A stretch of DNA of 64,000 nt from Eledone cirrhosa (Eukaryota). Below the pieces are notes generated by a model that was given only the letters and a program-made list of their open reading frames with translations, was not told where the DNA came from and did no database searches. This document shows, one piece after another, positions 1 through 64,000 of this stretch; within the stretch, counting starts at the first letter, position 1; each line of letters begins with the position of its first letter. Both the position numbers and the translations under genes were made by a program. The stretch is from positions 113,522,001-113,586,000 of the forward strand of contig OZ024741.1 in the NCBI GenBank assembly GCA_964016885.1, given 5' to 3'.

Positions 1-2951
1 TTTGCCCTTTGAATTAAAGGTAGTCAATTTGACAGGCTTCCAAACAGTTTCCTTCTACCCAATTTTACTCACAAAGTATGGGTTGACCCAAGCCTATGGT
101 AAATGACACTTTCCCAAGCTGCCATGCAGTGGAATTGAATCAATGCTGTGTTTACAATTGTATTTTTATCACTATTTCCATAATCACAAATATAACTACA
201 ATCAACATAACAAGTTGATGTTTGGTTGGATATGATTAAACTATCACAATGCCATACAATTTAATGTTTTTATAATGATGAATAGCCCCACCCCTCATTA
301 ATTCAGATATTTGTATCACAAGAAATGTGTGGAAATCCCAGTGGAAAGAAGCTGTAGTAGAGGTAGACTAAAGAAGACCTGACGAAGGAACATAACGAGT
401 GGAGAAATGTTGTGCAGAAAAGAACCCATCCAACCCATGTGAGCATGGAAAAACAGATGTAAAAATATTGATGATGACGATAATGATGATGAATTTATTG
501 TATGCATATATCTTGCTAAATCATCAAATATACATTCTCTTAAATAATGTCAATCTCTCTTGAGAGATTGACACAGTTTTTAAGTCACTGTTCTTGCCAT
601 TTTAGATTAATTGTATTGTTAATACTCCAGGGTGAAATTTAAATATCTCCACATTGTCATTTAAATCCAATAAGGCTAATCACATATACACACACTCACT
701 CTGTACCATCACCACTGCCGCCGCCACCATCTACCCCACTACCACCATCACCACCACCATCCACCCACTGCCATTACCATCATGACTATCAACAACCACC
801 ACCACATCACCACCACCTCCATCATCATCTGGTGAATTAGTAGACACATTAAAGCATCAGACAAGATGACTTGCGGTGCTTGTTTCAGCTCTTTACACTT
901 TGAATCCAAATTCCGCTGAGTTCCACATTGTCTTTCATTCTTTTGGAGTCAATAAATTATAATGCCTGTTCAAGGCAATGTCTTGGCTGAGTTATTAATG
1001 CGTCAGTTGAGATACCTTGTATTAATTATTCCAACTCTTTGTGTCATGGTCTACTAGGGCAATAGATTTAATTAATTGCTTAGTCTCACACAATGACCAG
1101 CGCTGGATTAGCCAATATGTAAAATATGCACATGCTGGCATCAAAAGAAGAGAGGCACCATTGCATTCAAATTAATTGTATTTGTTATTCCAAACTTTTT
1201 TTACAGATTTTACATATGAGGGACACCGTAATCTTTTAAGTGATTAAGGTCTGAAAAGGACTTGTTCTAGCTTCGATCACCATCTGCCTCTTAGGATCCT
1301 TTAGAAGCATTCAGACAAGGTTTTCAGATTGAGCATACCGTCCTCCTTCCCACCTGCCAGTTTCAAATGCCCTGAATAGTGTCATGGACACTGATCTTCA
1401 ATCTATGATTAAACAGCTAAAACAAACGATGCTTTTACATTCATCTTTTCAAAGATCGTATGGGTTAGTTGAGCCTCACAGCATCTCCTAACATGTTGCA
1501 GATCATCATCTGGCACAAACAGCAACAGAGAAAAGCACTAATCTTTATTGTTACATATATCATGTTGTTTAGTATGAATATACATCTGGATGTTTTTCTC
1601 ATAACCTGCCACATTACATTATAGACTAAGTGCATTTTATTGAGCCACCAGCACAAACAACTTTGTATGTGGAAAGACTAAAGTGTTTCCTCTACATTGT
1701 ATCAGTTTTTATTCAGAGTAAATGTTCTCCTAGACAGAGTACCTTCACTCTGGCTGACACAGTCTGTCTCCTCTGTGCAGTTTTATTGAGAGTTGCTGTT
1801 CTCCAATACAGATTGCCATCATTGCAGAATTCAGAGCCTATGTTCTCCTAAACAGGTTGCCTTCACTGTGGCTTACGCAGTCTAAGTCTCTTTTATGCAG
1901 TTTTATTCAGAGTCACTGCTCTTCTAGGAAGTTTGCTTACACTTTGACTTGCAGAGTCTATGGTTCTTCTATTTTTTCCTTCCTTTGAAAAAAATGAAAC
2001 AAAAAGAAATTTATGCTGTATATTTTACAAGCAGATAAACTGAAGACTATTATTTCTGGCCAGATCAAGGATATCATATTACCCAAAACATTAGCCTCTC
2101 CACCAGCTCATAGAGTATCACCATAAATCTCATTTTGTTTTCACTTCAAATCTAATCCCTGCTAGCACTAAACATCACAATGTTTTTAATTCTAGGCTAC
2201 CTTATTAATCACCCATAGAGGGAAGTTGCTCTTTAGAATTAGTAACATGGTTCACCTGTGTGTGTGTATATATATATGTATATATATATAGAGAGATACA
2301 TACATATATATGTTATGTTTGTATATCTGTATGTTTATATGTATGTGTATCAATTTATGTATGTATCTGTATTTGTTTGTGTGTGTATCTCTATAAACAT
2401 GTTTGTATGCATATCTGTATGTATATACATCTGTTTGTGTGTGTGAATAAGGGGAAGGGAAGGACTGGGAGGTTTTATAAATGAATAGTTATATAAGAAC
2501 ATAAACTACAAAAGGCTTTTAGAAACATTAGCATCCCATATATGAATAGATCAATAAGCAGTTCATCACCTTTAGGGAAATACTTTATACATCCCTACTA
2601 AAGAAATAGGTTCTACTTGTGTATTTAGTTGAAATTGCATTAGTGAATGTATGTGTAATATCCAAATATTACAGCAACCCTGGAGAAGGCCTCAGCCCAT
2701 AATTGCTCATTCTTAGTTGCAACAAATTCATCCAAAGATTGTGTTTATGCAAGGAATCAATACCTGTGTGTGTGTGTATGTGCATGATTGTGAATATATA
2801 TTTTCTGTCTGTGTATGTAAGGAATAATTAAATGTATATTTGCACACAATTATGCATAGATAGGCACTTGTTTGTGCAAATGCAAGCAAGCTTGTGTAAA
2901 ATCTCTTATGCATGTTTGTGTGTATCTGTGTATGTTTATATACATATATAT

Positions 2952-3000
<49 letters not shown>

Positions 3001-4329
3001 AAATAATATGTTCATCGATAATACACATATATGGCTCATCATCATCATCACCATTTAATGTGGAAGATAGACGTTAAACGATGATGATGATGAGCCATAT
3101 ATGTGTATTATCGATGAACATAATACATATTATTTCATATACACCACTATATATATATATATATATTTATAATACATATGTAACACACACATGCACACAT
3201 ACATACACACATACATACATAATACATACATAATACATACATATACATATACATGCAAATATGTGTGTGAGTGTAAGCCATTTTATGTGAGCAAAAATTT
3301 GTGCATGCTTGCTCTCTGTGTGCATAAATTTATAGTTGGGTAAGTACATGTGTATATATGTGCATATAAATGAGCGAGTGTGTGTAATTCTAGATTCAAT
3401 TAATTAGTTAATAATGTTGAATACAAAAGAGGCAATTTGTACACATTTACTGCAGTCTGATGGGGATTGATTTATATTATGCTCTGTTTTAAGCTCAACT
3501 GTCATTTTATTGCACTCCAATTGCTAATCATTTGTGCATCAGATGCACAGCTGTTAAAAATCTTTAATGATATTTAATGCTTTTAGAAGTTCAAACATTT
3601 CTCCAGAATTGTGGTTCCTTTGGAGTGTGCACAAAGACCATATAGTTTTATAGGGAAAAGTGAGTGTAATGTTATGGCAAAAATGCTTTTACATATGCCT
3701 ATAGCAATGTAATTTATGTAATGGGAAATGGTGTGTTCGTTTGAATCTGTAACTCTATCAGGAGTTACAGCTTGATACAAAGATTCAAGTTCATATGAAC
3801 TTCTTGGAAGAAATTGGCTTTATTCAGACCTTGAGAGGGATAGGCTCCACCAGGGTTTAGATGCCCCAAACGCACTGTATGTTAGACAATCTGTCTAACC
3901 CATGCTAGCATGGAAAAATGGACGTTAAACGATGATGATGATAAAACTACTATATAATCATACATCATACATTGCATTACAGTAATACAATTTGTGTTAT
4001 GAGTGATGTGAGATAGATTCAATTTATCAGAATGAACACACAGGATAGTAAAGGGAAACACTTTGAATATTATTGAGCTGCATACAAGCCACATTTAATA
4101 ATAGATAACAAGAACAAAGATAATGAAAACCAAAGGAGGAAAGATATATCTTACCCTGACCGTCATAGTTTCTGATATGCCAAAGATCTTACTTGCATCT
4201 CCTAGTCCTATATTAGGTACAGCAACAAACTCAGTGTCACATGATGGTAAAGTGAGGGAGGCTATTTCTAATCACATGTATATTTGTTATTTCTGTTTAC
4301 CTTATATATATATAGATATATCATCAGTG

Positions 4330-4670
4330 AAGGCGCATGGCTTAGTGGTTAGAGCATTGGACTTGCAATCGAAAAGTTGTGAGTTCGATTCTCGGACTGG
4401 GTGATGCGTTGTGTTCTTGAGCAAGACACTTTATTTCACATTGCTCCAGTTTACTCAACTGTAGAAATGAGCTGCGACGTCACTGGTGTCAACCTGTATC
4501 GGCCATTGCCTTTCTCTTGAACAACATCGGTGGCGTGGAGATGGGAGGCTGGTATGCATGGGTGACTGCTGGTCTTCCACAAACAACCTTGCCTGGTCTT
4601 GTGCCTGGGGGGAAAACTTTCTAGGTGCAAATCCCATGGTCATTCGTGACCAAAGGGGGTCTTTACCCTT
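4330..4670 (+). mobile_element. tRNA-derived SINE (group 1, CORE-like central block)
   Basis: A box TGGCTTAGTGG; B box GAGTTCGATTC; then TTGTGTTCTTGAGCAAGACACTT. Relatives at 9770-10030(-), 10400-10640(-) and 1-140(-). Confidence 0.85.
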
Positions 4671-4947
4671 TTTTTATATATCATCATCATCATCATTTTA
4701 CGTCTACTTTTCCCTGCTTGCATATATATATATATTATACTTGCATGTATATATATATATTATACGTTGGGGGGTGGGGGGTGGGGTCATGCTGCTAATA
4801 AAAACACACAACACTTATAAGTTGAAGTGAAAACCAACAGGTGCATGTGTTTTTATTGTATTGGCAGCATGACACTCCCAAAGTATAACAATATCTGCTT
4901 CAACACACGTTTTCAGGTAAGAAATCTCACAAAATAAATTCAAAAAC

Positions 4948-4949
<2 letters not shown>

Positions 4950-5036
<87 letters not shown>
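4950..5036. repeat. (TA)n microsatellite
   Basis: Direct inspection. Confidence 0.95.
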
Positions 5037-5037
<1 letters not shown>

Positions 5038-5284
5038 CAATGATAGTGAGTAAAATCGAAGTTGCAGCTGCAACTAGCATCTTTCAAATACAGTCCTCAG
5101 AAGCTGGCATAAGCACTCAATTAGATGATATCAATAAATCAATAAATTATAGCTCAGAGTAATAAACATGTTAAAGGTATGGCAAATTGAAAATTGCGGC
5201 CAGGTAAAAACTGCCACAAAGCCACCACAACAACGAAAAATATATATATAATATAAAATGTTGTAGTTTGCTTGAAGCATTGTA

Positions 5285-6153
5285 TCTATACATATATATA
5301 AAACTGAAGTTGTCTTTGTGTGTGTCCTAATTTTGGCAAAGTCTATACAAATCAACATTTCTACTCCGATTGACTTCAAACTTGCATTTATATATTCCTT
5401 GCAGTCTAAAGATATTAACTGCAGCTTTTACTTTTCAATTTTCTGTTGTTAAAGGCGTTTTTTCACAACAACTTTAAGCCCTTTTTCATTCAGTTCGGCA
5501 ACTTTGTCTACAATATTCAAGAGAGACAATTCTTTTGTATTTTGAAAGAGTTACCTCTCTCTATAGACTATATTATCCCTACTTAAACGTACATCCCTTG
5601 AAATTGTTGATGGTGACTCCAATAGTAACTCCAAAGCATTCAGCATCCGATATAACAGTTCAGTTTATATTAGATTGGGTAGAAGGTGGAAGGCCCAACA
5701 TGTTGTGTGGTTACATGACATGTCTTACTCAAGCATTGTAGGCTTTACTCTGTACAGTATGCATGCAGGTGCAATAGACATAACTGATGATGTGTGTCTG
5801 GATGACTGGGTCCAAATCTATAAAACTCGAAAAGTACCTAACCAATTTTCTCCAAATGGAAGAAAAATCATACTCTAAGATTTAGTATGCTTAAAGAGTA
5901 TCCAGCTGATTTTCTTCAGATTTTGCACATGCATGCAGATGTTTCCCGATTCGGCCCTGTTGGTGTTCTACATTTCCAGTAGATGAACAATCATTTCCTA
6001 AGGGAATTTAAAAAGGGAATTTAAAAAAGGGAATTTCATAAGGGAATTTCATAAGGGAATTTAAAAAGTACACAGCTACATTCCTCAATCTTTGCATATA
6101 CGTGTCGCTATTTCATGTTTCCTACCCCGTGCAACGCCGGGTCCTGCTACTAG
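5285..6153 (+). mobile_element. Non-autonomous Helitron
   Basis: A|TC 5' end (TCTATACATATATATAAAACTG); subterminal hairpin CCCGTGCAACGCCGGG; CTAG|T 3' end; no TSD. Confidence 0.85.
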
Positions 6154-6420
6154 TATAATATATAATGTGGAAAGTGATATGAGGCTAAACAATGCAAAAT
6201 GGACGCTACCTGCATCTTACATCCATTTTGCATTGTTTAGCCTTATATCACTTTCCACATTATATATAAATATATATATGTACATATATATAAAGCATAC
6301 ATCTCTTTCTGTGGGTGAGGTGCTTTTATGGCACAGCCTAAGCAGGTCATAGGTAATAACCGAGCAAGAAATTTTATAAAACCTGCAAAAGAAAGAGGGA
6401 CAACAACAACAATAATAATA

Positions 6421-6628
6421 AAATTAGAAATAGAAGCTTTCCCCATATTTTTGACTAAAGAAATTTTAGCCTGATAGTGGGGTTTAGAACCCTAAGAGAA
6501 ATGGAAAGAGATGAGTATTGATGAACATCAATACTCATCTTTTTCCATTTCTTTGAGGGTTCTAAACCCCACTATCAGGCTAAAATTTCTCTAGTCAAAA
6601 ATACGGTGAAAGCTTCTATTTCTAATTT
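6421..6628. repeat. ~208-bp near-perfect palindrome
   Basis: Arms of ~103 bp around a 2-nt AA loop (GATGAGTATTGATG-AA-CATCAATACTCATC). Confidence 0.93.
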
Positions 6629-6667
6629 CAATATCTCTCGCTGTTTCAAAATATACTTACCTGTAGT

Positions 6668-7046
6668 AATAATTGTTTCTACTTTTGGCACAAGGCCAGC
6701 AATTACCCGGTGCATTACTGGTACTTTATTTTATCGACCCCGTAAGGATGAAAGGCAAAGTTAACCTCGGCGGGATTTGAACTCAGAATAACAAGGGCAG
6801 TAACTCTATGCGTCAAAGCATGGCGTCCGACCCTCTACCGATACTGCCAAAATAATGGTTTCTGATTTAGTCACAAGGCTAACAATTTTGGGTGAGGGGA
6901 TTAATTAAATCAACCCCAGTACTTTATTTTATTCTCCTCTGTAAAGATGAAAGGCAAAGCTCACCTTGACATGATTTAAACTCAGAATGTAAGGGACATA
7001 ACTATATGCCACAAAGAATGTTGTCGAATGCTCTACTGATACTGCA
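6668..7046 (-). mobile_element. Two tandem tRNA-derived SINEs (group 2)
   Basis: Minus strand: TGGCAGTATCGG A box, GAGTTCAAATCCC B box, CTTTGCCTTTCATCCTT..GGGGTCGATAAAATAAAGTACCAG core, (ATT)n tail. Confidence 0.88.
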
Positions 7047-10000
7047 TGAGCAGGAACTTCTCATCTGATATAACCTCTACTCTGAGCTAGACAGAGCACA
7101 GTTCCTTTCTGTGATCCACCATAACTGACCTTCAGGTGATCATAGCCATGAGTTGCCAAAAGACATTTCCCACTGTGTTGGGTTGAACATTGGCGTCATT
7201 CATTTTCAATGTGGTTGACTGAGAAGAAATGATTGTGCACATGACAAGAGGAAGTTGGTTTGTTGAAGACTGTTAGTTAGAGCAGGAATCAACTAAATTG
7301 ACAATGGGTGTAGCACTATTCTCTTCAACTGATACACCGACAAGCCAGCAAAAACAATCCTTTACAAGTCACCCAACCTGCTAAATATAGCAACCAACTC
7401 TCCTTCAAGTTTTACCCTAGTCTTAGTAAATGAAAGGACACATTGGATAAAGATCAAAAGCATTCTAGCCATGACCATCCTGAAAGAGGCAAGTTGGAAT
7501 ATCTTTGATCATATTTCTGTTGAATCAGGGTTAACCTGGACAACGACAGCCTAAATTACCTTGCTCATTTCAACAAAATGTTTTAACTAAATATAATTTG
7601 AGGAGTGCATGTGTGGTCCATAATGCCATGTCTTAACCTTAAAAGCACAGTCATCATCATCATTTAATGTCTATTTTCCCTGCTATCAAGGGTTGGATGG
7701 AACACCACAGACCGAGTCAGTACTCCAGTTGAGCTACTGATTTCTTAGATGGGCTGGAGATGTGCATCTTGCTTACATACATACCCATGTTCTACTGAGT
7801 GTGTGTTTTATTGTGGTACCAGTGATAAGGAAGTTGTTAGGTCTTTTCACAGCTGAAGTAATTAATTTTTCATGCCATACAGCCACTTTGTGTTTCTTCA
7901 TCTTTTCTCTGATGCTCTGCTTTCTGAGAGATAAGATATTACTATTTCTTTCCAAATCAACCTTTGTTGCCTCTGTTCCATGGATAACTTTCAACAAGCA
8001 CTAAGCATCGAATCCAATCAAGTATTCATACCAATCTAGTTGTTTCTCTTTAATGCCATATGCCTTCTCAAGTTATATGTGTTCTGGCACTTATTCAGGG
8101 TAAACATTTTATATCCAACAGATTGTGATCACCTCAGCTCTTTCTAGCTCTGTAGACCTTCCATGTATGTCTACCATTGTTGTTTTTCTTATAGTGTTTA
8201 GTTAGAGAGGGAAGGAAAATGCACACAGGTCTTTTTGAGGGGCTTTGAGGCTGGTTAGAAAGAATGAAAAAGCTGTCTGCCAGCTAGAAACCTGGCCTGA
8301 ATGCTTTTAACTGAGTGAATTTCACTAAAAGTTCAACCAAATAGTGATGTTAAACTGGGGGATGGATTAACACTTTTGATACCTACTACCCCTGGTCCTA
8401 GAATGGAAAATGATTTATTCTAAAATGTATATATTTATCTAAAAACCTTCTGACTTAGTAAGAATGTTTGTTAAGCTAAGTTCCAGACACCAGTTTAATA
8501 ACGAGAAAGTTAATTACAATACTAAATCTCTCCAAATTATTGATTATTTAAAAAGTTATTTGAAAACCATAGGCAATATCTTTTATTAGAAATAGGTTTA
8601 CCCAACATGAATTAAGTTTACCACTTAATAATGGTTCTACTCCACAACATCACACCATTTACATATGTTTCAATTAATTTTCGAACCCATGACACCAGCA
8701 TGGAAAAATCAATATTAAAATTTTGATGATGATGACGACAACAATGATGACAGTGACAGCAATGATGATGGGGAGGACAAAAAGGAGGATAGCATGAGAA
8801 GTGAAATAATGTGCTAAATATGATAATAATGTACATTTTTGAATGCCAGTATACTGTGTTTAGAAAATCTGTAGAAAAACTAAAGCTGATAGAAATAGCT
8901 TTCTTGTATATTTGAATTACATCATGTGTAGGTGTATATATGTATATGTGGGCACATATGTGTGTTTGTTTGTAATATACAACAAAAGACAAAGAGCAAT
9001 AGAGAATAAATTATGTGTACATTTCTTAAGCATTCAATCCATACACTTTGTTTAACAGATATTTTTTAATGAGAATATTTTGATTTTTGTGTCTTTTTTT
9101 CAGTTTTTAAACTATTTACAAATCACATTTTCAAAATTGATATTCCTTTCATTTTAATATTAAGTATTCTAGAATGTTACAGTATTACATATTCCAGTTA
9201 TAAAATATTCACTATTTGTTTTATTGTTTCATCCTATTGATTTTAGTTTGATCATAAAAGACAATATCCATATTTCAACATTCATTTATTTTAATTTTAC
9301 ATCTCTTTATGTCTGTGAATTATATTATTGAAACTTTACCGCTGTCTTTACAGATATTATTGCGTGCAATGTGTGTTGGTAAGTTATTTGTGAAGGAAGA
9401 TTTGTTAAATGGTTGGGGGCAAAAAAACACATCTGACAGCTGTAAAACATTGCCTTGATATTGACTTCACAATCAATATAAAACCTGTCATGAAGGGGTT
9501 GCAAAACCAATCACTGATTTTGTAGGAAAATGGCTTTAAAACACTTATGTCCTTGAGGATAGTAATTTTCTAAATGGCTAATTCTGGTTCTAATTCATCC
9601 TGATTGTACTTCTAATGAATTCTGTATTTCTCTATATCAGTTTATGAAGATGATAATAATTGTTTATATGTGCATACGTGGTGAATTCTGAAAGATTTAC
9701 AAAAATAATTAATTGTTTCATTACTAAGATAATGATTAACATACATTGAAAGATTTTAATTTAACTAGGAACCCTTTCACTCTGATCGACCAACAAGATC
9801 CCAGATCGCTTGATGAGTGGCATGGTCCTCGTCAAATCAGACCAAGGAAACAATGTTTCCATTGGTCTTTCCATTGCTGATACTATTTATTGTTTGCAAC
9901 TCCTGGCAGAAAGGGCAACGTGAATAAAGTGTCTTGCTCAAGGAAACAATGTATCACCCGGACTAAGAATTGAACTCACAACTTCACAATTGTGAATCCA

Positions 10001-10790
10001 ACTCTCTAACTACTAATCCACGTGCCTTTAGAAGGAACCCTTTAAAATAGGTGTATTTTGTTTCATGAGACCAGAGCCAGTTTCAGCTGAGTTTGTATGA
10101 AAAGGTTTGAAAAGGTAAAGGGAAGCACTCATTAAATTGTAATAACTTGTGCACCTCTACTAACATCATGCAAAACATTTTTTTTTATATATAAAACTAT
10201 AAGTAGGTAGATGTGCATAAAGAAAATGTTTACTGTCTCTACAATCTTGTGGATATGTTCTGATGTTTAAACTGTTATTGTTGTAGGAATTTTCAGAAAC
10301 TGAAAGTACACCCATTAGATGTTGTTGGACCTTATGTCAGTTACAACAACAAGCACTTCAGTTGTTTTTATCAATGGAATATCCTGTACTTGAAGTTAAT
10401 TTGCAAATGGCTAAGCATTCCATAGACATGTGTATCACTAACATAGTTCTCAAGGAGAGTCAGTATGACAGTGTGTGTGTGTAACAAGGCTGGCACTTTA
10501 AATTATAGCTACAACTGATTTTTTCCAGCTGGATCAACATGAAATAAAGGGCCTTGTACAATGGCTGAATGTGCCGCCAGGAATCAAACTCATGATCTTA
10601 CAATCTGGAGCCAAACAGCCTAACCACTAAGACCCATACTTTTACACATTTATTATTAAATGCTGGTTGAAACATTTATCAACGTTTACCATAATGTTCT
10701 TTGTAAATGTTCTTTGAAATGCTGTGCACAGAATGTAACCTTGTTCACACCAGGAGTAACTCCCAGTGCTATTGATGTGAGTAACTCCCT

Positions 10791-10966
10791 CAGGGCTTGA
10801 TTAAGAACTTTGAGGCCCTAAACTCTGACATGTTTATGATATTTCCATATACTGTTTCTGGGAAAAAAACTCCCATATGCTGTATTGGAAAAAAAATCTA
10901 TAGTGGCCCTCTTTACTTGAGGCCCTAAACACATGCTTATTTTACTTAATAGTTAATCCAAGGCTG
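10791..10966. mobile_element. hAT-like MITE
   Basis: Imperfect TIRs CAGGGCTTGATTAA / TTAATCCAAGGCTG; partly matching flanks AACTCCCT / AACTCTTG; internal GAGGCCCTAAA repeats. Confidence 0.55.
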
Positions 10967-12072
10967 AACTCTTGCTCCATCGTTGGGGTCATCCTGGTGA
11001 CACAACAAAAGCCCCCAGTCTTCCATGTAAGGTGGTGTGCTGGTGACATGACAAAAAGCACCCAGTCCAGCCTGCCAGATGATCATTTGGTGCCACGATT
11101 AAAAAAAAAGCACCAGTCCAACCTGTAAGGTGGTCATGCTGGTTACATAACAAAGGAATCCAGCCATAGAAATGAAGCCAGAAATAGTTTCATATTACCC
11201 ATACAAACACAGAAATTAGACATTAAATGGTGATGATGATGTATATATAATATATATATATGAGGTTATAGTGTAGTACTTCACTATTTTCATTGGTAAG
11301 ATGAGATAAGCTCAATTCACTTTACCGTCCTCTATTCTTCAGGAGTAAAAAACTGGATGATTAAGGGCAGTTCAGGTAGCAGAGCATTTAAAGTTCAAAA
11401 CTTTTAAGAAAGCCAAGGATATGAAATTATTATTTATTCATACAACTCTACAAACGTTTCAACATAGTTAGAATATTGAATCCATTTACAAAGCAGCTGG
11501 AGATTACCAGTTAACAATTATGGGTGATTTATCCTAACTGTATCTGTTCAGGAAACATATAGAACAAAATAACAATAATTAATACCGTAAGATAAATATT
11601 TAAAAAATGAGAGGATTCAAAGTATAGAGCTTTTAGGCAGGCAATTAGATTTCAAATGCAAATCAAGTATAAGCTTGTACAAGGGTTATTTTTTCAAACA
11701 TGCATGTTTATAAATTTATATGTGCTTTTTTTTTTCAGGAAAAATGTTAAAACCAGGAATTGGTTACAGTAGGGGCAGTTAAAGATTTTATTTATAAAGT
11801 TAGAGTAATTTATTCGGTTATTTATTAGAGAATGATTTGAAAATATTAAGTAGAATTTTTTCGTTCTATGCAGTATAGAAGAAAGTATATATGAAGCAAA
11901 ACATATTCTCATATATATAAAGTATATATAATTACCTATTGTTTTTCCTAATCAGGTTCTAAAATTAATTATGTAGTGGAAACATTACTAATTTTATGAG
12001 ACATTTCAAATAAAATATTTTTTTCATTTTCTGTTCAATATATCGTTAAACGTTGAAATGTTAGTAGAGATA

Positions 12073-13821
12073 TCTGTATATATATAAAATTAAGTGTGTG
12101 TGTGTGTCTGTGTATTACCTATAGGGCCTACACCTTACGACCGATTTTCATGAAACTTTACAGGCTCATAGATTAGTCATCGGGGAGTGTTTTCTATATA
12201 TCAGCGTATCGTCTTTTTATTTTATTCCGGGGTCATTCTGCAGATAAAAATCGATAGGGGGGGGGGGGTCACCTTTTTTAGGTATCGAAAAATAAGATTT
12301 TTGACTCTAGCTCCCACATTTTGTCACCGATTTAGTTCAAATTTTAAAGCAAAATAGAATTTATCATTGCACATCTTCTAATGGCTTTATATTTTGCATT
12401 TGTTGTTCAGGGACGGCGGGGCAGCCGCTTAAATATTAAAAAATACCACTTTTAGATTCAAATTTCCACTTTTTCTGCTCTAGCTCCCACATACTCCCTC
12501 CACAGTACTAATATCAAGAAGTCTTCCTGTGAACGTGACCTGGGCATTACGGTCAGCAGCGATTTGCGTTGGACGAGGCACGTCTCTAAAATTGTCAAGA
12601 GGGCCGAGGGTGTCTTAGCATCACTCAGCAAGACCTTTGTCAGCCGCTCTCCAGATATCTATTTAAGGCTGTATACAGCTATGGTGCGACCACACTTAGA
12701 ATTTGCATCACCAGTCTGGAACCCCTATCTTGCTCAGGACATTGACCGCCTGGAAACTGTTCAGAGATGTGCAACCAAGCGAATACCCTCCATCAGGCAT
12801 CTACCATACTCTGAGCGCCTTGCTTCCCTGGGCATGGATTCACTGAAGCTCCGACGCCTGGCAACTGACTTGGTAAACACCCACAAAATTGTTAACCATC
12901 TTGCCAACAACAACCCTGAGTACCTTTTCGATTTCCATGTGTCTAACACACGTGGACATGCCCACAAAGTAAGAAAACAGCACAGTTCCCATGACTTTTG
13001 AAAACATTTTTTCACGCTTAGAGTTGCTGAAGCATGGAACAAACTACCTGCATCAGTTGTTAGCTGTCGAGACACTGCATCCTTTAAGGCCTCCATGCTT
13101 CCCGAGATCCGCCAACAGAACAGCTAACACATACACACATGTACTTCCCTGACATTTGTGTATTATTCTATGTACTATATTGACGAGTTGTAGTGCACCT
13201 GAGCACTTTACACAATAATTTCATTATTATTCATTATTATTAATCAACCTTTGTTCAAATTTTACACTATGCTAGATCTGATTATTACACGTCTTAATTT
13301 TGGATTTTTTGTTCAGGAACGGCGTGGCAGCCGCTTAAATATTCGAAAATACAACCATTTCGCTCAAATTTCCGCCTTTTCGGCTCTAGCTCCCACATTT
13401 TTCAACCGACTTCGTTCAAATTCGAAACTTCGGCTCCACCTCACACATAAAGCAATTTATTTGGTTCAACTTTTATACTACGATAGAACCTATCATTGCA
13501 CATCTTATAGATGGTCAAAGGCAAAACGATGGCCACTGACGTCGTCTGATCTTTTAGTTGTGTATTTGAGAATTCATCGGTTTCCAATCAAATAGCGTGA
13601 GGAAATTTGGCTTAGTGTTAGAGGTCATTACATCCCTCCTCCAGCATGCCCCTTCGTCAGTCACCTGCATTTCTCAGTGATAGAGGTCATCACCACCCTC
13701 CCGCGCATGGCCTGTGTGTGGCCATATATGAGTCATCGAGAAGCAGTCGCTAAGATCAACACCTTTTCATCAAAGCAGATATTATTTTACCTACACAGGC
13801 AACGCTGGGTACTGCTGCTAG
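12073..13821 (+). mobile_element. Non-autonomous Helitron with internal repeats and a nested LINE
   Basis: A|TCTGTATATATATAAAAT start; GGCAACGCTGGGTACTGCTGCTAG|T end; three CTCTAGCTCCCACAT units. Confidence 0.82.
12494..13242 (+). mobile_element. CR1/L2-group LINE 3' end nested in a Helitron
   Basis: ERDLGI, LYTAMVRPHLEFASPVWNP, LETVQRCATK, TRGH and FFTLRVAEAWNKLP motifs; (ATT)n tail. Confidence 0.9.
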
Positions 13822-13884
13822 TCTGAATATAAAATAATTTCCTGTCCTTAGCTTTATTAAATTTTGAATATATATATATATATA

Positions 13885-14775
13885 AGGCAGTCAGCAAGGT
13901 TAGAATTAACAACGAATATAGTGAAGAGTTTAGTGTAAAAGTTGGTGTTCATCAGGGCTCCGTTCTTAGCCCCTTACTATTTATTATTGCCCTTCAGGCT
14001 ATAACAGAGGAGTTCAAAACCGGCTGCCCATGGGAACTCCTATATGCAGATGATCTAACGCTCACAGCTGAAACAATGGCCGAACTAGAGAAGAAATTTC
14101 AAACATGGAAGCATGGCCTAGAATCAAAAGGCCTTAAAATTAACCTGTCTAAGACTAAAGTTCTAGTTTGTAGGAAGGAAAATAGGGCACCGGTCCCATC
14201 TGGGAAATGGCCATGCTCAGTGTGTAGGAAAGGAGTAGGCAGAAACTCCATTTTATGTCCCAAATGCAAAGTATGGATGCATAAAAGATGTAGTGGGATC
14301 ACAGGTAAGCTAACTAAGAATATAGATATTATATGTGGCCGGTGCTCTGGTGCAATAAGTAGCAGCAAGTGCCCACAGAATACTAGCTCATTCCATTGCA
14401 CAGATGGTTCTATAGAAATAGTTGACACCTTCCGTTACCTGGGTGACAAAATCAGCAGTGGGGGAAGGTGCTCTGAAAGTACAGTAGCTAAAGTCAGAAC
14501 GGGATGGAAAAAAGTTCAGAGAGCTTATACCACTATTGGCCGCTAAAGGGTTCTCTCTAAAAATGAAAGGCAGACTGTATGATGCCTGCATACGAACAGC
14601 AATGTTACATGGCAGTGAGACCTGGGCATTGTGTGCAGAGGATATACGCAGACTGGAGAGGAACGAAGCTTGCATGCTCCGCTGGATGTGTAATAGTAAT
14701 ATACGTGAACGGCAAAGCATAAACGAACTAAGGGAGAAATTAGGAATAAGAGGGATCAGATGTTGTTTACTCGAG
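13885..14775 (+). mobile_element. RTE family A internal fragment
   Basis: GVHQGSVLSP/LLYADD coding DNA followed by ORFs 14076-14546 and 14536-14820. Confidence 0.9.
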
Positions 14776-14846
14776 AAGAATGGAGATGACCACTGTTATA
14801 AAAAGGATTTAATACTTTGATAGAGTATGAGTATCTTTATTTTATA

Positions 14847-15226
14847 CTAGACCACTCATGACCCATTGAGTCACATTCGCTTAAAAATATTTTTTAAAAA
14901 TCATGTTCACTTAAAAATAATTTTTAAATAATTATATATGTATATATATATATGTGTGGGTGCCTGTAACCTATATACACTGCTCACACACACACACACA
15001 CACATACACACACTTATATATACACGCACAGTTAGTAACACTTCCTCTTTAGCAGGAAATATTCGCTACACACATCCTGTCCTAACACAAATTATATGAT
15101 ATATATGACTTAATATTCATTCACCAAATTCAAGTTAGATATAGTAATGCTGTATTCGATTCTTTGAAGTCACCTGTTATTTCATTCAACACCACCATCA
15201 GCTCTCTCTCTCTTTTCCATTTTCTT

Positions 15227-15323
<97 letters not shown>

Positions 15324-15594
15324 TCTCTCTCTCTCTCGCTCGCTCGCTCTCAATCTACTCTCTCACAATCACTATCGCTTTTTCTCTATTGTTCTCTCTC
15401 TTTATTTATGAAGCTACCTGGAAAACGCTGTATCTCAGAAACGCATGCTCCGATTTATGCAAAACTTGTTTTCTTCCATTTGTACTCCCATTTCAGGGGC
15501 AACTTCCTTTCAAAGTATTTTCCCATTATGCACTGTTTTGGTTGCATTAAATTACAGACAAGCACACAATCACAGAGTTTTAGTACTATATAGA
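14847..15594 (-). mobile_element. Non-autonomous Helitron
   Basis: Minus strand starts A|TCTATATAGTACTAAAACTC and ends with a GACTCAATGGGTC hairpin remnant then CTAG|T. Confidence 0.7.
15230..15350. repeat. (CT)n microsatellite
   Basis: Direct inspection; another at 29718-29808. Confidence 0.95.
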
Positions 15595-15876
15595 TAGAAA
15601 TGACTTCTACAGGACCAGAACTGCTTCACCATCACCATCATCATCATTTTACGTCTGCTTTTCCTTGCTTGATTTCATATATAGTAGTATAGGGGAGATA
15701 ACCAATTATCTATCTATATCACATTGTTTATAGATTCCAACTGATCAATAGGTGCTGATGACCAGAATGAATGAAATATGATGTTCATGACTACTACTAC
15801 TGCTACTACTACAACTACTATTACTACTACTACTTTTGTTGATATATTCTATAAATCTCTTTCTTTTTCATTGTAG

Positions 15877-15990
15877 TGGTTTGGAAATTTGGTCACTCTG
15901 AAATGGTGGGATGATATTTGGCTGAACGAGGGATTTGCTACATTTATGGGATGGATTGGAATGAAAGCAGTTGAAGAAGATTTTGACAGT
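15877..15990 (+). CDS. Internal exon of an M1-family zinc aminopeptidase (aminopeptidase N/A/ERAP-like)
   Basis: Polypyrimidine tract + TAG acceptor and GTAAGT donor; 114 nt, phase 0. Translates [38 protein letters not shown], the segment after HEXXH that holds the third Zn ligand (NEGFA). Confidence 0.96.
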
Positions 15991-16540
15991 GTAAGTATGT
16001 TGTTATTCTTACTAGTACATTACCCACGGATAAATAGTATTTATTTACATCATCAAATTTCAACAAAGCTATGTCTGTGGACTATATCACCGAGTGGTGA
16101 AGGAGTTAATTTAACAACCAGTTGGTCCTAGCTTCAGTCCCACTATGGAACAACTTGGGGAAGTTTCTTCTACAATAGTTTTGGCTTGATCAATGCAATG
16201 TGACAGGAATTTGGTAAATAGAACTGCAGAAGACTGTCATAAATGAGGTTGGTGTTAGGAAGAACATCCAGCTGTAAAAACACCGGCCAAATTTACTGTC
16301 CCGTCTGAGCAAAGTTTGGCATGGTCACTTCTGGCCAAACTTGTTTCTCAATGTGGAGGACAACCCATCTAATTTGTGCACGTCTGGAAAATGGATGTTA
16401 AACAGTGATGATGATAATGGTATATGGTGGCTGCAACTCGATTTGAGGTTGCTGGTTTAATCGCTGACCACTCAACCATGCACAGGTTGTACATATATAT
16501 GTATATATATATATATATACATACATATACATATATATAC

Positions 16541-16571
<31 letters not shown>

Positions 16572-16590
16572 CATATATACATATATATAC

Positions 16591-16642
<52 letters not shown>

Positions 16643-16669
16643 ACATATATATACATATATATATATATA

Positions 16670-19600
16670 TCATTATCATCATCATTTAACGTCCATCTTC
16701 CACGCTACCATGGGTTCAGACGCGAATTGTCTCAGTTGAGGCAAGATTGGTTGGGTGACAGTCTCTCATTCGTATAGGACTGTCTGGCGGGTTTTCTACG
16801 GCTGGATGCCATATTTACAGTGTGGACTGGGAGGTTTTTACCATGTTACCTACACAGCCTCATTACAGCGTGGACTGTGTGTTTTTTTGTCATGACACCT
16901 ACACGACCACATTTATTTTGGACTGGATGTTGTGGTACCAACATAACTTTACAGAGAAAGGGTGGTGGGAGTGGGAGGGTGGAGTAGGGGTAGTGGGATG
17001 GGGTGTATATTTGGTTAATAGGTGCCTACTGACTGTAGGTTTCGCTTTGTACATATGCAAGGTGGGTCTTCTGTATTACTGCATGGCGCCAATAATCTCG
17101 GTTCAGTGACATTGTCTTAGAGAGGTGCAAGTCTGCACAGGTCCTCTGCACACAATGCCATGTAACATTGCTGTTCGTATGCAGGCATCATACAATCTGT
17201 TTTTCATTTTTAGAGAGAAACCTTTTGTGGCCAATAGCGGTAAAAGCTCTCTGAACTTTTTCCATCCCATTCTGACTCTGGCTACTGTACTTTCAGAGCA
17301 CCCTCCACCACTGCTGATTTTGTCACCCAGTTAACGGAAAGTGTCCACTATTCCTATAGAACCATCTGGGCAATAGAAGAAGCTAGTATCCTGTGGGCAC
17401 TTGCTACTTATTGCACCTGAGCATCGGCCACATATAAAATCTATGTTCTTAGATAGCTTACCTGTGATCCCACTACATCTTTTAGGTACCCATAGTTTGC
17501 ATTTGGGACATAAAATGGAATTTCTGCCTACTCCTTTCCTACACACTGTGCATAACCATTTCGAAGAGGGTACCTGTGCCCTATTTTCCTTTCTACATAC
17601 AAGAACTTTAGTCTTAGACAAGTTAACTTTAAGGCCTTTTGATTCTAGGCCATGTTTCTTTTTTTGGAATTTCTTCTCTAGTTCAGCCATCGATTCAGCT
17701 ATGAGAGTTAGATCATCTGTGTATAGAAGTTCCCATGGGCAGCCAATCTTGAACTCCTCTGTTATTGCCTGAAGGACAATAATAAATAGGAGGGGGCTAA
17801 CGACAGAGCCTTGATGAACACCAAGTTTTACGCTAAATTCTTCACTATATTCATTGTTGATTGTAACCTTGCTGACTGTTTCTTTATACATGGCTTGTAT
17901 AGCTCTCACAAGCCATTCATCTACACCTAGTTTTCTAAGAGCCCACCAGATAATGGAGCAGGGGACTCTGTCAAAGGCTTTCTCCAAGTCAACAAAAGCT
18001 AAGTAGAGGGGTTTACTTTTAGCTAGGTACTTCTCCTGTAGTTGTCGTACAAGGAAAAGAGCGTCTGTGGTACTTTTACCTGACACAAACCCAAACTGCA
18101 TTTCATCTAGATCAATTCGCTCTCTGATTAGTGTGCTATAATTCTTTTTGTGACCTTCATGACTTGGTCAACTAACTTAATGCCTCTATAGTTTCCCCTA
18201 TCTAGAGCATCTCCTCTACCCTTGTAGCAGTTAATGATGATGCTGTTATGCCAGTCATTTGGTATGACCCCATTCGGTATTACTTGGTTTACTATCCGGG
18301 TGACCATAGTATGTCCCACCATTCCTGATGCTTTCAGCATCTCAGCAGCTATCTCCGAAAACCCAGCTGCCTTGCCTGTCTTCATATCTTTGATTGCCTT
18401 ACTTATTATACTACCTTTAACTTGCACTGCTGGTCCCTCTATTGGATCGTTTTGGGGCATCTTTTTCCCATTTATTCTCCTCATTTAGTAGTCTCTCGTA
18501 GTGACACTTCCAAGCTACCTTCTTATCAGCGTCAGTGATGGTAAGTACACCATCATCATTACGGACACACTTCTCCCCGACAATATCACAGTTTTCCTTG
18601 ACACATTGTCTTGCAATCCTGAACACCTCACGTTTTTGGTCTTTGCTTTGTAGAATATGCTTGAACTTTCTATCCTCTGCTTCCCTTCTTGCAAAGTACA
18701 CTTGTCTCCTAGCTTCTCTCCTGGTCACTTGATAGTGTTCTCTACTTCCCCCATCCCGCCATACTTTCCAAGCCTGCTTTTTGGCCTTGATTGACTCCTC
18801 CACCTTACTGTTCCACCACCAAGTTACTCTCCTCCTGCCTATAGGTCTGCTCCAGCCACAGATTTCATCTGTCGCCTTCAGCAGGTTAACTTTCAAGAAT
18901 TCCCACTGTTCCTCTATATTGTACGTCTCTAATTGCTCTTCCTTACTGTCAAAAGCATCAAGTAATATGCTTTTAAATTTGTTACTGGCTGTGGGATCCT
19001 TTAACTTCCATATTCTTCTTCTCAGGGTAGTCCTCTTCTGTTGTCGAGTATGTCTCGTCCTGACTATGAGGTCACTAACTATGAAGCTATGTTGGGAGGT
19101 GCATTCTTCACGGGGAACAGATTTAGTGTTTACAACAGACACACTGTCACATCTTCTAGTAAGGATATAATCTATCTGGCTGGCGTGTTCCCCTGATCTA
19201 TAGGTGATCAAGTGATTGTCTTGTTTTTTGAAGTTTGTGTTACAGATAGTTAGATTATTAGCGTCACAGAATTCCAGGATTCTGAAGCCTTCCTCATTTC
19301 TAGTACCAAACCCATAGCCTCCATGGAATCTGTCATAGCCATCACGATGTTGTCCAACATGACCATTTAGGTTGCCAGCAATAATTATGTTGTCACTGTC
19401 GGTTATTTGGGAGGTAGTGAGCATTAGCGACTCATAGAATCTGTCTTTTATAGTGTCAGGTAGGCCATATTGGGGTGCATAAGTGGATATATTGTCACAG
19501 TAGTTCTATTTAGGACTAGTCTTATTATTCTGTCGTTCACTCTATTTACGGCAATTACCTTATCTACCCATTTTTCTGCTAACATAATTCCTACTCCACC

Positions 19601-20725
19601 CACCCCATTGTCATTTCCCACCCAGAAAAGTTTATAGCATCGGTTTTTTACCCACAATGAATCTAGCAGACCCACCCCTCCACCTAGTCTCTTGAACACA
19701 ACAAACATCAACTTCTTTATGTTCAAGCATCTCTACAACTTCGTTAGAGCAACCTTTCAAAGTGCCTACATTCATGGTACCAACTCTGAAGTTTTGGATT
19801 TTGTTGGGTTGGTGGAAGGGGTGGGTTTGAGGTGCAGGGAGGGGTGTGGGAGATGGAATTATGTTGGCCATCAGTGTCTGAAATAAAGAAGAGTCCTTGC
19901 ATTCTCATTCGGCAACAGGAGGTGAATTTATCTTTATCTTTGACATTGTCATTGAGTGTTCAGATTGTTCACTCTCCAAATTCTGTAGTCCATTTAGCAT
20001 ATTGAAAAGCAACTAGGTCTAAACTTAAGGAGTAATAGTCGAGACGGTGGCTTTGTGATAGAGATTGGTAAGAGAAACATACTATAAACTGCTGAATTAT
20101 GATTGGATCAAATAGCAATGGTGGTGGGTGGGGGTAGGGATATGAGAAAGTTTACGAGAAGATTATTTTTATAAAGGTCCGACAGATTCAACCGTATTAT
20201 TGAAAAGTTAAATGAACATATAACAAATAATAGCAGTTTAAATACGAGAAGATTATTTTATTTTTGAGGGTCCGACAGATTTATCTATAATATTGAAAAG
20301 ATTAGATTCTAAGTTAAACGAACATATGACAGATAATAGCAGTTTAAATACTGATTGGTAAATGAACCAAGAAACATGGAGAGACAAGAAAATGAACTGC
20401 ATACATTACATTTCTCAAATCAACAATTCTGCAGTAAGATTCAATAAATTCTGGTTCAGTACTCTAGACAAGGTTTATTTTATATTTGCAGAGAGAGAGA
20501 GGGGGGGGGGGGTGAGAGAACATGTAAGCATATAAACAATGTATGAGGGAGACAGAGAGGGGGAAAAAGGAAGGTTCCAGAAGGAAATAATAATAACAAT
20601 GGGAAAGTTTATGAGAAGATTATTTTTATAAAAGTCCGACAGATTCAAGCGTATTATTGAAAAGTTAAACGAACATATAACAAATAATAGCAGTTTAAAT
20701 ACGAGAAGATTATTTTTTTTTTTTT
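16670..20725 (-). mobile_element. RTE family A, near full-length degenerate copy
   Basis: Frameshifted ORF pieces 19632-19871 (GTMNVGT, VQETRW), 19448-19726, 18417-19424 (IDYIL), 18128-18484 and 17331-18101 (RT); 3' tail at ~16670; repetitive 5' region. Confidence 0.92.
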
Positions 20726-20759
20726 GTATATATATATATTCAAAATTTACCCATGGAAT

Positions 20760-21335
20760 AAGTAGTATTTAGCCTTACATATGGAGCAGGGACACTTCTC
20801 TAGAGGGATCAGGTTCCTATCTTCTTTCCTACACAGTAGCACTTTAATTTTGTGAACCCTTAGACCCTTTGATTCCAAATTCTGTTTCCCTTGCAAGCAG
20901 GGAAAAGCAGACGTAAAATGATGATGATGATGATGAGAACATATTTTCTAGTTCTTTTATAGATTTGGCTATAAGGACCAGATCATCTGCATAGAGATGT
21001 TTCCATGGATAGCCAGTTTTAAACTCCTCTGTTATGGACTGGAGAACTATGATAAACTGTAGTGGGTTAAGAACCGAACCCTGATGAATTCCTACCTGTA
21101 CCTTGAATTCCACACTAAACTCACTTTCTACTCTCACTTTATTGACAATTCCAATGTGCATGGCTTGCACTGCTCTAACAAGCCATTCTCTACACTTAAT
21201 TTCCTTAAGGACCACCAGATAAAAGATCAAGGTATCTGTCAAATGCCTTTTCTAGATCAACAAAAGCTAAATATAGTGGCTTACTCTTGGCTATGAGCTT
21301 CTCTTATAGTTGCCTTACTAAGAAGAGGGCATCTA
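20760..21335 (-). mobile_element. Old RTE family A RT fragment
   Basis: ORF 20844-21242 contains GIHQGSVLNP and LYADDL; interrupted by a short tail insertion at ~20888-20936. Confidence 0.85.
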
Positions 21336-21487
21336 TAGAACATTTGTTTCAGATGATCCTGCTTAAGGTGAAAGCATAAATTTATTGCTTAAACATTTAA
21401 TCCGTACTAATAATAAATATTTGCTCTACAGGGTTATATATATTTATATATATACAACCCCTATTGAGTCCTCCTTTGATTTGGTCT

Positions 21488-21520
<33 letters not shown>

Positions 21521-21707
21521 AATATAAATTCAGCGAGAATCGTATTTCGGCGGGTAGAAAAAGCGAAACGAAACGAAAAATCGTAGTTATGCTGGCAAGC
21601 GCTCCATTAGTTAAAAAAATTGAGCTAAACAATATGTTAAAACGCCATACAAACTGCAAAAGTGGTCAAAAAGGCATTAACCACCTAAGCCAAAAAACAA
21701 ATCAAGC

Positions 21708-21752
<45 letters not shown>

Positions 21753-22071
21753 ATGATTATGTCTATGTCTATATTTGTGGCTCTCTCTGTTCCATATCTT
21801 AGTAGTTCAACAAAACAGATCAATGAAATAAATACTGTTGTCAATATGATTACTAAATCAAAGTAGTCCTCCAACCTGGCTATATTCTACTTCGTATCTC
21901 TTGCATATATATGTATATAGCTTTGTATTAACATTTTCTGTTAATATTAGAATATCGAAACTCAACGGTGAGACTAAATCTGTTTGTTTCATTAATAGAT
22001 AAAAAGTTTTGAGAAAAGAAGAAAAAATTATAAAAAGGAAATCACTTTTCTAAATATGAATATGACACATT

Positions 22072-22109
<38 letters not shown>

Positions 22110-22963
22110 TAACATTATCATTTTCAATTAACTCAAATACACTGACATCAAATTGTTAATAACAAATATTTATTTCTCAAACATTGAAACTACTTTTCAT
22201 ATTTCACTTTTTTCTCATGTGCTCAAAATCATAACATACGATACATCATAGTTTTACTTCATGAAAATCAATTTAAAATAGTTATTTTCACACTATACTG
22301 GAACTCAATATAGAAATAGTAGTTAAGAAATGAATTTTTCTTTTTTGTATATAAAACATAAATATCACACAGTATATATAAATATTGTCGGAATAATGAT
22401 AGTTTACATTCAGTACTTTGTAAAATATGATCAAAGCAATATATCTTTAAGTAAACCTTACACATAGAAGCTTTGGCATTTGCTCAAACTGTCTCTATAT
22501 TGCTTTATATAGAACTAGAGGTAAATTTAATAAATTAAGTGCCTTATTCAGAACAACAGAACAAGACTTAAGAAAATCTTCTAACAAGCTGAGCTGAATT
22601 ACAAATTCTGTTGTTGTAATCAGATAGACTAATAACATACTGATATATATATATATGCACACAAGATTGTATGCAGCTCTGTAAAAGAAACTACTAGATT
22701 TCAGGCTGAAGATGTTGGCATGTAAAAGAAAGAAGAATTAATGTACTTACAAAAACAGTTCAAGTTCTAGCTTTTAATACTTTTATAACTTATTTCTCTT
22801 CTGTTTTTTATATGAATACTATTATACCCTAAAAGAAAATGTTATTACTCTTCATATAGTCACATAGGCATGGCTATGTGGTTAAGGAGTTTGTTTCACA
22901 ACCACATGGTTCTGGGTTCAATGCAGCTGTGTAGCCAATTGGGCAAAATGCCTTTTAATATCA

Positions 22964-23440
22964 ACATCATCATCAGGTCGAGCTTGCTCGGCTTTCTACG
23001 ACACGCTTCCTCCATCCATCTCTGTCTCTCATAGCGTTTGCCAGTTCTTCCGCAGTGCATCCAGTATCGTCCTCAAGTTGCCATATGTCTTCTTGGGATG
23101 ACCAGCGTTTCTTGCTCCATGAGATGGACTCCATAACAACACATCACCTGCTATTTCTTCCCTGCTGCGCCAACAGTGGCCAGCAAATCTGAGTTTCTGT
23201 CCAGGTATTGACCTGCTGATAGGTGGTATATTGCCATAGAGATCCTTATTTGTTGCGTGTTCCCTCCAAGACACGTTTAAAGTAGTGCGGAGCATACGTG
23301 TGTATGCCTCGTCTAGCTTTTTCTCCAGTTTCGACGTTAGCGTCCAAGTGATAGAGCCATAAAGAAGCTCAGACTCCACAGCAGCTCTGAAGAAATTCCT
23401 TTTCAGTTTGGCCGGTACGTTTGATTTCCATATCTTTTCC
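22964..23440 (-). mobile_element. RTE 3' fragment related to family B
   Basis: ESELLYGSITWTLT...LRFAGHCWR is homologous to ORF 33903-34481; (GAT)n tail. Confidence 0.88.
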
Positions 23441-23639
23441 TTTTACTATAGTCTCTGGTTAACGAAGGTCTTGTGAGTGAAAGTTGGGAGATTGAAACTA
23501 CAGAAGCCTGTAATATATAATATAACAAAAATATGTAAATTGTTGTTCTATTGGTTTAACTCTTTTCTTGTCATATTTCTATGATTTTGAAAATAATAAA
23601 GAATCTTGAAGTTTTTAGTAATATAACTGTTATCATTAA

Positions 23640-24108
23640 AATGGTGTTCAGCTAGGTGGATTAGCAGTATTGGTAAAACATTGGACAACATGCTTTGTGG
23701 CATGTAGCCTAGCACTTTACATTCTGATTTCAAATCCCATTGAGGTTAGCTTTGCCATTTATCCTGGGGTTAATTGAATCAACTTTCCCTTTACATTTAC
23801 ATTTCTGGATTTGTGCCAAAAGTAAAAACAATCAGAAACAATTATTAAATTGGTGTTTGGTACACAAAACAACTGTTCTTACATAAAACTGAGATGGAAG
23901 ATTTTAGATAAATTTTGATTTCTTATTTAGGCACAGGGCCAGAAAATTTGGGAAAGAACATACATTGATTAAATCCACCTCAGTACCTCACAAGGATGAA
24001 AGCAAAGTTGATACTTAGTAAAATTTGAACTCACAGTGTAAAGAGCAAGAAGAAATACTGCAATGACATTTTACTCAACACTCTACCAATTCTGCCAATC
24101 CACCACTT
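23640..24108. mobile_element. Two old group 2 SINEs in opposite orientation just upstream of the second exon
   Basis: + copy ~23640-23845 and - copy ~23920-24108, with degenerate B boxes and cores. Confidence 0.65.
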
Positions 24109-24168
24109 GATATGTATAACTGATTAATATTGATACATAATTTGCTTTTACATGTTCATTTTGTACAG

Positions 24169-24303
24169 GACCAATATAAAGTGCTTAGACAGTTGATAGG
24201 AGCTTTAAATATGGATTCATTTGAGACATCTCATCCAATTGAAAACAAAGTGAAGCACGTCAAAGATATTGATGTAGTATTTGATAGTATAACCTATAAT
24301 AAG
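24169..24303 (+). CDS. Next internal exon of the same M1 aminopeptidase
   Basis: TTTTGTACAG acceptor and GTAAGA donor; 135 nt, phase 0. Translates DQYKVLRQLIGALNMDSFETSHPIENKVKHVKDIDVVFDSITYNK, with the D...SHPI and FD.ItYnK catalytic-Tyr motifs. Confidence 0.95.
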
Positions 24304-24864
24304 GTAAGAAATCCTTTCTTTCTTTCTTTCTTTCTTTCTGTCTTCTCCTCATCATCATCATCACCACCATCATCATCTGTAATATTCAGTCACACACACA
24401 CACATATATATGTATATATATATATATACATTTTAGCTACTTCTGTCCGTCACACAATGTGTGAGTATGTGTGTGTGTTTATGTGAATGTATGTGTGTAT
24501 AAAAGGAAGGAAAGGGATAGCGAAAATACTATAGCAAAACAGTGGCTGGCGTTCCATTTGCTATGCTGTACGTGGGTGTATGTGTGTATGTATTTGTGTG
24601 AATGTATGTGTCTATTTGTGTGAATGAGTGTGTATTTTTGTAAGTGTGTCTGTGTTTGCGCGTTTATATTTATATACTCATACATATAAATGTATATATA
24701 TGCACATGCACAGACACTCATATACACATATGCATCAGCGTGTTGAAAAAATTCTAGTATTATAAATATGCATACATACATGCATAGATAATGTACATAA
24801 TACACATTTATGTAAATGTATGCACACATACATACATACAGACATACATGCATACATACATACA

Positions 24865-25215
24865 TGATGGCTGCCCCCCTCGTTATCGAGTATGGCCATT
24901 GCACAGTATAACATTATCAATAATTATCAATTAATGCTATAGTGCAATGCCTGTGCCTAAAGATTTTTTAAAGGGAAGAAAGACTGTGCATTGAGCCAAT
25001 CCCACTCTCTGAGCGACAGTAGCCGTAATCCGAAAAAAAGAAAAGATCAATATCATCGGTAACTACTGAGTCGCAGGTTTTATGTCGGAGTTATCCCAAT
25101 TTCCTGAGTTGCCTTCTCCTAGAAGAATGCCCTGACAAAGGCTAGGGCTCCTTCACTCCCAGTGGGTTAACCATGCGGTCGTGTATCCAGCCCAATTATT
25201 TCCATGTCCCTGAGC
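24865..25215. repeat. Dispersed ~350-bp repeat of unknown class (copy 1)
   Basis: Highly similar to 53301-53612; both copies sit in (TACA/TGCA)n tracts. Confidence 0.85.
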
Positions 25216-25644
25216 ATATACATACACATGCATACATGTATATACATACATACCTACATGCATGCATATACACACCCACAAATATAAACATTAGAACGTT
25301 ATTAGATATATAATATTATCCAATGACATAGACAACACTTCATGAAATCTTCCGAAATGGTAAGGAAAAAATAAAACAAATCAAAAAAAGACATGCACAA
25401 AAAGAAATGAAAGAAAGAAAAGATAACTCTGTGTGTGTATAGATGGCACTGCAGGGTACTTTAACCATACTTGAGCTATATAAAAGGCATTTTCCTCTCT
25501 TCATTCTTATGAATAGTTTCCTATATGAAGCAAATGGTTGTATGTTTTGTTGGTTTTTATGAGCTGCCCGAATCTCCAACAGGTCTCTTTGTGGGCATGT
25601 TTAGCATGTGACTAAGCTACTTCTGCCATCTTTCAAAATATCCT

Positions 25645-25865
25645 ACAATAATGGTTTCTTATATAGGCACAAGGCCAGCAATTTTGGTGGGAGGAAAAAG
25701 TCGATGAAATTGACCCCAGTGCATGACTGGTACTTTATTTTATCGACCCCGTAAGTATGAAAGGCAAAGTTAACCTCGGCAGGATTTGAACTCAGAATGG
25801 CAAAGGCCGTAACTCTATGTGTCAAAGCATGGTGTCCGACCCTCTACCGATACGGCCAATCCACC
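25645..25865 (-). mobile_element. SINE group 2
   Basis: Close match to 6668-6850. Confidence 0.88.
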
Positions 25866-26599
25866 AATCCAAAAGACCCATAAGATAATGTAGTCCTATA
25901 TACACTATGCCTGAGAAAAAGATGGAATGATCATGGTTAGAAGATCATCCATCTAGAAAAATATCTATCAACTGTAGTTCTAAAATATACTTCACCTAAC
26001 ATCTGTATGGGCACATAACTCCTGATGGAGTCATTGGGGTGCTGTAGTTATGTAGAATGTCTCTTTGTTATTTTAAACCTGGCAGATCCCATCTCCTCTC
26101 AAGATCTGAACACTGTCTATTTCTTCCAGACAAAGAGAGAAAGAGAGAGGGAAAGAGAGAGAGATAGAGAGAGAAAGGGAGAAAGGGAGAGAGCAAAAGA
26201 GAGAAAGAGGAAGAGAGATGAAGTGAAGAAGAGATACAGAGAAAGAATCAGTACCAGTACTGGATGGTACATTTTTTATCAACATTGAAAAGAGGGAAGA
26301 CAAAGGGGCATTTATATGCTGGAGTGGGAGGTGGAGTAAATTCTTGGGAGTGGCATTGGAGAAAGTGGTAGGATGGTGTCTGTCATTTTGATGTGTGCCT
26401 GGCTTTCCATGGCTGGAAAAGTATTGGGAGCTAAAAGGTTCAGTAGGGAAGGTGAATCAGTTAAGGTTCACCCAAGCTTTCCCTGTCAGCAAGGGTTGAG
26501 CAAATAAGTGAGGAGTATACTGGCAGGTGAAGACCTCAGAGTTGTTCCTTATCTCTGATTCTTCAGGTTTAGGGTTGGGAAAGGGAATCAGGGTCATAC

Positions 26600-28150
26600 T
26601 GGCAGGATTGATTTCTACAGCTGAATTCCCTTCCTAACACCAACCTCATTTACAGTGAGTACTGGATGCTTTTTACCGCGCTGCCTACACGACCACTTTA
26701 CAGTGCGTACTGGGTGCTTTTTTGTCATGACACCTACACAACCACTTTACAGTAGGTGGGGGTGGGGGTATGCTGTCTATATGCTTCAGCTTCAGCTTGT
26801 ACCCATGGGAAGTCGGGTCTTCTGTATTACAGCGTAACGCCAGAGATCTCAGTCCTGTGTCATCATCTTTGAGAGGTGCAATTGGGCAAGATCAGCTTTT
26901 ATGGCCTTATCCCAGGTCTTCTTGGGTCTCCCCACTCCAAGGCTTCCATCAACTTTTAGTGCTCTGCACCTTTTTATGCAACTGTCATCCTTCATACGCA
27001 TCACAAGTCCATATCAATGTAATCTTCTCTCATACACATAGCATTTAATTCCTTTTATGCTTAGACTCTCTCTTTCAATTCATTTATGCTTTGCCATTTT
27101 TGTATATTACTATTACACATCCATCGGAGCATGCGAGCATCATTTCTACACAAGTCTTCTGCACACAACGCCCAGGTCTCACTACCATGCAACATCACTG
27201 TTTGTATGCATGGAGCATACAGTCTGCCTTTCATTTTGTGGGAAAAGCCTTTTGCAGCTAGCAGTGATTTTGTCACCTAGGTGGCAGAAGCTGTCTACTG
27301 TTTCAACCAAACCCTCCAAGAATTTGGTAGTGCTTGTTTCATGTGGTCGTTTGCTGTTTACTGTGGTTATGGTGTGACCTACCGACACAAATGCTTTCAG
27401 CATCTCAGCAGCTATACCCGATGGACCGGTTGCTTTCCCAGTCTTCATATCCTTAATTGCTTTACTTACTACACTGCTGCTGACTTGCATAGCTGGGCCC
27501 TCTATGGGGTCCACTTGTGGTAGGGACTCATTCTCCCATGCATTCTCCTTATTCAGTAATCTTTAATAATTGTTTCTACTTTAGGCACAAGGCCAGCAAT
27601 TACCCAGTGCATTACTGGTACTATGGCTCTTCCACGCATCTTTCTTCTCAGCGCTTGTGATGGCAAGCCCACACGTCTCTCCAATGACATCACAATTTTC
27701 TCTGACACACTGCCTCGCAATCCTGAACACCTCCTGTTTCTGGTCCTCAGGCTGCAAAACATGCTTGAATTTTTTATCCTCCATTTCCCTTCTAGCTAAG
27801 TATACTTGTCGCCTAGCTTCCCTCCTTGTCTCTATGTAATGTACCCTGCTTCCCCGCATTCTTCCATAGTTTCCATGCCTGTCTCTTAGCCTTAATTGCT
27901 TCGTCTATCTTATTGTTCTACCACCAAGTCACTCTCCTTCTCCCTCTGGTCTTGCTCCAACCACAAATCTCGTCTGTCGCCTTTAGTAAGTTATTTTTTA
28001 GCATCTCCCAGTGCTCTTTTATATTGAATATTGCTATCTGATCTTCTTTTCTGTCACAGGCATCAAGTAAGATATCTTTAAATCTGTTACTGGCTGAGGG
28101 TTCTTTCAGTTTCCAGATTTTTCTTCAGGCTGCTTTCTGTTTCCTAGTTT
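26600..28150 (-). mobile_element. RTE family A, internally deleted copy with a SINE fragment inserted
   Basis: ORF pieces 27581-27859, 27182-27514 and 27061-27276 match the intact copy but skip the RT core. Confidence 0.88.
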
Positions 28151-28370
28151 CTCTCTCTATATATATATGTATGTGGTTGACAGATGAAAGAAAAGTGTAC
28201 TCAATATTGAAGTAGAGTTTTAATATTCATTTTATTAAGGCTAAATTGTAAGTGTTGTTACAGAATAACAAGATTCACTATTTATCCTTAATAAAATGAA
28301 TATATATATATATATATAATTTCCCTAGAAAATAATATCAATTACTTCAAATACAAATTCCATTGCATTC

Positions 28371-29336
28371 CATTGCACAGATGGTCCTATAGAAATAGTG
28401 GACACCTTCCGTTACCTGGGTGACAAAATCAACAGTGGAGCAGGGTGCTCTGAAAGTACAGTAGCTAGAGTAAGAACGGGATGGCAAAAGTTCAGAGAGC
28501 TTATAACACTATTGGCCGCTAAAGGGTTCTCTCTAAAAATGAAAGGCAGGCTGTATGATGCCTGCATACGAACAGCAATGTTACATGGCAGTGAGACCTG
28601 GGCATTGTGTGCAGAGGATATACGCAGACTGGAGAGAAACGAAGCTTGCATGCTCCGCTGGATGTGTAATAGTAATATACGTGAACGGCAAAGCATAAAT
28701 GAACTAAGGGAGAAATTAGGAATAAGAGGGATCAGAAGACTACGTTGGTACGGTCATGTGATGTGCATGCAAGACGACAGCTGTATAAAAAAGTGCAGGG
28801 CGATAAAAATAGACGGTAGCCACGGAGTAAGGCAGACCCAGAAAAACCTGGGACGACTTGATAAATTCCAACCTCACACACTTACACCTCTCCAAGACAA
28901 TGTCACTGGACCGAGATCTTTGGCGCTACACAGTAATACAGAAGACCCGCCTTGCCTAAGTACAAAGCGAAACTTACAGTCAGTAGGCACCTCTAACAAA
29001 AATACACCCCCACCCCATCCACACCACCCCTTTCGATGTAAAGTTATGTTGGTACCACAGCATCCAGTGCGAAACAAATGAGATTGTGTAGGTGTCACGA
29101 CAAAAAAACACACAGTCCACGCTGTAATGTGGCCGTGTAGGTAACACGGTAAAAACCTCTCAGTCCACACTGTAAATGTGGTTGGTGTTAGGAAGGGCAT
29201 CCAGCCGTAGAAAACCCACCAGACAGTCCTATACGAGCAAGACAACCAATCTTGCCTCAAGTCGGAAAATTCCCGTCCAAACTCATGCAAGCGTGGAAGA
29301 TGGACGTTAAACGATGCTGATGATGATGATGATGAT
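28371..29336 (+). mobile_element. RTE family A 3' end
   Basis: ORF 28398-29081 (FRYLGD, MLHGSETW, LRWYGHV); 3' UTR; GGACGTTAAACGATG(ATG)n tail. Confidence 0.92.
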
Positions 29337-29714
29337 ACATTAGAAGATTCTTAATGCATGATCTGCAGTCACCAGCTACACACAAAGCAAAGCTTTTTTA
29401 TTATGTAAATAAATTTTTATATTTGTTTACTTGAACAAAAAAAAACACATGAAAAATTCAGAGCAATTGTTTTACTTAATCAATAGGAGTGTTTTGTTTT
29501 ATTATTTTTCTCTCCTTTATGGAATGGAGAAAATTGAAGGAAAAAAATGGAAAACTGATTACTTTTGTATTCATAAAAAAATAATCTACATTATAATAAC
29601 TGTACAGCTTTTTTGTTTATCTGTCACATGGACACAAGGTTCTGCCAAAAGTGCCTTAAACATTTGTTTTATCTAGAATTCATACAACATACATGTACGA
29701 CAGAAGGGATGGGA

Positions 29715-31035
<1,321 letters not shown>

Positions 31036-31052
31036 CAATCAATTTCAAGTTG

Positions 31053-33760
31053 ATCATCATCACCGTTTTACGTCCGTTCTTCCACGCTAGCATGGGTTAG
31101 ACGGGTTGTCCTGTTGTGGGCAGTGTCTGGTCGGCTGACCATGCCTTGCTCATACAGGAACTGATCTGGCTTGATTTCTACAGCTGGATGCCCTTCCTAA
31201 CACCAACATCATTTACAGTGAGTGCTGGGTGCTTTTTCGTGGCGCCTACACGTCCACTTTACAGTGTGGGCTGGGTGCTTTTTTGCCGTGGCACCTCCAC
31301 GACCACCTTGCGGTGGGGGGGGGGGGCATATTGTTTATATGCTTCAGCATGTACCCATGGGAGGTCGGGTACCCTGTATTACTGCGTGACGCCAGAAGTC
31401 ACGGTCGTGTGTCATTGACTTTGAGAGGTATAGTTGGGTAAGGTCGGCTTTTATCACCTCATCCCAAGTCATCTTGGGTCTCCCCACTCCGCAGTTTCCA
31501 TCAACTTCTAGTGCTCTGCACCTTTTTATGCAGCTGTCATCCTTCATACGCATCACATGTCCATACCAGCGTAACCGCCTCTCCTGCACGCAGCATTTGA
31601 TTCCTCTTATGCTCAGTCTCTCTCTCAATTCCTTTATGCTTTGTCGTTCACGTATATTACTGTTACACATCCATCGGAGCATGCAGGCTTCGTTTCTCTC
31701 TAATCTACGTAAGTCTTCCACCTTCAGCGCCCAGGTCTCACTACCATGCAACATCGCTGTTCTGATACACGCATCATACAGTCTGCCTTTCATTCTGAGG
31801 GAGAAGCCTTTTGCAGCTAGCAGTGGTAGTAGTTCCCTAAACTTCTTCCATCCCGTTCTTACCCTAGTTATTGTACTTTCTGAGCACCCACCTCCGTTGC
31901 TAATTCGGTCACCTAGGTAGCAGAAGCTGTCTACTGTTTCTACAGGGCCCTCCCAGAGATTGGTGGTACTTGTTTCCTGTGGCTGTTTGCTTGCTGTTTC
32001 AGCACAGCTGCTGCATGTGAATCCTACATTCTTAATTAAGCTTCCTGAGATCCCGCTACATCTCTTGTGTACCCATTGTTTGCATTTGGGGCAGAGAATG
32101 GAGTTCCTACCTACACCTTTCCTACATACTGAGCAAGGCCATTTCCCTGAGGGGATCTGGGTTCTGTTTTCTCGTCTACTTATAAGGACCTTAGTCTTTG
32201 TCATGTTGACTTTGAGGCCCTTTCTCTCTAGTCCCTGCTTCCAGGTTTGGAATTTATTCTCTAGTTCTACCATAGATTCAGCTATGAGTGCGAGGTCATC
32301 AGCATACAGGAGTTCCCATGGGCATCCGGTCTTAAACTCCTCCGTTATTGCCTGCAGGACTATGATGAACAGGAGAGGGCTAAGAACAGAGCCCTGGTGG
32401 ACCCCAACCTGTACGCTAAATTCCTCGCTATACTCATTGCCAATCCTAACTTTGCTGACTGCTCCCCTATACATGGCTTGTACCGCTTTCACAAGCCATT
32501 CATCTACTCCTAGTTTTCTAAGAGCCCACCAGATTACTGCACGTGGAACTCTGTCAAAGGCTTTCTCAAGGTCGACAAATGCCAAGTAGAGTGGCTTACT
32601 TTTAGCTAGGTACTTTTCCTGTAATTGCCTCACAAGGAAGAGGGCATCAGTGGTGCCTTTCCCTGGTACAAACCCAAATTGCATCTCGTCTATATTCACC
32701 CGGTCCCTAATCAGCTGTGCTATAACTCTTTCTGTTACTTTCATGACCTGGTCCATCAACTTTATACCTCTATAGTTTCCTCTATCTAGTGCATCGCCTT
32801 TACCTTTGTAGCAGTTGACAATGATGCTACTGCACCAATCTTTTGGTATGGCCCCCTCTAGTATTACCTGGTTAACGATACGTGTGGTTATAGTGTGACC
32901 TACAGACCCAGATGCCTTCAGCATCTCGGCAGCTATACCCGATGGACCGGTTGCCTTCCCTATCTTCATATCTCTGATTGCCTTACTTACTACGCTGCCG
33001 CTGACTTGTACTGCTGGTCCCTCTATAGGGTCTACGTGGGGTAGGGTCTCTTCTTCCCATGCATTCTCCTCATTTAGTAATCTATCATAATGACTCTTCC
33101 ATGCATCTTTCTTCTCAGCACTTGTGAGGGCAAGCTCACCTTTATCATTCCGGATACACTTCTCTCCAATGACATCACAACTATCTCTGACACACTGCCT
33201 CGCAATCTTGAATACCTCCTGTTTCTGGTCCTCACGTTGTAAAACATGCTTGAATTTTCTATCCTCTGCTTCCCTCCTAGCTAAGTATACTTGTCGCCTA
33301 GCTTCCCTCTTGGTCTCTATGTAATGTACCCTGCTCCCCCCGTTCTTCCATTCTTTCCATGCCTGTCTCTTGGCCTTGACTGCTTCATCTACCTTATTGT
33401 TCCACCACCAAGTCACTCTCCTCCTGCTTGAGGTCTTACTCCAGCCACAAACCTCATCCGTCGCCTCTAGTAAGTTATTTTTTAGGAACTCCCAGTTCTC
33501 TTCTACGTTAAATGTCTGTATCTGTTCTTCTTTACTGTCGTAGGCGTTGAGTAAAATATCTTTAAATCTGTTACTGGTTGAGGGGACTTTCAGCTTCCAG
33601 ATCTTTCTTCTCCAGGTTGGCCTCTGTTTCAGGGCTCGTCTAGTTCTGACCGTGAGGTCGCTGACAACTAAGCTATGTTGGGATGTACATTCCTCACTAG
33701 GGAAGGCTTTTGTGTTTACGACCGTCCATCTGTCACGTCCTCTGATGAGGATAAAATCGT
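31053..33760 (-). mobile_element. RTE-clade LINE (family A), 5'-truncated, with an intact RT region
   Basis: Uninterrupted 690-aa ORF 31344-33416 with NYRGIKL, FVDLEKAFDRV, GVHQGSVLSP, LLYADD and RRLRWYGHV motifs; 3' UTR ends in GGACGTAAAACG(GTGATGAT) tail. Confidence 0.95.
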
Positions 33761-33834
33761 TATTATTGATTTTTATTGATATATATATTGATATATTATT
33801 GATTTATATATTGATATATTATTGATTTTAATTG

Positions 33835-33869
<35 letters not shown>

Positions 33870-33902
33870 TATATATATATATTATATATATATATCTCTC
33901 AT

Positions 33903-36900
33903 CTAAGGCGGGTAAAATTCCCGAGATCCATGGACGAGTTCTCTCCAGCGGTCTCTGTCCCTCATTATCGCTGCCATATCCTGCATCTCCAACAGACCAG
34001 TGTCTGTCCTTAGGGCATCAACATATGTTAACCTTGGTCTTCCTCTTCTAGTGTGTCCATGTAGGGGCTCCCAAAGGAGCACTGAGTGCAATGTCAACTC
34101 TGGATGTCGGTGAGCATGTCCAGCCAACCTCAGTCTCCTCTGTGTCACTTTTGAGCTGACTTTTGGGATGCTCCCATACAGCTCTGAGTTTTTCATCCTC
34201 AGTGTATACTGATTAATGTTCAGAGCCATCTTCAGCATTCTCATGTAGCACCTATCCACCATCTGAGTGAGTCTCTTGGTCAGTGTCCAAGTCTCAGACT
34301 CATACAGCAGCGCAGACTCCACTACAGCAATGAAGAGGCGGATTTTCAGGTCTCTACGAAGGTCCGACTTCCACACCGATCTCAAGCTGTGACACGCCGC
34401 CCAGGCCTTGCTCTTCCTCTCAACCACATCATCTTCCGTATTCCCAATCTTTGCTCCCAAATACAGGAAGTCCTCAACCAATTCCAGCGGCTACCAGATA
34501 TTTTGTTTTAGTCTCATTCATTTTCAGCCCCACACTCATCGACACAGTCTCAACCTCCCGCATCAAATCCTCTGCCTCCTTCACTGTATTTGTCACCAAA
34601 ACTATGTCGTCGGCAAATTCAGCATCCGATACCTTTTTCGCCCCAACTCTCCTGCTCTGAGCCGGTGCTACAGTAAAGCCAGAGTCCTGGTGTTTCTCCA
34701 GTACAAGGCGCATACAATAGTCCACTACGATGGTAAAAAGGTAGGGAGCCAATGTATCTCCCTGGAGCACTCCAGCCAGTATCTCAAAGAACTCTGTCAT
34801 CCCATCAGGTGTAATGACTTGGGCTTTGGTGTTGGTGTAGAGCAGTGATATCAGGTCCACTATCCTCTTGGGGATTCCATAAGCCTGTAAGATCTTCATC
34901 AGGCAGTAATGGTCCACAGAATCAAAGGCCTTCCTAAAGTCAATGAAAACCATGACCGCAGGAAGGCACTTTGCTCTAGCTCCCTCTAATATCCTCCTCA
35001 GCATCAGGATGTGACTGGTGGTTGATCTACCCTCTCTGAAGCCGTTCTGGTTGTCCCTGAGCTTCTTCTCCATCTCAGGCTGGATCCTGTTAAGAATCAT
35101 CCTGTTGAGTGTCTTTGCCACAAGTGACGTCAGTGAGATCCCCCGGTAGTTGTTGGTGTTAGAGAGATCTCCCTTCTTTGGCACTGGGACGATGTTACTG
35201 ATCCTCCACTGATTCGGGGCAACTCCTTTCTCCAGTGCCCCGTTACAGAACCCCAGGATGATATCATCAAAATCACACCTCTTCATCACCTCTGATGCCA
35301 CTCCATCTTCTCCATGAGCCTTGCCCTCCTTGATCTTCTTCTTGGCTCTCTGAAGCTCCTCTCTGGTGAAGGGCTCTGTCTCAACATCCAGTTCCTCAAA
35401 CAGCCGCCTGATCTCCCCAGTGCTCTGGGCTGTGGAGGGTGGCTCTCCTAGTAGGGTCCTAAAATGGTCTAGCCATTTCCTCTTCCTATCCTCGGACCCC
35501 GTTCCCTGGATCTGACTCAAACACCTTTTCTTCCTCCCTGTGATCTCGTTGATGATCATCCAGCTCTCCTTACATCCAGATCTGTCAACCGCTCTCTCCA
35601 CACTTCTGATCTTCTCTATCAGTGCCTCCTCTCTGACCTCAGTGTAAGCGGTACAAAGCTCTTCCCTCATCACCTCCACAGTCTCCATCCTCTCCTCCGT
35701 AGGATCAGCATAGAATTGGTCCCTGGCAGCTTTCAGGTGTTCTCTGGCTGCACACACTTTTGGGTTTGCAGAGCTGACATGCTTCCCTTTGTTCTTTTTC
35801 CTCGGCACCAGGGTTTCACTTGCTTTCGCCACTGCATTGGTGAAGTGCCCGTACCTCCTCGTCACACTCTCCTCAGTCCATCCAATCTCTCTCTCCTCTG
35901 ACTCTCCACACAGAGCACTAAACCTGTTTCTCACTTCCACTGTGAACCTCTCCTGTAGCTTATCATCTTCCTTGAAAGCTCCCCAGTCATAGATTGTTCT
36001 CCGGGGCTGAGCCTTGCTCTTTCTTAAGCTCACGCGGACCTCACTCATAACAAGCCGGTGGTCACTACTCAGTGTACTGAAATAGCTGTATGGTTCCGTG
36101 TTCAGAACACTATTCCGCCACTTTTTCCTCACCAGAATGAAATCAATCTGGGACTTGGACAGGTGCATATCTGAGATGTAGGTCCACATCTTCCCCAGAT
36201 TCTTCCTAAACCTTAGGTTGGTCGCCATCAAGTTCGCCTCCAGCAGGGTGCCTCTCAGTAGTCTTCCATTTCGGTTGGTGTTGTTATGGAAGTACCAGCA
36301 AGGATCTTCACTGCCCTCCTTACTCAGATGTGCATTGAAGTCCCCCAAAACAAGCAGGATATTGTGTGCCTGAGTGGTGTTGACAGCTCTACACACCTCC
36401 TCATGGAACTCCTCGGCATTCACATCACTGTCCCCCTCGGTTGGACTATAGGCTGAGATGACTGTCAGTCTTGGGTTTCCATTGAAGGTCACCCTCAACA
36501 CTCGCGGGGAGATAGGCATTATTTCCCTCACCAACAGATTGGTTTTTGCACTGAACACAAAACCCACTCCTCCTACTGCAGCATTTGTTGTGTTCTTCAC
36601 TGCCGATGTAGTGATGAGCTGGCTCTTCCTCCCGATCATCACACTCCTCACGGGCTCATCATGTAGAATCCTGTGTTCTTGGATCGCAAGTATCTGTATA
36701 CCACTCTCCTCGAACAGATGTCCCAACTCCTCTCTCTTCTCCAGCGTTCGAATAGTCCTCACATTCAAAGTGCCCATTTTGATGGCTCTTCTGCAGGACA
36801 AAACAGCATTCTTTATATTTGTCTCAGAGACAGCTGATCCATCATCCACTGGCCCTCTCTGTGGCTCTAAGCCAGCAGAGTCATAACGACCAGGCTGCTC

Positions 36901-37162
36901 CTTGACAGTGTAATTAGAGGCTCTAACCCTAGTGCTGTTAGATCGACTCTCCATATTTCTTTTCAATGGCTGACAATACCTTACCGGCGCCACTCGAATA
37001 AGGTAGTTATTTAACCCATAAATGGAGCCCTAACAGGTACTACCACCCCGGGCCAGGGCAGACCTGGGAGTCATGACAACTAAGGGGCAACTCCACATTC
37101 CCCACATCTCCTGAACTCCCGAACTGGAGCCTTGCCACTGGATGTAGTTTAATGTCATACCC

Positions 37163-37168
<6 letters not shown>
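33903..37168 (-). mobile_element. RTE-clade LINE (family B), near full length, APE endonuclease + RT
   Basis: 839-aa ORF 34474-36993 (GTLNVRT, IQEHR, GDFNAH, IDFIL, SDHR; FIDFRKAFDSV, GVLQGDTLAP, FADD) continues after one frameshift into 33903-34481 (FLYLG, RLRLAGH); (TA)-rich flanks. Confidence 0.95.
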
Positions 37169-37205
<37 letters not shown>

Positions 37206-37332
37206 ATATATTATAAATATATATTATATATTATAGATATATATTATATTATATATATATTATATATATATATATATACTATATATATATATTATATATT
37301 ATATATATATATTATATATTATATATATATAT

Positions 37333-38886
37333 TCATCATCATCATCATCATCAGGTTTAGCGTCCGTGTTCCACGCTTGCATGGGTTTGGACGGGGGTTT
37401 TCCCACTTGAGGCAAGAGTGGTTGTCTTGCTCGCATAGGACTGTCTGGCGGGTTTTCTACAGTTGGATGCCCTTCCTAACACCAACCACATTTACAGTGT
37501 GGGGCTGGGAGGTTTTTACCGTGTTGCCTACACGGCCACATTACAGCGTGGACTGTCTGGCGGGTTTTCTACAGCTGGATGCCCTTCCTAACACCAACCA
37601 CATTTACAGTGTGGGGCTGGGAGGTTTTTACCGTGTTGCCTACACGGCCACATTTACAGCGTGGACTGTGTGTTTTTTGTCGTGACACCTACACGATCTC
37701 ATTTGTTTCGGCCTGGATGTTGTGGGACCAACATAACTTTACATTGAAAGGGGCGGTGTGGGTGGGGTGGAGGTGGTGGGACGGGGGTGTGTTTTGATAG
37801 AGGTGCCTACTGACTGTAGTAGGTTTTTACTTTGTATTTAGGTAAGGCGGGTCTTCTCTATTACTGAGTACCGCCAAAGGTCTCGGTCCAGTGACATTTT
37901 CTTGGAGAGGTGTAAGCGTGTGAGGTCGGAATTTATCAGCTCGTCCCATGTTTTTCTGGGTCTGCCTACTCCGTGGCTACCGTCTATCTTTATTGCCCTG
38001 CACTTTGTTATACAGCTGTCGTCTTTCATGCGCATCACGTGACCGTACCAACGTAGCCTTCTCTCGAGTAAACAAAATCTGATCCCTCTTATTTCTAATT
38101 TTTTCCTTAGTTCGTTTATGCTTTGCCGTTCACGTATATTACTATTGCACATCCAGCGGAGCATGCAAGCTTCGTTCCTCTCAAGTCTGCGTATATCCTC
38201 TGCACACAATGCCCAGGTCTCACCGCCATGCAGCATTGCTGTTCGTATGCAGGCATCGTATAACCTGCCTTTCATTTTTAGGGAGAACCCTCTAGCGGCT
38301 AATAGTGGTATAAGCTCTCTGAACTTTTTCCATCCAGTTCTGACTCTAGCTACTGTACTTTCAGAGCACCCTCCCCCACTGCTGATTTTGTCACCCAGAT
38401 AACGGAAGCTGTCCACTATTTCTATAGAACCCTCTGCGCAGTTGAAGGAGCTAGTATTTTGTGGGGACTTGCTGCTACTTATTGCACCAGAGCACCGGCC
38501 ACATGTAAAATCTATGTTCTTAGTTAGCTTACCTTGATCCCACTACATCTTTTATGCACCCATACTTTGCATTTGGGACATAAAATGGAGTTTCTACCTA
38601 CGCCTTTCCTACACACTGAGCATGGCCATTTCCCCGATGGGACCGCCGCCTTATTTTCTTTCCTACAAACTAGAACTTTAGTCTTAGCCAGGTTAATTTT
38701 AAGGCCTTTTGATTCTAGGCCGTGCTTCCACGTTTGGAATTTCTTCTCTAGTTCGGTCATTGATTCAGCTATGAGCGTTAGATCATCTGCGTATAGGAGT
38801 TCCCATGGGCAGCCAGTCTTGAACTCCTCTGTTATAGCCTGAAGGGCAATAATAAATAGTAGGGGGCTAAGTACAGAGCCCTGATG
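37333..38886 (-). mobile_element. RTE family A 3' portion
   Basis: ORFs 38524-38760 and 37838-38416; 3' UTR with internal duplication; (CAT)n tail at 37333. Confidence 0.92.
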
Positions 38887-39430
38887 GATATATATATTAT
38901 ATATATATATTATATATTATATATATATATATATTATATATTTTATATATATTATATATATATATATATTATATATATTATATATATTATATATATATAT
39001 ATATTATATATTTTATATATATATATATTATATATTTTATATATATATATATTATATATTATATATATATATATTATATGTTATGTATATATATATATAT
39101 ATATATAAATGGAAAAACTGAAATTCATTTCTCACTCTTAGTATGGCTGATACTTAAATATAAGTATGTATATGTACATACATATATGTATACAGATGTA
39201 CAGTAGTATGTATATACATACATACATGCACACATATATATATGTACGTATGGGTTTACTGAACATTTATTATAATGTTCGGTTTGTTTGTAAACCCATA
39301 TGTACATATTTATACGTACATATATATATATATATATGTGTCTGTATGTATGTATATACATACTACTGTACGTCTGTATACATATATGTATGTACGTATC
39401 CATACTTATATTTATATATATATTTATATA

Positions 39431-40010
39431 TATTACTATTGGTCTCTGAAATAGCAATGTATACATGAATGTATGTATAGTATATTTGGCAATATACTGT
39501 ACGTTTAATTAAAAACATTTGAAAACCATTCGCTAAAAGTTTTAAAGTATGCTAACAAGCGAGAAACAGACTGTCGACCACTCTCCTTTGTTTTTGCTGA
39601 GAATAAGTAAGTGTCATAGTCACTACTTTAAAACTCATAGTGAATGGTCTTAAAAATGTTTTTAATTAAACATACAGTATATTGCCATATATACATCATT
39701 ATTTCAGAGCACCAATACTAATAGCTAATTTTTGCTGGACCAGCAATCGCTCTATTTAATCAGCTCTTAAATATTACTGGGATTCTATAATAATCCAACT
39801 TCTATAAATCTTGGCAGAGGCAGGGGAGTGTGTGGTCATGATAAACGCTAACAAGCAAGAAACAGACTGTCGATCACTCTCCTTTGTTTTTGCTGAGAAT
39901 AAGTAAGTGACATAGTCACTACTTTAAAACTCTTAGTAAATGATCTTCAAAATGTTTTTAATTAAACATACATTATATTGCCAAGTATACTATACATACA
40001 TTCATATATA
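39431..40010. mobile_element. Penelope-like pseudo-LTR remnant (one inverted and two direct copies)
   Basis: 39551-39723 is repeated at 39847-40007; 39431-39549 is an inverted copy of the 3' part; degenerate hammerhead at 39832-39877. Confidence 0.7.
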
Positions 40011-40089
40011 TATATATTATATGAAGCACTCATGTTTAGAAAATGGCAAGTGGAATTTGAAAATTGAATTAGAATATCTCGTAATAGTC

Positions 40090-40275
40090 TAATAATCGTT
40101 TTTACTTTTGGCACAAGGCCAGCAATTACCTCAGTGCATTACTGGTGCTTTATGTTATCGATCCCGTAAGGAATAAAGGCAAAGTTAACCTCGGTGGGAT
40201 TTGAACTCAGACCGTAAAGGGTCGTAACTCTATGTTACAAAGAATGGCATCCGACCCTCTACTGATACTGCAAAT
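40090..40275 (-). mobile_element. SINE group 2
   Basis: Match to 6668-6850. Confidence 0.85.
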
Positions 40276-40749
40276 CCTAATTATAACAGGTTGTATGATC
40301 CCACTGATGCCCATCTTTTTCCATTCAGTGAGTTTATATACCCTTTTATTATGTGACTACTTTATTTAGCACATTTATGGCGAGAACTTCTAATTCATTT
40401 TCATATATATACATATGATGTAAAGGATGATGTGCTCATACACAGTGATGTTATAAAATAACTGATAAGATATGGTAAAGGCCCTTAAAATCCTAGCCGA
40501 TACCAACTTCTTTTTCTGTCTTTTAACGGTTTTCATCCTATTTTATAAGCTATATTACAGCATCTCTGTGTATGAGCACATAATCTTTTGCATTATCTCA
40601 TTATTTTCAGTGCTCAAAAGTCCAAGAAATCGGCTATCTATATTGTTTCTCTACATATATATATATATAGTGGAGATATGCTCAGCTGAGAAGGACTTAT
40701 TCAACCCATGCAAGAATGGATGTAAAAATGATAATGATGACAATTATAC

Positions 40750-40781
<32 letters not shown>

Positions 40782-40857
40782 TATGGGTTGAAGAGTGCTC
40801 CACTACTGCAGTAGGATGCATGAATGGATGTAAAAATGATAATGATGACAATTATAC

Positions 40858-40890
<33 letters not shown>

Positions 40891-41099
40891 AAGAGAGATG
40901 GTATGGGTTGAAGAGTGCTCCCCTACTGCAGTAGGAGCTATAAAAATCAGGATGGATTCTGTTAGAAACTGGTTAGACTATTACTCCCCAATGGCTTAGC
41001 ACTTGCTGTTTCAAAAGCTAGTTCCACACTACAGTTGTAGAGCACTATTCGACCTATTCCTATATCACTAATATAACATGTTTCATAATAGAGATGTAT

Positions 41100-42500
41100 A
41101 ATAACAATGATAATAATAATGATAATTAAAATTATTGTGTACTGTGCTCAGGTGAACTACAACTATCAAAAATGCATCTATAGTACATAGAATAATCTAC
41201 TTTTGGCACAAGGCCAGTAATTATCCCAGTGCATTACTGGTGCTTTATTTTATCGACCTCATAAGGACGAAGGGCAAAGTTAACCTCAGTAGGATTTGAA
41301 CTCAGACCATCAAGGGGTGTAACTCTATGCTGCAAAGCAAGGTGTCCGACCCTCTACCAATACTGCCAATCCACCATAGTACATAGAATAATATGCAAAA
41401 GTTAGGAAAGTGAACAGTGTATGTGTCATGATACACACACGTGTGCGTAGGTATGGAGGGGGAATATTAGGTGTAGTGTTGGTGAAATTTTGAGAACCAT
41501 GAAAGTTTTGAAGCTAACAACTGATGCAGGTAGTTTGTTCTATGCTCTAGCAACTCTGAGCATGAAAGAAAGTTTCCGAAAGTCATGGGAGCTGTATTGT
41601 TTCCTGATTTGGTAAACTGCAGACATATGGAATTCAAAAAGGTGCCCAGGGTGGTTGTTGGAAAGATAGTTAATAATCTTATGGGTGTCTACAAAGTCAG
41701 ATGCCAGATGTTGTAGCTTTAATGTATCCATGCACATGGAAGCAAAATGTTCAGAGTATGATAGATGCCTAATGGAGGGTATTCATTTGGCTGCATGTTT
41801 CTGAACAGTTTTCACATCAATATTCTAAGCAAGATAGGGATTCTAGACTGGTCATAGAAATTATAAGTGTAGATGCACAATAGCTATATACAGCTTTAAA
41901 TAGATAGCTGGAGAGTGGCTGACAAAGGTATTACTGAGTGATGCTAAGGCACCCTTGGCCTTCTCCACAATTTTAGAGATGTGCTTTGTCCAACACAAAT
42001 CGTTGTTGACAATAATGCCCAGGTCATGTTCACAAGAAGACTTCTTGAGATTGGTGTTGAGGTGGGATTATGTGAACTCTGGGTTTTTCCTCCAGAAATA
42101 CATTGTAGTACACTTGTCCACAGCTAGCTTGAGTTGCCAGTCCATAATCCATTGCTGCATTGTGTCCAGGTCTGAGTGCAGGAAAGATCTATAGTATACA
42201 GGATCTGTCCTTTTTATCTCAAGGTAAAGCTTGATGTCATCTAGATATTTCAGCACTGAAACAATCTTCAAGTTGGCATCTTTTTCATTAATATATGCAT
42301 CAAACAAAAGGGGACCAAGAACAAGTCCCTATAGTACACCATATGTCATCTAACAGGGTGAAGAATGCTGTCCTAGAACTGTGACTACCTCTTTTAGACT
42401 GAGAATGAAGGACTTCAACCAGATATAAAGATCATCTTTCACCCCCATTGCAGAGAGTTTTGCCATAAGTGGCACAGAACTAAAAGCTTTAGATATCCAC
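41100..42500 (-). mobile_element. Degenerate copy of the same CR1-like LINE
   Basis: Reverse complement matches 12500-13240; extends into RT (GLVLGPLLF, YLDDIKL, WQLKLAVDKC). Confidence 0.85.
41197..41376 (-). mobile_element. SINE group 2 inserted in a CR1-like LINE with a TSD
   Basis: Flanked on both sides by ATAGTACATAGAATAAT. Confidence 0.9.
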
Positions 42501-42729
42501 CCATGAGCCACCATCAGTGATTTGGGTAACATCTTCAATGATTAATAGCAGTCTAACCCATGCTAGCATGGAAAATGGACGTTAAACGAAGATGATGATG
42601 ATGATGATGATGATGATGTATATGAAAGCTTATACAACATATTGTATATGCTTTAATTATTATTGTTGGGGATGCTTGACTGGCAATATCGATAGAGCAT
42701 TAGACAATATGCTTTGCAAAATATAATTA

Positions 42730-43091
42730 TCATATTTCCCGGTTTCGAAGATGCTACTTTTTTCCTAAAATAAGTCTTAATAATCTACCATGCATCCCAG
42801 AGGCCAAAGGTTGTTTATTATTTTTTTGTATATTGGTGGTATTGGTAGAGAGTCAGACACCATGCTTTGCAGCATAGAGTTACGGCCCTTTAGGATCTGA
42901 GTTCAAATCCTGGCGAGGTTAACTTTGCCTTTCATCTTTACAGGGGTCGATAAAATAAAGCACCAGAAATACACTCGGATAACTGCTGGCCTTGTGCCAA
43001 AAGTAGAAACAATATTTTCTTTCAAATTTTTGGTTGTCAAGATTAGGATGCGTCCTCGAGGATGAAGCGTCTTTGACACTGGGAAATACGG
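42730..43091. mobile_element. Tc1/pogo-like MITE with a nested SINE
   Basis: TA|TCATATTTCCCGGTTTCGAAGATGC ... GCGTCTTTGACACTGGGAAATACGG|TA inverted termini. Confidence 0.6.
42833..43013 (+). mobile_element. SINE group 2
   Basis: A/B boxes and core as above. Confidence 0.85.
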
Positions 43092-43232
43092 TAGATCCTT
43101 AGTATATCTAGTCCATTAATTTCTCTGTGATGATCTCAGTTCACCCATGACACTTTTATTGAAATCCTTCAGAATCAATATTATCAGAATCAGATTTAAA
43201 AGTGCTGGATTCTGACACAACAGCCCTTCCAG

Positions 43233-43474
43233 GAGGAAGAAGAAGAAGAAGAAGAAGAAGAAGAAGAAGAAGAAGACTACCAGTACTGTCATCACCTTCA
43301 CCAAGAACACCTCTATCACCAATATAACCACCACCAATGCCATCATCAATACCACCATCACCACTATTACCAATATCAACACCAACATCATCAGCATTAT
43401 CATATTTATTGTTATCATCTTCATTACTACTGTCAATATCTTTCTACTACTACTACTACTACTACTACTACTGA

Positions 43475-43509
<35 letters not shown>

Positions 43510-43548
43510 CTACTACTACTACTACAACTACTGCTGCTGCTGCTGCTG

Positions 43549-43612
<64 letters not shown>
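43233..43612. repeat. Compound trinucleotide tract (GAA)n, (CAT/CAC)n, (CTA)n/(CTG)n
   Basis: Direct inspection; explains the poly-S/V/L/F ORFs. Confidence 0.95.
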
Positions 43613-43615
<3 letters not shown>

Positions 43616-44552
43616 TTATTGTTACTATAGCAATCAAAGTCACTTTCTTTCTCGACACTCACACACACAGTGATTTAAAAGTTACAATCAATGATTCTGC
43701 AAAACTGTTCAGACAAGTTGAAAGAGCAATCTTGTTTGTCTAGACTTCTAGTAATAAAATCTGACATAAAGTGTTTCCAACTCAACCACCACCACCACAA
43801 TAAATGAAAAATAATAATAGAAAACAGAAAATAAAGATGATAAAAAAATAGCACCAATATCAACAAGCAAGTGGTCCAGAAAAGGTTTAAATAAATTCAT
43901 TACGGTATTTATAATGATATTTCATCTTAACAGCTTCCCAACAAATTGCTAGGGTTGTCAGTTTGCGAGAATTTTTATTTTTTTTTTTGTATTTGTTGAT
44001 TTTTAATTTGATTTACTCATCAAATATTTTTTTCTTCTGCAGAGAACACAATGAGTAAAGGAATATAGGAATGTAGGAATATTATTAGAAACACCACTAC
44101 AGTATCATTGTCACAAATATATATATATTTCATTAGAAGTGATGTATATATAGTTTTCCTGAGTATAGCCCCTTAACTCTTTTGATACCAAACTGTCTGA
44201 AACTGCCTTTGGTTCTTCATCATCATCATCACCATATTATGTCCATTTCTCTAATACCCAGGGATGCCTATTGCATGTATACTACATAGTAAATTAGGTG
44301 ATAGCTAATAAATTTTCACTCCAAACCACCTGCAACTGCAAATGGTTCTATAATACAAAACTGTTTATTTTAAAGTGTTTATATTTATCTAAAAACCTTC
44401 CATCATAGTTTTATTTAAGATTCTTTGTTAAGTTATGTTTCAAACACCAGTTTAAGAATTAGAAAGTTAGTTGCATTACTAAATCTCTCTAAATTCCTGA
44501 TTATTTTCAAAAGTGTTTGAAAATCAGTGTTTTTTTTTCTTTTTATTAGAAA

Positions 44553-45205
44553 TCTCTATATATAAAGTTGTAGTTCCTGTCTGTTTGTTTGTTTGATTGT
44601 TCACAAACTCCTCCTATGGTTTTGGAGATAGACCCCCATAACCATATATATTCTGAAACTACATTGCCCAGGGTACTTCGATAATTATATTTCATTTTAA
44701 TGAAAGGGTTCCCCAGAGGAACAAACCCCTGCTGAAAATTTTTTGCCTTTGATTTAATCATAGGTAAATTGACAAGATATGATGCCTATTCACAACCTTT
44801 CAGCAAATTTCAATAATATTAAGACACCCTAATGGGAGTTAAACCCCCTATTAAGGTTCCCCAGGGGCATAAACTCCCACTGAAAATTTTTTCCTTTCGA
44901 TTTATATGAAATTTAAACCATAGGTAAATGACAAGATATGATGCCTATTCACAAAAGTTTTGAATTGATATTTTGAAAAAAATTATTTACAAGACACAAA
45001 ACAAGAATAGGATTTAATAATGTAATTTTGATTTGATATATTACAAAATATAATTTTTCCAATTTTTCATGCATTACATTTTACATTGAGTAATATTGAA
45101 ATGCAGAGATTTTCTCAATAAATTATATCACTGATTTAAAATCAATCATCATTTTCTTTTAAAAAAAATGTGTGAAACGCAGCACGGCATGGGTAATTCG
45201 GCTAG
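44553..45205 (+). mobile_element. Non-autonomous Helitron
   Basis: A|TCTCTATATATAAAG start; GCACGGCATGGGTAATTCGGCTAG|T end; internal ~90-bp direct repeat. Confidence 0.75.
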
Positions 45206-46734
45206 TATAGTAATAAAAAATATTAAACGTATTTGACTTTTGAACTAGAACAAAAGGATGTTATGTGGAAACTTGGATTTGTGGTAATTATATATTAATT
45301 AAATATAACTATCCTGTTTTTGATTTTGTTACTTAGGCTGATAATATGCCTAGACCAGGTACAAAATGTAGATACATATTTCAAACTGCTCTTTTAAAGT
45401 GGATCAAAAGGATCATGATATATACATTGTTTGGGGTTCTAGAGATTCTATCCATCATAGTCCTTATAAAGGTTTCTAATTTAAGCACACAGCCAGCAAT
45501 TTTGAGTGAGTAGATTGATGAATGGTGGGCAAAGAAATGTCAATTAATCCCAGAGGAAGGCCAAGAAAGACCTGGGCAGATGTGTTGAGAACTGATCTCA
45601 GATCAGTAAAGGTCACAGTGGAGATGACAATGCTGTACTGAAAAAGATCCATCCAACCCATGGATGTTATGATGATGATGATGGTGTTGCTGGTCACAAC
45701 AATGATGTTAACGATGATTGTATAATTATAGTGGTGATGGTGGTGGTGGTTGTGTTGATGAAGACAGTGATAGTGATGAGGATGATGGTAATGATATTGA
45801 TGGTAGTGGTGGTTATTTCTTATATTGCTACAAGAACACATGGTTATAGGGAAAAGGAGTTGGTAGCAGTTGTTACCAGTACATATCTGTTAATATGCTA
45901 CTTTATAAATCCTGGAGTAATGTAAATCAAAGATAATCCCAACAGGATTTCAATTTATAACGTTGAGTAATGGAAATAAGCAGTGTTAAATACTGGATTA
46001 AGTGCATTGTATAATTAACAGAGTTGTTAGAACATTGGATATAATGCTTTGAGTATTTGTTGAGGTTCCCTGTATTCCCAGTTGAAATCCTGCCAAGATA
46101 AACTTTGCCTTTCATACTTGGAAGGTCAATGAAAGAATCACTCTTTCAGTCAAGTACTGGGATCAATTCTGCCTCTATATTTCCTTCTCATTTTCTCTCT
46201 ATCAGTCTCTATCTTTCCTTCTCTAAAAGAAATTTGCTGTGTTCTTACCTCAAATAGAGATGGGCTCCACAGGTTTTAAATGCCCGAGAGATGCTGTATG
46301 CCAACACAACACCATTGTGAGTCCATCATGAGTACACATACAAGATACATATAAATACTTAATTCAGTACCTTGTAACTTCTCTAATATTGCACAACAAT
46401 TAACAACAGCTGCAAATAAACAAGTGATACTCTGTGACTAGCTAGACATAGTACCAAATCACACTCAAATTATACTTTACTCTTTTAATAAAGAAGGACA
46501 CATTGGAAAATGTAGTGCAGTGATACTCACTGTGGTCATATCTCTAACTTGCCAGAAATCAGCTGCCAAATCACCCTCTAATAATACCTTACTCTTTTAA
46601 AAAATAAAGGACATATTAGATAAAGTAGAGCACTACCTAAAAAGAAAAGAGACTGGATGGTCACAGCTAGAATACCTCTGACAATAGACCTGATGGATCA
46701 GCACTGACCTGGGGCTAAATTTTTATAACTTTTT

Positions 46735-46940
46735 CTAACATTGACACAGAGCCAGCAAATTGGGGGTAACAAAAAGTCGATTATATCAACTCCACTGCTT
46801 AAATGGTATTTTATTTTATTGCCCTCAGGAAAATGAAAAGCAAAGTTGACCTCAGCAGGATTTGAACTCATAGAAAATCAAGGCTAAAACCCTTCAAATA
46901 ATTTTGTGTGGTGCTCTACCGTTGCTACCGATCCACTGGC
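46735..46940 (-). mobile_element. Old SINE group 2
   Basis: GAAAGCAAAGTTGACCTCAGCAGGATTTGAACTC block. Confidence 0.7.
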
Positions 46941-47769
46941 CTAAATTGTAATAATAAAAGAATCGTTGTTTTGACTTGCTAGAAATAACAGTCAAATTTC
47001 CTTCAAATTGTACCCTACCATCTTTCAGAAAATAAAGAGGGACATATTAGATAATGTATTACTAGATACACTGTGCCTGAAAAACAAAAGACAGGATGTT
47101 ACATTTGAAGTATCTTTGTTTGTAGTTCTCCATCAAGGCTCATCTAAAGCAATAATAAAAATAATGTAGCAGATGTTGTACTCATGCACAGGGATCTTAT
47201 AAAATAGGGTGAAGACTCTTAAAAGGTTGATAAAGAAGTTGCCATCGTTTGCTATGAGGAATTGAACCCTATATCTACCAGATACCTGCCAATAGCAACT
47301 TCTTTTTCCATCTTTCAAGGATCTTCACTCCATATTATAAGCTGTTTGTCCATAAGCACACCATCAATTACATTATCTCCATATTCTCAGTGCTTCAAAG
47401 TCTGTCAGATTGGGTCCATATATAGATGGAATAATAAAAATATTTGTTTTTATTGCCACAATGCCACATAAGGAAGGAGTGTGTTGAAATCAAACCTAAA
47501 ACCTCATGAATACAAAGCAAACAACTTAAAACAATAGGACAAGCTGGACATCCACACATTTTCACCCACAAATCTTGGGTTGATATGAACATGTGGTAAC
47601 ACTTGCTCAAGATGCCACACAATGGGATTGAACCTAAGATCATGATTGTGAAGCAAACTACCTAAAATTATGACAAGCTCAGCTTATACATTTTAAGCCA
47701 GTAAATAATTACAGGTACAAGCCAATTGATGGGCTTCCACACAGTTTCACCCACCCCCATCCTTCTTCT

Positions 47770-48180
47770 TCTGCTTCTAAGCCCATTTATTCCTAGGAAG
47801 ACCATGGGGGAAGTCCTAAACTACTCCTTCCAGTGGGTTCTGTCAAAAGTAATCATCTCCAATTGATCTGGCTGGATCTCCAAGCGAGACCAGCCAAGCT
47901 CCTAAATGTTATCCAACCATCTTGCTCAGTGTCTACCCCTGGTTCTCCTGCCATTTGGTTGTCCCAAGATGTTTTTCTGAGACATTCTAACCAAATGTCT
48001 GTAATATTGGAGCTGTGATCTCTCAATTCGGAGAATTGCGGCTCAACTTGAAATGTCTCTCTGATCTCTGAGCTATGCACTCTATCAAGTAACATTACTC
48101 CACAGACCTTCAGAAAAACCACATTTTGGCTGCTTGTGTTCACGATCATATTCTTTTGGTTTTTACCTAAGATTCATGAC
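47770..48180 (-). mobile_element. Old RTE-type LINE 3' fragment
   Basis: Decayed translation FLKVCGVMLLDRVHSSEIRETFQVEP, typical of RTE/Rex3 C-termini. Confidence 0.6.
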
Positions 48181-48922
48181 AAGAGGTAAAGGCATCCAAA
48201 GTTAAGACATGGGAGAACTTTGGGGTTAGCTGGAATCTGACATCAGATCACACAGTTTAAATGTACTCAATTTTACTCACAAGCTCAGGCCTGTATTTTA
48301 AGAGCAGTAAACAATTACAGGTACAAGCCTTATAAAAGGCTTCCACACAGTTTCTGTCTAACAAATGTTACTCAAAGCTATAGTAAAAGAAAGACACTTG
48401 CCCAATATGCCACACAAGGGGATTGAACCTGAGACTTTATAATTGTGAAGAGAACTACTTACAACAATGTGACAAGGCCATAACTATATATTACGACCAA
48501 CAAACAAAACAATATAAAGAATCGATTACATTGAACCAACCACTTGTATCAGTGAACACCAATTCTAAATTCTAAAACCACAATCAGTAGTTATTTCTTA
48601 AACATCAAGAGATATGATTGCACAACGAAAATGTTAAATATATATATTTTTTTTTATAAGCAACCAGCTATAACGTTAAAGAAATGTATAAGAAATAGAT
48701 AAATAAAAGAAAAGATTTATTATACTATAATCAATAAGATAAAACTCTATTCCAGACATATTCCAATTATGAATTATACCCTACAGAGATAATTTTGCTT
48801 ACATACATAGAATGATAGGTAAGTATATAAGTAAATGCACATAAACATTTAAACATATATACACACATGTAAAATGATGACGATTATATTTTTATGTGCT
48901 CACACACGCATCTAGGAATATA

Positions 48923-49795
48923 TGGAAGAAGTTCAGGGAGCTACTGCCACTGCTAGCTGCAAAAGGCTTTTCCCTCAAAATGAAAGGCAGACTGTATGAT
49001 GCATGTATATGAACAGCAATGTTACATGGTAGTGAGACCTGGGCGCTGAAGGTGGAAGACTTACATAGATTAGAAAGAAACGAAGCCTGCATGCTCCGAT
49101 GGATGTGTAATAGTAATAAACGCGAATGGCAAAGCCTAAATGAATTGAGAGAGAGACTGAACATAAGAGGAATCAAATGATGTGTGCAGGAGAGGCGGTT
49201 GCGTTGGTATGGACATGTGATGCGTATGAAGGATGACAGCTGCATAAAAAGGTGCAGAGCACTAGAAGTCAATGGAAACCGCGGAGTGGGAGACCTAATA
49301 AGAACTGGGATGAGGTGATAAAAGCCGACCTTACCCAATTACACCTCTCAAAGGCGATGACACACGACTGTCACCTCTGGCGTCACGCAGTAATACAGAG
49401 TACCCGACCTACCACAGGTACAAGCCGAAGCTGAAGCATATAGACAATATGCCCCCACACCCTCCCACTGCAAAGTGGTCGTGGGGGTGCTACAGCAAAA
49501 AAGCACTCAGCACTCACTGTAAATGAGGTTGGTGTTAGGAAGGGCATCCAGCTGTAGAAATCAAGCCAGAATCAGTTCCTGTATGAGCAAGTCAAGGCCG
49601 ACCAGACACTGCCCACAACAGGACAACCCGTCTAACCCATGCTAGTGGAGGTGTCACGGAAAAAAGCACCCAGCCCTCACTCTAAATGAGGTTGGTGTTA
49701 GGAAGGGCATCCAGCTGTAGAAATCAAGCCAGAATCAGTTCCATCCCACCCTTGCAAGCAGGGAAAAGCAGACGTAAAATGATGATGATGATGAT
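48923..49795 (+). mobile_element. RTE family A 3' end with a duplicated 3' UTR segment
   Basis: Begins at WKKFRELLPLLAAK-coding DNA; the 3' UTR block AATGAGGTTGGTGTTAGGAAGGGCATCCAGC occurs twice; (ATG)n tail. Confidence 0.9.
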
Positions 49796-49859
49796 TATAT
49801 ATATATATATATCATATACGATATTAAATAAATGGAAACTATATTTATAAAACCATATT

Positions 49860-49924
49860 TATTTCATTATACATATTTCAGCGATACCAAATTAAAATAT
49901 GGTATGCCTTCATCAGACAAAATA
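49860..49924 (-). ncRNA. Mirror copy of the hammerhead motif
   Basis: Reverse complement of 50078-50142 with one extra stem II mismatch (TGGTATCGCT). Confidence 0.6.
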
Positions 49925-50077
49925 CAATATATAAACAGTTTTATAAATAATTTTGACGTACCCTATTAGATGCAACCATTATTTTTGGAAGCTATCCAGA
50001 CAGCTTCCCAAAATAATGGTTGCATCTAATAGGGTACGTCAAAATTATTTATAAAACTGTTTATATATGTTTATATG

Positions 50078-50142
50078 TATTTTGTCTGATGAAGGCATAC
50101 CATATTTTAATTTGGTATCCCTGAAATATGTATAATGAAATA
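50078..50142 (+). ncRNA. Minimal type I hammerhead ribozyme motif
   Basis: Stem I TATTTTGT/ATGAAATA (8 bp, 2 GU); CTGATGA 50086-92; stem II AGGCATACCA/TGGTATCCCT (9 of 10 pair); GAAA 50123-26; short stem III; UA cleavage site at 50133-34. Confidence 0.7.
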
Positions 50143-50279
50143 AATATGGTTTTATAAATATAGTTTCCATTTATTTAATATCGTATATCTACTCCAAAAA
50201 CTTGTCGAGTGCTTTATATCAGTTATAAAATATTTAATTGTTGTATCCCAACAATTTTAAATTGAACTTTTGCATATAT

Positions 50280-50343
<64 letters not shown>

Positions 50344-51681
50344 TCACCATCATCATCATCATCAACACCATTTAATGTCTATTTTTTCATGCTTGCATGG
50401 GTTAGATGGGTCACCCACATCATGAGACAAGTCTGGCATACATATAAATATTGGATATGTGTATAGATATATGTATATGTTTTTATATGTATATGTGTGT
50501 GAACATGTAAATATCAGTGCAAGGTACGGCATGGTCAATTCTGGCAAGACTTGTCTCCCGACGTGGGATGACCTGTCTACCCATGCAAGCATGGAAAAAT
50601 GGATACTAAATGGTCATACACACACATACACACACACACATATGTGTGTGTGTATGTATGTATACATATCACCATCATCGTTTTATGTCCACTTTCCAAA
50701 CTGGCATGGGTTGGATGGGATGTCAAAATCCATAACTAGATGTGTCGAAGCTGCCTCATCTTGATCCTTACAGTCCATATTTTGACATAGTTTCCACAGT
50801 TGGATGCTCTTCCTTATGCCAAGCACCTTATAGACTGGACTTTAGAATCTTATCATGGCACCAATACTAACACATCTATAGGTCTATCATTTCTGTTATC
50901 AGCATATGGGAGTTCTCATAGACAACCAGTTTGAAATTCCTCTGATGTAGCCTGACAGATCATATAAACATGATGATGATATAAAAGTGTAAACAGACAG
51001 ATAAATATATTTTATAAAATTTATATTTGTTTGTTTGTATAAATATTTGACTTAGAACTGCATTACTTAAAGTTTCACAATAGTGAGAAAATCATTGGCT
51101 GTATCTTTCATTTGAAATATAGTAATGAAAGGGTTAAACATTTAGCCATGTTTGTGTGTTGTGTATATGAAAACAAATTACAATTTTGTAACAAACAAGA
51201 CTTCATAAAACAGAATTATTTGTAACAGTTATCACTGCTTTGTAATTGTCTTTTATATTCTGTTTTCTTAATTTATATGCTTTTTGCTAAAGTTTGGACT
51301 TACAGACCTCAAACACATGAAATACATGTTTCTAAAACTTTACTTTCTTTCACTGTGTAGTTTTTTGATCCTTTGCCATATTTGGCTATTTTCTGGCAAA
51401 AGAACTTCCTGTGTTCTTAGAAATGTTTTTGCCAGCCAGTATGTCTCTTTGTATTCCTGACCAATTCTAAATCAGCATCTTTCAAGTAATGTTATGAGAA
51501 GGTTCTTGAAATCTATATCCTAGCCAGAATGTCTTTGTTATAGTCTAATAAACAGTTCTCAGTTTTGTTATTTCTCTCTCTTTATGTAATTCCACAAGGT
51601 AAGTTACATTGAGGTTATTTCAACCAGTATAGTTTAAAGATAATTCAGAGTGTTCAATCAAATAACATATCTTAACTTTAA

Positions 51682-51918
51682 CCCTTTCATGACCATAATT
51701 CTCATAAAAACATTGCCTATGATTTTCAGATCATTTTAAAAATAATCAAGAATGTGAAAAAAGTTTGTAATGTAACTTTCTCATCATTAAGCTAGTGTTT
51801 GCATCTTACTTTAAAATTATGATAGAAGGTTTTTAGATAAATATAAATACTTTAAAACAAATGGTTTCTATGGTAGAACCGGGGGCAATTTCAGGCAGCT
51901 AAATCAGAATTAAAAGGG
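51682..51918. mobile_element. piggyBac-like MITE
   Basis: TTAA|CCCTTT...AAAGGG|TTTA termini; related bodies at ~8370-8617, 44175-44550, 56145-56340, 57912-58070 and 60620-61151. Confidence 0.7.
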
Positions 51919-51929
51919 TTTAGAGTAAA

Positions 51930-52500
51930 TTTTGGAAAAACCAAAGTTTGATAGGTAGGAAAGAAGACAGGACCCTCACCCCATCAGGGAAGTAGCTTTT
52001 CCCAATATGTGGAAAAGAAGTAGGTAGAAACTCTGTATCATGTACACAATGTAAATCTTGGGTACATAAGAAGTTTAGTAGAATAAGAGTCAGACTAACA
52101 GAAAAGTTAGGCATTGAATGTAGCAGATGCATAGGGACAGTTGATAGTAAGAACATCAGTGAAGGATCTGTAGAAGTGGTTGATAGCTTCTGCTACTTAG
52201 ATGATCTAATTAATAGTGGAGGAGATGCTCTAAGAGCATAGTAATAAGAGCAGGATGGAAAACGTTCAGGGAGTTACAACCTCTGTTAACAACAAAAGGT
52301 TTCTCTCTACAAATGAAAGGCCAGTGTTATGATGCCTGTGTGATGAGGCAGAGGATATGTGATAGCTGGAAAGAAATGAAGTGAAAATACTTTGATGGAT
52401 GCACAAATTAATATGCATGAATGACAAAGCATGAATAAACTGAGAGAAAAGCTGTTATAAGAGGAATCAGATGTAGTGTACGTGAAAGAAGACTGCACTA
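51930..52500 (+). mobile_element. Old degenerate RTE family A fragment
   Basis: Decayed PSGK..C..C.K.VGRNS and VDSFCYL coding DNA with stops. Confidence 0.75.
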
Positions 52501-52819
52501 TATATGTATGCATGCATATACACACATATATATATATACACACATACATATATATGTACATACATGCAAACATACACACATACATATATATTTATATATA
52601 TATACATAGATAGATGGATACATACTTAGACACACATATATAAATAGATAGATGCATGCATGCATAGATAGATAGCTGCATTCATGAATACATTTTTATC
52701 TTGTTCCTGTCCTTATTGACGATAGGGACACACATTATGACATCTTCTTTGGCACCTTTCCACTTACTAGACAAGTTCCACCTTTGAAAGAATTCAGCCA
52801 TTTTTTGTCTACTTCCTCC

Positions 52820-53085
52820 AGGCGCACGGCCTAGTGGTAAAGGTGCTGGACTTACTATCATGACGCCGCGGGTTTGATTTCTGTGTTGGGTTGCATGTTG
52901 TGTTCTTGAGCAAAACACTTCATTTCACATTGCTCCAGTATACTCAGCAGAAAATGAGTACCAGCAATAGCAGAGGGTTAAGCCCTGTGATGGTCTGGCA
53001 TCCTGTCCAGAGGGGTCTCTTGTACTCCCAGTCATTCACGCCACGAAACAGGGATAAGCACCAGCCTAACATGCCTTAAATAGCT
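52820..53085 (+). mobile_element. tRNA-derived SINE (group 1)
   Basis: GGCCTAGTGG A box; GGTTTGATTTC B box; same central block as 4330 but a different 3' part. Confidence 0.8.
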
Positions 53086-53300
53086 TAAGACAGACTTTAG
53101 ACTTTCTCCAGGCACTGCAAGTGGTCTGCAATTAGTTTGTGCCATGTTAAGATGTTGAAACCAAAGGCATTCAGATCATTTTTAATGCAGTCTACATGCA
53201 TACATACAACCACACATACACACACATACACACACATATACACACATACAGACATACATACACATACATATATGCATGCATGTATGCATGCATGTATGCA

Positions 53301-53612
53301 TGATGGTTGCCCCCTCATTATCGAGTATGGCCATTGCACAATATAACATTATTAATAATTATCAATTAATTCTATCGTGCAATGCCCATGTGTAAATATT
53401 TTTTTTAAAGTGAGCCAATCTCACTCTTTGAGTGACAGTAGCTATAACCCGAAAAGAAGAAAAGATCAACATCATCAGTAACTACTGAGCCACAGGTTTT
53501 ATATCAAAGTTATCCCAGTTTCCTGAGATGCCCTGACAAAGGCTAGGGGTTCTTCACTCCCAGTGGTTTAACCGTGCGATTGAGCATCCAGCCCGATTAT
53601 TTTTATGTCTCC
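53301..53612. repeat. Dispersed repeat of unknown class (copy 2)
   Basis: GATGGTTGCCCCCTCATTATCGAGTATGGCCATTGCAC... matches 24865-25215. Confidence 0.85.
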
Positions 53613-54394
53613 GCACATATACACACATATGAATACATGTATATACATATATACATACATGCATATATACATATGTATATACATATTTATACACTTTTGG
53701 ATGGCCATTGACTTTTATGAGTCCTTCTGCCCTTGTCAAGTTTTGTTTTTTGTCCTGCAGGGTGTCCAAAATCACCCTCCTCACCAAGTAAACTTGGTGG
53801 AGTTGTTGGTTTAGTCGCCGACAACCCAACCATGTGACAGGTTGACTGGGTTACATGTTACCAGTAGAACTCAAGAGTGACCCGACGTACATACATACAT
53901 ACTTACATACATAGACAGACAAATCAAATTTGTTGCTTTTATTTAGAATGTATAACTGTTGTGGTTATTGCCATGGTTACTCTCCAGCATTACAGTCTAA
54001 CTCCACAAACTGCTGGCTTTATGTTGTTCTAGTCCTCTTCTGACCAGATTTGAGCATCTGTTCTTCCCTTCTTGTGGAAAGATCATGTTTCACTGGTCAG
54101 ATGGTCCATCTGTCAGAAACAACTACAACATGGGAGACTAGGCATTCCATAGCTGAGATTCAACATTTTCAATTGCTGGACATAATATTTTTTGCCCAAT
54201 ATATTTCATTATGATATTTCAAGGAAAATATCTTCTTTTCATTAAAAAACAAATTTATTTGTTTTGTTTTATTTGTCATTCTTTACTCCAACACCACCTT
54301 TATATATATTTCTATTCACTTTGTACTGACTTTCTGAAGTTGTTATCATTTAGCACATATCTCACAATGCTTTATATTAACTATACTGCTTTAT

Positions 54395-55160
54395 TATTAT
54401 CCCACCGAGGTTAACTTTGTCTTTCATCCTTATGGGGTCGATAAAATAAAGTACCAGTAATGCACTGGGTATTTGCTGGCCTTGTGCCTAAAGTAGAAAC
54501 AATTATTATAACAGTTATTATTATCGGTAGAGCGTCAGACACCATGCTTTGCAGCATAGAGTTATGAACCTTTATGGTCTGAGTTCAAATCCCGCCGAGG
54601 TTAGCTTTGCCTTTCATCCTTCTGGAGTTAATAGAATAAAGTATGAGGTCAAATACTGGAGTTGATGTAATCTAACTTGCTCTCTCCTCAATTGCAGGCC
54701 TTGTGCCTAAATTAGAAACCATTATTAATTTTTTGTAGATTGGCAGTATCAGTAAAGTGTCAGGCACATGCATTGTGGCATATAGTTATGAGTTCAAACC
54801 CTGGGAAAGTTAGGCTTGCTTTTCAGCCTTTCGGGGTCAATTAAATAAAGTAGCAGTAATGAACTATGGTTAATTTAATGGACTTTTCCCCCACAAAAAA
54901 AAAAAATGTTGGCTCTGTGCCTAAATCAGAAACAAATATCTTTTTAGATTTAAGGGTGGTAGATCGATAGAATTGCTAGGATATTAGAGAATATGTTTTG
55001 CATCATTTGTTTCAGCTCTTTACGTTCTGAGTTCAAATCCCACTAAGGTCAACATTGCCTTCCAGTTTCAATAAAATAAAATACCCTTTCAGTTCTGGTG
55101 TCGATATAACCAGCTTCCTCTTCTTCCAAATTGCTGGCCTTGTGCTTATATTAGAAAAAA
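54395..55160 (+). mobile_element. Head-to-tail array of four group 2 SINEs
   Basis: Four successive GCCTTTCATCCT.../GGCCTTGTGCCTAAA.TAGAAAC units. Confidence 0.85.
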
Positions 55161-55759
55161 AATTATTTTTATAGATTTAGTGACCAGCTTGGTTAAATGG
55201 TTAAAAGGCAGCTTATTTCACACTCGTGATTCATCTTAATGAAGTGTCTTTTAGAATTATTAATCTGTTAGATATATATCCAGAAATATAAATATAAATG
55301 AATGTCGCACTACAATGTTTGTTATTGAGAATTTCATGTATAAATATTGGCATTGTTATGTAGGAAGGATAATAACTCACCATCTGGCATATCTTGTAAT
55401 ATAATTTATGGCATAGTGTGAGGTGATACATTTAAGGAGATAGAATAGTTGATTAAATTGATTCCACTACTTGACAGCTACTTTATTTTAACAATTTCAA
55501 AAAGGATACAAAGCAAAATTGACTTGATTGGATTTGAACCTATAATGTAAAGAGATTTAACCCTTTGTTACAATACTTCTTATGACACTGCTTATGATTT
55601 TCAAATCATTTTGAAAATAATAAAAAAATAATTGGAGGGATCTAGTAAAGTGATTAATTGTTAATCATTTATATAAAATGATGAAATTGAAGAATTCTTG
55701 AAATACACTGGCCAAATAACATTCTATATCTCTTTGAATTATTGTTTTCTTTGACTTTA

Positions 55760-56002
55760 CCCTTTTCCTTAACATATTTCTAATGAAAGGCACTGCCTAT
55801 GATTTTGAAAATTATCAAGAATTTACATGGATTTAGTAATATAACTAATTTTGTCATTATTAAGCTCATGTTAGGAACAGCTTTACCAAAGATGTTACAT
55901 CAAATTATGATGGAAACTTTTCAGATAAATAAAACACTTTAAAAGGAGCAGTTTTGTATTGCAAAACCAGGGGTAGTTTCAGGTAGATTGTTAATGAAAG
56001 GG
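55760..56002. mobile_element. piggyBac-like MITE
   Basis: TTTA|CCCTTTT...GAAAGGG|TTAA termini; body similar to 51682-51918. Confidence 0.7.
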
Positions 56003-56621
56003 TTAACAAAATAATGCATTACATTTTGTCTGACACATTACCAGTTGCCCGATTCCACTACTCTCATCCTTTGTAATATAAGTGTATTTGAAGGAAAAAA
56101 ATGTTTAAATTCATTGGCATCTGTGTTGAATGCTAAGAACTTTAACCCTTTTGGTATCAACCTATCTGAAACTGACTTGAATTTATGATACAAAACTGAT
56201 TGATATAAAATAATTTTTACTTATATTAAAACCATCCATCATAATTTTATCTAAGAATGTTGTTAAGTAATGTTCTAAACATTGGCTTACTAAGAAAAGA
56301 GTTTTTCGATTAAATTTCTTCAAATATTTGATTATAGCTTCAAATCGCTAGATATATTTTGTTCCCAGGTTATAAGTATTATTTCCTAGTTTATTATATC
56401 CCATTATTATGGAAATATACTATTATTTAATCAGAAGTTTGGATTTGTGGTCAGAAGTTTGATATTTCAAAATGTTCATATTTTTCAAGAAAAAACACAT
56501 TTTTTTTAAATTTATCAGTTCATATAATTAAATCAACAGAGTATATATTTATTTTATTACACAAGCTTATCAAAAGCAAACAAGTAAAAACAAATAACAC
56601 TTATAAAGCAACTTATACACA

Positions 56622-57690
56622 TCAGAAATGACTGGATTTCCTGGATTTGCGCTTGTAGTCCAGGTCGCATTCCCGCACTAGCCCCCAGATATAGTCCCCC
56701 ATCATTTTTTCATTGTAGTGGCCCTGGTACCTCCGCTCTATCTCTTTCACATCTTGGTGGAATCGTTCGCCTTGTTCTTCTGAGTAGGCGCCTATATTAT
56801 CCTTGAATTTTTCCAGGTGAGAGTCCAGCATATGGAGTTTAAGCGACATCCTGCATCCCATGGCGCCAAAAGCCTTTATCAGATCCTGCACCAGTTGCTG
56901 GTAGTTTTCAGCTCTGTAGTTGCCCAGGAAGCCCTTAACAACTGCCTTGAAACAGTTCCATGCTGTTCTCTCAATCCTATTGAGCTTATTGGAGAGCTCG
57001 GTAACTCAAACACCTTCTTTATCTGAGGTCCAACAAAAATTCCACCTTTGATTTTGGCCTCAGATAACTTGGGGAAGAACTCAAGAAGGTACTTAAAAGC
57101 GGCTGATTCTTGGTTGAGAGCCTTCACAAACTGCTTCATCAACCCCAACTTAGTGTGCAGTGGCGGCATGAGCACAATCCTGGGATCAACCAGTGGCTCC
57201 CACATGACGTTCCAGGTCCCAACTACAAATTCTGTTCACTGCTCCCAGTTCTTTCTTTTCTAGTGGTCAGAGGTGGCTCTGCTGTCCCAAAGGCAGAGGA
57301 AGCATTGGAATTTGATAAAGCCTCCTTGGAGTCCAAGCAGGAAAGCCACCATCTTGAAGTCTCCAATGATTTCCCAATTGTACTGGTTGTATTGCAGAGC
57401 TTCCAAGAGGACTTTTACACTGTAGTAATCTTCCTTCAGGCAGACTGAATGTGCTAGGGGCAGTGTCGGGAACTTGTTTCCATTGTGGAGGAGCTGTCTA
57501 TAAATAGCCGCCACTCCTTGGGCACAAACGGCACCCCAATAACGTCAAAAAGTCCAGGCGCGTCATGGCAGAAGCAGAGGCCATCCCTAAGAGTGTAAAA
57601 GCCTGAGAAAGGTTTGTGTTGACTTCTCTGACTTGTCACCTACACTTCCTCCTTGACCAAGTTCCACTGCTTCATCCTGGAGACGAATGC
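56622..57690 (-). pseudogene. Decayed DNA-transposon transposase, Chapaev/CMC-like
   Basis: Frameshifted pieces: WRLFIDSS, IIGDFKMVAFLLGLQGGFIKFQCFLCLWDSR, PPLHTKLGLMKQFVKAL, MSLKLHMLDSHL and EEQGERFHQD. Superfamily assigned from memory of these motifs. Confidence 0.7.
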
Positions 57691-58872
57691 TTAAAACACA
57701 ACTTACCCTTTATTCAGGGTGCGAAAATCCAGTATCAATAAATCTCTTTAATCCACTTTTTAACAATTTTATACTGTATTGCACTTTTATAATTTTCTTT
57801 AGGTATTACTCTTTATTTTATAATTTTAATTTAACCTGAAACATATATAAAAAAATCATTTAACATAAGCAAATTAAACTTACAGTGTATTTCTTAATAA
57901 TAAAAAGGTTAACCCTTTTAATACCAAATGCCTTCTAACTGCTCCTGGTGTTATGATATGAAAATCTTTATTTTAAAGTATTTATATTTGTCTAAAATCT
58001 TTCCATCATAATTCCAAATATTAGCTTAATAAGGAGGAAGCTAGTTATATGACTAAATCCCTCCAAATTTAAAGGAAGAAATAATTTTTTTTTCTGTAGA
58101 ACCTCCTTGTTGCTGGTGCACTGATAAAATTCATCCAGTACACTTTGTAAAGTGGTTTGTGTTAGGAAGGGCTTCAACAGTTTGAAAGGACTCTTCAGTT
58201 GTGTCAAGAACATGACAACCTCCCTAGTGTCACAATAACATGCACCTAGTACACCCTGTAAAGCAGTTGGTGATAGTAAAGATATCCAGCTGTAAAAACC
58301 ATGCCAAAACTGGGACGTATATAAGATGTTGATCCTGACTCATCTTAGGGGACTTGGTTTGTGGCAACCTTTCTAACCAATGGCAGCAAAGAAGAAGAAA
58401 CATTAAATGATGATGGTGGTTATAACGATGATGGTAGTGGTTGTAGTGATATAGCTCATGTGTAAACAATTTTAATAATTGAGAGAATGTTAAGATCTTT
58501 AATAGATTAAAATTTAATTCTCAATATAGTAGACTTAGAGAGTGAAATAACTGATTGGGCTAACAACAATTTCAGTTGAAGCTTATTGAAGAATAATTTT
58601 TACATAGTCAGGATTTCTCAGAGGTAATTAGTTAGAAACTGTCAGTAAGGATTAATTAGTGACAATCATTTTATATTTAGTTTTTAATTCTTTCTTTAAA
58701 TTAGCTGGATTGCACTTAAATCTTAAATAGGGTTCTTCGGTTTCTTTGTTTAGTTCTTTGATTGGAGTTCGACATAATGATATGTTTGAATATATTATTT
58801 CTACAGGATTAGAACCTTTTCATTTATAAGAAATCATCAGGAAAATCATGATGATTTCTTTTAATATACATA

Positions 58873-59176
58873 TCTATATATATAAAACTGAGGATGTCTG
58901 TCTGTGTGTGTGTGTGAGTTTGAATCCCTAAAACTCGAGAAACACCCAACTGACTGTTTTCAAACTTTACACATGTAATACTTATGTTTCAGGGAGTGTA
59001 CTGAGCAAAAAGAATTTCAAATTTTCAAAGCCCTAGGGACCGCATTAGGCGATTTAGCGATCTCTCTCTATAATTCTTAGTCTTTCTCTTTTTAGATAGA
59101 TACATACATATAACGTCGCGCCCTTATAATATCTGTCTGGATGTCTGGATGTCTGCATTACGTCACTTCCCTGAGG

Positions 59177-59215
<39 letters not shown>

Positions 59216-59790
59216 AGTGAGTTTGAATCCCTAAAATTCGAGAAATACCCAACCGACCTTTTTCAAACTTACATGTGTATTACTTATGTTTCAGGGAGTG
59301 TTATGCACATAAAATCCACTTTTTGATCCCCTGGGTCCACGTAAGGTGAAAAACTGCGTTTTTTCAGGTTTTTAGGGTTTTTTTTAGGCGTTAAGTCAGA
59401 CCGATTTCTTTGAAATTGTAACTAAGTATTAGTCAGTCTCTTCTTCATACCGTGAGCAAAGAAAATCCAACTTTTTTATGGCTTAGGGCCCGCATTAGGT
59501 GAAAAACTTAATTTTTTTCAGCTTTTTAGGGCTCTTTTGAGGCGTTAAGTCTAGCCGATTTTCCCGAAATTTCAAGGCATATTATGCACATCCCCTAGGG
59601 TCTGCATTAGGTGAAAACCTGCATTTTTCCTCCTTCATCGAGTAAAATCTTAAAGATTATCCTGCCATTAGAGTATTCGGTTTATTTTCTTTACATATTG
59701 TCCAGGCATGCAGTTTTTCCACGATTAGGTATGTTGGCGGCCCGCGTTCCAAAATACCTTATCCCGTGCAACGCCGGGTACCACTGCTAG
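58873..59790 (+). mobile_element. Non-autonomous Helitron
   Basis: A|TCTATATATATAAAACTGAG start; CCCGTGCAACGCCGGGTACCACTGCTAG|T end (same hairpin as 5285-6153); internal duplications. Confidence 0.87.
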
Positions 59791-61989
59791 TAAATATTAT
59801 AGAAAGGACTTCTACAGAGTTAGAACTGTTTTATTCATAAGAAATCATCAGGGCTCACCTGATTATTCCTTACATAATATATATATATTATTTCATATAT
59901 ATATATATTATTTTGTGGTGTTGTTGTAGTAAATTTTGTTATCTGTAACCCCAAAATAAAAAACGTTGGTGTTCAAAATTTACAACAACTGCATGCCTGT
60001 GGCTGGAGACAATAGGATGCTGAAAGAGAATATAGTGAGATAAAATTCATCAATACAATATTTGCTATGGAGATGAATGAAATACCTTCTTGCACTGTAA
60101 ATGCAACAGTTTCTGTGTACTTTTAAATGGCTGTCTCTTCCATGATGTAGTTGTTTCAGTTTTTACATATAGTCTCAGATAAAATCACTTACTAAACAAA
60201 TACACTTCAGAAATCTTTTATATAAAATGAAGGGATTGAAAAATTCTTGAAATATACTGGCCATATAATATGCCATAACTCTTCAAATTATTGTTTTCTT
60301 TGACTAAATCCTTTCATTACTATATGTAATTATGTCTGAGTGGTGTAGAGATTTCTAAAGCATATACATTTGTGTTTGATACCACTGCATTGCACTTTGG
60401 GGAAGTATCTTCTGATTTAGCCTCTGGCTGGCCATTGCCATGTGAGTGAATTTGTTAGTTGGAAATTATGTGAAAGCCTATTGTTTGTGTGTTTATGTAT
60501 GTCTTTGTCTCCAAAATTCTGTTAAGTCAGTGAATCTCTACCATACTGAAAATATGAGTTAGCATCAGTAAAAACTTGCCATGGATAAAGTAATCAAGAT
60601 GCTGGTTTCTAATGAAAGATGCTCCTATGACTTTCAAATAACTTTGAAAATAATCAAGAATTTGGAGGGATTTAGTAATATAACTAACTTTCTCATTATT
60701 AACTTGATGTCTGGAACATTACTTAATAAAGGTTCTTACAGAAAATTATATATATTATATATATTATATAAATATAAACACTTTAAAAAAGGACTATTAT
60801 GTGACATACAACCAGGAAGAATTTTAGGTCGTTTATATTTAAAGGATTTAATGAATGATGAGAAAAATACACGGGAACACCTATTGCTTGAATACTTAAT
60901 AGTAATTAAGATGATAGATATAAATTTTCATTCCATAGTCCTATGATACAAAACTGTTTATTTTAAAGTGTTTATATTTATCTTAAAACATTTTATCATA
61001 ATTTTATGTAAGAATTTTATATTCCAAATACCAGATTAATAACGAGTAAGTTATATTACTCAATCACCCCAAAATTCTTAATTATTTTTCAAAATGATTT
61101 AAAAATCATAAGCAATGTCTTCTATTAGAAATACAGTAAGGAAAAGGGTTAATTGTTTAAAATTACACCTTTAGTGATGGAGATAATCATTTGAAAAAGA
61201 AAGTAGAAACAACCACTAAAATGAAATGTCAAGTCCATTTGCATTCTATAAATCTCATTTGGCATTGAAAAATCGTTTGAGTTGTTGATAGAATGCCATT
61301 AATAACAACAGAAAATATATACAAGATTTTTAAAGTGTCAATAGAATAGAACTTTTGTATTCTACATCTTTTCTCTTTTTAAATCTTAATCTCAAAATCC
61401 CATTCCTTCAGGGCATGTTTGTGTGTGCACGTTTATGTCTGTGTATATCTATATATACATATGTCATCACATCATCATCATCATTGTTTAACATCTATTT
61501 TCCATGATGGTATAGGTTAGATACGTTGGAATGTTGTGAGTATAGATATGTCAGGTGACCATGTCTTACTTATACAATCCAAATTGTAGCTTGGTTTTCT
61601 GTCTGGCTGCATTTTTTGTTGCACTAGCAGTAGTTGACTTACAGGGACAGAACAACAACAATCTCATTTTAGATCGATATTTATAGACAAAATAATTTAG
61701 TGGATAATAGTTTATGGATAATCATTTTAAATCCACTGTAGGTGATTTATCGAGACAAGACACTTCATTCCACATGCCACAGTTTAATTTGAGAAGAATA
61801 GGTAGCCAGACCTCTGAGAAATGTAATTGTTTTTTTTTAAATTTACATGTATATTTACCTGAATGCTAAACTCCACCTTGTAATGAAAGGACCTCTATAT
61901 GATAATTTGATGTTCTAGAAATAACAGATCTTCTTAAACAAAATCATATATTCACACAATATTCATAAAAACCCATAAACCATATACTT

Positions 61990-62206
61990 ATTGACACACA
62001 CAGTATTCTCACATATTATTCACATACACTCACATATTACCATATACTCATATATTTACACTCACACATGAACATACAACATATGCTCACATATTCACAC
62101 ACGCACACACAAACACACACACACACACACACCATATTCTCACATAGCATTCATGCATACACACACCATATACTCACATATCCACACATACAACATATGC
62201 TCAAAT

Positions 62207-62247
<41 letters not shown>

Positions 62248-62930
62248 ATATTCTCATAATATTCACACACACAATAGATTCACACATACACATATGTAAC
62301 CACATAACATTAACATATCAAGATAAGTTTTCTTTTATTTCTGATAAGTTGTCATATTTTTTAACATTCTCTCCACCTTTAATCCTCCATCTTAACACCA
62401 TGCTAAAATGCATCAGGTTTTGACACTGATGGCCCTCAGTGCTTAAAGTATCATGGTTTTCCTCCTTCACCTTTACTAGCATGGTTAGTGGGGGGTGACA
62501 GTGGCAGTGGTAGATTTGTTAGTGGTTGTGGTAGTGATGGCAGTGGTGGTGGTGGTGACAGCATTGATGGTGGTTGTGGGACAGTGGTGTTGGGGGTGAT
62601 AGCAGTAATGGGGCCAGCTTTGATAGTGGCAGTTGTTGGTGATGGCAGTAGTGCTGCAGCTTTTTTAGTGGCAGTGATGGTCGTGGTGGAGCCGGCATTG
62701 ATGATGGTCATGTGTTTGTGGTGTTGGCAGTGGTGGTGATGGCAGTGGTAGTGGTTGTGGTGACAGTGGTGATGATGACAGTGGTAGTGGTTTCGGTGGC
62801 AGTACTGGTGATGGTGGTGGTCGTGGTGGTGATGATGGTGGTGGTGATGATGGTGGTGGTGGTGTCGTGGTCGTGGTCGTGGTGGTAGTGATGGTGGTGG
62901 TTATGGTGGCATTGGTGGTGATGTGGTTGT
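61990..62930. repeat. (CA)-rich and (GGT/GAT)-rich low-complexity tracts
   Basis: Direct inspection. Confidence 0.9.
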
Positions 62931-63189
62931 TTTATACATTTCAAAGATTAAATAAATATTCATTCACAAGTGATCGTTATATACTCCATCTCCAATCCTT
63001 GAAAAACAATTTTTTTTTTTATTCTATTAAGTGACTGTTCATATATTTTCTCTATATGACATGCATATCTTTTCTTTTTAATCTTATTTTCACTTCTACT
63101 CACAATGTGAACAGATCTGAAAATTGAAACATTTACTTGAAATACAACAACATGTGTTTTAAGGCAATTTTCTCTGCTAATGCAGAGAT

Positions 63190-63540
63190 TAACCTTGCAG
63201 GGCTCCACGACAAGCTTCTCCTCTGTGTTCTATCACTTGCATCTCCTTTTACTAACCCCTTGGCTTTCATTTATATTAATGCCATCATGTTTAGCCATGT
63301 CTTTCCCAGGTTTTCTTTTTTTTCTATTTCCTTCTGCATTTATTTCTTCATTTCTAAAACTCATCTCACCCAGTCACTTTCATCTTTCCTCAACACATCA
63401 CCCAGCCATATCATTCCATTTCTCTTCATAACATTCATCACTGGTTCTATTCCTATCATCCAGTTACTTTCATCTTTCCTCAACACACCACCCAGCTATC
63501 TCATTCAATTTCTCTTCACAACATCCATCACTAACTCTGT
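63190..63540 (-). mobile_element. Old RTE C-terminal fragment with a ~75-bp tandem duplication
   Basis: Minus strand reads LRKDESDWVR...EGNRKKRKPGKTW; the block CCAGT.ACTTTCATCTTTCCTCAACAC..CACCCAGC occurs twice. Confidence 0.55.
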
Positions 63541-64000
63541 TACTAATATTTACTTGAAATATTGATGGCAATTTTTTGGTATTTCTTTTGTGAATGTCTT
63601 AGGAATTGATATAATGTTGCAATAATACTGAGATATCTAGTTATAAAAAGAGAATTGGAATCTGCACAAGATGTATGTTCTCTCCTGCCAACTGAGGAAC
63701 TGGCAATGAAAGTACAACATCAGCAAACATTTAAAACCATTTTCCGAGTGAAAGCAAGGGTTAGCCCTGATGGCAGGTTTCATACTCATGGGAAACATTT
63801 TAAAGTAATGTTTCGTGGCTGGATGCTCTTCCTGGTACCAGTTGTTTTAGTCACCTCTTATGACATGCAAGGATACCATGTACCTACTCAAAACTTGACA
63901 CACACAGTATTAAATGCTTAGTTTAGCTTAGAAGCTCCCATATTATGAGGTAGCTAAAGTGCTCCAATGATTGCAGTTAGTCGCATCTATCAATACATTG

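What the first reader, a model, noticed from the sequence alone, without database searches (positions are those of the whole stretch)
49814..50188. Long intronic hairpin carrying a core-intact hammerhead ribozyme on each arm
Seen: ~185-bp inverted arms, each with stem I-CTGATGA-stem II-GAAA-very short stem III-UA-stem I' (+ copy 50078-50142, - copy 49860-49924). Known: Penelope-like retroelements carry minimal type I hammerheads in their terminal repeats, often leave inverted repeats, and such short-stem-III hammerheads tend to work as dimers. Inference: either strand's transcript contains one ribozyme plus its own antisense. In the aminopeptidase pre-mRNA the antisense arm is made first and could lock the ribozyme in long dsRNA, giving a self-silenced cleavage site and a likely ADAR/Dicer substrate.
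Basis: partly seen in the sequence, partly recalled or inferred. Interest (0 to 1): 0.75.

Follow-up and report, generated by a model that had tools for sequence, protein, structure and literature searches.

The report
Penelope retroelement fold-back carrying hammerheads
This intronic hairpin is a broken, mirror-image copy of the end of a very abundant jumping gene whose tail carries a predicted self-cutting RNA, and the genome likely holds thousands of such hairpins, so it is probably an ordinary by-product of jumping rather than a control switch for the host gene.

Summary
The hairpin and both hammerhead cores are real. The minus copy has lost one conserved stem II pair. The element is larger than reported (49814-50273): the right arm runs 85 nt further, and a 9-14 bp target duplication in (TA)n flanks it. 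It is the truncated 3' end (pLTR) of a Hydra-clade Penelope-like retroelement; copies with ~740-aa RT plus GIY-YIG frames lie elsewhere. A 22-mer of the ribozyme matches 25,543 times, and 10 tails-out pairs within 700 bp occur among the first 100 matches. In 74 of 81 inverted pairs, one arm ends short and the other carries the tail. Stem II covaries across subfamilies, so the ribozyme was likely selected in the element. The site lies in a ~52-kb intron of a plus-strand M1 aminopeptidase gene, where the sense ribozyme is predicted to be locked in dsRNA. Nothing found marks this copy as co-opted. Inverted pLTRs, one-sided tails and opposite-strand hammerhead pairs are published. This scan noted the same two-ended pattern in other repeat families of this genome. 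Family-level extras: a large Hydra burst, a 5'-end hot spot, an invariant C·C in stem II. Cleavage and editing are untested.

The parts
49805..49813 (.). Left copy of the target-site duplication (ATATATATC, extendable to 14 bp) in a (TA)n tract
   Evidence: the single C interruption of the TA tract appears on both sides
49814..49993 (-). Inverted, 5'-truncated pLTR copy ending at the family's short 3' end (no tail); 1 substitution against natural copy L020
49860..49924 (-). Type I hammerhead motif, core intact, one stem II pair broken by C49882; antisense to the host pre-mRNA
49992..50001 (+). Apex: 2-nt (CT) overlap of the two arms and 8-nt loop, at the family's 5'-end hot spot (TCACT, Inr-like)
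   Evidence: same junction at L025 with unrelated flanks
49992..50188 (+). Forward 5'-truncated pLTR copy; 1 substitution and a 7-nt duplication against L020
50078..50142 (+). Type I hammerhead motif identical to the commonest variant sampled; predicted cut after A50134; sense in the pre-mRNA
50189..50273 (+). 85-nt Penelope tail, on this arm only; in long copies it is the start of the 5' leader before the ORF; 2 substitutions against L020
50274..50282 (.). Right copy of the target-site duplication
15874..16002 (+). Host M1 aminopeptidase exon match (Pfam positions 78-120)
24169..24303 (+). Host M1 aminopeptidase exon (Pfam 121-161), last one found before the hairpin; next match lies 12.7 kb past the window end

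Best explanation
The hairpin is a young, 5'-truncated insertion of a Hydra-clade Penelope-like retroelement, made of two back-to-back copies of its hammerhead-bearing end, and it likely arose when the element's enzyme cut both strands of a (TA)n tract and copied its RNA from each cut end. Shown: family membership, copy number, target duplication, the two fixed 3' ends 85 nt apart with one used per arm, the 5'-end hot spot at the apex, stem II covariation, and the intronic position. Inferred: each DNA end primed at a different start site, copying ran to about the RNA 5' end (a TCACT start in the pLTR) on uncut RNA, and the two cDNAs joined through the 2-nt CT overlap. The ribozyme likely serves the element's own cycle as a dimeric or protein-assisted motif. 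In the aminopeptidase pre-mRNA it is predicted to be held in about 180 bp of dsRNA and to be a near-neutral passenger that may be edited like other repeat hairpins.
For: Near-identical copies: 23 of 29 top hits share one 182-mer. 25,543 matches to the ribozyme 22-mer and 2,819 to a downstream 32-mer. The arm lies about 1.35-1.6 kb downstream of RT/GIY-YIG frames on the same strand in 13 of 14 fetched long loci, not in L086. Hydra motifs RWR, DKT, CxCX5C, CxxC, CxH and no CCHH. Among the first 100 matches: 10 tails-out pairs within 700 bp, 0 tails-in. 74 of 81 inverted pairs have one short and one tailed arm. In L014 and L089 neither arm contains the other, which simple snap-back cannot give. 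7 of 30 copies chosen on the 3' end start at 0 to +2 of the ACT site and 0 of 30 within 9 nt of the cut site. Six stem II pairs change on both sides. N7 takes all four bases while CTGANGA is kept in 25 of 27 copies. PMC11167929 shows both-strand cutting and extension, two start sites defining the tail, and uncut RNA as template for another Penelope element.
Against: No cleavage, expression or editing data for this locus or family. Rfam hammerhead models do not match. The monomer hammerhead fold (-5.5 to -8.4) is less stable than an alternative fold (-10.2 kcal/mol). Stems I and III show no two-sided change. The apex alone is equally well explained by snap-back priming. Seven of 81 pairs break the one-tail rule, and one arm of most pairs was fixed by how loci were chosen. 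Clade placement rests on motifs, not a tree. Pfam found no RT or GIY-YIG family in two long frames.
Confidence: 0.88

Rival explanations
1. Host-co-opted switch: the antisense arm silences an active intronic ribozyme, and unwinding or editing releases cleavage to tune aminopeptidase output.
For: The sense copy is intact and the antisense arm comes first in the pre-mRNA. The damaged copy is the one the host strand does not read as a ribozyme.
Against: The insertion is young (4 substitutions and one 7-nt duplication over both arms against L020), and about 2,500 similar pairs are extrapolated genome-wide. Only one sense copy was found in the window, so no nearby dimer partner. Such motifs are reported inactive alone (PMC4209133, PMC11167929).
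Confidence: 0.03
2. Same element, but the inversion came from snap-back: one cDNA reached the RNA 5' end, folded on its terminal imperfect palindrome and was copied back.
For: The apex is exactly the product of a 2-4 bp fold-back with an 8-nt loop, the short arm is contained in the tailed arm, and L025 has the same junction. PMC3846280 reads palindromic junctions as self-priming.
Against: It does not by itself explain why the second arm stops at the fixed short end in most pairs, nor insertions where each arm has sequence the other lacks (L014, L089).
Confidence: 0.25
3. Assembly or library fold-back artefact.
For: Near-perfect palindrome with a tiny loop; no read set spanning the locus was available.
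Against: The arms differ from each other, end at two different family-specific sites, and are flanked by a target duplication. The same layout recurs at dozens of loci.
Confidence: 0.02
4. A non-autonomous unit (MITE or retrozyme) that moves as a whole hairpin.
For: Short tails-out hairpins are common, and one junction recurs at two loci.
Against: Junctions and arm lengths differ from locus to locus, arms continue into 3' UTR and ORF in longer copies, and no tandem array of short units is present here.
Confidence: 0.04

Closest known systems
Hydra clade of Penelope-like elements (Craig et al. 2021, PMC8557442; passages, section 11, supplement searches and part 2 of 59 read)
   Same: C-terminal GIY-YIG without CCHH, RWK/RWR, DKT, CxCX5C linker, CxxC and CxH, (TA)n targets, 3' hammerhead. 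Penelope-13_HM is listed with a 5'-truncated inverted copy and a hammerhead on each strand. Hydra-1_Obim is a cephalopod member.
   Different: About 3.9 kb with a ~1.5-kb 3' region (described members generally under 3 kb); 85-nt tail (30-40 bp described for PLEs); at least 25,543 ribozyme copies; stem III begins A-U-A whereas 26 of 26 listed Hydra rows begin AC; invariant C·C in stem II.
Metazoan PLE minimal hammerheads (Cervera and de la Pena 2014, PMC4209133; parts 1-2 of 4 read)
   Same: Type I, long stem II, short palindromic stem III, located in pLTRs. The paper already reports pairs 100-700 bp apart on opposite strands.
   Different: A10.1-U11.1 rather than the conserved G-C with a bulged base; 8-bp stem I; 3-bp stem III rather than none.
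Adineta vaga Penelope insertions (Arkhipova et al. 2013, PMC3846280; passages read)
   Same: Inverted pLTR, tail on one inverted pLTR, 8-10 bp target duplications, palindromic junctions, TCACT Inr-like motif in the pLTR.
   Different: Different clade and far lower copy number.
Poseidon PAc of Anolis (Frangieh et al. 2024, PMC11167929; parts 1-2 of 4 read)
   Same: Two RT start sites bounding the tail, both strands cut and extended, no RNA ends found at the ribozyme site.
   Different: Their ribozyme overlaps the ORF start and priming lacks homology to the target. Here the ribozyme ends about 180 nt before the ORF and both 3' ends finish in TATAT matching the TA target.
Non-LTR retrozymes (PMC7229834, passages; bioRxiv 10.64898/2026.07.22.740005, part 1 of 5)
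   Same: Non-coding, type I hammerhead, Penelope-related.
   Different: Retrozymes are head-to-tail arrays; this is a tails-out pair cut from an autonomous element.

Membership tests
Penelope-like element (EN+) | Single ORF with RT and GIY-YIG endonuclease linked to the repeat | tested here: met
   740-750 aa frames with YRDD and VVY..YVG motifs upstream of the arm; domains read by eye and from the paper's motifs, Pfam gave no match
Penelope-like element (EN+) | pLTRs in direct and inverted arrangement, tail at one end | tested here: met
   L085, L092 pLTR-ORF-pLTR; 74 of 81 inverted pairs one-tailed
Hydra clade | RWK-type motif and DKG changed to DKT | tested here: met
   IRWRAF and KSDKTNN; RWR also in Hydra-1_Crog
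Hydra clade | CxCX5C linker; CCHH absent; CxxC and CxH in the endonuclease | tested here: met
   CNCRNKSNC, CDLC, CRH; one Cys between VVY and YVG
Hydra clade | Insertion in (TA)n | tested here: met
   30 of 30 short ends run into TA-rich tracts (partly favoured by the pattern's last bases); window flanks
Hydra clade | Generally under 3 kb (descriptive, not diagnostic) | tested here: not met
   about 3.9 kb unit in L085
Hydra clade | Phylogenetic placement of the RT with Hydra references | not tested
   reference proteins were seen only in part in the supplement; no tree built
Type I hammerhead ribozyme | CUGANGA, GAAA and NUH core | tested here: met
   AUA triplet
Type I hammerhead ribozyme | Three stems supported by covariation | tested here: inconclusive
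   stem II: 6 of 9 pairs change on both sides; stem I: 2 one-sided changes only; stem III: none (31 hand-picked of 87 variants)
Type I hammerhead ribozyme | Match to Rfam hammerhead models | tested here: not met
Type I hammerhead ribozyme | Self-cleavage | not testable with these tools
   no RNA run or assay available
Non-LTR retrozyme | Head-to-tail tandem units each with a hammerhead | tested here: not met
   one plus and one minus copy only

The most novel reading that the evidence does not exclude
A Hydra-clade Penelope element, so far described from few families, has seeded over 25,000 ribozymes and thousands of ready-made dsRNA hairpins in one genome. Its hammerhead is a distinct variant (invariant C·C in stem II, U15.2-A16.2) switched on by the element's own protein, and every two-armed insertion records a dimeric enzyme priming both DNA ends at two fixed RNA sites. 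That would make the family a large natural data set for the unsolved Penelope integration step and a major ADAR substrate class.
Probability: 0.35. Interest if true: 0.5.

Novelty: new member of a known kind. Interest (0 to 1): 0.25.

Why it matters
The locus itself matters little: it is one of many retroelement remnants in a long intron. The family is more useful. It shows a Hydra-clade element at very high copy number, gives counts (one tail per inverted pair, a 5'-end hot spot, no ends at the cut site) that fit the in vitro Penelope mechanism of PMC11167929, and offers a covarying hammerhead variant for testing protein-assisted cleavage.

Tried and rejected
Rfam scans found no hammerhead; miRNA hits over the hairpin are below gathering scores. 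The look-up of sequencing runs: no RNA holder listed. Contigs of runs X1-X4 show the family is abundant there, but no piece spans the locus, so they do not test the inversion. A homolog search with the 45-aa exon found nothing; Pfam-based genome searches placed the exons instead. One search used a structure string off by one column and is void; one search is the corrected count. I looked for copies whose 5' end falls at the cut site as a footprint of cleavage: 0 of 30, nearest at +126 and +149 against +137/139; 16 of those 30 run far upstream and their exact ends were not resolved. I looked for A-to-G editing scars in this copy: none of its 4 substitutions is A>G. The first impression of a hot spot was biased by the query start, so it was retested on copies chosen by the 3' end only. 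No earlier scan note lay near the locus or matched its sequence. Five paper searches showed no description of this family; Repbase and Dfam could not be searched, so it may be catalogued there.

Full report
Observation. The window holds inverted arms at 49814-49996 and 49999-50188, 97-99% complementary, predicted to fold into one hairpin with an 8-nt loop. Each arm carries stem I, CTGATGA, stem II, GAA, a 3-bp stem III with a 2-nt loop, A, and stem I', at the coordinates given. The cores are intact. The minus copy has a private change at 49882 that breaks a stem II pair kept in all 31 aligned variants. Rfam's hammerhead models do not match. The element is larger than reported: the right arm continues 85 nt to 50273, and ATATATATC is duplicated on both sides within a (TA)n tract.

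What it is. The arm belongs to a large repeat family. A 22-base pattern over stem I, core and stem II matches 25,543 times (control 0), a downstream 32-mer 2,819 times, and 23 of the 29 best other hits are identical over 182 nt. Following the family upstream led to a reading frame with at least 150 close genomic matches. In 13 of 14 long loci fetched, the arm lies about 1.35-1.6 kb downstream of such a frame on the same strand; several also have a direct pLTR before the frame or an inverted copy. The ~740-aa protein has RWR, DKT, YRDD, CNCRNKSNC, VVY..YVG, CDLC and CRH and lacks CCHH. These are the features listed for the Hydra clade (PMC8557442, section 11). Nine database relatives at 32-38% identity were found, one named from Argonauta. 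Pfam did not recognise the domains, and no tree was built. The host is probably a cephalopod; this is inferred and not established here.

How common the hairpin is. Among the first 100 pattern matches (first 27 Mb of C1) there are 10 tails-out pairs within 700 bp and no tails-in pair, which extrapolates to about 2,500. Across all 184 loci held, 81 tails-out pairs were parsed: 74 have one short and one tailed arm, 5 two tails (4 are internal pLTRs of long copies), 1 two short, 1 unclear. L133 and L157 are one locus counted twice, and one arm of most pairs was fixed by the search. The window copy follows the rule.

How it likely formed. The short end and the tail end both finish in TATAT, matching the target. 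In L014 and L089 each arm holds sequence the other lacks, which points to two priming events. This fits in vitro work on another Penelope protein, which cuts and extends both strands and starts at two sites bounding the tail (PMC11167929). Of 30 copies chosen only by a 3' 32-mer, 7 begin within 2 nt of the A of a conserved TCACT, 1 at -7, 6 between +44 and +149, and 16 run further upstream. The window's apex sits on that hot spot. PMC3846280 notes the same TCACT as Inr-like in rotifer pLTRs, so I infer it is the RNA 5' end. None of the 30 begins at the cut site, consistent with uncut RNA as template. Snap-back priming explains the apex equally well and remains a rival.

Is the ribozyme real? 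In 31 variants picked by hand from 87 (singletons with core changes left out), 95% of cells pair. Six stem II pairs change on both sides (40 cells against 14 in shuffles; 0 of 500 shuffles reach that, though shuffles ignore relatedness). Stem I has two one-sided changes and stem III none. Parts of stems I and III and the 5' C of the C·C were fixed by the selecting expression; the 3' C was free and is C in 31 of 31. In copies chosen outside the motif, 25 of 27 parsed keep CTGANGA while N is A, G, T or C (13, 9, 4, 1). This indicates selection on the ribozyme in active lineages. Stem III is self-complementary (duplex -2.2 to -3.2 kcal/mol), and the monomer fold is not the lowest-energy one. Related motifs did not cut as monomers (PMC4209133) or without protein (PMC11167929).

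Host context. Peptidase_M1 matches run in order on the plus strand: before the window, at 15874-16002, at 24169-24303, and 12.7 kb past the window end, with an ERAP1_C match about 260 kb beyond the hairpin. The hairpin therefore lies in an intron of about 52 kb, assuming no missed exon, and the antisense arm is transcribed first. In the folded region the ribozyme's stem II pair has probability about 3e-20. The lock is a fair prediction, but it follows from geometry shared by thousands of copies. Editing of repeats in introns and UTRs is widespread in squid (PMC9068888, passages), so editing here would be expected and unremarkable. This copy shows no A>G change.

Known and new. Opposite-strand hammerhead pairs 100-700 bp apart (PMC4209133), a Hydra element with an inverted copy and a hammerhead on each strand (PMC8557442 supplement), and one-sided tails with target duplications (PMC3846280) are published. 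Earlier notes of this scan describe two fixed outer ends in other repeat families and edited Penelope hairpins in this genome; they are unchecked leads. Not found in five searches: this family, its copy number, its 85-nt tail and its C·C variant. Most of the PMC8557442 supplement was not read, and bioRxiv supplements were not opened.

Verdict. Real, well explained, and a new member of a known kind. Interest 0.25.

Noticed in passing
window 49741-49798 and 50352-50409: Older repeat tails in inverted orientation (79% complementary) flank the TA tract and could extend the dsRNA; the insertion landed between them.
   Followed up: no
L025:1313-1768: Independent insertion with the same apex junction as the window copy but unrelated flanks.
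   Followed up: partly
L006:2597-2664 and L149:2159-2227 (minus): More divergent sister hammerhead with compensatory stem II changes that keeps the C·C mismatch.
   Followed up: partly
L015, L029 apex regions: Short tandem repeats of the arm's first bases at the junction, suggesting repeated template jumps at the RNA 5' end.
   Followed up: no
L086:3175-5400 (+): Asparagine-rich stretch between RT thumb and linker, absent from most database relatives; recalls the N-rich inserts described in PMC3846280.
   Followed up: no
window 34477-37029 and 31347-33803 (minus): Long LINE-like frames (851 and 819 aa) in the same intron; class judged by eye only.
   Followed up: no
window 56625-57544 (minus): Fragmented transposase-like frames; not classified.
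   Followed up: no
window 6466-6583: A second, unrelated near-perfect hairpin (below-threshold miRNA-family hits); part of its arm recurs in L014, so it is probably a repeat.
   Followed up: no
window 4336-4399 (+): tRNA-like match (33.7 bits), possibly a SINE head.
   Followed up: no
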